A DNA stretch of 63,774 bases, the filler included, from Deltaproteobacteria bacterium (GTDB lineage Bacteria > Myxococcota > JACRCW01), in NCBI GenBank assembly GCA_016218805.1. It is 4 parts of 4 records of this genome, joined end to end, with 100 filler letters (N's around TTAATTAATTAA, not from the genome) between each part and the next. Parts side by side here need not be neighbours in the genome. Positions count along the whole stretch, not along the records: positions 1 to 21,444 come from JACRCW010000147.1; 3 more parts are not named here. The stretch is one strand, 5' to 3'. The stretch's first letter is position 1; every line of letters begins with the position of its first letter. Of the stretch, positions 1 through 63,774 are shown in pieces. The notes below the pieces were generated by a model. That model did not search any database and was not told where the DNA came from. It was given only the letters and a program-made list of their open reading frames with translations. The translations under genes and the position numbers were made by a program.

Positions 1-138
1 CGAAAGAAGCCGCTCATGGATGGCGAGTCCCTGCCCGTGCGCGTGGCCGAGGATTTGGAGCGAATCAAGGCAGATGCCGAACTCGTCCGCAGCTTCTTCG
101 GGGCACCGAGTGTAGTCTATACCAAGGACTAGGCAATA
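1..138 (+). mobile_element. Right end of an IS630-family insertion sequence (transposase C-terminus 1-132, end ...GGACTAGGCAATA)
   Basis: Frame 1 reads RKKPLMDGESLPVRVAEDLERIKADAELVRSFFGAPSVVYTKD* (TAG 130-132), resembling IS630 transposase C-termini. The element ends on a TA (137-138), where an FHA reading frame begins abruptly. Confidence 0.75.
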
Positions 139-1784
139 AGTCCGTTTCCAAGCGCCATGCGCGCATCTTCCTGCACAAACGCACGTGGATGCTGGAGGAC
201 CTGGGCAGCAGCAACGGTACCTATCTGGGTGACGGCCGTGTGACCGGCCCGGTCCCGCTGCAGGCCAACGCGCGGTTCTCCATTGGAGTGTTCACGTATG
301 AAGTGGCCTCCATGGACCCCGCGGGTGACAGCGGTGACGCATTGGACGACGAGGCGGCGAGCGAGTTTCTTGCCGCCGATCCGAACATGGAGACGCGCGC
401 CGCCAAGGCGATCAAGAGCCCGCCCGCCAAGGAGCGCAGCGCCAGCGCGCGCAAGGCAGCCCCGGAGGCACCGGCAGCCAGGCCCGCAACCAAGGTGCCG
501 CCTGAGGAGACCGGCGCGGAGGACGCGCCACCCCAGGCCCCCTCCGCAAAGCGCGGCGCGGAGCAGCCGAACACCCCCGCCGCACCGCACGCCGCGGAAC
601 TGGCAGGCGACCCCAAGAGCGTGAAGTTCTACCTGGCGGCGTTGCCGCGCAGCGTTGCCTACCACCTGGCCAATGTTCCCTTGCTGGTCCTGAACCCGCC
701 CGGGACGGTCCGCAAGAGCATTGAACAGATGCCCCTGCCGGAGCTGGCCTGGCCGGGACTCATTGTCTACGCGCTGCCGGCAACGTTGTTCTCCGCCGCC
801 GTCACGTTCCTGTGCACGCTCGTTGTGCAGCTGGTGACGGGGACGTTGTCACTGGGCGGCATCATCCCGGTTGTGCCACTGGCGGTGGCCGTGGCGGGAA
901 GCGTGCTGGGCGGGCTGGCGTGCCACCCGCTGCTCACCTGGGTGGTGGGCAAGCTCAAGGGGCAGAGCACCGCGCGGCAACGGACCAACTACTTCGTGCT
1001 CAGCATGTCCGCCGTCGTCGTCACGTCCATCCCGTCCGGCCTGGCCATCCTGCTGGCCAGCGTGCGGTTGCCGTTCATCGGCGTGCTGCCCGTGCTGTTG
1101 TCCCTGGTTGGCACGGCACTCACGGTGTTCATCAGCTACCGGTGGTTCACGGCGTTCAACGTCGTGAAGTGGTTCCGCATTGTGCTGCTGGTCCTGGGCG
1201 GGTTGGCCGCGCTGGGGGCGGCCAGGTCGCTGGTGGAGGTTGTGATCGCCGGCGTGAAGTCGCTGGGCGCGTCCTCGCCGTCCTCCGGCGGCGAACCGTC
1301 CGCCGCCCCCGCGGGTGACACAGCAAAGCCCGCCGACGCCACCGCGCCGGCCGCCAGCGACCCGAAGGCGGAGGCCGCGGCGGAGGAGCCCAAGGCGGCG
1401 AAAGAGGAAGATCCGGAGACCGCGCGCAAGGGTAAGAACGCCAAAAAGGGGAAAGCCGCGCGCGCGGAAGACAAGGAGGAGAAGGACAGTGCACCCGCGG
1501 CGGGCGGCGTGGACTACGGCACGTACCTGGAACACCGGGACGCCATGGAAAAGGCCATTGAACGCAACCCGCGCCTGCTCAAGACCGTGCCGGGCCTGCT
1601 GGCGCAATACGAGAAATACCACCGCACGGTGTTTGACATCCGCAACCGCCGGGAGGCGGGCGGCAAGAAGAAGGCTGCGCCGCCGGACCCCGCGCTGGAA
1701 CCCGTACGCCAGCGGCTGAAGGACATTGAGGTCTACGAACGCACGCAGGCCATGGTTGAGGACCTGCTGCGCAAGGTGCAGTGA
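138..1784 (+). pseudogene. FHA-domain / multi-TM (Yip1-like) protein, 5'-interrupted by IS630
   Basis: From 138 in frame: KSVSKRHARIFLHKRTWMLEDLGSSNGTY (FHA SxxH and NGT motifs). The N-terminal GR motif is missing. Then an Ala/Pro linker, about 5 TM helices and a helical C-terminus. Confidence 0.7.
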
Positions 1785-1842
1785 GTGCGCGCTGAGCAGC
1801 AGCTGACGACGTCAATCCACTCCGACAACGCGGGACCCCGCT

Positions 1843-2796
1843 TCAGGTGACCACGGCCACGAGGAATGCCACCAGGGTCACCACCGGCAGCAGCACGTAC
1901 CCGCGCTCCAGCAGCGTCTGCGCCTTCTCCCTGGCGGCCTGCTGCACGCGCCGCATGATGCCCACGGTCATCAGCAGGTTGGATCCCACCACCACGTAGG
2001 TGGCCGTCATGATCTTGTCGATCAGCGTCAGGTAGCCCACCGGCGGGATGGTGTTGGTCAGCGACACGTGGAACATGACGGACGCAATCAGGATACCAAT
2101 GGCCATGGACAGCCGGTTGTCGATCTTCTCCAGCGTCACGAGCATGGAGAGGAACGTGATGATGATGAAACACAGGATGGGCAGGAAGGTCTTGAGCGCG
2201 GCCGGCAGGCGGATGCGGGAGATCTTCACGTTGAGGTGGTACTGCGAATATGTCTCGTCGTAGACCGGATACGCGTGCTGCGTGACCACGGGCTCCGCCC
2301 CGCGCAGTTCCCAGCCCACAAACTTCACGTCCGCATCAATGCCCGTCTGCTTGGTATCCACCACGAATTGCCAGTCGCTGGCAGGCCGGGTCTTGTGTTC
2401 CAGGATGATCGGCAGCACCTGGTCGTCCCACGGGTAGCGCTTGAGGTCGATGTTGGTGTTGAGGTTGGCGAGCACCCGGTAGAAGCGCTCCTTGCCGCCA
2501 TCCAGCGTCTGCACCAGTTCCATCTGGGCGCGCCCGTTGCTGAACTCCACGTCCGCGTCCTTGAGCACGCGGTCGCTCTTCAGATTCAGGTAGAAGTCCA
2601 CCGTGTAGCTGCCCGCAGAAATGTCAAACTTCCCAATGGACAGGATGTAGACGCCAATGGCCACCTTTTGCGGACCCTCCGGTGCGGCGGCCTCGGCGGG
2701 CGGTGGCTCGTCGGCCAGCACCGGTGTGGTCACCAGCGTCAGGAGCAGGGGAAGGAAGCGGAGGGCGCGCTGCGGGGAGGGAGTTGTGGTTCGCAC
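1843..2796 (-). CDS. Prokaryotic pentameric ligand-gated ion channel (GLIC/ELIC-like Pro-loop receptor)
   Basis: Signal peptide; VAIGVYILSI..YTVDFYL beta strands; Pro-loop DLKRYPWDDQVL; GW motif; M1 TFLP; M2 DNRLSMAIGILIASVMFH; M2-M3 loop IPPVGYLTLIDK; 4 TM. Start GTG 2796 inferred. Confidence 0.85.
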   Translation of the reverse strand: MRTTTPSPQRALRFLPLLLTLVTTPVLADEPPPAEAAAPEGPQKVAIGVYILSIGKFDISAGSYTVDFYLNLKSDRVLKDADVEFSNGRAQMELVQTLDGGKERFYRVLANLNTNIDLKRYPWDDQVLPIILEHKTRPASDWQFVVDTKQTGIDADVKFVGWELRGAEPVVTQHAYPVYDETYSQYHLNVKISRIRLPAALKTFLPILCFIIITFLSMLVTLEKIDNRLSMAIGILIASVMFHVSLTNTIPPVGYLTLIDKIMTATYVVVGSNLLMTVGIMRRVQQAAREKAQTLLERGYVLLPVVTLVAFLVAVVT

Positions 2797-2917
2797 GGGC
2801 GGAGCGTGTGCTGACCCGCCGCCCGCGTTCAAGTCTCCGCCGGTGACGGCGACGAGGACCACAGCCCAGAGCTGTACCTTGTGCTGACCCGGTGCAGGCG
2901 CCTAGGCTCCCGCGCCC

Positions 2918-5368
2918 GTGAGCAACGTCCTGACCCTGATTGCGTTGCGGTTCCGTCGCCTCTGGAAGGTCATGCTGGTCATTTCCGCCCTGGCCACTGC
3001 GGGGGCATGGGCCTGGTGGGTCACGGATTTTCTCGGCATCTCCGGTGACGAACTGGGCGCGTACGACGACGGCCTGGGCCAGTTCAACAACGTGTGGTGG
3101 TTTCCTCCGGGGCAGTGGGACCGCGCGGAGGACATCGTCATCGTGGCCATTGATGATGCGTCGTTTGCGGACATTGCCGCGTTTGGGCCCTGGCGGGACC
3201 GCTACGGCAGCTGGCCGTATGACCGCATCATTTACAGTGACGTGTTGGAGTACCTGGGCCAGGCCGGCGCGCGGCTGGTGGTGTTTGACGCCACGCTGGA
3301 CGAGCCCAAATCCGATATTTCCGGTGATCTGAAATTCGGCGAAACGGTGGGACGCGTGAAGATCCCGTTCCACATGGGCTTCAATGTGGTGCCCGGCGTG
3401 GAGGCGTTGCCCAAGGTGGAGCCCGTCAACCGCCTGGGCCCGCCGCCGCCGCCGCCGGAACCCGCGCCGGCTCCCGTTGCCGCGGGTAAAGACGCCAAAG
3501 AGGAGGAATTTCCCTCTGAAGACTTCCCCACTGAGGAAGCGCCGGACCCCGCGGCGCAGGCCAAGGCAAGGCAGGAGGCGCTGGAGAAGGTGCGGGCCCG
3601 GGCCGCCGCCGCGTTTGCGTTTCCCGTTGAGACGGCGGGCGGCCTGGAGCCCAAGACGTTCCTGCCGGCGGAGCAGAAGATGACGCCGGACGGCGGCGTG
3701 GCCACGGGTGAAGACGTGGCCAGCGGCGTGGAACTCACCACGCAGGAGGCGCCGCGCAACCCGGTCCCCGCCATTGAGCCGCTGCTGGACGTGGTGTCAG
3801 GTTTTGGCACCGTGAGCCTGGAGGCGGATGACGACGGCATCATGCGCCGGACGTGGTTTGCGTACACCGACGGCAACAACACGTACGCCACGCTGGCGCT
3901 GGGTGCGGTGGCAGACGCGGTGGGCGCGGACAAGGTCACGCTGGAACCCGGCCGCCTGGTGCTGGGCAAGCACGTGGTGCACATCAACCAGGACGGTTCC
4001 GCCGCCATCAACTACGGCGGCACGCTGACGGAGCGGTTTGTGTCCGTGCCGCTGGTGGACGTGCTGCGGTACCGCGCGCGCAAGGACGGGTACGAGCGCT
4101 TCAAGGACAAGGTCGTCGTCATTGCCGGGTTTGCGCTGGGCACGGCGGACATCAAGTCCACGCCGTTTGAGACGCAGGTGCCCGGCGTGGTCAAGCAGGT
4201 GGCGGAGATAGACAACCTGCTGCATGACCGGTTCATCCTGGACGCGCCGCTGTGGCTGTCCATCCTGTTTGCGCTGTTTTTCGCGCTGATCTCCGTGGCG
4301 CTGGTGATGGTGGTGCAATCCGTCGTCGTGGACATTGGCGCGCCGGTGTTCTTCTATTTCTTCTTCTCCACGGTGACCGGCCTGTTCATCACCGTGACCC
4401 GGTGGCACCTGCTGTCCGCCATGGCGTCCATGGCAGGCACGCTGGCGTGCGTGGCCGCCAGTGCCTACAACCGCTTCCTGGCCAGTGAGGAGCGGGACAA
4501 TCTCAAGCAGGCATTTGCCGCGTTCATGGACTCTGACCTGGCTGAGCTGATGGCGGAGGGCCGGCAGCTTCCCAACCTGGCCGGTGAGGAGCGCGTGGTC
4601 ACCGCCCTGTCCGCGGACCAACGCGGCCTGTTGGTGGTGGCTGAGGCCCTGCGGGGTGAGCCGAAGAAACTGATGCACGTGACCAACCGTTTCCTCTCCG
4701 CGGTGACGCCCATCGTCAAGGAGCAGGGGGGCTGCATTGACAAGTTGCAGGGTGAGACGCTGGTGGCGCTGTTCGGCGCGCCAATGAGCCACGCTGACCA
4801 CGCGTTGCGGGCGTGCCGCAGTGCGCTGCAGATGCGCGCGGCCATTGCGGAGCTGCGCAAGGACGCGCAACTGGGAGCGCTGCCGCCCATCCTGGCGCAG
4901 GTGGGTATTGCCACGGGGATCATGTTTGTGGGCAATCTGGGCAGTGACGATCTCATTGATTACTCCGCCATCGGTGACGGAATGCAGCGTTGCGCGGCGC
5001 TGGAGCGCCTGGGCGCGGACCGCGGCGCGGCCATCCTGGTGGACCAGGCCACACGGGAGGCCGTGGGTGACGCGCTGGTGACGCGGCGCATTGACCGCGT
5101 CCGCACGCGTGACGGCGCTGTCTCGGACGTGCATGAAGTGGTGGGCGAGCCTGACGACGTGGATGACCGCGCGCGCGAGGCGCTGGCGGCGCACGAGTCC
5201 GCGCTGGACCTGGTGCTTGCCGGGCGGTTTGCCGACGCGGAGAAACTGTTGGCCCGCGCGCTGGAACTGCATCCCGACGACGCGGCGAGCCGCGCGCTGC
5301 TGGCGCGCAGCCGGAAGCTGTCAGCGGGACCCCTGCCAGTGGGCTGGGATGGTGTGACGGTGGTGTAG
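2918..5368 (+). CDS. CHASE2-domain class III adenylate/guanylate cyclase-like protein with C-terminal TPR; catalytic residues degenerate
   Basis: IVIVAIDDAS, WPYDR, DDDGIMRR, FKDKVVVI, VPGV (CHASE2); 3 TM; cyclase fold ADQRG / IDKLQGE / YSAIGDGMQRCAAL; C-terminal WDGV. Confidence 0.85.
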   Translation: MSNVLTLIALRFRRLWKVMLVISALATAGAWAWWVTDFLGISGDELGAYDDGLGQFNNVWWFPPGQWDRAEDIVIVAIDDASFADIAAFGPWRDRYGSWPYDRIIYSDVLEYLGQAGARLVVFDATLDEPKSDISGDLKFGETVGRVKIPFHMGFNVVPGVEALPKVEPVNRLGPPPPPPEPAPAPVAAGKDAKEEEFPSEDFPTEEAPDPAAQAKARQEALEKVRARAAAAFAFPVETAGGLEPKTFLPAEQKMTPDGGVATGEDVASGVELTTQEAPRNPVPAIEPLLDVVSGFGTVSLEADDDGIMRRTWFAYTDGNNTYATLALGAVADAVGADKVTLEPGRLVLGKHVVHINQDGSAAINYGGTLTERFVSVPLVDVLRYRARKDGYERFKDKVVVIAGFALGTADIKSTPFETQVPGVVKQVAEIDNLLHDRFILDAPLWLSILFALFFALISVALVMVVQSVVVDIGAPVFFYFFFSTVTGLFITVTRWHLLSAMASMAGTLACVAASAYNRFLASEERDNLKQAFAAFMDSDLAELMAEGRQLPNLAGEERVVTALSADQRGLLVVAEALRGEPKKLMHVTNRFLSAVTPIVKEQGGCIDKLQGETLVALFGAPMSHADHALRACRSALQMRAAIAELRKDAQLGALPPILAQVGIATGIMFVGNLGSDDLIDYSAIGDGMQRCAALERLGADRGAAILVDQATREAVGDALVTRRIDRVRTRDGAVSDVHEVVGEPDDVDDRAREALAAHESALDLVLAGRFADAEKLLARALELHPDDAASRALLARSRKLSAGPLPVGWDGVTVV

Positions 5369-5400
5369 CCGGGGGCGCACCGCCCCCAACGGAGGAACAC

Positions 5401-5907
5401 GTGAGGACGCGGACATGGGCAACTCTGGTTGCCGCAACATTGCTGGCGGCGGGTGCCGCCTGGGCGGTGAAACCCGGGGGAACGCTGTTCGTCAAGGGCA
5501 AGGACGTGAAGGTTCTCCCCAAGGCGGACCTGGGTGCCACGCCCATGATGAAGTTGCAGAGCGGTGACGAGGTGGTCTGGAACGGCGCGGACGCCAAGAA
5601 CAAGCAGCTCCACAAGGTGAAAGCCAAGGGCAAGGACGGGTACATCCTCCAAGCAAACCTCACGCCCAACAAGCCCTCAGACGAAGTCCTGACCGGCGAC
5701 GGCAAGCCCACCTCCGCGCAGGCGTTTGCCAGTTCCGGTGCGGCCACCAAGGCGATGAGCGAGGCGGGTCTCAAGTACGCCTCCGAAAAGGGCGGCAAGG
5801 AGATTGCCGCGCAGGTCATCTACGTGGAGGAGCACTCCAAGAAAGCGGCGGATGCCGTGCCTGATCACGTCAAGAAGGCTGGCCTCACGCCGGGAGGTGG
5901 CAAGTGA
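5401..5907 (+). CDS. Secreted SH3-like domain protein
   Basis: Signal peptide ending AWA; SH3b-like [20 protein letters not shown] motif; lies between the CHASE2 cyclase and M48 genes, overlapping the latter. Confidence 0.6.
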
Positions 5908-7349
5908 TGCGCTCCAACCTGTCACGCCTGTTGGCCGGGGTGGCGCTTGCCGCCGCGGCCTGTTCCGGATCCAAGCTGTCCATCAAGGACCCTGCCAAGA
6001 TGGCCGCGGAGAGCGCGGCGCTGGCCAAGAAGCTGGCGGACGTGGCCAAAGAGGCGGAGGAGAAGGCCAAGCCGTGTGACAACCTTGAGACGCGCGGCAT
6101 TGTGTGGTCCGAAGAGCGCGCCATTGGCGGGTCCATTGCCATTGGCATGGTGCAGAAGGCCAAGGGCGCCATGTTTGTGGACAACCTGCCCAGCACCGAC
6201 CCGGATGCGCTCAAGAAGGACGTGGACGCCAAGAAAAAGGTGGAATTGCCGTCCAGCCCCAAGAATGACCTGGCGCTGGAAGTGGCCATCATCGGCCGCA
6301 ACCTCGCGTCGTACTCCGCGCGCCCGGAGATCGCGTGGACGTTTGGTGTGATCGACGATCCGTCGGTGAACGGGTACTCGGCGCCCGGCGGGTATGTGCT
6401 GGTGACGACGGGATTGCTGCGGCTGGTGGAGAACGAGGCGCAACTGGCCGGCGTCCTGGCCCACGAGATTGGTCACGTGGCCAACCGGCACGCGCTCAAG
6501 ACGTACGGAAAGATCAAGGCCATGCAGTGCAAGGTGGCCGTGCGCGGCGGCGTCTACCTGGAGCGCGGCGTCCTGGACCAGGCGCCGGCGGAGCTGAAGA
6601 AGGCGGCCGAATTCGGGAGTTTCTTCTCCAAGTCCGTGGAGGGTGACGGCGTGCTGGACCTGGACGGTGCGGGCGCCAGCGCCAAGCTGGTGGCGTACAT
6701 CACGGACGGATTCATTGACTTCTTTGTCAGCACCGGATTGGCCAAGCCTGACGAGCTGGACGCGGACAAGACCGCGTTTGAATTGATGACCTTTGCCGGA
6801 TACGACCCCGGCGAGCTGTCCAAGTTTGTCAACAAGATCCCCGACAGCGGCGGCGCCTTTGCCCACCACCCCAGCAACAAGGAGCGGACGGACGCCCTGA
6901 CAGCGGTCCGGGCGGATTACGCCGGTTTTGCGGATAACGGGAAGGTCCCGCCGCTTTCCGACGTGTTCAAGGTCCTGGCCGCCCCAACTCCCGCGGAGGC
7001 CCCGGCCGCGGCCGCACCCGGCGCGGCGGCCGCTCCCCCCGCGGGATGCCCGGCCAAGATTCCCGCGGGATTTGTGTGCATTGCGCAGAAACAAGGCGGC
7101 GTGGTGCTGGCCGGTCCCCACGCAGACCTCAGTGGTGCTGATCTCGCCGGCGCCAACCTGGCAGGCGCGGACCTTTCCGGCGCCAACCTCAGCGGCGTGG
7201 AACTCAAGGGCGCGGACCTGCGCGGCACCAACCTCAAGGGAGCCAACCTCTCCCTGGCCAACCTGGCGGGTGCCGTGTGGGGGAACACCACCTGCCCGGA
7301 CGGCACCGACAGCGACGACAACGGCGGCAGCTGCCAGGCCAATCCGTAA
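5904..7349 (+). CDS. M48-family zinc metalloprotease lipoprotein with C-terminal pentapeptide repeats
   Basis: Lipobox [42 protein letters not shown]-terminal A(D/N)L(S/A)G repeats. Confidence 0.85.
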
Positions 7350-7365
7350 CGCGCAGTCCCACCCG

Positions 7366-9987
7366 TCAGCGCGGGAGGCCGTGCTGCGCCACGCGGGCCA
7401 GTTCCTCAATGAGCCCGTCATTCCGCCCGTCCACGCCGCTGCTGGAGACGTGCAGCAGGCCGCTGCCGGGATGATCACGCGAGAAGGTCTTGAGCCACGC
7501 GCCAGCCTGGAACCGGCCAGCGCGGGTGAGCACCACATCCACGTGCGCCGTCGTCGTCAGCTGCGTTCCGCTCGCGGGCACCTGCGTCAGGCCAAAGGCG
7601 CGGCCCTCGTTGGTCAGCACCGGGGCCTCGGCGCCGTCCGCGCACGGACACGGGATGGCGCGCGTGGACAGTCCGTAACTGCCAATCCAGGCATGCGTCC
7701 CGTCCGCCCAGGCGCGGTGTGAAAACGGGAAATGCCCCGCGTGCACAATCCGGCCGCCCGCGTCCAGGTAGCGCCGTGCCGTGCAGTCCGGGCGGTTGGA
7801 ATCAAACACCGGTGCCGGGAACAGATCCTGCGTCATCACGCACACGGAGCCCGGTGCGCCGCCGCGGGTGCGCTCTCCCATCCACGCCGCCAGTTCGCGC
7901 GCGGACACAATGGTGAATCCCATCTTCTCCAGCCGTTCCGCCGCACGCGCCTGCGAGGAACCCCACACCGCCGGGTAAAGCGGATCGTAGTACGCCACCC
8001 GGGCGGACGTGGGCGCCGGGCCGTGGTCAGGTGGCGGAACGGGCACCAGCAGCACACCGTGCACCACAAACGTGCCCGGCGCGTTGCAGGGATCAAGACG
8101 CAGCCGCGTGATGGTGCCAAGTTCCCACAGTCGCGCGCGGTATTCGTGGGTCTGGCCGTCCCCTGGGACATCCAACCTGGCGCACGGCATCTCGTAATGC
8201 GGGTAATGCGTGGTGTGGCAGAACACCTCCGCGTGCCCGCCGGTTGACGCGCTCATGCGCAGCACCACCTCCACGGGGCACGGGATGGTGATCCTCGGAC
8301 CCTGCAGGTGCGGGTCGTTCCCGGTGGACGTGATGACCAGGCGCTCGTGTTCCACCTCCAGACGGACCTGGTGAATGGGCTCCCATTCATGCGCGGACCA
8401 GGACACCTCGGTACGCGTCGCCGGATCGCGCACCGGGGCCACATCATCCAGCACCAGGACGGACGCGGACGCCACGGGCGGTGCCACGTGTGGCGTGGTG
8501 CTTGCCGCGGGCACCGCGCGGGGGCGCGCGCGCAGCACCACCTCGCGAATCCGCACCCGGCGGGGCGAGACGATCTGCAGGCACACATCCGATTCGCGCG
8601 GTCCCCGGCGCCGGAACGCCACCTGGTCCACGTCCGCCTTGACCCGGCGCCATTCGCCGGACCCCGTCAGCGGCGCACCGCGCACCAGCAGGCGCGCGTC
8701 CTGCTGCGAGTCCACTGTGGCGGACACGCCCGTGCCGCGCACGTCTTGGAACTCGTACTCAAGCGTCACGTCGCGGGCGTGCGCGGCGAAGGCCGCGTCA
8801 ACCCGGAATGCGACCACGCGCGCATTGCGGTCCTCACCGGGAACGGCCTTCTTGGGGCGGGCGGACACCAGCGCGTCGCGGTCAACCGTCACCTCCTGGC
8901 CCGGCACCAGCTCCACGCCGTCCGGCAGGTCCGGCGTCCAACGGACCACGGCCGCTTCCACCAGCGGCGCCAGCGCACGGCAGCGTGCGGACGGCCAGCC
9001 CTCGGCCTCGCCGAGCGCAACCTGAGACAACACGGCGAAATCCCGCGCCGTGCCCTGCGCCGCAACAGCGACCCTTTCCGGGAAGAACCGCCCCACCATT
9101 CCGCTGCGTTTCCGCACGGCGGTCCCGTTCTGCACGCGGTACCCGCGCTCCCGGTAGCGCGCCTCCATCCATGCCTGGTCGGGTGCGGGAACCTGCGCCG
9201 CCGCAAGCCGGCGTGGCCGCTCGGCCGCCTGTTCCGCGCGCATCTGATCCAGCAACGCGTAGAAGAACTGGCGCACCTGCGCCTGGTTCCCCGCGGCGGC
9301 CCAGGTGTCGTCGCCGCCGCACGGGTACGCCAGGATCACACCGTGCCGGTCCACCGTTGCCGCCAGGTCCCCGCCGGGAAGCACGGCGCCCACCACGGAT
9401 TCCTCGGCGGTGGCGGACAGCGACACGCGGAAGGCATGCGCCAGGCCGCGCACCAGGCCATCCAACAGCTCAGCGCGCGTCACCGTGAGACGCCCCGGCC
9501 AGGAGAACGGTTGTCCCGACGGGAACGGACCGTGCAGCCGGCCCCGGAGCTCAATGCTGTCATTGATACCGGGGGTATCCAGCGTGGTCTCAATGGCCGT
9601 GAATTGCGCCAGCCAGATGCCGCGGATGCGGAACGTGCGAGCCGCCCCCGCCAGTTCGTGCGCGTTGAGCAGCCGGACCACGTCGCCACCGCGGGCGCGG
9701 ACAGCGTCCTCGCGGGTGGCGTGCAGGTGCCCAGCGTCATCAAGGCGGGATACCCAGGGTTCGCGCTCGTACAGGAACCGGTCCACCACGCGCGCCTGGG
9801 CGGGCGGGGGCGGAATGGCCACCGGTGGCCCGGAGGGCGCAAAGAACCGCGGTGGTTGGTGCTCCGGGGTCTGCGCCGTCTCCACGTCTTCACCTCCGCG
9901 TGTCAGGCTGCCACCCGCGGGACCTTGCGCCCGGGCTGACGGTTTGTCCACTCCACGCGTTTTGTCGGTGTTACGCGGTACGGCCAC
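7366..9987 (-). CDS. Hypothetical multidomain protein (two CBM-like beta-sandwich modules plus C-terminal alpha/beta domain)
   Basis: 873 aa ORF filling the gap; motifs LTGSGEWRR and [14 protein letters not shown] resemble CBM-like modules; start uncertain. Confidence 0.55.
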
Positions 9988-10057
9988 CCATAAATGGACC
10001 GGGCGCGGTCATCCCCGCAGGGACGGCCGCGCCCGGGCACTTCACGGCGGAGCGGGC

Positions 10058-12124
10058 TCAGGGCCGCACGGCGCCGCCCGTACCGGCCGGGTCCGGGTTG
10101 GGCGCCGCGGACCACGCTGCCACGTCAACGTCAAACGCGAACGAATGCGCCACTCCGGAAACAACGACATTCGCGGTGCCGGAAAGGCGCGATCCCGCGT
10201 CAGTGGTCCACTGCAGCGTGAGGGAACCGCTGTCCACGCCGAGGAAGTCCTCGCATGCGTCCAGCCGCGAGTACCCCGCCACCGGCATCACGCCGTAGCC
10301 TTCAAAGTCAACGGGCAGCAGCGAGATGGTCGTGGACGCGGTCAGGTCCGTGCCCGCCGGCACCAGCGCCGCGAACAGGCCCAGGTGCGTGTTGTCCACC
10401 AGCAACAGCGCGCGGTCGTATCCCGGGGGAGCTTCGCCGTCAGCAAACTGTTGCATGCCCGCTTCTTCCACCGTGAAGACGTCCGGCAGCGTGGCAAGCT
10501 CTCCGCATTGCTGCGTTTCCGGCGGTGGCTGCGTGGGGCCGCCACCGGTGCACGTCCCATCCAGCGCGCACGGGCGCGTGTCCGCCACGCAATTGGGCGC
10601 CCCGCTGTCGTACGGCGTCACGGCCAGGTCAAACGTGAGGGAGCGCGTGGCGTTCTCCGCGGTGAAGGTGACCGTGCCCGCCACGTTGGCCGCGGCATCG
10701 GCGCGCGGGGCCACCGTGATGCTGCCCGCGGTCACGTAGCTGCCTGACTGGCAATAGGGCGCAAACACCAGGCCGTGCCAGGAAATGCCGCTGCCGGAGG
10801 GGGGCGGCGCCAGATCAAGCGTGAAGCCCGTCAGCAGGTCCGTGCCCGTCGGCACAAGCACCAGCAGCGTGCCCTGTGACACGGAATCCGCCAGCACCAG
10901 CAGCGCGTCATAACCGGCAATGCCCACGTCGCCTTCAATGTCCGCGGAATCCGGGTTCAACACGGAGGGGAGGGCAGCCACGTCCACGCAGCTCTGCGGG
11001 ATCTGTCCGGCCGGGCAATAGGAGGTGTCCGTCGGCGGGTCGTCGCGCGGTGTTCCCGTGTCGCCGCAGTACGCGTCGGTGCAGCGCAGGACGTAAGCCG
11101 GCGCGTTGGCGTCAACGTAACCGATGATCGGCGCGCCCTCCTGGGTGCCCGCCTGGTCCAGGTGCAGGACGCCCCCCGCCAGCGCGAGCTGCGTGCCATC
11201 CGCCTCCACCAGGTACGCCATGGCCTCCAGGTTCCCCAGCGCCACATCGCCCGGCGCCAGGATGGCCTCGTCCAGCACCACCGCAAACACGCGCGTGCCG
11301 TCGTCGGACGGGAACACCAGTTGCGCCGTGCCCGGCTCCGCGGAGGACGCGTAGGCGGACGTGGCAACAAACTCCGCGAATCCCGCAGCAGTCACCAGGA
11401 TTTCCGCTGAGCCCGTCACCTCGCCATTCACCGAATACCGGGTGGAGAACGTCCCGCCGCCCGTGACGTCGGTGCGCTCGGTGGGGCCGGTGCCGTCCGT
11501 GATCGGGAACAGTTGTTCGGGCCAGCGGGCCAACGTGACCTGCCCCATGTCCGCGGTGAGCTCGGCCACCAGCCGGCCGCCGTCGCGGATGTCCGCGGTG
11601 GTGACGTGCAGCGTTCCGTTCAATGAAATGGTGGCATTTCCCGCGGTTTCATCCAGTGACAGCAGGGAGGCCTGCGTGCCATCCAGCGCCAACGACGCAT
11701 CCGCAACCAAGTCCGGCCCGCGCGCCGCCAGCACCAGGTAGCGGTTGGGTTCCAGCGCGTCCTGCAGCACGGCGTACACCAGGTCCGTGCCGGGCTCCGC
11801 GTCCAGCACCACCACGGAGACGTGCTCCACGGGAGCACCGGCGGTGGTGACCAGCGCGGTACCGGGCGTGAAGTCGGCGGTGGACTGCTGGTTCACCGCG
11901 GGCGCGTCAAAGCTCGCCGTCAGCGCGCCCACCGGTACGTCCGCTTCAGCGGGTGTGAGGTGGAAACCCACGCGTTGCAGGTAGGAGTCCCCATCGCCAC
12001 GCGCGCCCACCGGGGCGGTCTGGGTGCGCTGCCGGGAACCGGGGCTGCCCACGTTGCACGCCGCAGCCAACAGGACCAACGGCACCCACGCGTTCCTCAT
12101 GAACTGCCGAACATTGCGCTGCAT
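10058..12124 (-). CDS. Large lipoprotein with internally duplicated beta-rich domains
   Basis: ATG 12124 preceded by RBS AAGGGAG; lipobox LAAAC; duplicated C..(V/L)A(A/T)LP.V..GYD.. module. Confidence 0.75.
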   Translation of the reverse strand: MQRNVRQFMRNAWVPLVLLAAACNVGSPGSRQRTQTAPVGARGDGDSYLQRVGFHLTPAEADVPVGALTASFDAPAVNQQSTADFTPGTALVTTAGAPVEHVSVVVLDAEPGTDLVYAVLQDALEPNRYLVLAARGPDLVADASLALDGTQASLLSLDETAGNATISLNGTLHVTTADIRDGGRLVAELTADMGQVTLARWPEQLFPITDGTGPTERTDVTGGGTFSTRYSVNGEVTGSAEILVTAAGFAEFVATSAYASSAEPGTAQLVFPSDDGTRVFAVVLDEAILAPGDVALGNLEAMAYLVEADGTQLALAGGVLHLDQAGTQEGAPIIGYVDANAPAYVLRCTDAYCGDTGTPRDDPPTDTSYCPAGQIPQSCVDVAALPSVLNPDSADIEGDVGIAGYDALLVLADSVSQGTLLVLVPTGTDLLTGFTLDLAPPPSGSGISWHGLVFAPYCQSGSYVTAGSITVAPRADAAANVAGTVTFTAENATRSLTFDLAVTPYDSGAPNCVADTRPCALDGTCTGGGPTQPPPETQQCGELATLPDVFTVEEAGMQQFADGEAPPGYDRALLLVDNTHLGLFAALVPAGTDLTASTTISLLPVDFEGYGVMPVAGYSRLDACEDFLGVDSGSLTLQWTTDAGSRLSGTANVVVSGVAHSFAFDVDVAAWSAAPNPDPAGTGGAVRP

Positions 12125-12406
12125 GAACTTCTCCCTTTGAGCCCAGGTCGGCGCTCGTAGCCATGTCCGCCTCGCGACGGGCGTTCTCAGTGATGGTCGG
12201 AAACCGTCAGCGCGGAAACCCCGGCGCACGCCAACCGCGCGGCGCATGGGGGTCCTTTGCTGGCCTGTTGGTGGTAGGGACCCGCAACGGTGTTCACAAC
12301 GCGCGACGGTGATCACGCGCAGCGGAATCACCGCGTCCGGACGCGGAGAAACGTGGAGCACCCCAGCGGACGGCTGCGTGACGTCCGCCATCTTGGTGGC
12401 GCCACA

Positions 12407-12422
12407 GTGAACCAGCGTTCAC
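12407..12422. promoter_or_regulatory. Palindromic operator-like site GTGAAC-N4-GTTCAC
   Basis: Perfect 6-bp inverted repeat in the intergenic region upstream of the 12124 lipoprotein. Confidence 0.3.
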
Positions 12423-12435
12423 AGTGCGCGCACGT

Positions 12436-12786
12436 TCAGCCGGCTTTCAGGTTCTCCAGATCGGGGAGCGCCGGGTGGTTCGTGCCGCTCCTTTGCACAT
12501 GCTTGGAGAAAGCCAGGACGGAGCAGTCAGCGCCGTGGGACGCGCGCAGGTGCCGGTAGAAGTCACATTCCTGGCACTGTTTCTCCTTGATTCGGTACGT
12601 GCCCTCCACCACGCCTGAGCAGAACGTACCCGTGAGGTACGCACAGGCCCGGCCGCCCTGGCTTCCTCCCAGAAAGCCGTCGGCGGGCGCACAGGTGGCC
12701 GCCGGGCAAGGGCCCATCTCACGCACCCGGCTTCCACCGGGTTCGCGTCCGCACTTCTTGAATTCCCAGCAATTCGTCGAGGGCAT
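12436..12786 (-). CDS. Two-CW-domain Cys-rich small protein
   Basis: NCWEFKKCGREPGG..CPAA..GGRAC..GTFC..CQECDFY. Confidence 0.75.
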   Translation of the reverse strand: MPSTNCWEFKKCGREPGGSRVREMGPCPAATCAPADGFLGGSQGGRACAYLTGTFCSGVVEGTYRIKEKQCQECDFYRHLRASHGADCSVLAFSKHVQRSGTNHPALPDLENLKAG

Positions 12787-13010
12787 GCACAGCTCCGCGT
12801 CCCCCGCGGTTGTTGCGCGGCTGGCCCGGTCTCCGCGTCCGGTCCGGCCGACGTGCACATCCTGCCTTGACGACGGCGATCCCGCAACGACCCGTCCTCT
12901 GGCGGCCGGACATCCGCCAAGCGTCAGCGCAAACGTGGCCGCCTGGTGAGGCGTGCCCAAGAAAACGCGGGTTTTGCATGGACGTCAGGTCAGGGCGGAT
13001 CCGCCGCGCA

Positions 13011-13442
13011 TCAGGTCCGCGGTTCAATGGGTGCGCGCACGTGCCGCCCCCACGCGACAAACGCCGCCAATGCGCCGAGCGTTCCGTTGACCAGCAGCGC
13101 CTGCGGCTCACCGCGGATGAGGTGGAACACCGCCGCCAGGATCATGAGCAGCGTGAAGCCGGCGCCCGCCAGTGCGGTCAGCCTGGGCTGGATGCGAGTC
13201 AGCGCCGGCAGAATCATCCCCAGCGCGCCCAACAGCTCGCAGGCGCCAATGAACCGGGTGAGCTGCCCAACGTCCGCCGTCCACGGCAACTTCTCCATCA
13301 GCTCCGCCATGGGTAGCGTCGTCTTCATGAGACCGGCCATGCCAAAGGCCACGGCCAGCAGCACCTGCGCAAACCACAGCGCAATGTTCCATGCCCGGGT
13401 GGTGCCCGGCGCCTCGTGGTGCCCCACTGTCATCGTCGTCAT
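13011..13442 (-). CDS. DoxX-family membrane protein
   Basis: ALWFAQVLLAVAFGMAGLMK..FIGACELLGALGMILP..FHLIRGE; 4 TM; RBS GGAG. Confidence 0.9.
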   Translation of the reverse strand: MTTMTVGHHEAPGTTRAWNIALWFAQVLLAVAFGMAGLMKTTLPMAELMEKLPWTADVGQLTRFIGACELLGALGMILPALTRIQPRLTALAGAGFTLLMILAAVFHLIRGEPQALLVNGTLGALAAFVAWGRHVRAPIEPRT

Positions 13443-13812
13443 CGGTCACTCCTGCGTGCCAGGCACCTGGTGCCCGTGCCGCCTGCCGCGGCCCTGGGAT
13501 GTACCGTTCCCGCCCGCGCGCGTCCGGTTCCCGCCAAGGCGCAGTGGGAAAGCCAGACAAACCGGCGCGCGCATTTGAGTGCGTTCTGGGCCCCGGCGGG
13601 CGGCACACGCGGCAGGCCCGGGCCGCGCTGCGGTTGAACGGCCCCGGGGCCCCGTGCTTGCGAACGCGCGCGCACGCGCGTAGTCCGGCTGCGCGCAAGC
13701 ATGGCGGGGCCGGAACCGCGGGCAGCGGCGCAGGGACGTCGCGGTGAACTTCATCATCAGGTACTGAACCAGGCGGGCAACGCAGTCACCAAACAGGCGT
13801 GGAGGAGTCAAC

Positions 13813-15036
13813 ATGAGGTGGAGCCGAAGCAGTGGGTGGATGCTGGGAGCCGGGTTGGTACTGCTGGGCGCGTCGGTGCGCGTGGCGTGGGGTGTGTTGA
13901 ACCCACCGCCCGCGGGCCATGAGGCCATTCCGTATGAAGGCATGCTGGAGCGGGACGGAATACCCGTGAATTCCGCCGCGGACTTCTGTTTCCAGTTGTT
14001 TGACGCGTATGACCCCGGCAACGCCGCCGTGGGCACGCTGGCCTGGTCCGAGCAGCAGGACGACGTGCCCGTCGTGGCGGGGCGTTTCTCCGTGCGCCTG
14101 GGCACGGAACAGGCGCTGCCCGCCGCGGTGGCGGGGAATACACGCCTGTTCCTGCGCGTGGGCGTGCGCGACGCGGCCGGTGTCACGGCGGGCGGGGCGT
14201 GCGGCAGCGCGGGCGACACGGAACCCGCCGGCTACGCCATGCTCGCGGGGCGGCAGCAGCTGGGCGCCGCGGCGTTTGCACTGGCCGCGGGCCGCGGCGT
14301 GGCCGGGCAGGACTTTGTGGTGGATGGCCGCCTGGGCGTGGGGACGGCGGGGTCAGCGGACAAGCTGGCGGTTGCCGGAAGCGTGAATGCCACGGGGAAC
14401 ATCACCACGCCCGCCGAGGTGGGCGCGGCCACCGCGCGCGCGGACCGGTTCCTCCAGCGCAGCGCCACCGGCGACTTTGAGGTGGGATCAACGGTGATGG
14501 TGCGCTGGGGGCACGATCAGGCGCCGGCCGGATTGGAACTCCTGTACCGGGGCGTGGCCATGGGTGGCCGTTACAACCACGCGGCAGCGGGCAGCACGGG
14601 CAAGGCCCTGTGCGTGGCCGGCGGAGACAGCGGCCCCACGCCGCCAACGGGCAGCGGGGACAGCCACTACGCGCTGCTCTACCCCATCCAGGCGCAGGAC
14701 CTGTACATGCAGCCGGCGTCTTCGGGCCGGGAATCAAAAGCCCTGCAATGCGCGGTCTACCGCTCACCGGGACCGGCCACGGAAATCTGGGGAACGTCCA
14801 CGTGCCCCGCCGGGTGGACGGCGGATTACACGGGTTTTGCGCACGGGCCCAGCTATGCGCACCAGGACAAGTGGAGCGTCATGTGCCTGGACAGCGCGCT
14901 GGTCACCACCGGTGTGACCGGTGCGGCGTTTGGCGGCATTGCCAATGCTGCCGTGCTGTTTGAGAACTGGGGTGTTGACGCCACCGCGTACCCCAGCCGG
15001 CGGGTCATCAAGTGCGCCGTGTGCAGCCGGCGGTGA
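13813..15036 (+). CDS. Secreted fibre-like protein with C-terminal short-chain-collagen-C4 (NC1)-like domain
   Basis: RBS GGAGGAG; signal peptide; IPYEGML..WSE..V.V..GRFSVRLG head; GRLGVGT..KLAVAG fibre motif; C-terminal VRWG..LLYRG..GG..LC..CAV..CPAGWTADYTGF..MCLD..CAVC. Confidence 0.65.
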   Translation: MRWSRSSGWMLGAGLVLLGASVRVAWGVLNPPPAGHEAIPYEGMLERDGIPVNSAADFCFQLFDAYDPGNAAVGTLAWSEQQDDVPVVAGRFSVRLGTEQALPAAVAGNTRLFLRVGVRDAAGVTAGGACGSAGDTEPAGYAMLAGRQQLGAAAFALAAGRGVAGQDFVVDGRLGVGTAGSADKLAVAGSVNATGNITTPAEVGAATARADRFLQRSATGDFEVGSTVMVRWGHDQAPAGLELLYRGVAMGGRYNHAAAGSTGKALCVAGGDSGPTPPTGSGDSHYALLYPIQAQDLYMQPASSGRESKALQCAVYRSPGPATEIWGTSTCPAGWTADYTGFAHGPSYAHQDKWSVMCLDSALVTTGVTGAAFGGIANAAVLFENWGVDATAYPSRRVIKCAVCSRR

Positions 15037-15136
15037 AGCGCGGCCCGCTCCGGCGGGTGAGGCGGATCCAAGTCTGAGCCGGCATCTGTTCCGCGAACGC
15101 CACGTCCGAACTGCATGCACGCTCTGCGTGCATGCG

Positions 15137-15303
15137 TACCCGCGCCCTTTGGGGGGCGGCCGGCGACGTCAGTCGCCGGGGGTGGGGGGCCCGCCAAACG
15201 GGTGGGTACCACCCGGGGATGACGGAGGTAACGGACCCCCGCCCCCCCTCGCCGACGTCGCTGCGCTCCGTCGTCGAGGGCCGCCCGCCAAGGGAGGCGG
15301 GTA
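15137..15303. repeat. 167-bp palindromic REP/MITE-like element
   Basis: 25-bp terminal inverted repeats (21/25 match) beginning and ending in TA, with nested internal hairpins; between convergent genes. Confidence 0.55.
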
Positions 15304-15426
15304 GATGGGCATGCCTGCGGCAACCCCGCCGCGCGTCGTGGAGCGGGCCTCCGTTCCACCGCGCCTCGATTTCTCGCTCACAGGGTTGCTCAGGGTCGAA
15401 TCCGCCTCGCCCGGCGGGTGGCGCGG

Positions 15427-16083
15427 TCAACGCCAGCGGACGTCCCAGCAACACGCGGCGTCACCCTGGTGCACGCACGCGGTGTGATCGACGGCCGTGG
15501 CCCGGCCCCCGCCATAAGACAGGGCCGCGTCCAGCCAGCCTGTGATGCCGTACGCGCACATGTAGCGCGGGAACACCGCGCCGGACAGCTCCACGCGTCC
15601 CTCCTCGTCGCCGGTCCTGGTGCCCCGCAGAGAGCCGCTCCTGAAATACAGCGAATAGGCCAGATTGGTGTTGCTCAACACCGTTGCGGGTGACGCGAAG
15701 AACAAGAGCATCTTGTAGATGGTGGACAGGTCATAGCGGCCCACGGTCTGCCCAAAGTGCAGCATGTGCTCCATGCGGCCCCGCATGGGCCCGGCAATGA
15801 TGGCGCAGTCCACGTCCATGAGCGGGCCAAAGCTGCACCATGTGCTGGGCAACGGCGGGTCCTCCAGGTACGCGCGCGCCTCCCCGCGCAGCTGCGCGCA
15901 CAACTCCGCCAGCTCGCCCAGGCCATACTGCTCCCGCACGTACCGCGCGCGTGACCGCACCAGGTTGCCTTTGACCCGCATCAGCCGGGCCCGCGCGATG
16001 GTTCGCCAATCACCAAGCACCGGGTGGGCTGCGGCGCGTGCGCCGTCCGCGCCGGTCCGGGCGCTGTTGACCTGTGTCTGCAT
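15427..16083 (-). CDS. DUF2378-like / V4R-type small-ligand-binding protein
   Basis: VKGNLV..YVREQYG..TW..; C-terminal CVHQGDAACCWDVRW; RBS GGGGAGAG before ATG 16083. Confidence 0.6.
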   Translation of the reverse strand: MQTQVNSARTGADGARAAAHPVLGDWRTIARARLMRVKGNLVRSRARYVREQYGLGELAELCAQLRGEARAYLEDPPLPSTWCSFGPLMDVDCAIIAGPMRGRMEHMLHFGQTVGRYDLSTIYKMLLFFASPATVLSNTNLAYSLYFRSGSLRGTRTGDEEGRVELSGAVFPRYMCAYGITGWLDAALSYGGGRATAVDHTACVHQGDAACCWDVRWR

Positions 16084-16380
16084 GCTCTCCCCCCGTCCCG
16101 CGTGCCGTGGGTCCGGCACACGGTCCGCGGAGGTAGCCAACGTGCGCTGGACCCGCAACGCGAAACCGCAGTCCGCTTGGCTGGCACGCGTAAACCCCGC
16201 GTATTGACCGCCGTCACGGCGTGGAGACGGGCTCCGCAACTGCAGGGCAGACCTCGCGGCAATGGGCCGGAATTCACGGCATTACGCGGAGCGCGGATCA
16301 GCCTTGCGGGCGCTCCGCCCGAAGAGGAGATTGCCCGGGCCTCCCGCAGCACCGGGCGGCGCAACGGGGCGGGAACAGAC

Positions 16381-16935
16381 ATGAGCGAACTGACGCTCCG
16401 GGTGACACCGGACTGGGACGTGGTGAGGGGATTCTGGCCGGTTTCCACGGGCTTCTTTGCCGGCCAGGGTCTGCAGGAGGAGACGGTCTACGCCCTGTCC
16501 ATGATTGCCCAGGAATTGCTGGAGAACGCGGTCAAATACGGCCATTACCCGGATGACGCGCATGGAATAGCGGTGAGCCTGCGGGTCTTGAAGAGTGAGG
16601 CCACCGTGGAGGTGAAGAGCCCGGCCGGTCCGGATGACGCACCGCTGCGCCGGCTGGATGACACCATTCAGTGGATTCGCGGGTTTCAGAGTCCGTTTGA
16701 GGCGTACATGGAACGGCTCAAGGCGGTGGCCATGAGCCCTCCCAGCGGGGGGGCCAGCGGCCTGGGGCTGGTGCGCATTGCCTACGAAGGCCAAGCGGTC
16801 CTGGATTTCTACATCAACCCGCAATACGAGCTGGCCGTTTCCGCCGTGCACCGTCTGCCGGATGGTTCGCCCGCGGGTATTCCGGCGGCAAAAGCAGACC
16901 ACCAACCGGGTGAGCTGGCAGTGAACCGTGCGTGA
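16381..16935 (+). CDS. HATPase_c Ser/Thr kinase, anti-sigma type (SiaB/Slr1658-like)
   Basis: N-box QELLENAVKYG, EAYMERL, G-box SGLGLVRI; no His phosphoacceptor domain. Confidence 0.75.
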   Translation: MSELTLRVTPDWDVVRGFWPVSTGFFAGQGLQEETVYALSMIAQELLENAVKYGHYPDDAHGIAVSLRVLKSEATVEVKSPAGPDDAPLRRLDDTIQWIRGFQSPFEAYMERLKAVAMSPPSGGASGLGLVRIAYEGQAVLDFYINPQYELAVSAVHRLPDGSPAGIPAAKADHQPGELAVNRA

Positions 16936-16970
16936 TGAGTGCCCAGAATCAGCAAGCCTGCGGGGGGACC

Positions 16971-17348
16971 ATGCATTCCAGCCACGTGTTCATTGAGAAT
17001 TCGCTGCGGATTGAGCAGGACGAGAACGACAGCGAGGTGCGCCTGACGTGGACCGGCCGGAGCACGGAGCGGGAGCCCGCCCGGTTCCTCACGCCCATCC
17101 TGGATGGGGCACTGCAGCGCAGCCGCGCGGAGGCGCGCCCCCTGGTCCTGGATTTCCGGTCCATTGAATACATGAATTCCTCCACGTTCACCCCGCTGGT
17201 GGTGGCGCTGGAGCAGGCGCGCAGTGAGGGCGGCAACGTGCGCCTGTTGTTCCGTTCCAACCTCAAGTGGCAGAACCTGAGCTTTTCGGCGCTGCGGATC
17301 TTTGAGACGCTCGACAAGCGCATTGAACTGTGCGGGGTGGATGGATGA
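16971..17348 (+). CDS. STAS-like partner-switch protein (SiaC/Slr1659-like)
   Basis: LTWTGRS..EP..F, LVLDFRSIEYMNSST phosphosite motif, KWQNLSF; about 125 aa; stop overlaps the next start (ATGA). Confidence 0.75.
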   Translation: MHSSHVFIENSLRIEQDENDSEVRLTWTGRSTEREPARFLTPILDGALQRSRAEARPLVLDFRSIEYMNSSTFTPLVVALEQARSEGGNVRLLFRSNLKWQNLSFSALRIFETLDKRIELCGVDG

Positions 17349-18733
17349 ACGCCGCGCCGTTGCCGCTGCCGGGCACGTTGTTTGGCCGGGACGGGCGCTT
17401 CACCGTCCAGCTGAAATTCGCCACCAACGCGTCCGTGTTTGCCAACTTCCCCACCGGCACGGCGCCGCCGGACCGCTCCGAGTTTGACGGCCTGGTGCTG
17501 GAGGTGGAGGACCGCGCCTACCAGCTGTCACGCTGCCGCCTGGAGGTGGAGGAGGCGCAGGTGGACCCGCGCCTGGTGTTCCTGGACGACGTGTACGATT
17601 TCAGCGCCTTGTTCCGGGAGCACCGCATGGTGGACCTGCGGCGCGTGTTCCACAACGTAGCGCTGGTCATTGCGCAGAAGGACCAGGTCAGCCCGCAATT
17701 CAGGGATTACACCGCCAACACCGTTTATGACCTGTCCGTCTACAAACGCTTCTTTGCGGACCAGGAGGCCATGCTGCGCAAGGAACCGGCCAGCGTGCGT
17801 GAGGCGGCACGGGGCGCACTGCTGCGCGCGCAGCGGACGCGGTTCTTTGACTTCATGGACCGCGGCCTGCTGGGCCTGCGCCAGGTCACCGCGTCCTTTG
17901 ACGACGAGGAGCACAAGCGCCACGGCTACTACTTCCGCCGCCACGTGTGGGAGTACATCCAGGGCGCGCCGTTCCTGGCGCGCACCAACCTCAAGCCGCG
18001 GGGCTACGCGGGTGATTCGCACATGATGGAGATGATCTACGAGGACGCGTTCAAGGGGAACTCGGTATTCAGCATGCTGCTGCACCGGCACCCGTTGGCG
18101 TCCGCCGCCGCGCGGGCGGTGCGCAACCGCCGGACCATGGTGCCGCTGGTGCTGCGGCGCGTGCAGCGGGAGTTCCAGCCGCTGCCACCGCGGGGCTTCC
18201 GGTTCCTGTCCGTGGCGTGCGGACCCGCCTTTGAGGTGTGTGACCTGCTGGCGGAGGAGCCGGAACCGGAGCACTTCCACTGCGCGCTGCTGGACCAGGA
18301 CACCGAAGCGCTGGCCACCGCGCGCGCGGGCATCCAGCGCGTCCAGCGCGCGCGCCGCCGGAAGTTCAGCGTGGCCTACGTCAACGAATCCGTGCGCACC
18401 ATGCTCAAGCGCGCCGACCAGGTGGACCGCCTGGGGCGCTTCCACTTTGTCTATTCCATGGGATTGTTTGACTACCTCACGCCGCCGGTGGCGCGCGCCG
18501 TGGCCAAGCGCCTGCTTGAACTGGTGGTTCCCGGCGGCACGCTGCTGATTGGCAACTATCACGTGGACAACCCCACGCGCCGGTACATGGAATACTGGAT
18601 GGACTGGACGCTGTACTACCGCACGGAGGCGGAACTGCAGGCGCTGCTGGAAGACGCCGAGGCTGCCTCCGCCGAGTTGTTCTTTGAGGACACCGGCTGC
18701 CAGATGTTCCTGCAGGTCCGCAAGCCTGGATGA
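17345..18733 (+). CDS. PhcB-like class I SAM-dependent methyltransferase (3-hydroxy fatty acid methyl ester synthase family)
   Basis: KPRGYAGD..M..IY, AVRNRR, SVACGPAFE, LDQD, VYSMGLFDYL, PGGTLLIGN, MEYWMDWTLYYRT; about 460 aa. Confidence 0.75.
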   Translation: MNAAPLPLPGTLFGRDGRFTVQLKFATNASVFANFPTGTAPPDRSEFDGLVLEVEDRAYQLSRCRLEVEEAQVDPRLVFLDDVYDFSALFREHRMVDLRRVFHNVALVIAQKDQVSPQFRDYTANTVYDLSVYKRFFADQEAMLRKEPASVREAARGALLRAQRTRFFDFMDRGLLGLRQVTASFDDEEHKRHGYYFRRHVWEYIQGAPFLARTNLKPRGYAGDSHMMEMIYEDAFKGNSVFSMLLHRHPLASAAARAVRNRRTMVPLVLRRVQREFQPLPPRGFRFLSVACGPAFEVCDLLAEEPEPEHFHCALLDQDTEALATARAGIQRVQRARRRKFSVAYVNESVRTMLKRADQVDRLGRFHFVYSMGLFDYLTPPVARAVAKRLLELVVPGGTLLIGNYHVDNPTRRYMEYWMDWTLYYRTEAELQALLEDAEAASAELFFEDTGCQMFLQVRKPG

Positions 18734-18743
18734 CGGGGAAGCC

Positions 18744-20189
18744 ATGCACGGGACGGTGGAAGCCATGCCAAACGCCCTGGTCACCGCAAGTGCGCGGCGT
18801 GACTCCAGTGACACGTTGGTGCTGCCGCCTTCCAGCCAGATGTTGTTTGACGCCTACCTGGCGCACATCATCCATGACTGGTCCCGCGTGGTGGCCATGC
18901 TGGGGTTCTGCCTGGTGCCCGTGTTTGGGCTGTTGGACAGCTTCATTGTCCCGCCCGGACTGCTGGATGAATTCCTGATGTACCGCGGCGGCGCCACCGC
19001 GGTGATCCTGGCGCAGTACGTGGTCATCCGGAACACGCCGCCGGGGCGGTGGTCACTGCTGCACGGGTACTTCTTTTCGATTGTCACCGGCGGGATGATC
19101 ACGCAGATGACGCGGGACCTGGGTGGGTTTGATTCCGCCTATTACGCGGGCCTCAACCTGGTCATGGTGGCGGTCAACATCTTCCTGCCATGGAGCGCCA
19201 TCCATTCTGCCGTCAATGGGCTCATTCTCATCTCCATGTACGTGGTGGTGAACGGGCTGTGGGGCGGGCCGTTCACGCCGGCGCTGCTGGTGAACAACCT
19301 GTATTTCCTGAGCGGCACGCTGGTCATTGCCGTGGCCATCAACCGCAGCCGGCACAAGCTCATTGCCAAGGAATTCCGCTTGCGCGCGGAGTTGCAGGAG
19401 ACCAACCATGAGCTGGATGCGTCGCGGCGGGACCTGCAGGCGGCGCGGGACGCGCTGTGGGGTGAGATGGAGGTTGCCAAGCACATCCAGACCGCGCTGC
19501 TGCCACGCAACACGCGCCTGGGACCGTTTGAGGTGGCCGGCGTCATGCACCCCGCGTCCGAGGTGGGCGGGGACCTGTATGACATCCTGGAGACGCCCGC
19601 GGGTCAGCGGTGGGTGGCCATTGGTGACGTGTCCGGCCACGGCGTGGAATCCGGGCTGGTGATGATGATGACGCAGAACTGCATCGCAGCGCTGGTGCAG
19701 GACGGGCGGGCGCGGCCGCCGTCGGACGTGTTTGTTTCCGCCAACGCCATCCTGCGGGAGAACCTCCGGCGCCTGCGCACCAACCTGTACGTCACGCTGA
19801 GCATCATGCGCCTGGACGCGGACGGCCTGTGGATGGCGGGCAAGCACCAGGACCTGCTGATCCTGCGCGCGCGCACCGGCGCGGTGGAGGCGGTGCCCAC
19901 GCGCGGCTGCTGGCTGGGCGTGGTGGAGGACCCGCGGCCGGCGGTGACGGACCAGTTTGTGCCGTGGGAGCCGGGGGACGTGGTGCTGCTGCACACGGAC
20001 GGCATCTCTGAAGCGCAGCGCGGAGGCGAGCTGTACGGCGACGACCGCCTTGCCGCCGCGCTCAAGGAGCACGGGAACCGGCCACCGGACGAGACATTGC
20101 GTTGCATGCTGGACGAAATCAATGAGTTTCAGCCGCACCAGGACGACGACCGCACGCTGGTTCTTGTCCGGTACCTCGCCTCCGGGTGA
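18744..20189 (+). CDS. Membrane-bound PP2C/SpoIIE phosphatase with multi-TM sensor domain (SiaA-like role)
   Basis: About 6 TM with SAYYAGLNL; coiled coil; AKHIQTALLP, VGGDLYD, IGDVSGHG, HTDGISE, DDDRT all intact; start 18744 or 18765. Confidence 0.9.
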   Translation: MHGTVEAMPNALVTASARRDSSDTLVLPPSSQMLFDAYLAHIIHDWSRVVAMLGFCLVPVFGLLDSFIVPPGLLDEFLMYRGGATAVILAQYVVIRNTPPGRWSLLHGYFFSIVTGGMITQMTRDLGGFDSAYYAGLNLVMVAVNIFLPWSAIHSAVNGLILISMYVVVNGLWGGPFTPALLVNNLYFLSGTLVIAVAINRSRHKLIAKEFRLRAELQETNHELDASRRDLQAARDALWGEMEVAKHIQTALLPRNTRLGPFEVAGVMHPASEVGGDLYDILETPAGQRWVAIGDVSGHGVESGLVMMMTQNCIAALVQDGRARPPSDVFVSANAILRENLRRLRTNLYVTLSIMRLDADGLWMAGKHQDLLILRARTGAVEAVPTRGCWLGVVEDPRPAVTDQFVPWEPGDVVLLHTDGISEAQRGGELYGDDRLAAALKEHGNRPPDETLRCMLDEINEFQPHQDDDRTLVLVRYLASG

Positions 20190-21214
20190 GGGCGTGGCGG
20201 CAGGGGGGGGTGATGCGCCTGCAAACTGGAACGCCTGTCAAGGTGGATGGCGAGTACTACCGGATGCTGCAGTTTCATGCGGATGCCTCCGCGCTGCCGC
20301 TGGCGGTGCCGGGCTTTGACGTGGTGGCCCACGCGGCGTTGGACGGCGCGCTGGAGTGCCTGGCGGAGGGCGGCGTGGACTGCGTGCTGGTGCCGTGCGC
20401 GCGCGCCGTTCCCGCCGGGACCGAACGCCTGCAGCAGTGGTGCGACGAACAGATGGTGCCCCTGGTGCTGGGATTGGACACGCGCGTGACGACGTCCGAG
20501 GACCCCGTGTTCCGCGTGGCGGCGGATGGGCTGGTGGACCTGCGCTGGCCGGGGCACCTGGTGGCGGCGGCGCTGCGGGCCGCCATCCAGCGCGTGCTGG
20601 TGGGCCGCAACCTGGTGGACGTGCAGCGCCGGGTGCTGGACGTGGCGCAGGGGACCGTGGATGCGCTGGAGCACCTGGCGTTCCGGGACGAACTCACGGG
20701 CCTGTACAACCTGCGGGGATTCCGGGACATCATGCGCAAGGAGCACGAACGGTGCGCCCGCTACCAGCGCTGCTATTCGCTGATGTTCCTGGACATGGAC
20801 AACCTCAAGCTCGTCAACACCTCGTTCGGGCATGCTGCGGGCAACCGGCTGCTCGCGGAATTTGGCCGCTTGCTGGCCAGCCACCTGCGCGCCTGCAACT
20901 ACGCGTTCCGCGTGGGGGGAGACGAGTTTGTGGTGCTGTTGGCAGAAACGCCCCCGGCGGTGACGCTGGGCGTGGCCCACCGCGTCCGGGACGACGTCTC
21001 GCGCATTGCCGTGGAAGACCACGGGGTGGTGCTCACGGCATCGGTGAGCATCGGGATTGCGTCGTACCCGGAACACGGCACCACGTTCCAGGACGTTGTG
21101 GCGCGGGCGGACCAGGCGCTGTACCAGGCCAAGGCGCTGGGCCGGAATCGCGTGCTTTCATTTGATGAGCTTCCGGGCGGCGCACCCGGCCTTCCCAGCC
21201 TTCCCGCGCATTGA
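20186..21214 (+). CDS. GGDEF dinucleotide cyclase with degenerate REC-like N-terminus (SiaD-like role)
   Basis: DELTGLYN, DMDNLK, GHAAGN, FRVGGDEF, ADQALYQAK..GRNRV; GTGA overlap with the phosphatase (alternative ATG 20213). Confidence 0.9.
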   Translation: MRAWRQGGVMRLQTGTPVKVDGEYYRMLQFHADASALPLAVPGFDVVAHAALDGALECLAEGGVDCVLVPCARAVPAGTERLQQWCDEQMVPLVLGLDTRVTTSEDPVFRVAADGLVDLRWPGHLVAAALRAAIQRVLVGRNLVDVQRRVLDVAQGTVDALEHLAFRDELTGLYNLRGFRDIMRKEHERCARYQRCYSLMFLDMDNLKLVNTSFGHAAGNRLLAEFGRLLASHLRACNYAFRVGGDEFVVLLAETPPAVTLGVAHRVRDDVSRIAVEDHGVVLTASVSIGIASYPEHGTTFQDVVARADQALYQAKALGRNRVLSFDELPGGAPGLPSLPAH

Positions 21215-21444
21215 TGCCGCACGCCGGGCGCGCCGGTCTCTTGCACCGCGGCGCCGCGCATTTCTGGTTCTCCTGACAATTGGGTGAGGCACGTCGTGGC
21301 TCCATAGTGAGATGTCATGCAGGAACCGGGGTCTTGTGGACTGATTGGAGAACAAGACCAGAGCAGCAGAGGAATATCATTGCAATGAGATTGGCCGCGT
21401 TGTGGAAGCCATAGGAGCGTTTGGTGATGACGCGCGTCTTCCCG

Positions 21445-21544
21445 NNNNNNNNNNNNNNNNNNNNNNNNNNNNNNNNNNNNNNNNNNNNTTAATTAATTAA
21501 NNNNNNNNNNNNNNNNNNNNNNNNNNNNNNNNNNNNNNNNNNNN
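21445..21544. other. Artificial contig spacer (N run + TTAATTAATTAA)
   Basis: 100-bp N spacer with a six-frame stop linker. Confidence 0.98.
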
Positions 21545-21994
21545 ACGCCGCCGGCTCGGCATCCCGTGCCAACAGGAGTGGACCCCCCAACCACGGGCCC
21601 GCTCCCAGCCTCCATTGGACACATCGCCGCGCCGCATTTCGATCCAGGCAAGCCCGGAGCCGACGGGGCCGCTAATCAAGTACGATCCGATCCTGAGCAG
21701 CGGAAGCCGTTATGGATGACGCGTTGTATTACCTGCGTTTCGCTAGCCACACCGAGCGGGGCGGCGACTCCGGCAGCCGAAGAGGCCACTCAACCGGTTC
21801 GGACGTCGTGCGCCCCATGGTGTCTCCCTCTGGCGGGAACGGGTGCCGGCTGGGCGGGTTGGCGTCGCACTGGAAAAGGCGTGTTTCACCCGGGACGCCG
21901 TGGTGACCCCGCGCGAAGCGTGCGTGACGTGCGATTGAACGCGTTTGGCGTGGCGTGTTGGACGCCCGCGGGGCACGGCGTAGGCTTGCGTTCA

Positions 21995-23695
21995 ATGATG
22001 CCCGGCCGAGAGGGGAGGCGACGCGTGGCGTGGAAGCGGGAAGGTGCGCGGGACGGGCCAAGGAGCGCCACCGCAACCATTGGAGTGATCTTCGCGGGGC
22101 TCGCGTGGTGCCTTTGCAGTTGTACGCACGGTGAAAGCGACGAGCCTGATGCCGGACCGCGCTACCCATATCCAAGCATTTCTGTGCATGGCGACGAATA
22201 CCCAGACCTGGTCACCACGGGAGTGATGCGCACCTGGGTGGCCGGCCTGACGCGCATCGACAGAATCGAGATGGACGGCGTGTCCTTCTCTTTGACCGGG
22301 CTAATGCCGGACCGCGACTTCATCGACGCATTCGCCTTGGACATCTGGCTGGAGAACCGTTTCCCGCCTGGGTATCACACGCTCCGTGCATTGGGCGACG
22401 GCGAGCTGACCCAGGTGCTGCCCATTCTGGACGCGGGGTTCCCCTACTGGGCGCACATGACCGCCGCATACAGGGGATTGCTCTATGGGGAGTGTCTCGG
22501 GTGGGTCTCCGTTGTTGACGGCGCCCGCCGGGTTTGCCTGGACCCCGATGGATTCAAGGTTGACCACTTTGTCCGAGACCCCACCGACCCCGTGGTGGCA
22601 ACCTGGACTCCAACGGCCGACGGGCTGGCGACCCGGCGGGCGTCCTACCCGGCAATTGCCATGAGTCGGCCAAATGCCGGAGCCGACGCCGTCATGGTCT
22701 TCTTCACAAGTGGTGCCGAAGAGGGGACCGCCGACATCTTCGCCGGCCACCCTGGCCAATGGTGGCCGGGCGAATCTGACCTCAGGCGTGTGGCCACGAT
22801 CCCGTTTGACCGTTGGGGTGGGACCGTCTGGCATGACGAGAATGAGGACGAGTACCTGATGGTTGTCGCGGGCGGGTGGGTCCTGGCCTACGCATGGGAT
22901 GCCGCCGCAATGAGCCTTGCTCCTGACTACGTGGTCGTGGAGGGCAGCGGCAAGGTGATCTACTCAACGCACGGTGTGGACTTGGACGCTGATGGGAGGG
23001 ACGAGCTGGTTCAGGTTCACGAGGCCGGCATGGAGATCCTTCGGGGCGATCCGGTGAACGGGTGGACCCTGGTTGCCGAGGTGATTGGCGCAGGCGGTTG
23101 CAGCGGCACCACCCGACAGCAGCGGCCTTCCACCGCGGACCTGGACGGCGACGGCATGCTGGACGTGGTGGCCACGCGGGCGGGCGGGGGTGTTGATGTC
23201 ATCTACACCAATCCGGACGGCACATTTGACACACGTCCGAACCTGCTGGATCCGGGTTGTGACACCGGACAGTTGGCCGCATTGAGCTACGCCGCGGCGG
23301 GATTGCTGGACAAGGAGCGGCGGCCCTACGTGGTGCTGGCCCACGGGCACCAGGAGCACGGACTCCTGTTCCGCATGACCGGCCGCGGGACCTACGTGCG
23401 TGAGGACTGGCGCGCGGCCACGGTCCGCCTGTCCACGTGGTTGTCCCACAACGACCTGTACGACGTGGACGGCGATGGATGCGCGGATCTTGTTCAAGGG
23501 GGCAACCGCGGCTCGGTCTACTTGTGGAGGCGCCCCGCCTACGAAGCCGAGGACGGCCTGTACGGCCCGCGGCCATTGCGCGGTATTTCCGTAGACGAAC
23601 TTCTTCAACGTCCAGCGTGGCGTGCGGCTGCGAAGAAACGGCTGACGCGGGACAGCGTGGTGAACACGCGCGAGGCGTGCACCGTGTGCCCATAG
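21995..23695 (+). CDS. FG-GAP/VCBS repeat lipoprotein
   Basis: Lipobox-like LCSC; DLDADGRDEL, DLDGDGMLDV, DVDGDGCADL motifs; start uncertain. Confidence 0.7.
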   Translation: MMPGREGRRRVAWKREGARDGPRSATATIGVIFAGLAWCLCSCTHGESDEPDAGPRYPYPSISVHGDEYPDLVTTGVMRTWVAGLTRIDRIEMDGVSFSLTGLMPDRDFIDAFALDIWLENRFPPGYHTLRALGDGELTQVLPILDAGFPYWAHMTAAYRGLLYGECLGWVSVVDGARRVCLDPDGFKVDHFVRDPTDPVVATWTPTADGLATRRASYPAIAMSRPNAGADAVMVFFTSGAEEGTADIFAGHPGQWWPGESDLRRVATIPFDRWGGTVWHDENEDEYLMVVAGGWVLAYAWDAAAMSLAPDYVVVEGSGKVIYSTHGVDLDADGRDELVQVHEAGMEILRGDPVNGWTLVAEVIGAGGCSGTTRQQRPSTADLDGDGMLDVVATRAGGGVDVIYTNPDGTFDTRPNLLDPGCDTGQLAALSYAAAGLLDKERRPYVVLAHGHQEHGLLFRMTGRGTYVREDWRAATVRLSTWLSHNDLYDVDGDGCADLVQGGNRGSVYLWRRPAYEAEDGLYGPRPLRGISVDELLQRPAWRAAAKKRLTRDSVVNTREACTVCP

Positions 23696-23842
23696 ACGGT
23701 CGCGGCGAGTGTGTCGCGGTGCCGGTTGTGCGCCGGTGGACCGCCGAACCGCCGCAACGCCGTTGCCACTGCCACAGTGCCCACCGTGACTTGCATGACC
23801 CCAGGGGCGGGGGGCACGGTCCCGCCCGGAGTCACGACGACA

Positions 23843-24316
23843 ATGAGACACCTGCTTGCGCTGTTGCCAACGCTCCCCCTGCTTGCCGCCGCGTGCACCG
23901 GCACCTCCGCCACGGACGGCGGGAGCGGGTCCTCCTCCTCCGGGTCCGGCTGCCTGGCCTCCGCGGCGGTGGGCACGGAGATTGGATCGGACGACGGCGG
24001 CGCCCTGCGGGTGAAGCTTCTGGGCCTGGTGCCGGACCCGCCGGTGAAAGGAGACAACACCTGGACGGTGGAGGCCCACGGCGCCGGTGGCGCGCCTTTT
24101 GTGGACGGAACGCTGGTGTTGCGGCCGTTCATGCCGTTGCACGCGCACGGCACCAACCCGGCGCGCTTTGACGGGACGCTGACCGACGGCGGGGCGTGGG
24201 TATTCCCGCCGTTTGATCCGTTCATGCCGGGCCGCTGGGAGATCCGCTTCAGCGCGGAGGCAGACGGCGGCGTTCCGGGCGGCAGCGTGGTGTTCCACGC
24301 GTGCATTGACGGGTGA
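23843..24316 (+). CDS. YtkA/FixH-like lipoprotein
   Basis: Lipobox LAAAC; PFMPLHAHG and FMPGRWEI motifs. Confidence 0.75.
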   Translation: MRHLLALLPTLPLLAAACTGTSATDGGSGSSSSGSGCLASAAVGTEIGSDDGGALRVKLLGLVPDPPVKGDNTWTVEAHGAGGAPFVDGTLVLRPFMPLHAHGTNPARFDGTLTDGGAWVFPPFDPFMPGRWEIRFSAEADGGVPGGSVVFHACIDG

Positions 24317-25704
24317 AGCGGGTGGTCTCCCGGGCCGGCCGTGCGTTGCTCCCCGCGTGTGCCGTACTGGCGGGCGTGTCCTGCACCCGTCCGGGCGGGG
24401 ACCCACCGGTGGACGTGGAGGCGCTCAAGGACCCATCCACGTGCCGCCGCTGCCACCCGTCCCACTACGAAGAATGGTCCGGCAGCATGCACGCCTATGC
24501 GGCGCAGGACCCGGTGTTCCTGGCGATGAACCGGCGCGGGCAGGAGCAGACCGGGGGCGCATTGGGTGACTTCTGCGTGCGCTGCCACGCGCCGCTGGCG
24601 GTGGCCGCGGGGCTCACGCGGGACGGGCTCAATCTCCACGAAGTGCCGCAACACCTCCAGGGCGTCACCTGCTACTTCTGCCACAACGTGGTGGCCGTGG
24701 AGGGGACGCACAACAACCCGCTGCGCCTGGCCGGTGACGGCACACTGCGCGGTGGCATCCGCAACCCGGTGGCCAATGACGCGCATGATAGCGCGTATTC
24801 GCCGCTGCACGCCCGCGGCAGCGCGGAGGCCGCGGCGCTGTGCGGGAGTTGCCACGATATTGTCACGCCCGCGGGCGTGGAACTGGAGCGCACGTTCGCG
24901 GAGTGGCGGCACAGTCTGTACGCGCGCCCGTCCACGGTGGGTGGCCTCACCTGTCAGGCGTGCCACATGGACGGGGCGGACGGGCCGGCCGCGGCGGGCG
25001 CCGGCATGCCGGTGCGGCGCGTGCATTCGCACCAGTTCCCGGGGGTGGACCTGGCGCTGACGGAGTTTCCCCACCGGGATGACCAGCGCGAGCGCGTGCA
25101 GCGCCTGCTGGACACCACGGCGCTGGCCGAGCTGTGCGTGTCCAATGACCAAACGCTGGTGGCCCTGCAGGTCACGCTGGAGAACGTGGCGGCGGGGCAC
25201 GCATTCCCCAGCGGTGCGGCGCAGGACCGGCGCATTTGGGTGGAGGTCCGCGCCCGTCGGGGCGGCGCGGAGGTGTACCGCACCGGCGTGCTGCCGGATG
25301 ACCGGGACATTGTGCGCTCGTCGGACGCGGACCTGTGGCTGCTGCGGGATGAGCTGTTTGACGCGGACGGCGTCCCCACGCACGCCTTCTGGGGCGCCCG
25401 CCGCGTGCAGACGGAGCACCTGCCCGCGCCCACCGCGCGTTCCCCCGCCGAGCCCGGTTGGACCCAGACCCACCGCACGCGCGTGTTTTCGTACACCGGC
25501 GCGCCTCCCGACGAGGTGGAGCTGCGCGTGCACATCATGCCCGTGGGCGTGGACGTGTTGGATGAACTGGTGGCTGAGGGCTACCTGGACCCCACCCTCC
25601 GCGACGCGGTCACGCCCATGTCCCTGGCGGCCGCGCACCTCACCTGGCGCGCCGCGGACGGCGTCCGGTGTGTGGGCAGCGCCCCGGCCGGGCGCGCGCC
25701 CTAA
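24313..25704 (+). CDS. Multihaem (5 CxxCH) cytochrome c554-like lipoprotein
   Basis: CRRCH, CVRCH, CYFCH, CGSCH, CQACH; YEEWSGSMHAYA; GHAFPSG; lipobox GVSC. Confidence 0.9.
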   Translation: MKRVVSRAGRALLPACAVLAGVSCTRPGGDPPVDVEALKDPSTCRRCHPSHYEEWSGSMHAYAAQDPVFLAMNRRGQEQTGGALGDFCVRCHAPLAVAAGLTRDGLNLHEVPQHLQGVTCYFCHNVVAVEGTHNNPLRLAGDGTLRGGIRNPVANDAHDSAYSPLHARGSAEAAALCGSCHDIVTPAGVELERTFAEWRHSLYARPSTVGGLTCQACHMDGADGPAAAGAGMPVRRVHSHQFPGVDLALTEFPHRDDQRERVQRLLDTTALAELCVSNDQTLVALQVTLENVAAGHAFPSGAAQDRRIWVEVRARRGGAEVYRTGVLPDDRDIVRSSDADLWLLRDELFDADGVPTHAFWGARRVQTEHLPAPTARSPAEPGWTQTHRTRVFSYTGAPPDEVELRVHIMPVGVDVLDELVAEGYLDPTLRDAVTPMSLAAAHLTWRAADGVRCVGSAPAGRAP

Positions 25705-25822
25705 ATGCCACTTTGGCAGGCCCCCGGCCCCCCCCTCGCGGCCGTTGCCAGACTGGCGTTCCCGGTGCGCGCGCGCATGAATAACTGATTGTAACACATG
25801 GTGTATTTGCGGATGGCGGGCT

Positions 25823-25837
25823 CGGCCCGGATGTTGC
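25823..25837 (+). promoter_or_regulatory. Candidate sigma-54 promoter (-24/-12) for the T2SS operon
   Basis: cGGCCCGGATGTTGC has GG-N10-GC spacing with TTGC; AT-rich IHF-like tract at about 25778-25808. Confidence 0.4.
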
Positions 25838-25859
25838 GAGAGTCCGCGCGAGACCCGCC

Positions 25860-26915
25860 ATGGAAACCGTGTTCAAGAAGCAGTTCTGGCTCGTCAACCT
25901 GCTGTTCCTGGCGGGGGCGGCCTACTTGCTGGCGCGCGGGAGCAACCAGTTTGTGGCGCTGGCGCTGGTGCAGTCCCAGGAGGCTGCGTCCGCTGCGGAG
26001 CCGCGGGGGCGGACCGCGCCGCCTGTGGCGGCGCGCGGCAAGACCGTGAAGGACCTGGATGAGGACGCCAACATCTTTGGTGCGCGTCCTGAGCCCGTGC
26101 TGGAGGGCGCGGCGGCGGAGGCGGCCGCGCGCGCCGCCGAGGACGCCAAGAACGCGGCGGAGCAGGCGGAGCAGGAGGCCGTGCCCACGCAGCTGCGGCT
26201 GAAACTGGTGGGCATCACCTGGTTTGGCGTGCCCGCGTTCTCGCTGTGCAACATCACGGACCTGGCGGGGAACACCACCACGCTGCACTCCATCAACGTG
26301 TGCCCGCCGCCGCCCCCGGCGGCGCCGCCGCCGGACGACGACGGCACGCCGCCGCCGCCCGCCCCCGTGCTGCGCACGCCGTGCAACCAAATCACGGCGG
26401 ACGCCACGCTCACCAGCATTGAGCCGGACCGCGTGATCTTCTTCAACCGGGCCGCCAACCGCCGCGAATACCTGGAGCTGTACGAGGACCCCAAGAAGAG
26501 TCCGCCCCCGCCTCAGGTTTCCAGCGCGCCGCCACCGCCCACGGAGAACCCGGCGGACCTGGACGGCCTGGGCAAAGGCATCACCAAGGTGGCGGACAAC
26601 CAGTACCGCATCCCGCAGGCGGACATTGACGAGGTGATGCAGAACCTCAACGCGGTGGCCACGCAGGCGCGCATTGTGCCCAGCTTTGAGAACGGCAAGA
26701 GCAACGGTTTCAAGCTGTTCTCCATCCGTCCCAACAGCATCTTCAACAAGATTGGGATGCAGAATGGCGACGTCATTTCCAAGATCAACGGTTACGACAT
26801 GTCCACCCCGGACAAGGCGCTGGAGGTCTACAACAAGCTCAAGGACGCCAAGGAAATCAATGTGGAGATGAACCGCCGTGGCCAGAAGATGACCATGAGC
26901 TACGGCATCCAGTGA
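25860..26915 (+). CDS. gspC: Type II secretion protein GspC (copy 1)
   Basis: N-terminal TM, NIF, LKLVGI HR domain, C-terminal PDZ (GFKLFSIRPNSIFNKIGMQNGDVI). Confidence 0.88.
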   Translation: METVFKKQFWLVNLLFLAGAAYLLARGSNQFVALALVQSQEAASAAEPRGRTAPPVAARGKTVKDLDEDANIFGARPEPVLEGAAAEAAARAAEDAKNAAEQAEQEAVPTQLRLKLVGITWFGVPAFSLCNITDLAGNTTTLHSINVCPPPPPAAPPPDDDGTPPPPAPVLRTPCNQITADATLTSIEPDRVIFFNRAANRREYLELYEDPKKSPPPPQVSSAPPPPTENPADLDGLGKGITKVADNQYRIPQADIDEVMQNLNAVATQARIVPSFENGKSNGFKLFSIRPNSIFNKIGMQNGDVISKINGYDMSTPDKALEVYNKLKDAKEINVEMNRRGQKMTMSYGIQ

Positions 26916-26928
26916 GGAAACCCGGTCA

Positions 26929-27960
26929 ATGTCCGCCCTTGCCCACCACCCGCGCAACATCCGCACCACCCTGGTGAACCTGGCGTTTGCCGGGGCGGCG
27001 CTGGCGTTGGCGGTGCGCGGGGTGGTGCTGATCCTGTCCGCGCCGGGACTGGCGGCGCTGGTGGGTGAGTCGGCAACCGGTGCGGCCGCGCGTTCCGTCC
27101 CGCGCGGGACGGAGAAGCCGCGGGCCTGGGTGCCGTTCCCCGCGCTGGCGCCGGAGAAGCAGGAGGTCATCACGCCGCTGACAGACGGGCCGGACCTGTC
27201 CTCCGCGGTCCCCAAGGCGCCGTTTGTCCCGCTCAACGGCGTGTCCGTGGTGGGAATCACGTGGTTCACGGAACCCACGTTTTCGTTGGCCGCCATTGTC
27301 TACAACGCGGAGCGCAACATCCACTCCGTCAATGACTGCGAATGGGTCACGCTCACCGACCCGGAGGGCATCCAGAAGAAGGTGCCCATGAGCCCGTGCA
27401 ACCAGGTGGCGGAGGGTTACCTCATCCGCGAAATCCGCCGTTTCCGGGTGCGGTTGGAGCACGTGGCCAGCGGGGAGATGCAGGACCTGGACCTGTACGG
27501 TGACGGGAAGCCCGTGGTGGCGCTGGCCATGCCCCCGCCGGCGGGTCCCGCCGCCCCCGCCGGGGACACCAAGGGCAAGGGCAGCGCCATCAGCAAGATG
27601 ATGGACAACGTCAAGCAACTGGGGCCCAACCACTGGGAGGCGCCGGCGGGCATGCGTGAAGAGGTCCTGGGCCGCCTGTCTGAGGTGGCCATGGAGGGGC
27701 GGTGGCTGCCGTATTTCGAAAACGGCAAAATCACGGGATTCAAGCTGGCGCAGACGGTCCCCAACAGCGCATTTGACAAGATTGGCCTGAAATCCGGTGA
27801 CGTGATCAAGAGCGTCAACGGCTATGACATCTCCAGCCCGGACAAGATGCTGGACGTGTTCACCAAGCTGCGCGATGCGCGCGACATCAACGTGGACGTC
27901 CAGCGCGGCGACGCGAGCCAGAAGGGCGCCAAGAGCTCGCTGCGGTACACCATCAACTGA
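26929..27960 (+). CDS. gspC: Type II secretion protein GspC (copy 2)
   Basis: Paralog of the preceding gene: VGITWF..PCNQ, PDZ GFKL..PNSAFDKIGLKSGDVI. Confidence 0.8.
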   Translation: MSALAHHPRNIRTTLVNLAFAGAALALAVRGVVLILSAPGLAALVGESATGAAARSVPRGTEKPRAWVPFPALAPEKQEVITPLTDGPDLSSAVPKAPFVPLNGVSVVGITWFTEPTFSLAAIVYNAERNIHSVNDCEWVTLTDPEGIQKKVPMSPCNQVAEGYLIREIRRFRVRLEHVASGEMQDLDLYGDGKPVVALAMPPPAGPAAPAGDTKGKGSAISKMMDNVKQLGPNHWEAPAGMREEVLGRLSEVAMEGRWLPYFENGKITGFKLAQTVPNSAFDKIGLKSGDVIKSVNGYDISSPDKMLDVFTKLRDARDINVDVQRGDASQKGAKSSLRYTIN

Positions 27961-27962
27961 AC

Positions 27963-30725
27963 ATGACGAGAGCAAACATGACCCGCCCCCCGCAATGCCC
28001 GGAAAAGACGTTCCACTTCTCGCGTGCCCGCCGGGTGCGCCTGTCCGCGCTGGTCCTCGCCGTGTTGTTCACCACCGTTGCCCGTGCGCAGGAGGATGAC
28101 GAGCCGCCGGGCAAGCCCCCGCGCACGCGCATGCCACCGGTGCGCGGCGGGCTGCAGCCTTCCCTCAAGGACCGCGCCCCCATGCAAATCAAGGAGCGCG
28201 CGGGTGGACTCAACCCCAAGGGGCCGGCGCCCACGGTGGCCAAGCCGCCCCCGCAGACCCCTCCGCCGGTGGTGACGCCGCCGCCGCCGGCGCCCGCCCC
28301 CTCGCCGCCGCCGCCGCCGCTGCCGGGGGCCACCTCCATCCTGGGCGGCGGGCCGTCCCGCTCAGGCGTGGCGCAGGTGGAGGGCACCTCCTCCACCGAG
28401 GCGGATGACAAGCGCAAGAAGTCCGGAGGCAAGTTCCTGTTCAACCAGGAGCAGGCCAATCTCGTTGATATTGTCAAGCAGATCTCCAAGCTCACCGGGA
28501 AGAACTTCATCCTGCGCGAGAACCTCAAGGGCCAGAAGATCACCATCCTGTGTGAGGAGCCCATCACCGCGCGCGAGGCGTACCGCGCGTTCCTGGTGGC
28601 CCTGGAAGTGAACAACCTGGCCATGGTGCCCGCGGGCAAGTTCTGGAAGATTGAGGAGCGCAAGCAATCCATCCGCCAAGCAATTCCCACGTATTTTGAC
28701 AATGAGGTGGAATTGCCCGGTGACGAGGCCATGGTCACCTGGATCTACCGGCTGCGTTACGTGGAACTGGACCAGGCGCAGAAGCTGGTGGACAGCATGC
28801 TGAACAAGGCCACCGGTGACCTGCAGGTGTACCAGCCCAACCTGCTCATCATGTCGGATTCGGCCGTGAACATGTCCCGCATCAAGAAGCTGCTGGAGCG
28901 CGTGGACCAGCCCGGCTACCAGACGGCCATCAAGGTCATTGACGTGAAATTCGCGGCGGCGGCGGACCTGGCCAACAAGCTCACCAACATCCTGGATCCC
29001 AACAAGCAGGCGCAGAAGAAGGCGCCCGTGCACGGCGCGCCGCCGCCCAAGGACGGCGCGGCGCCGGCCGCGGATGCACCCGCGGACGACGATGGCGATG
29101 GCCTGGTCACCAAGATCATTGCTGACGAGCGCACCAACAAGATCATTGTGGTGGCCACGCCGGAAGGGTTCAAGCGCGTGCGGGAACTGGCGGATATCCT
29201 GGACGTGCCGGAAGGTCCGTCCAGCGCGCCGCAGGTGCACGTGCACAACCTGGAAAACGCGGACAGCGAGAAGCTGACCGCCGCGCTCAACAACCTGGCG
29301 CAGGCTGGGAAGAAGGCGGTGGACAAGAAGAAGGCGCCGGGCGCCGAGCCGGAGGGCATGTTTGAGGGGGACGTGAAGGTCACCGCGGACCCGGCCACCA
29401 ACAGCCTCGTCGTCGTCGCGTCACTGCGGGACTACCGGAACCTGGCCAAGGTCATCAAACGGCTGGACGTGCGCCGCCCGCAGGTCTTTGTGGAGGCGGT
29501 GGTGATGGAAGTGGCGCTCAACCGCACGCAGGACCTGGGGCTGGACTGGTTCACCGCATACACGGCACCGGTGCCCGGGCTGGGCACCGGTGTGGGCCTG
29601 ATGGCCAACCCGGGCGGGCAGAACCGCCTCAAGGGCGCGTTCACCACCACCACCGACCCCACCGGCCTGGCCGCGTTCCTGGGATTCCTGGCATTCCGCG
29701 GCCCCTCCATTCCCGTGAAGGTGGGCAACAACACCGTGGACCTGCCCAGCTTTGGCGCCGTGCTCAACGCCATTGAGAATGACGGCAACGTGGATGTGCT
29801 GTCCACGCCGCACATCCTCACCACGGACAACGTGAAGGCGGAGATCCTGGTGGGGCAGACGGTGCCGTTTGCCGCGGGTTTCACGTCCAATCTGGGCGCG
29901 GGCAACATTTCGTCCTTTGCGCCCATTGTCTCCGTGCAGCGCCAGGACGTGGCGCTGAAGTTCATTGTCACGCCGCACGTGAACACGTCCAATTTCGTCC
30001 GCATGGAACTGGACAGCGAAATCAGCGACCTGGCGGACCCGGTGGAGGTGTCCCCGGGCAACAAGCAGCCCACCACCACCAAGCGCACCACCAAGACCAC
30101 CGTGGTGGTGCGGGACGAGCAGACGGTGATCATTGGCGGGCTCATCTCCGACAAGAAGATCAAGAGCGAGAGCAAGGTGCCGGTGCTGGGTGACATCCCG
30201 TGGTTGGGCTTTCTGTTCCGCAGCCCGCACGAGGAGGTGCGCAAGACCAACCTGATGGTGATCATGACCCCGCACATCATCCGCAATGACGAGGATTTCC
30301 GCCGCGTGTACGAGCGCAAGCTGCGTGAACGGCAGGAATTCATGGAGGCGTTCTACGGCGTGCTGGCGCCGGTCACCGGGCCGGTGGACTGGGAGCGCAA
30401 AGTGGGCCCCTACGGCGCGCTGCATGAGCGGTTGCGCGCGGAGATGATGAAGGTGGAGAACGGCGGCCCGGGCCTCCCCGGTGAGTCCATCATCAGCGGC
30501 GAGGAGGACCGGCAGGCGCCCGGGGAGATCCCGCCCCGGCGGCGCGGCAGTGAGGATGGCGACAGTTCCGAGAAGCCGGCCGACCCCAATGCGGTCCGCG
30601 GCGCCGGCGAAGCGGTGTTGGGCCAGCCGGTGCCGGGGCAGCCGGTGCCGCCGCCCCCCGTGGAGGGCCAGCCGCCCATCCCGCCCGCTCCGGTCCCTCC
30701 GCCCCCGCCGCCGGACGCGCAGTGA
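27963..30725 (+). CDS. gspD: Type II secretion secretin GspD
   Basis: N0 (TGKNFI), N domains (DERTNKIIV, DPATNSLVV), secretin LDVRRPQVFVEA, VLSTPHILT, KVPVLGDIPWLGFLFR. Confidence 0.95.
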   Translation: MTRANMTRPPQCPEKTFHFSRARRVRLSALVLAVLFTTVARAQEDDEPPGKPPRTRMPPVRGGLQPSLKDRAPMQIKERAGGLNPKGPAPTVAKPPPQTPPPVVTPPPPAPAPSPPPPPLPGATSILGGGPSRSGVAQVEGTSSTEADDKRKKSGGKFLFNQEQANLVDIVKQISKLTGKNFILRENLKGQKITILCEEPITAREAYRAFLVALEVNNLAMVPAGKFWKIEERKQSIRQAIPTYFDNEVELPGDEAMVTWIYRLRYVELDQAQKLVDSMLNKATGDLQVYQPNLLIMSDSAVNMSRIKKLLERVDQPGYQTAIKVIDVKFAAAADLANKLTNILDPNKQAQKKAPVHGAPPPKDGAAPAADAPADDDGDGLVTKIIADERTNKIIVVATPEGFKRVRELADILDVPEGPSSAPQVHVHNLENADSEKLTAALNNLAQAGKKAVDKKKAPGAEPEGMFEGDVKVTADPATNSLVVVASLRDYRNLAKVIKRLDVRRPQVFVEAVVMEVALNRTQDLGLDWFTAYTAPVPGLGTGVGLMANPGGQNRLKGAFTTTTDPTGLAAFLGFLAFRGPSIPVKVGNNTVDLPSFGAVLNAIENDGNVDVLSTPHILTTDNVKAEILVGQTVPFAAGFTSNLGAGNISSFAPIVSVQRQDVALKFIVTPHVNTSNFVRMELDSEISDLADPVEVSPGNKQPTTTKRTTKTTVVVRDEQTVIIGGLISDKKIKSESKVPVLGDIPWLGFLFRSPHEEVRKTNLMVIMTPHIIRNDEDFRRVYERKLRERQEFMEAFYGVLAPVTGPVDWERKVGPYGALHERLRAEMMKVENGGPGLPGESIISGEEDRQAPGEIPPRRRGSEDGDSSEKPADPNAVRGAGEAVLGQPVPGQPVPPPPVEGQPPIPPAPVPPPPPPDAQ

Positions 30726-30735
30726 GGAGTACGCC

Positions 30736-32544
30736 ATGAGTGACCCCAACCTCCCCGACGCCACCCACGACGCCACGCTGGCCGAGGGGCCGCTGCCGCC
30801 TCCGCTGCCGCGGCGCGAGTCCGGTCAGTACGTGGGGCGCCCGCTGGGCGAGATCCTGGTGGAGCGCTTTGGCGTGCCGCTGGGCAAGCTGGGCGAGGCG
30901 CTGGACGGCCAGGCGCAGAAGAAGGCGCGGCTGGGTGAACTGCTCATTGCCGCCAAGGTGTGCACGCCGGAGGTGGTGCGGCAGGCGCTGGGCGTACAAT
31001 TGGACCTGCCGGTGCAGGAGGTCATTGATGCCAATGGCATTCCAGACGGCGTGCTGGTGCGGGTGCCCATTGGTTTTGCCAAGACCGCGCACGTGTTGCC
31101 GCTGCGGATGTCTGATGACGGACGCGTGGTGGCCGCCATGGCGGACCCGCTGGACTACGCGGCGTTGGAAGACCTGCGCATGCTGCTGAGCACGGACGTT
31201 GACGTCGTCATCTGCGGCGCGGAGACCATTGTCTCCGCCATCAACCGCGCGTATGACCGGGCCACGCACCACGCGGAAGCCGCGGTGGCGGAGCTGGAGG
31301 AGAACCAGAACCTGTCTGACGTGGCGCAATCCCTGGAGGAACCCAAGGACCTGCTGGACGCCGAAGGCGACGAAGCGCCGATCATCCGCCTGGTCAACAG
31401 CCTGATGTCCCAGGCCATCAAGTCGCGCGCGTCGGATATCCACATTGAGCCGTTTGAACGGGAGATGCAGGTGCGCTTCCGCATTGACGGTGACCTGTAC
31501 GAAATCATCAAGCCGCCCAAGCGCTACCAGTCCACCATCACCGCGCGCGTGAAGATCATGGCAGGGCTCAACATTGCGGAGAAGCGGCTGCCGCAGGACG
31601 GGCGCATCCGCATCAAGGTGGCGGGCAAGGACATTGATATCCGCGTGTCCACCATTCCCACGTCGCACGGGGAGCGGGTGGTCATGCGCCTGTTGGACCG
31701 CAGCAGCGTGCTCAAGGAGCTGACGGACCTGGGCTTCAGCAAGCGCGACTTTGAGGCGATGCACCTGCTCATCAAGCGGCCCTACGGCATCATCCTGGTC
31801 ACCGGGCCCACCGGCAGCGGCAAGACCACCACGCTGTATGCCTGCCTTTCCAAGATCAATTCACCGGATTTGAACATCCTCACCATTGAAGACCCGGTGG
31901 AGTACCAGTTGCAGGGCATTGGCCAGGTGCACGTGAATCCCAAGATTGACCTCACGTTTGCCAACGGGCTGCGCAGCTTCCTGCGCCAGGACCCGGACGT
32001 CATCATGGTGGGCGAAATCCGCGACCGGGAAACGGCGGAAATTGCCATCCAGGCGTCCCTCACCGGTCACCTGGTGATGAGCACGGTGCACACCAACGAC
32101 GCGGCCGGCGCCATCACCCGCCTGGTGGACATGCAGGTGGAGCCGTTCCTGGTTGCCAGTTCGCTGGTGGGCGTGCTGGCGCAGCGGCTGGTGCGCGTGG
32201 TGTGCCCGGACTGCCGGGTGGCCTACCAGCCCACCGCGGAGGAGCTGTTTGAGGTGGGCATTGACATGAAGAAGCTGGATGGCCCGCCCACCATCTTCAA
32301 GAAGCAGGGTTGCAGCAAGTGCTCCAACACCGGCTACGTGGGCCGCCGCGGCATCTATGAGTTGATGCTGCTGGATGACGAAATCCGGCAACTGATCCTG
32401 AAGAACACGGACGCGGGCACCATCAAGCGCGCCGCGGTGCGCAAGGGGATGACCACGCTGCGTGAGGACGGCGCCCGCAAGGTGCTGGCAGGACTCACCA
32501 CCATCCAGGAGGTGGCCATGGTCACCGCCGATGACATGGGCTGA
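30736..32544 (+). CDS. gspE: Type II secretion ATPase GspE
   Basis: MshEN-like N-terminus, ASDIHIEP, GPTGSGKTT, LRQDPDVIMVGEIRD, CxxC/CxxC. Confidence 0.95.
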   Translation: MSDPNLPDATHDATLAEGPLPPPLPRRESGQYVGRPLGEILVERFGVPLGKLGEALDGQAQKKARLGELLIAAKVCTPEVVRQALGVQLDLPVQEVIDANGIPDGVLVRVPIGFAKTAHVLPLRMSDDGRVVAAMADPLDYAALEDLRMLLSTDVDVVICGAETIVSAINRAYDRATHHAEAAVAELEENQNLSDVAQSLEEPKDLLDAEGDEAPIIRLVNSLMSQAIKSRASDIHIEPFEREMQVRFRIDGDLYEIIKPPKRYQSTITARVKIMAGLNIAEKRLPQDGRIRIKVAGKDIDIRVSTIPTSHGERVVMRLLDRSSVLKELTDLGFSKRDFEAMHLLIKRPYGIILVTGPTGSGKTTTLYACLSKINSPDLNILTIEDPVEYQLQGIGQVHVNPKIDLTFANGLRSFLRQDPDVIMVGEIRDRETAEIAIQASLTGHLVMSTVHTNDAAGAITRLVDMQVEPFLVASSLVGVLAQRLVRVVCPDCRVAYQPTAEELFEVGIDMKKLDGPPTIFKKQGCSKCSNTGYVGRRGIYELMLLDDEIRQLILKNTDAGTIKRAAVRKGMTTLREDGARKVLAGLTTIQEVAMVTADDMG

Positions 32545-32558
32545 GGAGGGAGCTACCC

Positions 32559-33812
32559 GTGCCGGTCTACGAATTCCGTGGATTTGATGCCGCCGGCAGG
32601 GCGGTGAAGGGCCTACGGGAGGCGGACTCTCCCAAGGGGCTCCGCTCCGTCCTGCGCAAAGACGGCATGATGGTCACGGACGTGTTTGAGTCCGGCAAGA
32701 AGGGGCTGGCCAAGGGTGACACCAAGAAGGCCGGCGGCCTGCAGCGCGAGGTGGACCTCTCCGGCGTGGTGGGCACCAGCGTTTCCATGGAGGAGGTGGC
32801 CATTGCCACCCGCCAGCTGGCCACGCTGCTGGGCGCGGGCATCCCGCTGGTGGACAGCCTCACCGCGCTGGTGGAGCAGGTGGAAAACAAGGGTTTCAAG
32901 CGCATCCTGTCTGAGGTGAAGAGCAACGTGAACGAAGGCCAATCCCTGGCCACCGCGCTGGAGAAGCACCCCAAGGTGTTCACCAACCTGTTTGTGAACA
33001 TGATCCGCGCGGGTGAGAGCTCCGGTGCGTTGGACGTGGTGCTGCTGCGCCTGGCGGACTTCACGGAGGGCCAGTCCCGCCTGCGCAACAAGATCCTCAG
33101 CGCGCTGATGTACCCGGCGATCATGATTCTCGTGGGCGTGGGGATCATGGTGATCCTGTTCACGGTGGTCATCCCGCGCATCACGCTGGTGTTCAAGAAC
33201 GCCAACGCGCAGCTGCCGTTGCAGACGCGGATGCTGATCTTTGCGTCAGAAACGGCGCGGGACTGGTGGTTCATCCTGTTGCCGGTGGTGGTGGTGGGCG
33301 TGTTGGTGTTCCGGCGCTGGCTGGCGCGGCCCGCGGGGCGCGCGTGGTGGGACCGGGCGGTGTTGAAACTGCCGGTATTTGGCCACCTGGTGCGGATGCT
33401 GGCGGTGGCACGGTTCACGCGCACGCTGGGAACGCTGCTGTCCAGCGGCGTGCAGCTGCTGGCCGCGCTGGATATTGTCAAGAACATCGTCAACAACACG
33501 GTGATTGCGCGGGCGCTGGAGGGCGCGCGCGAGTCCATCCGCGAGGGCGAGGCGGTAGCCATCCCGCTGCGGCGCTCCGGGGAATTCCCGCCCATTGTCA
33601 TCCACATGATCACCATTGGTGAAAAGAGCGGGCAGTTGGAGGCCATGCTCTTCAAGGTGGCCGAGAGCTACGAGACCCAGGTGGAAGTGCGCGTGGGCAT
33701 GCTCACCACGCTGCTGGAACCGCTGATGATCCTCATCATGGGCGGCGTGGTCGGGTTCATTGTGTTCTCGATCCTGATGCCCATCCTGCAACTGAACCAG
33801 TTTGTGAAATGA
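32559..33812 (+). CDS. gspF: Type II secretion inner-membrane platform GspF
   Basis: TRQLATLLGAGIPL, AGESSG.LD, ALMYP, GEKSGQLE, LLEP. Confidence 0.95.
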   Translation: MPVYEFRGFDAAGRAVKGLREADSPKGLRSVLRKDGMMVTDVFESGKKGLAKGDTKKAGGLQREVDLSGVVGTSVSMEEVAIATRQLATLLGAGIPLVDSLTALVEQVENKGFKRILSEVKSNVNEGQSLATALEKHPKVFTNLFVNMIRAGESSGALDVVLLRLADFTEGQSRLRNKILSALMYPAIMILVGVGIMVILFTVVIPRITLVFKNANAQLPLQTRMLIFASETARDWWFILLPVVVVGVLVFRRWLARPAGRAWWDRAVLKLPVFGHLVRMLAVARFTRTLGTLLSSGVQLLAALDIVKNIVNNTVIARALEGARESIREGEAVAIPLRRSGEFPPIVIHMITIGEKSGQLEAMLFKVAESYETQVEVRVGMLTTLLEPLMILIMGGVVGFIVFSILMPILQLNQFVK

Positions 33813-33851
33813 CGGGCGTGTGCGCCCGCCGGCAACAAGAGGAGGAAACCG

Positions 33852-34304
33852 ATGTCCGCCATTGAGAACACCCCGCAACCGGGCGCCCCTGCGCGCCGCC
33901 GCCGCCCAGCACGCGGCATGACGCTGATTGAGATCATGGTCGTGATCACGCTGCTGGGGCTGATTGCCGCCGCGGTGGGCGTGGCCGCCATGAACATGCT
34001 GGAACAGGGGCAGCTGGATTCGTCCCGCACGCAGGCCATGGAACTGGCCAAGGCGATGGATTCCTACAAGGTCCTGTTTGGGCGCTACCCGTCCAATTCC
34101 GAGGGATTGCAGGCGCTGGTGTCACCGCCCGGCGGCGGCAAGCCCATCATTGAGCGGGTGCCCAAGGACCCGTGGGGCGGTGACTACATCTACACCATTC
34201 CCGGGGTGAAGAATCCCGGGAAATTCGACATCCGCTCCAACGGTCCGGACCGGACCGAGGGTGGCGGTGACGACGTTGGCAACTGGCCCGCCGAGGGCAA
34301 GTGA
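33852..34304 (+). CDS. gspG: Major pseudopilin GspG
   Basis: RG|MTLIEIMVV; YPSNSEGLQALV; PKDPWG; S.GPD. Confidence 0.93.
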   Translation: MSAIENTPQPGAPARRRRPARGMTLIEIMVVITLLGLIAAAVGVAAMNMLEQGQLDSSRTQAMELAKAMDSYKVLFGRYPSNSEGLQALVSPPGGGKPIIERVPKDPWGGDYIYTIPGVKNPGKFDIRSNGPDRTEGGGDDVGNWPAEGK

Positions 34305-34311
34305 GGCGCTG

Positions 34312-34989
34312 ATGCTGGGCCGGGAGACGCGTCCGCGCGGGTTCACGCTGATGGAGCTCACTGTGGTGCTGCTCATTGCGGCGCTGCTGGTGGGCGTGTC
34401 CATCCCGGCGCTCCGGTCCGTCACCGCCACGCAGCTCAAGCGCGCGGCGGGGGAAATCTCCGGCATGGCGCGCGAGGCGTACGCGCGCGCCGCCATCTCC
34501 GGCAAACCCCAGCGCCTGGTGCTGGACCTGGACGAAGGCGCGTACTGGGTGGAGGAGGGCTCCGGCACGTTTGCGCTGCAATTGGAGAAGGCGCGCCAGC
34601 TCACGGAGCAGGAAATCCAGCAGCGCAAGGCAGGGACGGAGGTGCCGGCGGGCGGGTCCGCGCGGCGGGACTCAGACAGCGAGGAGGAGAAACTCAAGGA
34701 AAAGCTGTTGGCCGGTCCCACCTGGACGGAGGTGGAGGGCGACCTGGGCCGGCACCAGAAGCTCCCGAATGACACGGCGTTTGAGAAGGTATGGGTGGCG
34801 CACCAATCCGAGGCATTCCAGCGCGGCCAGAGCCACCTGTACTTCTGGCCCACCGGCCGCACGGAAACGGCGGTCATCCGCCTGACCGACGATCCCGAGG
34901 GCCACACGCGCATCATCTCCGTCAAGATCAACGGCCTGACCGGCCGGTCCATGGTGGCGGACCGCGCGTTGGAGATCCCGTCGTCATGA
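34312..34989 (+). CDS. gspH: Minor pseudopilin GspH
   Basis: RG|FTLMEL; position after gspG; LYFWPTG. Confidence 0.8.
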   Translation: MLGRETRPRGFTLMELTVVLLIAALLVGVSIPALRSVTATQLKRAAGEISGMAREAYARAAISGKPQRLVLDLDEGAYWVEEGSGTFALQLEKARQLTEQEIQQRKAGTEVPAGGSARRDSDSEEEKLKEKLLAGPTWTEVEGDLGRHQKLPNDTAFEKVWVAHQSEAFQRGQSHLYFWPTGRTETAVIRLTDDPEGHTRIISVKINGLTGRSMVADRALEIPSS

Positions 34990-35720
34990 GGCGCGCGCGC
35001 GGGTTCACGCTGCTGGAGGTGATGGTGGCCCTGGCCATCCTGGCCATGGGTTTCACCGTGCTGTCCGAAGCGTACGGCCGGGCCGCGCTGGCCACCATTG
35101 ATGCGCGCAACGTGACGGTGGGCACCATCCTGGCGCGCGGCAAGATGCTGGACGTGGAGTTTGAGCTGAAGAAAGACGGCTTTGGTGACTATGACAAGGT
35201 GATTGAGGGTGATTTCTCCAAGGAGGGCCAGCCGGATTTCAAGTGGATTGCCACGGCGCGGAAGATTGAGATTCCGGTGGGCAAGATGGGGGACATTGCG
35301 TCCGGCGGCGGCGGGGACCTGATGGGCATGCTGGGGGGCGGCAAGACGCCGTCCGCCGCGCCGGCCGCGTCGCCCGGCGGCGGGGGCGGCGAAGGTGGTC
35401 TCAACATGAGCATGCTGACGCCCATCATGCAGACCGCTTCGGACGTCATCAAGAACTCCGTGCGGGAGGTGACGCTGGAGGTGCGCTTCCCGGAAGGTGG
35501 GCGCCTCAACACCATGCAGGTGGTCACGCACCTGGTGGATGACGTGAAACTGGCCACGGAGTTGGCCAAGATCCCCGGGCTGGGCAACCTCCCGCAGATT
35601 CCCGGCCTCACCGGTCCGACCGGACCCACGGGCCCAACCGGCCCCAGCGAACCGCCCAAGGACCCACCCAAACCCCCCAAGGACCCCAAGCCACCCAAGG
35701 ACCCCAAGGACCCGCGATGA
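34986..35720 (+). CDS. gspI: Minor pseudopilin GspI with GPT/PPKD low-complexity tail
   Basis: RG|FTLLEVMVALAIL; VREVTLEV; ATGA overlaps. Confidence 0.82.
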   Translation: MRRARGFTLLEVMVALAILAMGFTVLSEAYGRAALATIDARNVTVGTILARGKMLDVEFELKKDGFGDYDKVIEGDFSKEGQPDFKWIATARKIEIPVGKMGDIASGGGGDLMGMLGGGKTPSAAPAASPGGGGGEGGLNMSMLTPIMQTASDVIKNSVREVTLEVRFPEGGRLNTMQVVTHLVDDVKLATELAKIPGLGNLPQIPGLTGPTGPTGPTGPSEPPKDPPKPPKDPKPPKDPKDPR

Positions 35721-36391
35721 GCGCCTCCCGGACTCCGCGCGGATTCTCCATCATGGAGATCCTGGTGGCCGCGGCCCTGCTGGGGCTGATGGGATCACTT
35801 ATGTGGTCCGCGTTCTCCAACACGCTGGACAGCAAGGAGCGCATTGAGGCGGCCAGTGACCGGGTGGACGAGATTCGCGTGGCCATGAACCGCATGGCGC
35901 AGGAGATTTCCTACGCTTTCATCAGCAACCACTATGCGCGGGAGGACCGGCGCACGCGCACCATCTTCAAGGAGGGCGGCACCGGTATTGGGGACCACCT
36001 CACATTCAGCGCCTTTGCGCATGAACCGCTGGTGGCGCACGTCAACGAGAGCGACCAGACGGTCATCTCCTACTTTGTGGACACCGACCCCGACGGCAGC
36101 GGCAAGAACGTGCTGCTGCGCCGTTACAAGCGCCGCATTGACGCGGATCCGGACACGGAGGAGGACACGGTGACCGAGACGCTGTGCACGGACGTGTCCG
36201 ACCTGCTGTTTGACTACTGGAATGACGCGACCGGCGAGTGGAAGGACGCCTGGGATACCGAGGGCATTGACACGCCCAACGTGCTGCCCAAGCGCGTGAT
36301 GATCACCATGAGTTACAAGGACGAAAACGGAAAGGAGACCAAGCTGGTCACGCAGGCGCCCATCCTGCTGTGGCAGACGCTGAACTTCTGA
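35717..36391 (+). CDS. gspJ: Minor pseudopilin GspJ
   Basis: RG|FSIMEIL; RMAQEIS; W.D.WD; LPKRV. Confidence 0.85.
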   Translation: MSASRTPRGFSIMEILVAAALLGLMGSLMWSAFSNTLDSKERIEAASDRVDEIRVAMNRMAQEISYAFISNHYAREDRRTRTIFKEGGTGIGDHLTFSAFAHEPLVAHVNESDQTVISYFVDTDPDGSGKNVLLRRYKRRIDADPDTEEDTVTETLCTDVSDLLFDYWNDATGEWKDAWDTEGIDTPNVLPKRVMITMSYKDENGKETKLVTQAPILLWQTLNF

Positions 36392-37746
36392 TGGCCACCA
36401 CCACCGCACTCCGGCGCCTGTGGGCGGCACTCACGCGGGAACGCACCGTGGCGGGCCGCCGTCCGCGCCGCGGGGTGGCCATGCTGCTGGTGCTGGTGTC
36501 CCTGGCCACCATGAGCGCGGTGGTGGCGGATTTCTCGTACAACCAGGAGGTCCGGCTGCGGCTGGCCATGCGCGAGCGCGATTTGCTCAAGGCGCAGTAC
36601 CTGGCGCGCGGCGGCGTGGAAATGGGACGCATCCTGCTGGCGTTCCAGGAGCAGATCCAGCCGCTGCTGGACTTTGCCACGGAGACCCTGAAGCTGCCGT
36701 TGCCGGGATTCACCATCTGGCAGCTGATTCCGCTTGATTCAGACCTGCTGCGCGCGTTTGCCTCCGGCGAGATCCAGGAATCCCTGGGATTTGCCATTGA
36801 CCGGGATGAACTCAAGCAGAAGGTCCGCAAGGTGGTGAAGGAGATCCGCGAGGGCGACAGCACGTCCACGCCGGAGGAGAGCGAGCAGGCGGCGCCGGAC
36901 AACGGCGGATTTGGCGCGTTTGAGGGCGGCTTCCGCGTGGACATTGAGGATGAGGACAGCCGGTTGTCCCTGCGCCCCGCGTCTGACCAGACCGCGTCCG
37001 CCGCGCAGAAGAAGCAGGTGCTGCGGTACCGGCTGCTCGCGCTGGTGGAACCCCAGAAGTACAACTTCATGTTTGAGGAACCGGACGGGAACGGGCAGCG
37101 GTTGGACCGGTTTGAGTTCATTGGGGCGTTCTTTGACTGGGTGGATGCGGACCGTGACCGCGTGGACGCGCGCCTGCCGGAGCGCTTTCCCGCGGACAGC
37201 ATGGGTGATGAGGACGCCACCTATGACGCGCTGGACGAGCGGTACAAGCCCAAGAACGCGTACTTTGACAGCCATGACGAAATGCGACTCATTGCCGGCA
37301 TGGACGACGTGAAATGGAAGGTGTTTGGCCCGGCGGTGTCCATCCATTCGGACGGGCTGGTGAACATCAAGAGCGCCACCAACCCCACGGTGATTGAGGG
37401 GTTGATTGCCGCCTGCGCGGAGCCGCCGCTGATGTTCCAGGGTGTGGACTACTTCTGGCTGCAGGACCGGGTGAATTTCTGGCAGTACATCCGTTCCGAG
37501 GGGCTGGCGCTGGGGATGGGGACGGTGAACCCCGACGGGTTTGTGGCCATGTTGGGGATTCCGTCCCTGCAGAATTTCCCCGGCATCCAGGTCAACAAGG
37601 AGCGGTGCAAGGCATCCATGAAGACCAAGAGCGAGGTGTTCACCATGCGGGTCCGCGCCGAGGTGGGCGACGCGGTGCGCACGCGGGTGGTCACGCTCCG
37701 GATCTTCCAGGGGCGTCCCGAGTACTGGTATTTCCACGAGGAGTGA
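36391..37746 (+). CDS. gspK: Minor pseudopilin GspK
   Basis: RRG|VAMLLVL; AQYLARGG; IEDEDSR; DWVDAD; KNAYFDS..E. Confidence 0.88.
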   Translation: MATTTALRRLWAALTRERTVAGRRPRRGVAMLLVLVSLATMSAVVADFSYNQEVRLRLAMRERDLLKAQYLARGGVEMGRILLAFQEQIQPLLDFATETLKLPLPGFTIWQLIPLDSDLLRAFASGEIQESLGFAIDRDELKQKVRKVVKEIREGDSTSTPEESEQAAPDNGGFGAFEGGFRVDIEDEDSRLSLRPASDQTASAAQKKQVLRYRLLALVEPQKYNFMFEEPDGNGQRLDRFEFIGAFFDWVDADRDRVDARLPERFPADSMGDEDATYDALDERYKPKNAYFDSHDEMRLIAGMDDVKWKVFGPAVSIHSDGLVNIKSATNPTVIEGLIAACAEPPLMFQGVDYFWLQDRVNFWQYIRSEGLALGMGTVNPDGFVAMLGIPSLQNFPGIQVNKERCKASMKTKSEVFTMRVRAEVGDAVRTRVVTLRIFQGRPEYWYFHEE

Positions 37747-37753
37747 ACGAGTC

Positions 37754-39460
37754 ATGGCGCAGCTGGTTGTAGGCCTGGATCTGGGCAACCACAGCATCAA
37801 GGTGGTGGGGCTGGAGCGCGCCATGCGGGGCGGGTTCCTGCCGGCATTCTTTGACGAGGAGCCGGTGCCGCAGGACACCGGTGAGGACGGCAAGCTGCTG
37901 CCGTACCCCGCGCGGGCGCGCCGGGCGCTGGAGGCGCTGCGCGCGCGCGGGCGGCTGCGCGCGGACATCCTGGTGACCGGGCTGCCGGGCGAGCTGGCAA
38001 CCAGCCGCGTGCTGACCCTGCCGCTGAAGGACCCCAAGAAGATTGCGCTGGCCCTCCCGTTGGAGCTGGAGGACACCGTCCCGTACGACTTGGAGGAGAT
38101 AGCGTGGGATTCGCTGACCATCCCGCGGCCGGACGGGGACGGCGTGGACGTGCTGGTGGGCCTGGCGCGCAAGGAGAGCGTGCAGCAGGTGCTGGACCTG
38201 TTGGGGGAGTTTGGCGCGGAGCCGCGCTACGTGGAGCTGGAATCCCTGTCATTGGACCAGCTGCGGTTGCAGCTGGCGCAGGACGAAGATGACAGCCAGG
38301 AGCCCGCGGTCACGCCGGGAGGAACGGTGATCCAGTCCGGTCCGGGGGCGCTGCCGGCGGCGGTGGCCATGCTGGACCTGGGTTCCACGCACGCCAACCT
38401 GTGCGTGGCGCGCGGGCTGGACGTCATTGCCGCGCGGACCATCATCCGCGGCGGGCAGGACCTGACGCGGACGCTGGCCAAGGAATTCAGCCTTTCGTTG
38501 GAGGAGGCGGAGAAGGGAAAGCTGCGCGAGGCCTACCTGGAGACGATAGACGCCTCCGCGGTGTACCCGGAGCAGCAGCGCATTTCCACGGCATTGAAGA
38601 GCGCGCTGGCGCCGCTGGTGCGGGAGATCCGGCAGACCATCCAGGGCGTGGTGGCGCAACACCGGGTGCGGGTGCGCAAGCTGTTCCTGACGGGCGGCGC
38701 CTCACGCGTGCCCAACCTGGCGCGTTTCCTGGCGGCGGAGCTGAACATCACCGTGCGGCCGCTGACCGCGCTGGACCGCGCGCTGCAACCGGTGCTGCCG
38801 CCCGCGGGTGAGGCCGGCCAGACGGAAACACCCACGGCACCGCAGGCCGCCGCGGCCATGGCCTACGCGCTGTCCGGGTTGAGCGCGGGGCGCGTGCGCC
38901 GCATCAACTTCCGCCAGGGTGAGATGAGTTACCGCGGCGACTACGAGTACGTGGTGGCGCGCGCACCGCAACTGGCGGCGGGGTTCATGGCGCTGGCCCT
39001 GCTGGGCGCGTTCAACGCGTACGCGCGGCACTTTGTCATTGCGCGGCAGGAGGCGGCGGTGATGCAGAAGCAGCGGGACACCTGCAAGTCCATCCTCAAC
39101 CAGCCCATGGACAGCGCGGAGCGGTGCCTGGCCATCATGCGGGAGAAGATCAATCCGGGGGTTGCGGGGGCATCCGCCATCCCGTCCCGCAGCGCGGTGG
39201 ACGCGTACATCCAGGTGGCCAGCCGGATGCCCAAGGACGTGACGGTGAAGGTGGAGAGCCTGGACGTGACGTCAGACAAGGTGCGTCTCAAGGGCACCAC
39301 GGACAGCTTTGAGAACGTGGACAAGATTGTGAAGGCGCTGGAAGGCGGCGAGTGCTTCAAGAAGGTGGAGAAAGGCCCGGCGCGGCAGGAGGGCACCAAG
39401 GTGGGGTGGAGTGCAACCGTGGACCTGGAGTGTCCGGCGCCGGCGGAGGTGCCGGGATGA
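37754..39460 (+). CDS. gspL: GspL (PilM-like actin-fold domain fused to periplasmic domain)
   Basis: VGLDLGNHSIK, LDLGSTH, GGQDLT, LTGGAS; TM; INFRQG. Confidence 0.85.
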   Translation: MAQLVVGLDLGNHSIKVVGLERAMRGGFLPAFFDEEPVPQDTGEDGKLLPYPARARRALEALRARGRLRADILVTGLPGELATSRVLTLPLKDPKKIALALPLELEDTVPYDLEEIAWDSLTIPRPDGDGVDVLVGLARKESVQQVLDLLGEFGAEPRYVELESLSLDQLRLQLAQDEDDSQEPAVTPGGTVIQSGPGALPAAVAMLDLGSTHANLCVARGLDVIAARTIIRGGQDLTRTLAKEFSLSLEEAEKGKLREAYLETIDASAVYPEQQRISTALKSALAPLVREIRQTIQGVVAQHRVRVRKLFLTGGASRVPNLARFLAAELNITVRPLTALDRALQPVLPPAGEAGQTETPTAPQAAAAMAYALSGLSAGRVRRINFRQGEMSYRGDYEYVVARAPQLAAGFMALALLGAFNAYARHFVIARQEAAVMQKQRDTCKSILNQPMDSAERCLAIMREKINPGVAGASAIPSRSAVDAYIQVASRMPKDVTVKVESLDVTSDKVRLKGTTDSFENVDKIVKALEGGECFKKVEKGPARQEGTKVGWSATVDLECPAPAEVPG

Positions 39461-40050
39461 GTGATTCCATGCAATCCGCGGCGGGCGCGTTTTCGCGGCT
39501 TACCTCCCGCGAGCAGGTGCTGGTGGTGTTCCTGGCGGTGGTGCTGCTGCTGTTTGCGGTGGGCGGCATCTACCTGCTGGTGGGCAACCGGCTGGCGCGC
39601 GAGGAGCGGCGCCTGCAGGAACGGCGCGACCAGCTGCAGATGATTGAAGGGTTGGAGGGTCGCTACCGCCAGGCGGAAGCGGAGCAGAACCAGCAGCGGC
39701 AGAAGCTGCAGCGCAATCCCGTGCAATTGTTCTCACTGCTCAACAAGACGGCACATGACCTGGGCATGGGGCTGGACAACCTCAACGAGCGCACCACGCC
39801 CATCAAGGAAGCGGGCATCAACGAGATCAGCGTGGATGTGACCTTGAAAGGGCTTTCCATCACCAAGCTGAACAAGTTCCTGGAGAAGCTGGAGGGTCCG
39901 CCCAACACGGGTCTGGTGAAGGTCACCAAGTTGAAGGCCAAGACGGCCTTTGCGGACCCGGAACTCCTGGACGTGTCCATGACCGTTGCCACCTACCGGC
40001 TGCAGGCCGGTGCCACGCCGGGCGCGGAAGCCGCGCCCGCGGAACCGTGA
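39457..40050 (+). CDS. gspM: GspM
   Basis: LTSREQVL + TM + coiled coil + ferredoxin-like C-terminus; position in operon. Confidence 0.82.
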   Translation: MSDSMQSAAGAFSRLTSREQVLVVFLAVVLLLFAVGGIYLLVGNRLAREERRLQERRDQLQMIEGLEGRYRQAEAEQNQQRQKLQRNPVQLFSLLNKTAHDLGMGLDNLNERTTPIKEAGINEISVDVTLKGLSITKLNKFLEKLEGPPNTGLVKVTKLKAKTAFADPELLDVSMTVATYRLQAGATPGAEAAPAEP

Positions 40051-41042
40051 GGCCCACCGTGGCGAACTCCCGCGTCCTGCGTTTCTTGGGATATCCGTCC
40101 TTTTTCATCACGTGCTTTCTGGTGAGCCTGTACCTCACCTTTCCCATGGACGTGATCCGCCCACGGGTGATGCATGAGATGACCAAGGCGCTCAATTCCC
40201 GCAAAAACCCCGGCCCATACGGCAAGCCGGGGCGCATCACCGTGGAAAGCATGGATTTGTACCGGTTCTCCGGGCTGGATTTCCGGGGCATGACCATCCA
40301 TGACGTCACCACGGACCCGGACCCGGCCGCCCCCATTGTGCTGGACCGCGTGCGCGTGCGGGTGGGCCTGCTGGGCCTGTTGCGCAAGCAGCTGGCGGTG
40401 TCCTTCAACGTGGACGCGTATGACGGCAACGTGGTGGGGGACGCGGTGCTGGCCGGCGAGGGCTTCCGCGAGCTGAGAAGCGTCAATGCGCACGGCGAAG
40501 GTCTGGCGTGGGGGAAGGTTGCCGCCGTGCGGGACAAGTTGAAGGTCCCGGCGGAGGGGACGCTGGGTGGCGAGGTGGACCTGACGCTGGGGAAGGACCC
40601 CAAGGACGCCAACGGCACCATCAAGCTGCGCGGCGAAAGCCTGGCAATGGGCCCCGGTGAGCTGACGCTGCCGATGTTCACCGGCCCGCTCACCCTGCCC
40701 CGCGTGGACCTGGGCAAGCTGGAGGGACTCATCAAGGTGGCGGACGGCAAGACGGGTGGCCCGCCCATCACGCTCACGGGCACGGACATCCAGGGCGCGG
40801 CGGAACTGCCCGTGCAGGTGCGCGTGCCGGCGGAGGCCAGCCAGCTGTCCGGCATCCTGCAGTTCAAGCTGTCCGAGCCCTTCCTCAAGGCCAACCCCAG
40901 GTACGCCACCGTGTTTGACTTCTCGCCGCAGATGAAACAGGCCAGGGACGAGGACGGCGTGTTCCACTTCCGCCTGCGCGGCACGGTGGGCCGGCCAGAC
41001 GCCAAGCCGGACCGGTCCGCCAAGGTGAGCCTGGGCAAGTGA
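40047..41042 (+). CDS. gspN: GspN
   Basis: LYLTFP after N-terminal TM; last gene of the operon. Confidence 0.8.
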   Translation: MRPTVANSRVLRFLGYPSFFITCFLVSLYLTFPMDVIRPRVMHEMTKALNSRKNPGPYGKPGRITVESMDLYRFSGLDFRGMTIHDVTTDPDPAAPIVLDRVRVRVGLLGLLRKQLAVSFNVDAYDGNVVGDAVLAGEGFRELRSVNAHGEGLAWGKVAAVRDKLKVPAEGTLGGEVDLTLGKDPKDANGTIKLRGESLAMGPGELTLPMFTGPLTLPRVDLGKLEGLIKVADGKTGGPPITLTGTDIQGAAELPVQVRVPAEASQLSGILQFKLSEPFLKANPRYATVFDFSPQMKQARDEDGVFHFRLRGTVGRPDAKPDRSAKVSLGK

Positions 41043-41051
41043 GCGCGCGCG

Positions 41052-42293
41052 TCAGCGGCGCGGCGTAGGCGGGGGCGAGCGCGGGGGCAGTTCCAGCGTG
41101 AAGGTGGTGCCCACCCCGATGGTGCTGGCGGCCGCCAGCTTGCCCCCCAACGCGCGCGCCAGGTCCGCGGCGAGCGGGATGCCCAGGCCGCGGGTCAGTC
41201 CGCCCATGCGCGAGACCTTCCGCCGGGTGGGCGGCATGTGGTGGAACTTCTCAAACAGCAGGGCCAGGTCCTCCGGCCCCATGCCGGGGCTGGTGTCCGT
41301 GACACGCAGCGTGACGCCGCCGTCCGCGGCGGGCTGCAGGTCCAGGGTGATGGAGCCCTTGAGCGTGGTGCGCGCGGCGTGCTGGCACAGGTTCCAGATG
41401 GCCTGGCGCAGGCGCGTGGGGTCGCTCTCCACGCGGCAGGGCTGCAGCCGCACATCCACGGCCACCTGACGGCCGCGCAACTGGTCCGCCAGGCCCTCGG
41501 CGCAGTCACGCAGCAGCGCGCCCACGTCCACCGGCAGGCACACCAGTTCCGCCTGGCCGGCCTCCAGCCGTGCCATCTCCAGCACGTCGTTGATGAGCGC
41601 CAGCAGCTGGATGGACGCTTTGCGGATGAGCTCCAGTTGTTGTTCCTGTTCCGCGGTGATGGGACCGCTGGTGCGGTCCTGCAGCACGCCGGTGAAGCCC
41701 AGGATGGTGGTCAACGGCGTGCGCAGCTCATGGCTCACGTTGGCCAGCATGGTGGAGCGCTGCGCGTACGCGTCCTGCACGCCGCGGCGGGCGACCTCCA
41801 TCTCGGAGGTCCGCACCTCCAGCTGCGAACGCAGCGCGCGCACCTGGTCCTCCAGCTCCGCCACGCGCTCCGCCATGGCGGCCAGCCGCGGGGCCAGGTC
41901 GTGGTGCGTCCGGTCCCGGTGGATGGATTGCGCCACCAGTGACGGGAGCGGCAGTTCGTAACCGGGAACGCGCATCAGCACGTCGGTGGCACCCGCCTCC
42001 AGGGCGGCGCGGATTCCGTCCTCGCTGCCAGGCGTGAGCACCACAATGGGCTGCTGCGCGTGGCTGCGCCGCAGCAGGCGGACCACTTCCAGCCCCGCTT
42101 CGTCACCGGGCAGCACCCACGCGTCATGACCGCCCTGCCGGGCGCGCTCCAACGCCTCCTCCCGGGTGGAAGCCAGTTCCGCGCGCTGGCCAGCGTCTTC
42201 CAGCGCGTGCGCAATGACCACGGCGTGATCCGGATGGGGCTCCCAGGCCAGCACGCGCAGCCGTTCGCCCGGGAGGCGGGGCCAGGCGGTCAT
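41052..42293 (-). CDS. Hybrid sensor histidine kinase (pseudo-REC + HisKA + atypical HATPase)
   Basis: ANVSHELRTPL; N-box NLCQHAART; DTSPG; GLGI; GVGTTFT; start uncertain. Confidence 0.8.
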   Translation of the reverse strand: MTAWPRLPGERLRVLAWEPHPDHAVVIAHALEDAGQRAELASTREEALERARQGGHDAWVLPGDEAGLEVVRLLRRSHAQQPIVVLTPGSEDGIRAALEAGATDVLMRVPGYELPLPSLVAQSIHRDRTHHDLAPRLAAMAERVAELEDQVRALRSQLEVRTSEMEVARRGVQDAYAQRSTMLANVSHELRTPLTTILGFTGVLQDRTSGPITAEQEQQLELIRKASIQLLALINDVLEMARLEAGQAELVCLPVDVGALLRDCAEGLADQLRGRQVAVDVRLQPCRVESDPTRLRQAIWNLCQHAARTTLKGSITLDLQPAADGGVTLRVTDTSPGMGPEDLALLFEKFHHMPPTRRKVSRMGGLTRGLGIPLAADLARALGGKLAAASTIGVGTTFTLELPPRSPPPTPRR

Positions 42294-42346
42294 GGCCTGC
42301 GTCTCCGGCGTGTCAGACCGCCCCCCGGCGGTGGTCCCCGCTCCCA

Positions 42347-43054
42347 TCAGCACCCCCGTTCCACGCGGCCAGTGTCCCACGCCCAGCGCGGGGTGTGCAC
42401 CTCGCCGGGACGCCGCACCGCGTACAGCCGCACGTCTGCGCCCTCAGGCGTGGGACGCACCGGCCCCGTCTCCACCTCCAGGCCCTGCCGCGCGGCGGCA
42501 TCCACAAACCGGCCAAAGTGCGGGCGGGAGGGGTCCGCCAGCAGCGCCGTGCCGCCGGGGGCCAGCAACGCCGCCACGCACGCCGCCAGCGGCTCGGCGA
42601 GCCGCGCCTCGTACAGCACGTCACTGCACAGCAGCAGGGGCACGGGAGCCAGGTGCGGCTGCCGCCAGTCCAGCCGCGCCACGGTCACGCGGGCGCCGGT
42701 CCCGCACGCCTGCGCGTTGCGCCGGGCCAGCTCCAGGGCGCCCTCCTGCAGGTCCGTCAGCGTCACCTGCGCACCCCTCACCGCCGCCGCCACGCCCACC
42801 ATGCCCGTGCCACAGCCCAGTTCCACCGCGCTCACGCCGTCCAGCGGCGGGCCGGCCAAGAGCGCCTCCGCCAGCACGCGCGCGGAGGGCCAGATCCACG
42901 CGTAGTATGGGATGTCGTCGTCGGGGAAGACGGGGTGCTCATCCAGCAGCCGCGCCAGGAACGCGTCCAGGTCACGGATGTGCCACACCTGCAGCGTGTG
43001 ACCCGCCAGCTCTACGGGCGTGCACGCCAGTTCCTCGGGGCGGGGCAGGGTCAT
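42347..43054 (-). CDS. Methyltransferase-16 (protein-lysine MTase-like) family protein
   Basis: IPYYAWIWPSA, ELGCGTG, LTDL, LDW, SDVLYE, ADP.R. Confidence 0.88.
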   Translation of the reverse strand: MTLPRPEELACTPVELAGHTLQVWHIRDLDAFLARLLDEHPVFPDDDIPYYAWIWPSARVLAEALLAGPPLDGVSAVELGCGTGMVGVAAAVRGAQVTLTDLQEGALELARRNAQACGTGARVTVARLDWRQPHLAPVPLLLCSDVLYEARLAEPLAACVAALLAPGGTALLADPSRPHFGRFVDAAARQGLEVETGPVRPTPEGADVRLYAVRRPGEVHTPRWAWDTGRVERGC

Positions 43055-43121
43055 GGGCACGGGGCTGACGTAGCGGGCCGCTCTGCCAGGGCGCAACGGG
43101 GGCCGCGGCCGCACGCCCGCA

Positions 43122-44582
43122 TCAGCGGAGTCCGGCCAGGGCCACCGTGGCCGCAAAGCGCGTGCCGCGTGATGACGGCGCAAGCCCCGCGTCCAGCAGT
43201 TCCAGGCGCTCCAGCATGGGTCCGAGCAGCTCGGTGACGACGGGGGCCCACGCGAGGTCCTCCTGGTCCGCCGCCGCCAGCAGCGGGACGCGCCGCAGGT
43301 TGCGCAGCACCCGGCGCCCATCCAGCCGGACCTGGAGGTGGGCGCCCGGCCATTGGCGCGGTGCCTCCTCCACCCGAACCGCGGACGACGACCGGCCGAC
43401 CGCCCGGACACTGACCCGCCGCTCCTGCTGCGTGGACTCCAGCCCGCGGTCACCCCACGCGTATACGCCGTCGGTCAACACCGCACCGTCCTGCTCCCAC
43501 TCGCGGTGCAGCCGCTGGGACCAGTCACGGGCGCCCTGTGCGCTGGGGAAGGCCGTGTGCACCTCCAGGCCGTAGCGCAGCGTTCCCCGCCACCCCACGC
43601 TCCCGGGCACGGACGCGTCCAGGCCGCGCCAGGACCACGTCCACGTCACGGGGCCCTCCAGCAACCCGTCCTGGGCCGCCCGCGCCAGCCCGCCCGCCAT
43701 GGTGCCGGGCCGGCCGCGCAGCGCCGCGCGGGCCTGTGCGGGAGCCGGCGCCACCACCACCTCCAGGGCCGGGTCCTCCTCCCGCAGCAACCCCGCCGCG
43801 GGCAGCGGCTGCAGCGCCTCCCACGGCCACGCTGCCGCCGCGTGCAGGAGCTCTCCGTCCACGCGCCACGGTCGTTGGGACACGTCCAGGCGGCCTACCA
43901 CGCCGCCCACCTCCTCCAGGGACCGTGCCGCGCGCGGCCCCGCAAATGCGCGCAGCGCAGCGCCCGCCAGCCAGGCGCGCACCCCGCCTCCGGGCAGCGC
44001 CGCCAGCGCGCGCGCGCCCCGGTCCGCCGCCCGGGCCGCGCCATCCAGGCCCACACCGCACGGCGCCGCGGCGCAGTCGCCCACGGCCACCACGCAGATT
44101 CCCCGACGACGCCAAGCCTCCGCCCCACCCGCGGGCCCGCCGCGCACCGCCGCGGCCAGGCGCTGGCACGCGGCGAGGTCGACGCCCTCCACCGCCACCA
44201 GCGGCGCCTCCTGCCCACGCGCACGCAACACAGCCACGCGCGTGCCCGGCGCCACCCCCGCATCCCGCCACGCCGCCTTGGACAGCGCATCCCACGCCCC
44301 CGCGCGTCCCCGCAGCACGCCAAGAGCCATGGGCGCCCAGGTGGGGAACGCCAATCCGGCCCAATTGAGGAGCGGCGGCACGCCGGCCACCAGCGCCGCA
44401 GCGTCGTCCGCCAGCACCAGCGCGTCAGCAACGGCGGCAAGCTCCTCCAGGCGGGCCGCTGACCCCGCGGCGTGCCCGGAGGCGGGCAACACCACCACGG
44501 CGGCCAGCAACCAGCCGGCCCGGCCCGGGCTCCGTCGCGCTGTCCCGCGTCTCAGGTCCACCGTGGCCCTCACAGCCGACAA
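43122..44582 (-). CDS. Hypothetical exported protein
   Basis: 486 aa ORF with signal-like segment, co-oriented with downstream genes; start uncertain. Confidence 0.5.
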   Translation of the reverse strand: MSAVRATVDLRRGTARRSPGRAGWLLAAVVVLPASGHAAGSAARLEELAAVADALVLADDAAALVAGVPPLLNWAGLAFPTWAPMALGVLRGRAGAWDALSKAAWRDAGVAPGTRVAVLRARGQEAPLVAVEGVDLAACQRLAAAVRGGPAGGAEAWRRRGICVVAVGDCAAAPCGVGLDGAARAADRGARALAALPGGGVRAWLAGAALRAFAGPRAARSLEEVGGVVGRLDVSQRPWRVDGELLHAAAAWPWEALQPLPAAGLLREEDPALEVVVAPAPAQARAALRGRPGTMAGGLARAAQDGLLEGPVTWTWSWRGLDASVPGSVGWRGTLRYGLEVHTAFPSAQGARDWSQRLHREWEQDGAVLTDGVYAWGDRGLESTQQERRVSVRAVGRSSSAVRVEEAPRQWPGAHLQVRLDGRRVLRNLRRVPLLAAADQEDLAWAPVVTELLGPMLERLELLDAGLAPSSRGTRFAATVALAGLR

Positions 44583-44689
44583 CTCGGGCCGCAGCGGGCG
44601 GCAGTCGTCGTCGGGGACGTTCTACCTGACGGCGGGTCAGAACCAAGCTGCCAGCACGCCCGCTCCCCCTGCGGTCCTTGGCAGGACGC

Positions 44690-44830
44690 GGGTGAAGACC
44701 AGGCGCGCCAGGGTGAAGACCAGCCGCGCCAGGGTATGAAGACCAGCCGCGTCCGGGTGAAGACCAGCCGCGTCCGGGTGAAGACCAGCCGCGTCCGGGT
44801 GAAGACCAGCCGTTCCCTTGAAGACCAGGG
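44690..44830. repeat. 21-bp tandem repeat, about 7 copies (GGGTGAAGACCAGCCGCGTCC)
   Basis: TGAAGACCAG core recurs in units starting 44690, 44711, 44732 (+2 nt), 44755, 44776, 44797 and about 44818. Confidence 0.9.
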
Positions 44831-44965
44831 CGATCGCATTCTGGCTTGGGAACTTGAGAGGGGGGCTGCGTTCCGGAGGGCCGTGAGTCGAGGCAAGGGC
44901 GTGTGGCTCTGAAAAAGGTCAGCGGAAACGATCTGTTGCGTGCGAGGTCAAAGGCGAGTCCTCGA

Positions 44966-45065
44966 NNNNNNNNNNNNNNNNNNNNNNNNNNNNNNNNNNN
45001 NNNNNNNNNTTAATTAATTAANNNNNNNNNNNNNNNNNNNNNNNNNNNNNNNNNNNNNNNNNNNN
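44966..45065. other. Artificial contig spacer
   Basis: N run + TTAATTAATTAA. Confidence 0.98.
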
Positions 45066-45694
45066 CCCGCGCGTCACCCGTCAAGGTTCGATCTAGACGA
45101 ACACTGGTCTCCTCATCGGCTGGCCGGGGCAGCTCGGATTCCCACCCCACGGGCGTACTTGAGACGCGGCCGCGCCCCCGCCCGGGTACTGACGTGGCCC
45201 GGCACGAGGACGCGCCAAAGCAATACCCGCGCCGAGGCAAAACGTTGAATTCGGCAGGTCGCGCATTGTGAAGCTGACCGGATTCCGGCCACCGTGACCG
45301 GCTTGTGGTCACCAGGCGGGGCCGCGCGCTGGGCAACCTGAAGCACGAGTTCACCTCTGCAACTTTGTTCCCGCTGTGCCGCGCGCGACTCGCGGGGCCG
45401 TGCCTGAACTTAGCGGGCGGGGTCCGGGCCATGCGCGGTCTTTCCGATCTGCTGTGTGCCCAGGCCTGCTGACAGATGCGACCTGGTGCACCCGCGCGGG
45501 CGCCGGTGTCCTTGCCCAGGCTTGCAGCGGCGGCGCGTGCGCTGAAACCACCTTCCCCACCGCCGGCGGGGAAACCACGCGAGTTCACGGGAGTTCCCCC
45601 GGGCACCGCCCCGGTTGTCGCGCCCCCCCACCCGTGGTAGTCGCGCCGGTCCATTTCGGACCCCGGTCTTACCGGGGGCCGCGCGGGGTGTTCC

Positions 45695-46093
45695 GTGGTC
45701 GGGCTGCTGCACGTGTTGCCTCAGTTGCTCATTGCCCAGGAGGCCGCGGCCGAAGAAGGCGGCGGTGGCGGTCTGGTGCCGCTCATCAGCCTGGGGCTGA
45801 TGTTTGCGGTGCTGTACTTCATGATGATCCGGCCGCAGACCAAGCAGGCCAAGGACCACCAGCAGTTCCTGTCCACGCTGCAGAAGGGGCAGGAGGTGTC
45901 CACCTCCGGCGGGCTGGTGGGGAAGGTGCACGCGGTGGGCGCGGACACCGTGGTGGTGGAGATTGCCAAGGACGTGCGCGTCACCGTGGTGCGCAGCCAC
46001 GTCTACGCATGGAAGGCGCCGGCGGCGCCGGACAAGGCCGCCCCGTCAGAGAAGTCAGCCGCGGAGCCCAAGCCCGCGGAAGCCAAGAAGTGA
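45695..46093 (+). CDS. yajC: Preprotein translocase subunit YajC
   Basis: LYFMMIRPQ..LQKGQEVSTSGGLVG; precedes secDF. Confidence 0.93.
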   Translation: MVGLLHVLPQLLIAQEAAAEEGGGGGLVPLISLGLMFAVLYFMMIRPQTKQAKDHQQFLSTLQKGQEVSTSGGLVGKVHAVGADTVVVEIAKDVRVTVVRSHVYAWKAPAAPDKAAPSEKSAAEPKPAEAKK

Positions 46094-46152
46094 ATGGGGT
46101 TCCGGTTGTTCTACCGGTGGGGTAGCGCCCCGCCTGTGAAGGAAGCGGATCG

Positions 46153-47922
46153 ATGAAAGCGTCCTGGTGGTGGCGGTTCGGGTTGGCCGTGGGGTTCATC
46201 GGGCTGGCGTGTTACGAGCTCGTCCCGTCGGCCATCTACATGTCGCTGGACGGTGAGGCCCTCAAGAAGGTGCAGGCCTCCAAGAAAGCGTTCGAGGAGA
46301 TGCTCCCCGAGTGGGCACCCCGGACCAAGATCACGCCGGGCCTGGACCTCCAGGGCGGCGTGCAACTGGTGCTGGGCGTGGACCTGCAGAAGGCCATTGC
46401 GGACAAGGCGGAGCGCATGACGGACCGCCTGCGCTTTGACCTCAATGACAAGCGCATCGCCTTTGAATCCGTCAAGCGTGATGAATCGGGTGACGGCGAC
46501 CGCATCGCGGTGGTGTTCAAGGACAAGGGCAGCCGCGAGAAGTTCGACGACGAGCTTTTGGCCAATTACCGCTACGAGTTGACCCTCACCACCCGCGGTG
46601 ACAACGAACTGCGCTTCCGCATCAGCCCGGAGTTCCTCAACTCCGTGCGCAAGGACGCGGTGGACCAGGCGGTGAAGACCATCCGCAACCGCATTGACAA
46701 GCTGGGCGTGGCGGAGCCCTCCATTGGCCGCCGCGGCACGGACGGCATCCTGGTGCAGCTGCCCGGCTACGGTAACCCGGATGAGGCCAAGCGCATCATT
46801 GGCAAGACGGCGCAGCTGGAATTCTCCATGGTGGTGGACGAGACGCGCTGGATGGACTCGGTCACGCTGCCCGCCGGCATCACGCTGCAGAAAGCGAGCT
46901 ACGGCAGCCCGCCCGCGGATGACTGGCACCTGCTCGGCGAAGACAAGGACGCCATCCTGGCCGCCGTGAAGGGCCATGTGCCGGAGACCCAGGTGGTGCG
47001 GTTTGCGGAGGTCCCGAGCGACGGCAAGACGCTGTACCGCACGTACATTGTCAACAAGCGCGCGGACCTCACGGGTGACTACATCACGGACGCGCGCGTG
47101 GCGCAGGGCAGCCCGGAGAAGCCGCAGCCCTACGTGGCGCTGGACTTCAACCCGCCGGGGGCCACGCTGTTTGAAGAGCTCACGGGCAAGAACGTGGGCA
47201 AGCGCATGGCTATTGTGCTGGAGGAGAAGGTGGACTCCGCACCGGTCATCCAGCAGAAGATTGGCGGCGGTCACTGCTCCATCACGCTGGGCGGCATGAA
47301 GAGCGCGGAGGAGATCCTCAAGGACGCCAAGGAGCTCACGCTGGTCCTCAAGGCCGGCGCCCTGCCCGCCCCCGTCACCATCCGTGAAGAGCGCTCCGTC
47401 GGCGCCAGCCTGGGCGAAGACGCCATTGCCAAAGGCAAGTGGGCCGTGGGCATCGGCGTGCTGCTCGTCTTCCTGTTCATGCTCTTCTACTACCGGTTGG
47501 CCGGCTTCTTCTCGGACCTGGCGCTGGTGGTGAACGTGGTGTTCCTGCTGGCCATCCTGGCCATGTTTGAAGCCACCCTCACCCTGCCCGGGCTGGCCGG
47601 CCTGGCGCTCACCGTGGGTATTGCGGTGGATGCCAACGTGCTCATCAATGAGCGCATCCGCGAAGAACTCCTGCTGGGGAAGACCCCCCGCGCCGCCGTG
47701 GAGGCGGGTTACGCCAAGGCCTTCACCGCCATCTTTGACTCCAACGTCTGCCACATCCTCTCCGGCGCCATCCTGTGGCAGTACGGCAGCGGCCCCGTGC
47801 AGAACTTCGCTGTCACGTTGATCATCGGCATCACAACGTCGCTGTACACCGCGCTGGTGATCACTCGCCTGTTCTTTGACTGGATGGTCTCCGACGCGGA
47901 CCGCCAGACCCTGTCCATCTGA
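46153..47922 (+). CDS. secD: Protein translocase subunit SecD
   Basis: GLDLQGG, IRNRIDKLGVAEP, AGALPAP, VDANVLINERIREE. Confidence 0.97.
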   Translation: MKASWWWRFGLAVGFIGLACYELVPSAIYMSLDGEALKKVQASKKAFEEMLPEWAPRTKITPGLDLQGGVQLVLGVDLQKAIADKAERMTDRLRFDLNDKRIAFESVKRDESGDGDRIAVVFKDKGSREKFDDELLANYRYELTLTTRGDNELRFRISPEFLNSVRKDAVDQAVKTIRNRIDKLGVAEPSIGRRGTDGILVQLPGYGNPDEAKRIIGKTAQLEFSMVVDETRWMDSVTLPAGITLQKASYGSPPADDWHLLGEDKDAILAAVKGHVPETQVVRFAEVPSDGKTLYRTYIVNKRADLTGDYITDARVAQGSPEKPQPYVALDFNPPGATLFEELTGKNVGKRMAIVLEEKVDSAPVIQQKIGGGHCSITLGGMKSAEEILKDAKELTLVLKAGALPAPVTIREERSVGASLGEDAIAKGKWAVGIGVLLVFLFMLFYYRLAGFFSDLALVVNVVFLLAILAMFEATLTLPGLAGLALTVGIAVDANVLINERIREELLLGKTPRAAVEAGYAKAFTAIFDSNVCHILSGAILWQYGSGPVQNFAVTLIIGITTSLYTALVITRLFFDWMVSDADRQTLSI

Positions 47923-47940
47923 CACGCCGGGACCGACGCC

Positions 47941-49221
47941 ATGAGCAGCAAGCACAACTTCTTCACCATCATCCCGCACAACACGCAGTTTGACTTTGTC
48001 GGGAACGCGAAGAACTTCCTCGTCATGTCCGGGATCATCCTCACGCTGTCACTGGTGGGGGTGGCGGTCCGGGGTATCAACTGGGGCGTGGAGTTCGTGG
48101 GCGGCACGGAAATCCAGGTTGCCTTTGGGCAACACGCGGACGTGGCCGCCATCCGCGCCACCATGGAAGGCGCGGGCTTTGAGAACACCACCGTGCAGCA
48201 GTTTGGCGCGGCGGAGATCAATGAGCACCTCATCCGCGTGGAGCGCATCAGCGTGCTCACGCCGGAAGCCGTGGCGCGGGTCAAGGCGGAGGTGCAGAAG
48301 GCCGCCGGGGACCAGCTGCTGGAGGTCACCTCCAGCGAGCGCGAGGGCGACCGCATCACCGTGTTCCTCAAGGGCACGCCCATGCCCAAGGAGGAGGCCA
48401 CGCCCCCGCCCGCCGAGAGCAGCCCGCCGCCGGCCGCGCCCGGCAACCCGGAGCAGGTGGCCCTGACCGACAAGATGCTGGAACCCAATGGCGTGAAGCT
48501 GGAGGCGGCGGTGAAGGCGGCGGGCCTGGAACTGCGCCCCTCTGACGCGCGCCGCAGCGTGCTGGGCACCGGCCGTGAGGAGCACCTCATCTTCGTCAAG
48601 GGCGTGTCCTCGCGCGTCATGGAGGCCCTCAAGGCCAAGTTTGGTGAAGGCACCATTGAGCGGCGCACGGACTACGTGGACGCCACCGTGGCGGACGAGC
48701 TGCGCACCGACGGCATCCTGGCGATGATGTACGCGCTGGCGGTCATCCTGCTGTACATCGCCATCCGGTTTGACTTCTATTTCTCGCCCGGCGCCATTGT
48801 GGCCCTGTTCCATGACGTGCTTGTGGCCGTGGGCGTGGTGGCCTGGGTGCACCTGGACTTTGACCTCACGCTGGTGGCGGCGTTCCTGACCATCATCGGC
48901 TACTCCATCAATGACACCATTGTCGTCTATGACCGTGTGCGGGAACGGCTGAACCACCGGGAGAAGGGCGAGTCGCTGGGGGACACCATCAACCGGTCCA
49001 TCAACGAGACGCTGTCCCGCACCATCCTGACCTCCGCCACCACGTTCTTCGTGTGTGCGTCGCTGCTGGCGTTCGGCGGCCGCGTGCTGCACGGGTTTGG
49101 ATTGGCCATGTGCGTGGGCATCATCACGGGTACGTACTCGTCCTTTGCCATTGCCACGCCCATGTACATGTGGCTGCGCAACAAGTTCCCGGAAGGCCTG
49201 GCGGCGCCGGGCAAGGCCTGA
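47941..49221 (+). CDS. secF: Protein translocase subunit SecF
   Basis: GVEFVGG, ALFHDV, GYSINDTIVVYDRVRE, GTYSS. Confidence 0.97.
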   Translation: MSSKHNFFTIIPHNTQFDFVGNAKNFLVMSGIILTLSLVGVAVRGINWGVEFVGGTEIQVAFGQHADVAAIRATMEGAGFENTTVQQFGAAEINEHLIRVERISVLTPEAVARVKAEVQKAAGDQLLEVTSSEREGDRITVFLKGTPMPKEEATPPPAESSPPPAAPGNPEQVALTDKMLEPNGVKLEAAVKAAGLELRPSDARRSVLGTGREEHLIFVKGVSSRVMEALKAKFGEGTIERRTDYVDATVADELRTDGILAMMYALAVILLYIAIRFDFYFSPGAIVALFHDVLVAVGVVAWVHLDFDLTLVAAFLTIIGYSINDTIVVYDRVRERLNHREKGESLGDTINRSINETLSRTILTSATTFFVCASLLAFGGRVLHGFGLAMCVGIITGTYSSFAIATPMYMWLRNKFPEGLAAPGKA

Positions 49222-49272
49222 GCTGCGGGCCCTCGCGCGTGCCACGCAGCGCACGGACCTCCGTCAACGGCC

Positions 49273-49881
49273 TCACTTCCCCGCGCGCTTCTTGAGTTCC
49301 GCCAGCCGGTCCTCCACGGCGGAACGCGCCTCCAGGTGGTCAAAGTCCCGTTCCACCGCTTCGCGCGTGCGCTCACCCGGCGGTGACGGCGGCGGCGGGC
49401 GCTCCCCCACCTGCGGGCGGGGCCGGTCGGCGCGCGCGCGGCGCAGCTCCGCCAGGCGCTCCCGCACCTCGCGCTGCCGCGCGGTGGCCTCTGCGGCCAG
49501 GCGCTCCAGCGCGCCCACCGCCTCGCGCACCTGTGCCGCGGTGGTCTCTGACCGCCCCGCCTCCGCCTCCAGCACGCCCGCGTGGTGCAGCGCCTTGTCC
49601 CGCGCGGTGCGCTGCCGTGCCGCCTCCTCCGGCAGTCCGTCCGCCTCCGCCTCGTCGGCGCGCTGCCCCAGCACCCGCGCCTCTTCGCGGCGCAGCTCAT
49701 GGAGCTCGCGCGCGTGGGTCGCCTCGCGCGTGGCGGCGTCGGCCTGCAGCCGCGCCGCGGTCAACTCGCGCTCCATCTCCGTGAGGGCCTGCGCCAGCAG
49801 CGCGTCCGGGTCCTCGTGGCTGCCCACCAGGTCCGCCACGGAGCGGCCCAGCAGGTCCCGCAGCCCGTCCAGGACACCCAT
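49273..49881 (-). CDS. PspA/IM30-family coiled-coil protein
   Basis: MGVLDGLRDLL..EDP.ALL.Q...EME; C-terminal VEDRLAELK. Confidence 0.8.
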   Translation of the reverse strand: MGVLDGLRDLLGRSVADLVGSHEDPDALLAQALTEMERELTAARLQADAATREATHARELHELRREEARVLGQRADEAEADGLPEEAARQRTARDKALHHAGVLEAEAGRSETTAAQVREAVGALERLAAEATARQREVRERLAELRRARADRPRPQVGERPPPPSPPGERTREAVERDFDHLEARSAVEDRLAELKKRAGK

Positions 49882-49884
49882 GGT

Positions 49885-50799
49885 TCAACCCGCTACGCGG
49901 TTGCGCCCCAGCCGCTTGCTGACGGCCACGTTGTCCGTGGCCACCTTCATGAACACGTCCGGCGGCGGCAACTCCGCCCCGCCGGACCCCGCGGAGATGC
50001 CCATGGAGATGCTGGTCTTCAGCGGCGTCCCCTCAAACGTGAAGGTGTGCGTCTCAATGATCCGCCGCACCTTCTCGGCAAACTGCCGCGCGTGCGGCCC
50101 GTCCGTCTCCGGCAGCAGGAACGCAAACACGTCCCCGTCAAACTCGTCGCCGTTGAGGCGCGCAAGCACGTCTTCGCGGCGGATGTTCTTGCGGACCAGC
50201 CCCGCCATCTGCGCCAGCACGCTGTCCCCCGCCAGGTGCCCGTAGTCGTGGTTGAGCTTCCCAAACTCGTCAATGTCAAACAGCACCAGGGACAGCGGCC
50301 GGCTGTAGCGCGTGGAGCGGCTGAGCTCGCGGGCCAGTTGTTCGTACAGGTAGCGGCGGTTGAAGGTCTGCGTGAGGCCGTCCACCGTCGTCAGGCGGTA
50401 GATCTCCTCGTGGTAGCTGGCCTCAATGTTGGTGCCGGACAGGTACTTGAAGATGGTCCGGCCGATCTTGACCAGGTCCCCGTCGCGCAGCGCGCGCTCC
50501 TGCACCAGCTCGTCATTGACGTAGCTGCCGTTGGTGCTGCCCAGGTCCTTGACGGTCACCTCGCGCAATGAACTGCGGATGACGGCGTGCTGCCGGCTGA
50601 CGCTGTCCTGGTCCAACAGGATTTCGCACGACGCCGCGCGGCCCACGGTCACCTCAGGGCGGTCCAGCAGAAAGCGGCGTCCCAGGTCCTGCCCGTAGAT
50701 GACCACAAGGCACGACGCGGGCAGCGCCTGCCGCTCGGCGATCTTGCTTATCACCGTGATGACGGTCTTCTGTTTGCGGCCAAAGCGGACTTCGTTCAC
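49885..50799 (-). CDS. FHA-GGDEF protein with degenerate A-site
   Basis: VGR..VSRQHA..STNGSY (FHA); DGLT; RRED I-site; A-site NGDEFDGDVF. Confidence 0.85.
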   Translation of the reverse strand: MNEVRFGRKQKTVITVISKIAERQALPASCLVVIYGQDLGRRFLLDRPEVTVGRAASCEILLDQDSVSRQHAVIRSSLREVTVKDLGSTNGSYVNDELVQERALRDGDLVKIGRTIFKYLSGTNIEASYHEEIYRLTTVDGLTQTFNRRYLYEQLARELSRSTRYSRPLSLVLFDIDEFGKLNHDYGHLAGDSVLAQMAGLVRKNIRREDVLARLNGDEFDGDVFAFLLPETDGPHARQFAEKVRRIIETHTFTFEGTPLKTSISMGISAGSGGAELPPPDVFMKVATDNVAVSKRLGRNRVAG

Positions 50800-50866
50800 C
50801 GGCAGAAACCTCGACTCCCGCCCGAGTCCCCTTCACTGGGTGATCACCCATTCCATGCCTGAAAAT

Positions 50867-51598
50867 TCAGATCCCCACCAGCAGCCGCGCGCCGAAGTTG
50901 TAGGCCAGGCCCGCGTCGATGATCTTCTGCTTGGCGCTCTCAATGTCGTATTCCACGCGCTTGTAGCGGAACTGCCAGGTGTCCGTGTCCAGGATGGTGC
51001 AGCATGAGCGGTTGTCGTAGTCGCGCGGCTGACCCACGCTGCCCACGGTGATGATGTACTTGTAGTCCTGCTGCAACTCAAACTCGGACGCCACGACGTC
51101 GTAGACCTCATTGGGGGTCAGCGCAAAGCAGCGCGTCAGGTGGCTGTGCCCAATGAAGGTGACCCACGCCATGCGGTCCCAGGACGGGAGCAGTTCGCGC
51201 GCCTTCTCACGGGTGAAGATGTACTCAAACTCCTGCGGCACCGCGGGGCTGCCGTGGCAGAACTCCAGGTCGCCTTCGCGGTGCGTGTAGGGCAGCCCCT
51301 TGAGGAAGGCCAGGTTCTCCGGCGTCATGCGGCGCGCGCACCAGTCCAGCGCGTGCCGAGCAGCGTCGTAATAGTACGAATAGTCCATGCGCCCGCTCAC
51401 CGCGGCGTCATGGTTCCCCAGCAGCACCACGTCCGCCATGTCACGGACGATGTTGCAGATCTCGTTGGGATTGGCGCCGTAGCCCACCATGTCGCCCAGG
51501 CACACGAACCGATCGATCTGCTCTTCCTCGTAGCCCTTCCGGACGGCCGTCATGGCCTCGAGGTTCCCGTGGACGTCCGAAAAAATGCCGTAGCGCAT
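50867..51598 (-). CDS. Metallophosphoesterase (calcineurin-like)
   Basis: SDVHGN, LGDMVGYG, GNHD, HGSP, GHSH, GSVGQPRD. Confidence 0.93.
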   Translation of the reverse strand: MRYGIFSDVHGNLEAMTAVRKGYEEEQIDRFVCLGDMVGYGANPNEICNIVRDMADVVLLGNHDAAVSGRMDYSYYYDAARHALDWCARRMTPENLAFLKGLPYTHREGDLEFCHGSPAVPQEFEYIFTREKARELLPSWDRMAWVTFIGHSHLTRCFALTPNEVYDVVASEFELQQDYKYIITVGSVGQPRDYDNRSCCTILDTDTWQFRYKRVEYDIESAKQKIIDAGLAYNFGARLLVGI

Positions 51599-51601
51599 GC
51601 G

Positions 51602-53740
51602 TCATTCCCCGGACACCGGGCGCCGACGGTGCGTCCGCCGGAAAGCCCACCACATCACCGCAGCCGCCCCCAGCACAAGGGCACCCTGGGGCGGCGCCGC
51701 CGAGGACGAACGCCCGCACCCGCAGCCGCGCTTGGGCACGGTCACCGGGCCCACGTAGGCGCTGCGGTTGGGCCCGGCGCCTTCCAGCACGGCGTACAGC
51801 CAGTAGTCGCCCGGGGCCACCGTGGCCACGTCCCAGGTCACTTCCACCGTGCCCAGCCGCGGGCGCAGCCCGCCGGCAATGGCGGTCCCATCCAGTCCGG
51901 AACTGTCCGTGTCATAGTGAACGGACACCAGCCCGTCCGGGGACGCCACGCTGAGCTTGATGGTGAGCAGTTCCGTGGCGGTGGTGCCGCCGCCCGGCTC
52001 CAGGAAGGACAACGCGTTGTCACCGGCGCCGCCCACCTCCACGCGGCCGGGCGCGGGCTGGCTGACCACGTGCCCGTGCCCGTCATCCGCCACCACCAGC
52101 AGGCGGTAGACCCCCGGCGTGACGCCGGTGGTGTCCCAGCTGGCGGGACCGGTGGCGCCCAGCCCGGAGAGGACTTCTTCGCCCGCCAGGTCCGTCCCGC
52201 TGGCCACCGCCTTGAGCACGCTGACGGTGACCACGTCCCCATCCGGGTCCACGGCGGACCAGTCCACGGTGACGGGGCTCTGGCTGCTGTCCGCCGCGGG
52301 CAGGGTCACCTGCAGGGTGGGCGGGCTGTTGGGGCCGGGGGACGCATCCAGCGGAATCAGCAGACCGCCTGCGTCACGTGGCGCGCCCGCATCCTGGTTC
52401 CCGCTGCTGCTGCCGCCGCTGCTGCTGCCCGCATCCGCCACGGGGAGGCAGGCCGGGGCCGGCACGCCCGCGTCCGGCAGGCCGGCGCAATCCTGGTTGG
52501 GTGCGCCCGGCGTTCCATGGTCGGGGACGGGACCGGCCCCATAGTCCTTGCTGGCGTAGATGCACGTGGCTGCGGCCCAGTTGGCCGCGCTGTTGTTCCC
52601 CAGGGAGATGTTCACCACCGCCAGCGCGTGTCCGGGTGCCGCCGCCGGAAACCCGCCGCCCACGTACTGCACGCGGTCCACCACGGTGTTGGTCCCGTCC
52701 AGCAGTTCCACGTACGCCCCCGACGAGTTCAGCAGCGTGATGGCGTCATCCCACGCCAGCGCGGAGACGTCACAGCCCAGCATGCCGCCCAGGTTGGCCG
52801 TCTCCGTGATGAGCAGGTAGCCGCCGGCGGTGACCACGGCGCCCGCAGGGATGGGGAACACGCGCGTCAGCTCGGTGCGCAGCTTGTAACCCGTGAGCGC
52901 CACGTCGGCGCTGGTGGGGTTGTACAGCTCCAGCCATTCCAGGTTGTTGTCTGCCGACGGCGTGGGATCAAAAAAGATCTCCGAGATGAACACGCCCGGG
53001 TCGGTGACCACCGCGGCATCCGTGGCGCCCGCGTCGAGCGTGGCGCCGCCGTCGGCCCCGGCGTCCACCGGCGGGCCGGCATCCGGGACCGGCAGGCAGA
53101 TGGGGTTGGGGCCGGTGGTGTCACCGCAGGCGGTGTCCACGCCGTTGGGCGTGCCGTACTCGGTGGCGGGCGCGGTGGCATAGATGCAGTCGCTGCTGCG
53201 CCAGTTGGCCGCCACGTCATTGCCCGTGCCCACGTCCGTCACCGTGGCGGCGCGGCCTTCCACGGCGGGGTAGCCCGCGGCGGTGTACGGGACGCTGTCC
53301 ACCACGGCGTTGGCGCCGTCCAACAGCTCCACCACGGGCGAACTGCTGTTGTAGAACGTGAGCGCGCTGCCATACGCCACCGACGCCACCGCACAACTGG
53401 TCTGCCCGTTGATGCGCGCGTCCTTGGCCAGCACCAGGTAACCCGCGGGCGGCAGCGACGTGCCCGCGGGGAGCGGGAATTCCGAGCTGGACAGGGTGCC
53501 TGCCGTCTGGCGCACGCGCACCTTGTGGCCGGTGAGGTCCACCGCGGCGGTGTCCGGGTTGTACAGTTCCACCCACTCGTAGCCGGTGTCCGCGGAGGAC
53601 GTGTTGGCGGGGTTCCACATGATCTCCGTAAAGAACGGCGCGGCCGCCGCGGGCGCCGCGGAGCCCAGCACGCTGACGAGCACGCCCAGCGCAACCCTCG
53701 CATCCGTCGCTCGCCCCAACGTGAGCTCGCGCAAGGCCAC
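51602..53740 (-). CDS. Lamin-tail-domain (x2) surface protein with MYXO-CTERM
   Basis: TEIMWNP..EWVELYN and SEIFFDP..EWLELYN, GTP; C-terminal GCGC + TM + RR cluster. Confidence 0.85.
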   Translation of the reverse strand: MALRELTLGRATDARVALGVLVSVLGSAAPAAAAPFFTEIMWNPANTSSADTGYEWVELYNPDTAAVDLTGHKVRVRQTAGTLSSSEFPLPAGTSLPPAGYLVLAKDARINGQTSCAVASVAYGSALTFYNSSSPVVELLDGANAVVDSVPYTAAGYPAVEGRAATVTDVGTGNDVAANWRSSDCIYATAPATEYGTPNGVDTACGDTTGPNPICLPVPDAGPPVDAGADGGATLDAGATDAAVVTDPGVFISEIFFDPTPSADNNLEWLELYNPTSADVALTGYKLRTELTRVFPIPAGAVVTAGGYLLITETANLGGMLGCDVSALAWDDAITLLNSSGAYVELLDGTNTVVDRVQYVGGGFPAAAPGHALAVVNISLGNNSAANWAAATCIYASKDYGAGPVPDHGTPGAPNQDCAGLPDAGVPAPACLPVADAGSSSGGSSSGNQDAGAPRDAGGLLIPLDASPGPNSPPTLQVTLPAADSSQSPVTVDWSAVDPDGDVVTVSVLKAVASGTDLAGEEVLSGLGATGPASWDTTGVTPGVYRLLVVADDGHGHVVSQPAPGRVEVGGAGDNALSFLEPGGGTTATELLTIKLSVASPDGLVSVHYDTDSSGLDGTAIAGGLRPRLGTVEVTWDVATVAPGDYWLYAVLEGAGPNRSAYVGPVTVPKRGCGCGRSSSAAPPQGALVLGAAAVMWWAFRRTHRRRPVSGE

Positions 53741-53866
53741 CGCCTTCCCTTCTCGGAGCCCGGGAGGCATCCCAGGCATCCCCACAAGCTAGGCCAACTC
53801 GCCGGAACCCCTCAAGGAGACGACCGGTTGGCACACGCCGGGTTGAGCCGCCACCCCCGCCCCGCT

Positions 53867-55105
53867 ATGAGCCCGCCCCCCATGGGCGCCGCCCCTCCGT
53901 CCCCACAGCGCTGGCTGCTCTGGCAGCGGAACACCATCCTGGTGGGGCTGTGGGTGGCGTTCCTGGGCGCGCTGGCCGCGGTCCATGAGGTGCTGCTGCC
54001 CTTTGGCGTGGCGCTGTTGCTGGCATACGTGCTGCACCCGGCGGTGACGTCGTTGTCCAACCTGACCATCCGCAACCGGCGCGCGCCGCGCTGGGTGGCC
54101 ACGCTGCTGTTGTTCGCGGTGATGGGCCTGGGCATGTGGGGACTGGCGGCGGTGTTCGTTCCGCAGGTGAGCGGTGAGATGGCCGGGATGGCGCGGGAGA
54201 CCCGCGCGTCCCTCACGGAGCTGGACCGCTACGTGCGCGAAGCCCCCGGCCAGCTCAACCGCGTGGCAGAGGAGTGGGACGTGCCGGTGGTGTTTGTGTG
54301 GCCCCCTGACAAGGAGCCCGCCAAGCGCCCGGTGACGGCGGGTCCCAATGACCTGGTGGTGGACCTGCGCGCCGAGGTGGAATCCCTGGTGCACCGCCTG
54401 CAATCCGCGCTGGTGGACGTGGCGGGGGGGCTGGCGGCGCGCGCGCAGGGGCTGGTGGGCGGGGTCATTGGGTTTGTGTTCCGGCTGTTCCTGGTGCTGA
54501 TGCTGACCGCGTTCATGCTGTCTGACGTCAACGCGCTGCGGAAGACCGCGCTGGCCATGGTGCCCGCCGAAAAGCGCGAGAGCATGGACCGCCTGTTGGA
54601 CAAGCTGGACGACGGGTTGTCCGGCGTGGTGCGCGGTCAGATCACCATCTGTCTCATCAACGGTGTGCTCACGCTGCTGGGGATGGTGATCCTCAAGGTC
54701 AAGTTCGGCTTCCTGCTGTCGCTGGTGGCCGGGTGCATGAGCCTGATTCCCATCTTCGGGTCCATCGCCTCCAGCGTGCCCATCGTCGCGGTGGCGTTGT
54801 CGGACAGCCTGGAGAAGGGCCTGCTGGCGCTGGCGTGGATTGTCGGGATCCACCTGCTGGAGGCCAACCTGCTCAATCCCAAGATCATGGGCAGCGCGGC
54901 GCACATCCACCCGCTGCTGGTGGTGCTCTCCCTCATCACGGGCGAGCATTTCTACGGTTTCACCGGCGCGTTGTTCGCGGTGCCGTGCCTGAGCGTGGGA
55001 CTGACGATGTTCAAGTTCCTGCACGCCCGCGCCATGAAGCTGCAGGGCGAACTGGGTCTGGACCCTGAGACGAAGGCGGCCGGGCCCCCCCCTGCCGCTC
55101 CCTAG
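53867..55105 (+). CDS. AI-2E (PerM) family transporter
   Basis: LLPF..ALLLAYVLHP; VRGQ; IPIFG; LEANLLNPKIMG..IHP. Confidence 0.92.
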   Translation: MSPPPMGAAPPSPQRWLLWQRNTILVGLWVAFLGALAAVHEVLLPFGVALLLAYVLHPAVTSLSNLTIRNRRAPRWVATLLLFAVMGLGMWGLAAVFVPQVSGEMAGMARETRASLTELDRYVREAPGQLNRVAEEWDVPVVFVWPPDKEPAKRPVTAGPNDLVVDLRAEVESLVHRLQSALVDVAGGLAARAQGLVGGVIGFVFRLFLVLMLTAFMLSDVNALRKTALAMVPAEKRESMDRLLDKLDDGLSGVVRGQITICLINGVLTLLGMVILKVKFGFLLSLVAGCMSLIPIFGSIASSVPIVAVALSDSLEKGLLALAWIVGIHLLEANLLNPKIMGSAAHIHPLLVVLSLITGEHFYGFTGALFAVPCLSVGLTMFKFLHARAMKLQGELGLDPETKAAGPPPAAP

Positions 55106-56133
55106 ATCACGTCAGGCAGTTCCTGCTGGGTGAACACGCAGTCCGCGGCGTTGCCTTCCGTGGGGCGGATGGCGTCCTTGAGACCCTGCGGCAGGTCGGT
55201 GGGCTCGGTGGTCTGGTAGGAGACGTTGAACATCTCGTCCCAGCACTCGGTGGCAATGACGGCGTTGCCGCTGATGCTGTTGGCGGCCAGGTCGCCGGGG
55301 ACCTCGCCCTCACCAATGCTGACGTCTGAACGGCCGGCGCCGTTGGCCATCCAGCGCGACCGGATGGCCATCTTCTCCAGCAGCGGCTTGTTCTCGGCGG
55401 CCTTGTGCACGTTGCCGTGCGCGGAGAACTGGAAGTTGCCGGCGCCATCGGCGGCCTCGGTGTAGTCATAGTGCGCGGGCTGGCGGGTGACGGTGTCACC
55501 GTCACAGGCGTTGCGGAAGTCCACAAAGTCCACGCTCACCGTGCGCGGGTTGACGTCCGCCGCAAACGCAACCACCGCGCGGCCTTCCAGCACGTCCCGG
55601 TTGGCGTTGCCGCAGGACTTCTGCTCCAGCGCCTGGCTGTTGTCGAAGTACAGGTTCAGACTGCCGTGGCCGCGCGCGGGGTCGTCGGCGCCGCGGAAGA
55701 CTTCGCCGTCATAGACGGCCTTGTAGTCCGCTTCAGAGGTGCTGTTCTTGGGGCGGCCCAGCAGCTGGAAGGTCCAGTGACCGTCCGCCACCTTGGTGGC
55801 CTCAAACTTCCACTGGATGCGGTCCAACCCGCTGGGCTGGGACGGCCCCCACGTGTACTGGTCACCGTCAACCTTGGACGGCCGCTGCAGCGAGATGGCG
55901 CGCGTCAGACCCAGCACCCAGGTCACCCCGCCGTTGATGCCACGGCTGATGTTGTAGGTGGTTTCGTAGAAGTCACTGCGCGCGCCCAGCAGCGGCTGGC
56001 CGCCGGACTGGCCGGGGACGTTGATGGTCACCGCGCCGTCATCCGGGATGATCCCCGTGAAGTCGGCAGCGTTGCCGCCGCAGGCGGAGGCAAGGGCAAG
56101 GGCGGCAAGGACGGACAGGCGGCTGGCAGTCAT
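55102..56133 (-). CDS. Myxobacterial-type lipoprotein of unknown function
   Basis: RBS GGGAGA; lipobox LASAC; YTWGP, SRW..GAGRSD, ECWD motifs. Confidence 0.75.
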   Translation of the reverse strand: MTASRLSVLAALALASACGGNAADFTGIIPDDGAVTINVPGQSGGQPLLGARSDFYETTYNISRGINGGVTWVLGLTRAISLQRPSKVDGDQYTWGPSQPSGLDRIQWKFEATKVADGHWTFQLLGRPKNSTSEADYKAVYDGEVFRGADDPARGHGSLNLYFDNSQALEQKSCGNANRDVLEGRAVVAFAADVNPRTVSVDFVDFRNACDGDTVTRQPAHYDYTEAADGAGNFQFSAHGNVHKAAENKPLLEKMAIRSRWMANGAGRSDVSIGEGEVPGDLAANSISGNAVIATECWDEMFNVSYQTTEPTDLPQGLKDAIRPTEGNAADCVFTQQELPDVI

Positions 56134-56293
56134 GGTCTTCTCCCGTGTGGGGTTTCACGCATTCTGACACCGGCCGGGGAGCGTAGTGGAAAACGCGGCG
56201 CGCAACCCCCCGGGATCACAGGGGAGCGCAGCACGGTGGACCCGACATGTGGGTGCGGGAGGATGCACTCTGAGTGTGGCGCCATGGCGCCCG

Positions 56294-56505
56294 GGGAAGC
56301 CGTCGCCAGCCTTGCGACCCCTTCTCCGTACGCCCCGGGGAGCCCTCGCCAGCCTTGCGACGCCTTCTCCGTACGCCCCGGCAAGCCCTCGCCAGCCTTG
56401 CGACCCCTTCTCCGGACGTCCCGGGAAGCCCTCGCCAGCCTTGCGACCCCTTCTCCGGACGCCCAGGGAAGCCCTCGCAAGCCTTGCGACCCCCTATCCG
56501 CACGT
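56294..56505. repeat. 43-bp tandem repeat, 5 copies (GGGAAGCCCTCGCCAGCCTTGCGACCCCTTCTCCGTACGCCCC)
   Basis: Units start at 56294, 56337, 56380, 56423, 56466; no spacers. Confidence 0.92.
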
Positions 56506-56562
56506 GCGCCGGCCCACTGGGCCGGCTCTATCCACTCCAGCGGCATGAGCGGGCCAAGGGGG

Positions 56563-57676
56563 CTATTCGCTGAACTGGTTGTAGCGGCCCGGGTTCTCCG
56601 CAAAGAAGAAGCAGACCAGGGCGGCCAGCGCGGCGGGGCCCAGCGCCAGCAGGAAGGGGACGGGCAGCACGGCCAGCACGTCCACCAGGACCACCGTGCC
56701 GGAGTCCCGGCTGCCGGGCTTGAACTCAGAGGCGGAGGTGGTGGGCGGGAACTTGAGGAAGTGCTGCGCCAGTGCCACCGGTCCGTTGGGCGGGTTCTGC
56801 AGCATGCTCATGTACGTGGCCACCCAGGCAATGTACGCGCCCACCGCGCCGACGACCGACCCGACGGCGATGGCGCTCCCCAGCGCGCCCCCGGCAATGA
56901 GGACGATGTTCTTGCGGCGGTAGCCGTTGATGAAGTCCTGGTTGGGAACCAGCGTGCCGGTGATGACGGAGGTCTCATTGGGCTTGACGAACACGTCCTG
57001 GCGGTACGCGATGAAGCCCTCCTTCTCCACGCTGACCTTGTGCGGGCCCATGGGCAGCTGCTTGATGCCGAACGGCGTGGTGCCTACCAGCACGTCATCC
57101 AGCTTCACGTCCGCGCCCTTTTCGCTCATCACCAGGCGCAGGATGCCCTGCCGGTTGGCCAGCAGCTTCTGCACCACGCGCTGCGCGGCCACCCGCATGG
57201 CCGGCCCCACGTCGGACGCCTTCTTTTCCTGGCGGATGACGCCGTCCACCGCCGCGGCCGTACGCTGGTCGGTCAGGACCAGGTTGATGGTGTATTCCTC
57301 GCCGCTGCGGGAGATGGTGCCGCTGACAAAGTAGGCCGCTCCGACGGCACCGGCCAATTCCGCCAGGCAGCTCTGGTCATTGCAGCCCAGGCCCTGCTTC
57401 ATCGCTTCGGCCCCCAGCAGGCCGGCCATGGTCTCCGGGTCCATGACGCGGAACACCTGCAGGTCCCGCAGGCCCTGGGCCACCTGCGCCGTGGCGCCCT
57501 GGCCCATGCCGGGGTCCGGCGCATTGATGGGCAGCAGGGCCACGGTCTCCATGCCTTCAGCGGGCGCCGGGGCGGCGGCCGGCGTGGGCGGGGCGGTGGG
57601 AGCGGCGGCAGGGGCCGCGGCAGGCGCAGGGGCCGGTGCAGCCGCCGGTGCGGGCGCGGCGGGTGCCGGCGCGGGC
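56563..57676 (-). CDS. PEGA-domain protein (5' end lost in gap)
   Basis: LGC.DQSCLAELAGA; GADVKLD..VGTTP..GPHKVSVEKEGF; C-terminal TMs; Pro/Ala tract runs into the gap. Confidence 0.8.
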
Positions 57677-57776
57677 NNNNNNNNNNNNNNNNNNNNNNNN
57701 NNNNNNNNNNNNNNNNNNNNTTAATTAATTAANNNNNNNNNNNNNNNNNNNNNNNNNNNNNNNNNNNNNNNNNNNN
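57677..57776. other. Artificial contig spacer
   Basis: N run + TTAATTAATTAA. Confidence 0.98.
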
Positions 57777-58750
57777 CGCCGCAGCCCCGCGCGCGCGCCC
57801 GCCGTCCCGATGGCCACCACCGCGACGGGCTGGCTGGGTGCGCCCAGCAGCTCCCGCAGCCGGCCCGGCGGGTGCACGCGCACGCCGCCCTCGCCGGCCA
57901 GGCGCCCGCCCACCTTGCGCGGGTCCGCGTCCACGTGCCCCAGCACCGCCACGCCTTCGTCAATCAGCGTGCGCCCCGCCGCCTTCCCCTCCAGGCCCGC
58001 ACCCACCACCACCACGCCCCGGCGCCGCAGGTCCATGTGCGCGGCCAGGTGGTGCAGCCGGCAGCGGCGGATGGCGTCCCGCGTGTAGTCCGCGTGCGTG
58101 CGTGACAGCCGGTCGGGGTGCTCCCGCCAGAAGTGCAGCACACCGTGCGGCTTGCCCATGCGCGCGCCGGCCGCGTGCAGGCGCAGCCACAGGTCGTAGT
58201 CCTCCGGCCAGCGCACGTCCTGGTAGCCGCCCACCGCCCCCAGCACCGCGCGCCGCAGCGTCACCGTCGGGTGCGCCAGCGGCGCCTCCACGTAGAGATC
58301 CCGCGCGTGCTCCTCCGGCGTATGCAGGGACGAAATCCACGCGTCGTACGCCGCGCGCTTGGGGCTCACGCGGGACGGCGGGAAGCTCACCACCTCGCAC
58401 CCCACCACGTCCGCGTCCGGGTGGGCGCGCGCGTACCGCAGCTGCTCCCGCAGGCGGTGCGGGTGCATGACGTCATCCGCGTCCATGCGCGCCACCCATT
58501 CGCCGCGGCACGCCGCCAGCCCGTCATTGAGCGCGGCCGCAATCCCGCGGCCCCGCCCGTGCACAATGCGCAGCGGCAGGCGCCCGGACCACGCCAGCAG
58601 CACCGCGCGCGTGGCGTCGGCGCTGCGGTCGTCCACGGCAATCACCTCGTCCGCCGGTACGGACTGCGCCTGCAGCGAGCGCAACGCGGCCGGCAGGTGC
58701 CGCGCGCCGTCACGCACGGGGAGGAGGACGCTGAGGGTGGGGCGGGTCAC
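57777..58750 (-). CDS. Family 2 glycosyltransferase (3' end lost in gap)
   Basis: [33 protein letters not shown]. Confidence 0.92.
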
Positions 58751-60108
58751 GTGGGCGGCGTGGAGGAGGCGCGCGGCGGTGGCGGGTAGGTGAGCGTGGG
58801 CAGCGCCGACGTGGATGCGCCCCCCCCCCCCCCGTTGGCCACCTGGGTGAGCTTGAAGCGGCTGACCACGCGCTCCAATTCCAAGGACAGGTTGCTCATC
58901 TCCAGCGCGCTCTTGGCCATCTCCTCCATGGAGTGGCTCTGGTCCGCCGTCACATTCTTCACTTCCAGCGTGGCCTGCTGGTTCTGCTTGGCCACGTCGG
59001 AGATGTTGTTGATGGCCTTCACCATCTCCAGGGATCCCTGCAGCTGCCCCTGTGACGTGCGGGCAATCTGTTCGGCCTTCTCCGCGCCCCGCAGCGCGCT
59101 CTCCACAATCCCCTCCAGGCTGTGGATGATGGACGCCAGGTCCTCGCGGGACGCGTTCAGCTCGCGCGTGCCGTCGCGCATACCAATGACCGCGCTCTCG
59201 GACTCCTTGGCAATGTCCGCCACCAGCACGGTGATCTGCTCGGCGCTCTTGCCGCTGTTCTCGGCCAGCTTGCGAACCTCGTCGGCCACCACCGCAAACC
59301 CGCGCCCGTATTCACCCGCGCGCGCCGCTTCAATGGCGGCGTTGAGGGCCAGCAGGTTGGTCTGGACGCTGATCTTGGTGATGAGCTCGACGATCTTGCC
59401 GATGGCCTGGCTCTTCTCGCCGAACGCGAACACGCGCGTGGAGGCCTGTTCAATGCGGCGGAACACCTCCTGCAGCTTCTCCACCGCCAGGTTGGCCACC
59501 TCCGTGCCGGTGCGCGCGGCGGTGTGCGTCTCCGCCACGGCGCGGGCGGTCTCCTGCGCGGCCTGCGCCGTCTGTTCAATGCCCGTGGACAGCTCGTTGA
59601 TCACGCGGTTGGCCTTGTTGACCAGCTCGTTCTGCAGCTCAGCGCCGCGGGCAATGACCTCAATGGACTTGCTCACGTTCTCCGTGGAGTTGTTCACGCC
59701 CTCCGCCGCGGCGGACAGCGTGGTGGCGCTCTCCGCCACGTTGCGCGCCGTCTTCTGCAGGTGGCTCACCAGTTCGCGCAGGTTCTCCAACATGGTGTTG
59801 ATGGAGACGGACACCTGGTCCACCTCGTCGGGGTAGCGGCTGGGGCGCTCAAACCGCACGGACGTGGACAGGTCACCCTGCGTGATGTGCCGGGCGGTGG
59901 TGGCCAGGTTCTGCAGGTTGCGGGAGAGCACGGACACGTACCAGAACGTCACCGTGGCGCTGAACGCCAGCAGCGCGACGACGAACGCCGCCGCCTGGAG
60001 AATCCCCCCGCCGGGGAAGACGATGCCGACCACGCTGTGCAGCACCACCGCCACCAGCGCGGTGAACAGCTGCAGCATGGCGATCTTGAGGCCCAGTTGG
60101 GTTCGCAT
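58747..60108 (-). CDS. Methyl-accepting chemotaxis protein, DifA-like
   Basis: 2 adjacent TM with almost no periplasmic loop, [50 protein letters not shown] and QL.GS.EMV segments recall M. xanthus DifA. Confidence 0.88.
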
Positions 60109-60223
60109 GAGCGTGCTCCGGCTCCCGTGCGTCGTGGGGACGGCGCAAGCTACCACGACTCCCGCCGAATCCACCCCGCCGCGGCTTGCGCAGCCACGCC
60201 CGCCCGGGCGTACAACTGCCGGC

Positions 60224-61312
60224 ATGCCAGACCGGCGCCCGCCCCCCGCTCCCTGCCGCGTGCTGCTGTGGCTCGCCGCCACGGGCGCGTGCGGCCCGCG
60301 GCCCGCCACGCTCCTCCTGGATCCCGTGGCCCCCATCCACGGCGTGGAGCCCCGCCCGCTGCCCGGCGCGCGCGTGCTGGATGCCGCCGGGCGCGCCCTG
60401 GACCCGCAGCCGCCCGTGGCGTTCACCTCCGCGGAGCCCGCCACCCTGGAGGTGCGTGACGGGATGATGCGGGCGTGGCGCAGCGGCCGCGTGGTGCTGC
60501 AGGCCCGGGTCACCGGCAGCTCGGTCACGGCCAACACGGAAGTGGACGTGCGCCTGGTGGACCGGCTGGAGCTGGGCTGCGGCCCCGCGCGCGAATGCGT
60601 GCTGGGTGTGGGTGAAACGCTGGCGCTTGAGGCACGCGCGTTTTCCGGCCGCGTGCCGCTGCCCGAGCACCCCGTGGAGTGGACGGCCCCGCCGGACGAC
60701 GTGCTGCAGATGCACGCGCCGGGGCGGTTCACTGGGCGCCAGCCCGGGCGCGCCGTGGTGGTGGCGCGCGCCGGACCAGCGGTCACCCAGCTGCCGGTGC
60801 GGGTGGTGGAGCGGCCGGACCGCGTGGAGATCCGCTGCCCCGACGGCCATGACGCGCCCACGGAGATCCGCCCTGACAACCGCACGGCGTGCGCCGGCCG
60901 CCGCGGCGAGACCCTCGCGCTCGGCGCGGTGTTCTCGCGCGCGGGCGCGCCGCTGCCCGCGGAGGCCGCCACCTGGTCCTCGTCGGACACGGCCGTGGCG
61001 GTGGTGGACGGGGCGGGCCGCGTGGAGTTGCGCGGTGTGGGCTTTGCTGTGGTGAACCTGCGCGCGGGCGCGCTGGAACAATCCGTGGATATCCACGTGG
61101 CCGCGGCGCGCCCGGGCGCCTCCGCCGCCCGCTGCCGGGGCCAGTGGCGGCACAGCGGGACGGTGCAGGTGGTCACCGGCGACCGCACGCGCAGCGTCTC
61201 CATCCGCTGTGACGCGCCCGCGGGCCTCAGCTGCGTGCAGAACATGCTGCACCGGAACACGTTTGGCACGCCGGACGTGCAAGCGGCCAACGAAGCCTGC
61301 TGCTGCCGCTGA
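60224..61312 (+). CDS. Ig-like (Big_2) repeat lipoprotein
   Basis: Lipobox TGAC; FTSAEP.., WTAPP.., [13 protein letters not shown]. Confidence 0.7.
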
Positions 61313-61361
61313 ACACACCGGCCGATGTGCAAGCCCCAGCGCGCCGGCTAGGGTCCCGCAC

Positions 61362-62540
61362 GTGAACCCACACCTCCCTCCCCTGTGTTGCTGTGCCGTT
61401 CTCCTCGCATCCGCCTGCACCACCACCGGGGGTGATGGCTCCGGAAGCGGCGGGAGCAGCAACAGCAGCAGCAGCAGCGGGACGGGCGCTGGCAGCTCCG
61501 GCACCGCCGCATCCGGGTCATCCGGCGGGAGCACGGACGGCGGCGGTCCCACGGATGCCGGCGCGGTGGACGCCGGCGCGGAGCAGTCGCTGGTGCTGGG
61601 CCACGTGGTGACCCCCGCGGGCGGCTTTGGCGTGTTCGACGCGGTGGTGGACGTCAACTACTCCGACGATGCGGGCGTCCCCGTCCACCGCCAGGCGCGC
61701 ACGCGGTGGGACGGGCAGTTCCAGCTCCGCGGGCTCCCCGTGGGCACGTACACCTTTGCCGCCACGCGCGGACACCATGCCGGCCAAGCCTCCATCACCG
61801 TGGCCACGCCCTCCCAGCAGATCACGGACGCCACCATCCAGCTGTCCGCCTCCGGCGCCAAGTTCGTCGTGGTGACGGGCGCGTGGGACCGGATTGAAGA
61901 CATCATTGGCGCCAGCGGCCTGGGGTTTGACCCGGTCATGGTCAGCGGGGACAACGGCTTTGGGCAGCCCGCGGACTGGCTCACCCCCGTGGCGGACGCG
62001 GCCTACCTGGCGGACGTGGCGGCGGTGTTCCTCAACTGCGGCCTGGATGATGACATCTTCAGCCGCGCGGACCTGGTGCAACGGTTGGACACGCTGCGCG
62101 CATACGTGGCCGCCGGTGGCAGCCTGTATATTTCCGACCAGGCTTACGACGTGGCGGAAGCGCTCTACCCGGACGCGGTGGAGTTCTACGGCAATGACGC
62201 CAACCCCAACGCCGCGCAGGAAGGGGACGCGGAGGAGGTGGCTGCCACCATTGTGGACCGCACGCTGGAGAAGATCGTGGGGCACACGGTGACCATCTCC
62301 TATGACCTCAGTTCCTGGGCGGTCATGGAGAGCGTGCCGGCGCCTGTGGACGGCGGACCGGTGGCGGAAACGCTGGTGACCGGCACCGTGCACGCCTACG
62401 GCACCACGCTCCCGGACGTGCCGCTGGCCGTCCAAATCACCGCCGGCAACGGCCGCGTCATCTACACCACCTTCCACAATGAAGCGCAGCTGGACCCGGG
62501 GGTCCGCGCCATCCTGCAGTTCATGGTGCTGTCGCTGTGA
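61362..62540 (+). CDS. Lipoprotein with carboxypeptidase-regulatory-like domain
   Basis: Lipobox LASAC; Ser/Gly linker; TRWDGQFQLRGLPVGTY; VFLNCG; GGSLYISD; GRVIYTTFHNE. Confidence 0.75.
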   Translation: MNPHLPPLCCCAVLLASACTTTGGDGSGSGGSSNSSSSSGTGAGSSGTAASGSSGGSTDGGGPTDAGAVDAGAEQSLVLGHVVTPAGGFGVFDAVVDVNYSDDAGVPVHRQARTRWDGQFQLRGLPVGTYTFAATRGHHAGQASITVATPSQQITDATIQLSASGAKFVVVTGAWDRIEDIIGASGLGFDPVMVSGDNGFGQPADWLTPVADAAYLADVAAVFLNCGLDDDIFSRADLVQRLDTLRAYVAAGGSLYISDQAYDVAEALYPDAVEFYGNDANPNAAQEGDAEEVAATIVDRTLEKIVGHTVTISYDLSSWAVMESVPAPVDGGPVAETLVTGTVHAYGTTLPDVPLAVQITAGNGRVIYTTFHNEAQLDPGVRAILQFMVLSL

Positions 62541-63327
62541 GTTCGCGGTAGCGGAAGAAGTTGTCGTGACTGACCCGGGGCACCCCCGCATCCGGGTCAC
62601 CCGTCTCCAGCAGGAACGCCGCCGCCCCGTCCACAAACGCCCGCTTCTCCACGTCAAAGGCGTACACGCCGCGTCCCGTCAGCCGCGCGGTGGGCGCATC
62701 CACGCGCAGCTCCACGTGCAGTTCAGCCAGCGTGCGCGGCCCGTCGCGCACCAGCCGCTCCAGGCGGATGTGTTGGCTCCCCGTCGCCACGGCCGCGCCG
62801 GACACCGGCAGGCGCACGGGCACCACTTCCGCTTCGCCCACGCGCAACGGGCTTTGTGGCAGCGGAAAGAGCACCTGCACCAGCACCGTTTGGCTGGACG
62901 GCGGGCCGGACGGGCCGTCTTCAGTCAACACCGCCAGCTCAGCGGGCGGGACGTCCAGGGGCCGCGGGTTCTCCGGCACAAAAGTCTGGATGCCCTCCAG
63001 GCTGACGCGCGCCCGGCCGTCGCCGGAGCCGCGCAGCGCCAACAGCGCCTCCACGCGGACGGGCTCCGGGGCCGGCCGCCGGTTGTCCACCACGCGCTGC
63101 TCCAGGCGGAAGTGGTGCTCCACACGCTGCCCCAGCTGGAACCGCAGCGCGTAAGACCCCCCGGGCGGCGGTACGGTGGCCCGTGGGGGCAGGGTCACGT
63201 CCGGGAGGAACCGGCTGTCCACCGTCACCGGAGACCAGGCGGCCGCCGCCGGCGGCGCGGGCGGCGCGGCCCGGGAACACCCCGCCACCAGCCACGCCAC
63301 CCACAGGCAACCACGCGTGCGGAACAT
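62521..63327 (-). CDS. Hypothetical lipoprotein
   Basis: Lipobox VAGC; FPLP..LRVGE; G.Y.FDV..; overlaps the convergent gene by 20 bp. Confidence 0.6.
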   Translation of the reverse strand: MFRTRGCLWVAWLVAGCSRAAPPAPPAAAAWSPVTVDSRFLPDVTLPPRATVPPPGGSYALRFQLGQRVEHHFRLEQRVVDNRRPAPEPVRVEALLALRGSGDGRARVSLEGIQTFVPENPRPLDVPPAELAVLTEDGPSGPPSSQTVLVQVLFPLPQSPLRVGEAEVVPVRLPVSGAAVATGSQHIRLERLVRDGPRTLAELHVELRVDAPTARLTGRGVYAFDVEKRAFVDGAAAFLLETGDPDAGVPRVSHDNFFRYRELTATAP

Positions 63328-63340
63328 GGGTGCGCCATAC

Positions 63341-63590
63341 CACGCTGCAGGATGGTCACTCGGGTCACCCCAGTGCGTTGCCTGCATGCTGCCGGGGGGG
63401 CGCTCGGGTCACCCCAGTGGGTCCCCCGCATGCCGCCGGGGGGTCACTGGGGGCACCCCAGGGAGTCCCCCGCATGCTGCAGGAGGATCATTGGGGTCAC
63501 CCCAGCGGGTTGCCTGCACGCTCCCGGATGCCCACCCGGGCCACCGGAGCAGGCATCCGGCACCCTACCGATGCAGGCGCCCGGTGACGG
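63341..63590. repeat. 44-bp degenerate tandem repeat (4 conserved + about 2 decayed copies) with palindromic GGGTCACCC core
   Basis: Units start at 63341, 63385, 63429, 63473, 63517, 63561. Confidence 0.85.
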
Positions 63591-63656
63591 CGTGCTACCT
63601 GCCGCGCGGGTCCGGGGGCGGTCCCCGGAATACCCAACCTGAAGCGGGTGTGACCC

Positions 63657-63774
63657 ATGGCGAAGCTGGCGGAGGAAGCGTCGTTGGAGACCCAAATGGA
63701 CTACTGCGTCCAGGTGGCGGCGGGTTTGCGGTCCTTGGATGAACTGGAAGCGCTGGCGGTGGCGTTTGAAGACC
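63657..63774 (+). CDS. Hypothetical protein, 5' partial
   Basis: ATG 63657, open to the window end: MAKLAEEASLETQMDYCVQVAAGLRSLDELEALAVAFED. Confidence 0.55.
   Translation, partial: MAKLAEEASLETQMDYCVQVAAGLRSLDELEALAVAFED

Follow-up and report, generated by a model that had tools for sequence, protein, structure and literature searches.

The membrane PP2C phosphatase of a Myxococcota operon carries a sensor domain that, judging from reciprocal profile comparisons, shares ancestry with that of PhcS, the receptor of the Ralstonia methyl-ester quorum signal, and the phosphatase gene directly follows that of a methyltransferase distantly related to PhcB. Together with genes for a GHKL kinase-like protein and a STAS protein, these two form a four-gene unit found in at least five phyla; in the operon described here, a GGDEF cyclase gene is added to it. 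We regard it as an evenly balanced question whether the operon encodes a circuit for autocrine or quorum signaling, with the phosphatase sensing the product of the methyltransferase and a Ser/Thr partner switch transmitting the signal. Such a circuit would combine two well-studied ideas, that of a quorum synthase encoded beside its membrane receptor and that of a partner switch driving c-di-GMP synthesis. A literature search found no published description of this wiring, in agreement with the original prediction, which knew of none; a Phc-like synthase and sensor joined to a serine phosphatase, a partner switch, and a c-di-GMP cyclase is thus new to the literature searched.

Operon architecture

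The window (the whole stretch of 63,774 nucleotides that was analyzed) consists of contigs of a metagenome-assembled genome strung together with N spacers. The contig bearing the operon ends at 21444, so that everything from 21545 onward belongs to a different contig; because this end lies only 230 bp past the GGDEF stop, additional operon genes may be missing. Five co-oriented ORFs occupy the + strand, in the order GHKL kinase-like protein, STAS protein, class I SAM methyltransferase, membrane PP2C phosphatase, and GGDEF cyclase (Table 1). All of the predicted ORFs and junctions were confirmed in the sequence, including the ATGA overlap of the STAS and methyltransferase genes at 17345-17348 and the GTGA at 20186-20189, where the cyclase start overlaps the phosphatase stop. 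A gap of 10 nt separates the methyltransferase stop (18731-18733) from the phosphatase ATG (18744). The kinase-like gene stops at 16933-16935, and the STAS gene has candidate starts at 16932, 16935, and 16971, the last of which is favored by homologues.

Table 1. Coordinates of the operon genes and of their domains, counted along the window.
Feature	Coordinates	Strand	Remarks
GHKL kinase-like protein, presumed STAS kinase	16381..16935	+	184 aa; distant slr1658-superfamily relative
STAS-fold phosphoprotein	16971..17348	+	125 aa from ATG 16971; ORF open from GTG 16932
PhcB-like class I SAM methyltransferase, presumed signal synthase	17345..18733	+	462 aa
PilZ-like beta-barrel, methyltransferase N-terminus	17366..17581	+	residues 8-79
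Helical middle domain, methyltransferase	17600..18169	+	residues 86-275; helices of the AF2 model
Rossmann-fold SAM-binding domain, methyltransferase	18197..18721	+	residues 285-459; secondary structure of the model
Membrane sensor PP2C phosphatase	18744..20189	+	481 aa from ATG 18744
PhcS-type (MASE8-like) membrane sensor domain, phosphatase	18876..19451	+	residues ~45-236
PP2C/SpoIIE catalytic domain, phosphatase	19602..20174	+	Pfam PF07228
GGDEF diguanylate cyclase, local output	20186..21214	+	342 aa
GGDEF catalytic domain	20678..21151	+	Pfam PF00990, residues 165-322, full profile length

The domain calls made at the outset (a HATPase kinase, a STAS protein with the motif YMNSST, a methyltransferase, a multi-TM PP2C phosphatase, and a GGDEF enzyme) likewise hold in model searches. 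The kinase-like protein matches HATPase_c_2 in Pfam (E 1e-4), and its sole matches in NCBIfam are slr1658 models, with the superfamily model NF047703 at E 7.7e-12 (45.0 bits, cut-off 100) and no match to a SiaB model. Two of its motifs, ELLENAVKYG and SGLGL, which we take to be the N-box and a G2-like box, are kept among homologues. No DxGxG motif, presumably the G1 box, was seen in the homologue comparison, and kinase activity is therefore uncertain. The STAS protein matches the Pfam models STAS (E 5e-4) and SiaC (E 1.3e-3), TIGR00377 (E 1.1e-5), and the slr1659 superfamily (E 8.6e-5, 22.8 bits against a cut-off of 100), so that neither protein reaches the 100-bit cut-off for slr1658/slr1659 superfamily membership. 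In a search with a profile of the STAS family, the anti-sigma antagonist TM1442 came up at E 9e-5, and structures of SiaC at E 0.08. All 19 aligned sequences share Y67, N69, S70, and S71 of the YMNSST motif.

The cyclase matches GGDEF (E 3.2e-40) and TIGR00254 (E 1.9e-46) and has an intact GGDEF motif at residue 244. The RxxD motif is absent from the position five residues ahead of it, and the N-terminal ~160 residues have no Pfam match at E<=1.

The phosphatase carries a PhcS-type sensor domain

The catalytic domain of the phosphatase matches SpoIIE/PP2C at E 1e-33 over positions 3-191 of the 192 in PF07228 and contains DVSGHG, TDG, and DDRT, presumably the metal-binding aspartate motifs of PP2C enzymes. 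About five to six hydrophobic segments precede it. Because the C-terminus is of this kind, and not HisKA plus HATPase, identity with the PhcS histidine kinase was rejected. The membrane domain aligned in hhalign with a set of 27 PhcS-family kinases, including PhcS-named proteins from Ralstonia pseudosolanacearum and R. syzygii, at 97.6 % (E 3.3e-12, 177 columns), and with a single PhcS-like kinase at 96.2 % (E 2.3e-9). Six positions are invariant in both the phosphatase family and the PhcS family (D65/D39, R81/R54, M122/M95, G128/G101, S131/S104, and G136/G109). Searched against 34,077 genome ORFs and 120 PhcS proteins, an HMM of the membrane domain gave 121 matches, namely every one of the 120 PhcS proteins plus the gene it was derived from, and the reverse HMM, built from PhcS, found only cassette phosphatases and two cyclases; neither HMM had any other match among the 34,077 ORFs. 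The source genome has one sensor-domain gene.

Matches to the Pfam family MASE8 (PF20968) are fainter. The window phosphatase has none at E<=10, and one of seven tested homologues scores 14.5 bits (E 0.041) against a gathering score of 26.2; the PhcS-like kinase itself reaches 19.6 bits in the same scan, and all 120 PhcS-family proteins carry PF20968 in precomputed annotation.

A PhcB-like methyltransferase from outside the PhcB-type clade

The methyltransferase matches Methyltransf_25 in Pfam (E 5e-4) and has more than 1045 homologues, many of which are JGI-named "3-hydroxypalmitic acid methyl ester biosynthesis protein." Its catalytic half shares 31-34 % identity with a Burkholderiales PhcB-type clade. 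In BLASTP, residues 186-455 match the methyltransferase encoded in a phcBS-like operon of Paraburkholderia (methyltransferase, PhcS-like kinase, response regulator, response regulator) with 34 % identity and E 2e-43, and hhalign against the clade gave E 3.3e-41 over the C-terminal 282 columns only. Full-length homology to the clade was absent by both methods: the N-terminal ~180 residues do not align, so that substrate and product may differ, and only the last third of the helical middle domain, from about residue 177-186, is alignable.

The 27 PhcB-type sequences in a 56-row tree group on one side of a branch with SH-aLRT 98, and the window methyltransferase is not among them; the clade was defined through operon context and source names, no Ralstonia PhcB being among the rows. 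The group of the window methyltransferase and the PhcB-type clade stand together against more distant methyltransferases, with the root unsure owing to the very long branches of three outgroup rows. The enzyme had been predicted to be PhcB-type; its position in the tree and the confinement of the alignment to the C-terminal ~280 residues overturn that assignment, and identity as a PhcB orthologue was rejected. The gene nonetheless lies directly upstream of a PhcS-type sensor gene, across the 10-nt gap, as expected of PhcB, and is the only copy in the source genome.

An AF2 model of the protein (pLDDT 91.8) shows an N-terminal domain of seven strands, for which most top Foldseek matches in the PDB are PilZ domains (BcsA, VCA0042, Alg44, and YcgR), at TMq 0.45-0.61 and E values of 0.01-0.4 only. 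None of 41 methyltransferase homologues matches Pfam PilZ (PF07238) at E<=1, and neither RxxxR nor D/NxSxxG, which we take to be the c-di-GMP motifs of PilZ domains, is conserved in 23 aligned N-domains. The model is suggestive of a PilZ-like barrel devoid of the c-di-GMP motifs. For the Rossmann domain, the Foldseek matches are class I methyltransferases, the best being 3ocj at E 1.8e-11.

A conserved four-gene core with exchangeable transmitters

The order of kinase-like, STAS, and methyltransferase genes is kept in all 24 related loci where the contig extends far enough upstream, and a membrane PP2C gene lies downstream of the methyltransferase in 24 of 27, so the arrangement is not due to chance. 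Myxococcota, Thermodesulfobacteriota, Fidelibacterota, Calditrichota, and Spirochaetota are all represented among these loci, and the conserved unit comprises the four genes from kinase-like protein to membrane phosphatase, in at least five phyla. Conservation of a five-gene cassette, raised in the original prediction, extends to this core but not to its fifth member: a GGDEF gene is directly adjacent, on either side, in only 5 of the 27 loci. The GGDEF gene is an optional accessory of the core, and c-di-GMP is therefore a local output; in related genomes the core is joined to other signaling enzymes.

At 28 of the 40 places encoding the sensor domain in 201 Myxococcota genomes, a co-oriented methyltransferase-family match precedes the sensor by no more than 150 bp. 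The other 12 sensors lack an adjacent match (one of them at a contig start), and of 68 methyltransferase-family matches, 40 are without a neighboring sensor; pairing is thus frequent, not obligate. The transmitters fused to the sensor are PP2C, HisKA-HATPase-receiver-HATPase, HisKA-HATPase-receiver-PP2C, and, at loci L003 and L027, a class III cyclase. The methyltransferase-sensor pair frequently stays together while the transmitter changes. This recurring pair and the homology to the PhcS sensor both support the earlier proposal that the phosphatase may be the receptor for the methyltransferase product.

Comparison with known systems

In the Phc quorum-sensing system of Ralstonia, the product of PhcB is methyl 3-hydroxy-myristate or -palmitate. 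As in Phc, the methyltransferase gene here is directly upstream of a gene starting with a PhcS-type membrane sensor, and both the catalytic halves of the methyltransferases and the sensor domains are homologous. The operon differs from Phc in its transmitter (PP2C and a kinase-like/STAS switch instead of a histidine kinase and response regulators), in its methyltransferase, which has another N-terminal half and falls outside the PhcB-type clade, and in the absence of a PhcA-type regulator. PhcB is described as synthesizing the signal that PhcS senses, and the two proteins as having co-evolved (PMC7694676).

The operon was predicted to be SiaABCD-like, and in its logic it matches the Pseudomonas aeruginosa system, in which a small phosphoprotein, a kinase, and a membrane PP2C are likewise encoded together with a GGDEF cyclase in one operon. 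Sia, however, lacks a methyltransferase and has another kind of sensor domain, and the Sia models all score below their cut-offs: SiaA, which covers only the C-terminal part of the phosphatase, at 65.7 bits against 700, SiaD at 148.8 bits against 290, and Pfam SiaC at 18.8 against 24.5. As no SiaB match was found either, membership of SiaABCD was rejected.

Control of cyclases by partner switches is itself described (10.1101/674879). The phosphoprotein of Sia is reported to activate its cyclase (10.1101/674879, PMC8457831), and in BgrU/BgrW/BgrV-BgrR of Sinorhizobium meliloti and HsbR/HsbA-HsbD of P. aeruginosa, as here by analogy, a STAS-type partner switch is described as controlling a diguanylate cyclase (10.1101/674879, PMC13438883). 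Unlike the present operon, neither the Bgr nor the Hsb system features a PhcS-type sensor in the descriptions consulted. An inspected Sinorhizobium match lies in a different gene context and gave no link between the Bgr system and the methyltransferase family considered here. The best named matches of the kinase-like and STAS proteins are the superfamily models of Slr1658/Slr1659 from Synechocystis sp. PCC 6803, but at scores far under the cut-offs (45/100 and 22.8/100); disruption of slr1658 is described as impairing recovery from iron limitation (PMC7555055, citing Zer et al. 2018).

A putative methyl-ester circuit and its alternatives

By analogy with PhcB, the methyltransferase would make a hydrophobic methyl ester, and this product, given the homology and gene linkage of the sensor, would bind the PhcS-type domain and alter phosphatase activity. 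The phosphatase and the GHKL kinase-like protein, from what is known of their families, would then set the phosphorylation of the conserved STAS serine. The state of the STAS protein would in turn control the downstream GGDEF cyclase and hence c-di-GMP, a step we infer from SiaC-SiaD, BgrV-BgrR, and HsbA-HsbD. With an invariant N-S-S in the STAS protein and intact PP2C and GGDEF motifs, the components look competent for these roles. Of the self-contained quorum circuit originally predicted, the architecture stands and the receptor assignment is supported, whereas the PhcB clade, the five-gene unit, and SiaABCD membership do not.

The methyltransferase could instead be the output of the switch. 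The sensor would then read a lipid or membrane cue made elsewhere, and the STAS or kinase-like protein would dock on the PilZ-like/helical N-terminal half of the methyltransferase, toggling an enzyme that modifies a lipid or metabolite. Since the methyltransferase is the sole non-switch enzyme in the four-gene core, a self-contained sensor-switch-output unit would be the most economical reading; the methyltransferase start overlaps the STAS stop or lies 3-14 nt from it. The N-terminal half is cassette-specific and gives way to true PilZ or cNMP-binding domains in sister groups, and so looks like a regulatory module. We nevertheless consider this alternative unlikely, as it leaves unexplained why the sensor follows methyltransferase paralogues whatever the transmitter, even in operons without STAS or kinase-like genes, and why the known pair of the same arrangement is described as synthase and receptor (PMC7694676). 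An output role and signal synthesis could also coexist, as positive feedback.

It is similarly improbable that the circuit is real but serves a purpose other than quorum sensing, the product staying in the membrane of its producer and reporting fatty-acid or envelope status as part of a cell-autonomous homeostat. The sensor domain, which is wholly membrane-embedded with short loops, would suit such a role; the Ralstonia signals of the homologous system, however, are described as secreted compounds that are perceived outside the cell (PMC7694676). A CheR-like protein carboxyl methyltransferase that methylates the membrane sensor or the STAS protein for adaptation is very unlikely: low-scoring hits to the SAM-binding domain of CheR (E<=1 for 27 of 41 family members, the lowest being 2.2e-5), a CheR annotation on one plasmid homologue (H63), and a PilZ protein known to bind CheR1, with 5xly and 5y4r among the fold matches of the N-domain, are set against generic methyltransferase models that all match similarly weakly, full-length fold matches to small-molecule methyltransferases, and nearest characterized relatives described as small-molecule ester synthases (PMC7694676).

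Returning to the methyl-ester circuit, were the methyltransferase product the ligand of the phosphatase, Phc-type signaling would extend far beyond the plant-pathogenic Burkholderiales. We put forward only tentatively, and with more doubt than confidence, the broader view that such lipid methyl-ester signaling is no specialty of that order but an old, modular synthase-receptor pair present in at least five phyla, whose receptor domain has been built into histidine kinases, nucleotide cyclases, and PP2C phosphatases. On this broader view, the operon would encode the first autoinducer receptor to signal by way of a Ser/Thr partner switch, in this case to c-di-GMP, and uncultured Myxococcota and other groups would possess an undescribed family of diffusible signals. 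The ligand assignment would also provide natural receptor-transmitter swaps (kinase, phosphatase, and cyclase) giving one sensor differing outputs, and a testable ligand for one member of the orphan membrane PP2C phosphatases. Annotation is affected as well: the hundreds of metagenomic proteins named "3-hydroxypalmitic acid methyl ester biosynthesis protein" fall into at least two separate clades that differ in their N-terminal halves.

Gene content of the operon

The window strings together several MAG contigs with N spacers between them. One of these, contig C121 (window positions 1-21444), carries the operon; the genome has a size of 6.4 Mb and a completeness of 92 %. The spacer at 21445-21544, with the linker TTAATTAATTAA, separates C121 from contig C125 (21545-44965); the FG-GAP protein ORF on C125 is not an operon neighbor, because it belongs to this other contig, beyond the spacer. 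The stretch is present in four groundwater metagenome DNA runs, all from one study and one of which may be its source, and no RNA run with the operon was found among the sequencing runs listed. A simple promoter and terminator scan returned sites no more numerous than in shuffled sequence.

The junctions of the original prediction, ATGA at 17345-17348 and GTGA at 20186-20189, are read in the sequence, the start of the GGDEF gene overlapping the phosphatase stop codon at the latter, and a 10-nt gap precedes the phosphatase gene. In the phosphatase the catalytic motifs DVSGHG, TDG, and DDRT are intact, as is the GGDEF motif in the cyclase, and RxxD is absent from the cyclase's usual inhibitory-site position. 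The N-terminal regions of cassette-linked GGDEF proteins match no Pfam family at E ≤ 1. An N-box and a GLGL box are kept in the kinase-like family, and no DxGxG box was seen there; a search of PDB sequences with the kinase-like protein gave no match. The family profile of the STAS protein matches the anti-sigma antagonist TM1442 (E 9e-5).

Coordinates of the operon genes, methyltransferase parts, and features in surrounding sequence and other genomes (nucleotide positions without a handle are window positions)
Feature	Position	Strand	Evidence or remark
Divergent ORF, 270 residues, upstream of operon	15427-16239	-	No family in Pfam or NCBIfam; V4R matched weakly, E 0.18
Gene 1, GHKL kinase-like protein, 184 residues	16381-16935	+	HATPase_c_2, E 1e-4; slr1658 superfamily, E 7.7e-12
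Gene 2, STAS-fold protein	16971-17348	+	Start ATG preferred by homologues; STAS, E 5e-4; SiaC, E 1.3e-3; slr1659 superfamily, E 8.6e-5
Gene 3, class I SAM methyltransferase, 462 residues	17345-18733	+	
Part 1, seven-stranded barrel	Residues 8-79		AlphaFold model
Part 2, helical domain	Residues 86-275		AlphaFold model
Part 3, Rossmann domain	Residues 285-459		AlphaFold model
Gene 4, membrane protein with C-terminal SpoIIE/PP2C domain	18744-20189	+	E 1e-33
Gene 5, GGDEF cyclase	20186-21214	+	E 3.2e-40; N-terminal ~160 residues without Pfam family
FG-GAP protein ORF	21566-23695		Contig C125
Class III adenylate/guanylate cyclase fusion	L003:2949-4292		Directly downstream of methyltransferase gene
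Class III adenylate/guanylate cyclase fusion	L027:443-1783		Directly downstream of methyltransferase gene
Sensor-HisKA-HATPase-receiver-PP2C protein, 870 residues	L047:3395-6004		Contig G052:C21
Shorter Rhizobium methyltransferase	L032:3728-4765		
Shorter Rhizobium methyltransferase	L057:5647-6741		Sinorhizobium locus
Methyltransferase-family match	G186:C1:4297970-4299103		One in-frame TGA
Methyltransferase-family match	G180:C43:7909-9162		One in-frame TGA
Second, divergent STAS paralogue	L011:5704-6090		
Second, divergent STAS paralogue	L026:8779-9162		

The phosphatase carries a PhcS-type sensor domain

By sequence comparison, the membrane domain of the phosphatase is a homologue of the sensor domain of PhcS, the receptor kinase of the Ralstonia methyl-ester quorum system, and this is the main new result of the analysis. 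Pairwise BLASTP aligns the membrane regions of the phosphatase and of a PhcS-like kinase (E 7e-5), with S-x-(Y/F)-Y-A-G-L-x-L as a common stretch. When a profile was made from 23 cassette phosphatases, it matched the single kinase with 96.2 % probability (E 2.3e-9), and a profile of 27 PhcS-family kinases with 97.6 % probability (E 3.3e-12) over 177 columns; six invariant positions are common to the cassette phosphatases and the PhcS family.

Because profile scores of membrane proteins can be inflated, two HMM controls were run. An HMM of the phosphatase membrane region, searched at E ≤ 10 against 34,077 six-frame genome ORFs together with 120 PhcS-family proteins, returned 121 matches, namely every one of the 120 PhcS proteins plus the phosphatase itself. 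In the reverse direction, an HMM built on the PhcS membrane region was run on these ORFs with the cassette phosphatases (24 loci) and two cyclases added; only phosphatases and cyclases matched, and the E-value for the phosphatase of the window was 4.8e-6. Speaking against the homology, the Pfam MASE8 model did not reach the window phosphatase and matched one of seven tested homologues (E 0.041).

Partner switches that drive cyclases are already known, as is Phc signaling. In the parts of the literature available to us, we found no work joining a partner switch with Phc signaling and none on PhcB/PhcS-like pairs outside Burkholderiales. What is new here is a PhcS-type sensor domain placed on a phosphatase.

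The methyltransferase resembles PhcB in its catalytic half

The methyltransferase has more than 1045 homologues. Identity is 43-58 % for the best 120, many of which JGI has named 'extracellular factor (EF) 3-hydroxypalmitic acid methyl ester biosynthesis protein'. Searches of PDB sequences and NCBIfam gave nothing useful, and a full-length Foldseek search returned generic class I methyltransferases only. An AlphaFold model built from 41 sequences (pLDDT 91.8) divides the protein into three parts, of which the N-terminal barrel modeled by itself has a pLDDT of 85.3. The top PDB fold matches of the barrel are mostly PilZ (BcsA, VCA0042, Alg44, YcgR, MotI, and MapZ), with TMq values of 0.45-0.61 and weak E-values of 0.01-0.4. 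None of 41 homologues has a Pfam PilZ match at E ≤ 1, and c-di-GMP-binding motifs are not conserved in the N-domain; canonical c-di-GMP binding was rejected on these grounds, and we read the barrel as PilZ-like in fold and probably not a c-di-GMP binder of the canonical kind. Sister clusters in the ESM Atlas have other domains at the barrel position, either true PilZ (10-49 % of members) or cNMP-binding (98 %), and a Myxococcota paralogue at locus L046 has a genuine Pfam PilZ match (E 1.1e-5).

A Paraburkholderia graminis plasmid carries an operon in which the gene for a methyltransferase (468 aa) is followed by a histidine kinase gene and then by two response regulator genes, the gene order described for Ralstonia phcBSRQ (PMC7694676). 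The P. graminis kinase has a weak MASE8 match, and its homologues include proteins named PhcS in Ralstonia pseudosolanacearum, R. syzygii, and Cupriavidus taiwanensis; in precomputed annotation, 120 of 120 homologues among the matches listed carry Pfam MASE8. Homologues of the P. graminis methyltransferase are Paraburkholderia, Cupriavidus, Massilia, and Janthinobacterium proteins, 64-92 % identical to it.

The window methyltransferase is 34 % identical to the P. graminis protein over residues 186-455 (E 2e-43). In a profile-profile comparison of the window family with PhcB-type proteins, only the C-terminal 282 columns align (E 3.3e-41). A 56-row tree, built on the part shared with PhcB-type proteins, places the 27 PhcB-type rows in one clade (support 98) with the window methyltransferase outside it, and sets the window and PhcB-type proteins as one group apart from methyltransferases of Pantoea and Rhizobium (support 99), though the outgroup branches are very long and the root is thus unsure. 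The original prediction of a PhcB-type synthase is therefore not borne out in full: because the alignment is C-terminal only and the protein falls outside the PhcB-type clade, it is, judged against PhcB-type proteins chosen by operon context and source names, PhcB-like in its catalytic half and not a PhcB orthologue.

Among plasmid records with a methyltransferase match, 125 of 143 are from Rhizobium. A Sinorhizobium plasmid match is a lone methyltransferase in a context different from that of the cassette. A shorter methyltransferase from Rhizobium, belonging to the same broad family, is encoded at L032, with a counterpart at the Sinorhizobium locus L057; the L032 gene is divergent from an annotated GGDEF-domain phosphodiesterase gene, and L057 has a long unannotated ORF at the same divergent position.

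Sensor and methyltransferase are often paired, with differing transmitters

Across 201 Myxococcota genomes, the sensor domain occurs at 40 places in 28 genomes and the methyltransferase family at 68 places in 53 genomes (8 candidates scored per genome). A methyltransferase match lies on the same strand within 150 bp upstream of at least 28 of the 40 sensor places, a lower bound because only 8 candidates per genome were scored in the methyltransferase search; one of the 28 is in an unpublished genome (G195), and one of the 12 places without a match sits at a contig start.

Transmitter types were read at 12 opened sensor places. At six of them the sensor domain is fused to HisKA-HATPase-receiver-HATPase, and in at least two cases, L045 and L056, a gene for a receiver-HATPase protein comes next, giving a phcBSR-like operon. 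At L047 the sensor domain is followed by HisKA, HATPase, receiver, and PP2C domains in one protein, which possibly connects the kinase and phosphatase versions in evolution. PP2C alone is the third transmitter type. Opened places without an adjoining methyltransferase are L053 (membrane PP2C) and L054 (PhcS-like kinase).

A methyltransferase paralogue with a sensor-domain hybrid kinase, in phcBSR-like arrangement, is present at the Myxococcota loci L045, L046, L048, L049, L050, and L056, and the L047 fusion gene also adjoins a methyltransferase paralogue. The methyltransferase-family matches in genomes G186 and G180 lie beside sensor kinases, and their in-frame TGA codons may reflect a frameshift, pseudogene, or sequencing error. 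The 10-Mb Myxococcota genome G052 has eight sensor-domain places and at least five methyltransferase paralogues, suggesting several parallel circuits within one cell.

Proposed signaling chain and conservation of the cassette

Because methyltransferase and sensor domain keep recurring as a pair with different transmitters, the simplest account is that they are a synthase and its receptor; their Ralstonia homologues are described as synthase and receptor, co-evolving (PMC7694676). Starting from the observed domain identities, the two Phc homologies, and gene linkage, we infer the remaining chain from synthase to GGDEF enzyme. The receptor domain would control PP2C phosphatase activity in this operon, the phosphatase and kinase-like protein would jointly determine the phosphorylation state of the invariant serine in the STAS protein, and the STAS protein would act on the GGDEF enzyme. 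That this enzyme is the STAS target is likely by analogy, because SiaC-SiaD, BgrV-BgrR, and HsbA-HsbD are precedents for STAS-protein control of a GGDEF enzyme (10.1101/674879). In the main rival reading, the switch would act on the methyltransferase itself, whose cassette-specific N-terminal half would be the point of control; this is compatible with a synthase-receptor pair if it acts as a feedback loop.

Related loci in reference genomes (n = 27) carry the host labels Myxococcota, Thermodesulfobacteriota, Fidelibacterota, Calditrichota, and Leptospiraceae, with L027 labeled Hodarchaeota. The five-gene cassette of the original prediction is conserved in part: in all 24 loci whose contig reaches upstream, the methyltransferase gene comes after kinase-like and STAS genes, and in 24 of 27 loci a membrane PP2C comes after it, with four of these 24 truncated at the contig end, but a directly adjacent, co-oriented GGDEF-domain gene is found in only five of 27, downstream in L005 and upstream in L011, L022, L023, and L026. 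Two further GGDEF genes lie within 3 kb of related loci, an EAL-HDOD gene is upstream in one locus, and a PAS-kinase-receiver gene is directly downstream in five. L003 and L027 instead have a class III nucleotide cyclase as the fusion partner of the sensor domain (HMM E 1e-13 and 1.7e-15), and L013 has neither a membrane PP2C nor a cyclase fusion after the methyltransferase.

On its 4.7-kb contig, L003 keeps the kinase-like and STAS genes but lacks a PP2C. L027 is a 2.2-kb contig of a MAG labeled as an archaeon, so mis-binning is possible. In L013 (Archangium) the kinase-like, STAS, and methyltransferase genes are present with no phosphatase gene next, and the contig runs 6 kb further. STAS-methyltransferase fusions suggested by an ORF script in L015 and L025 were discarded, since translation shows a stop codon between the genes. 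A second, divergent STAS paralogue sits just after the phosphatase gene or near it in L011 and L026, and also in L004, L005, and L006 (opposite strand); L004 has a second kinase-like gene too, and these extra genes hint at branched partner switching.
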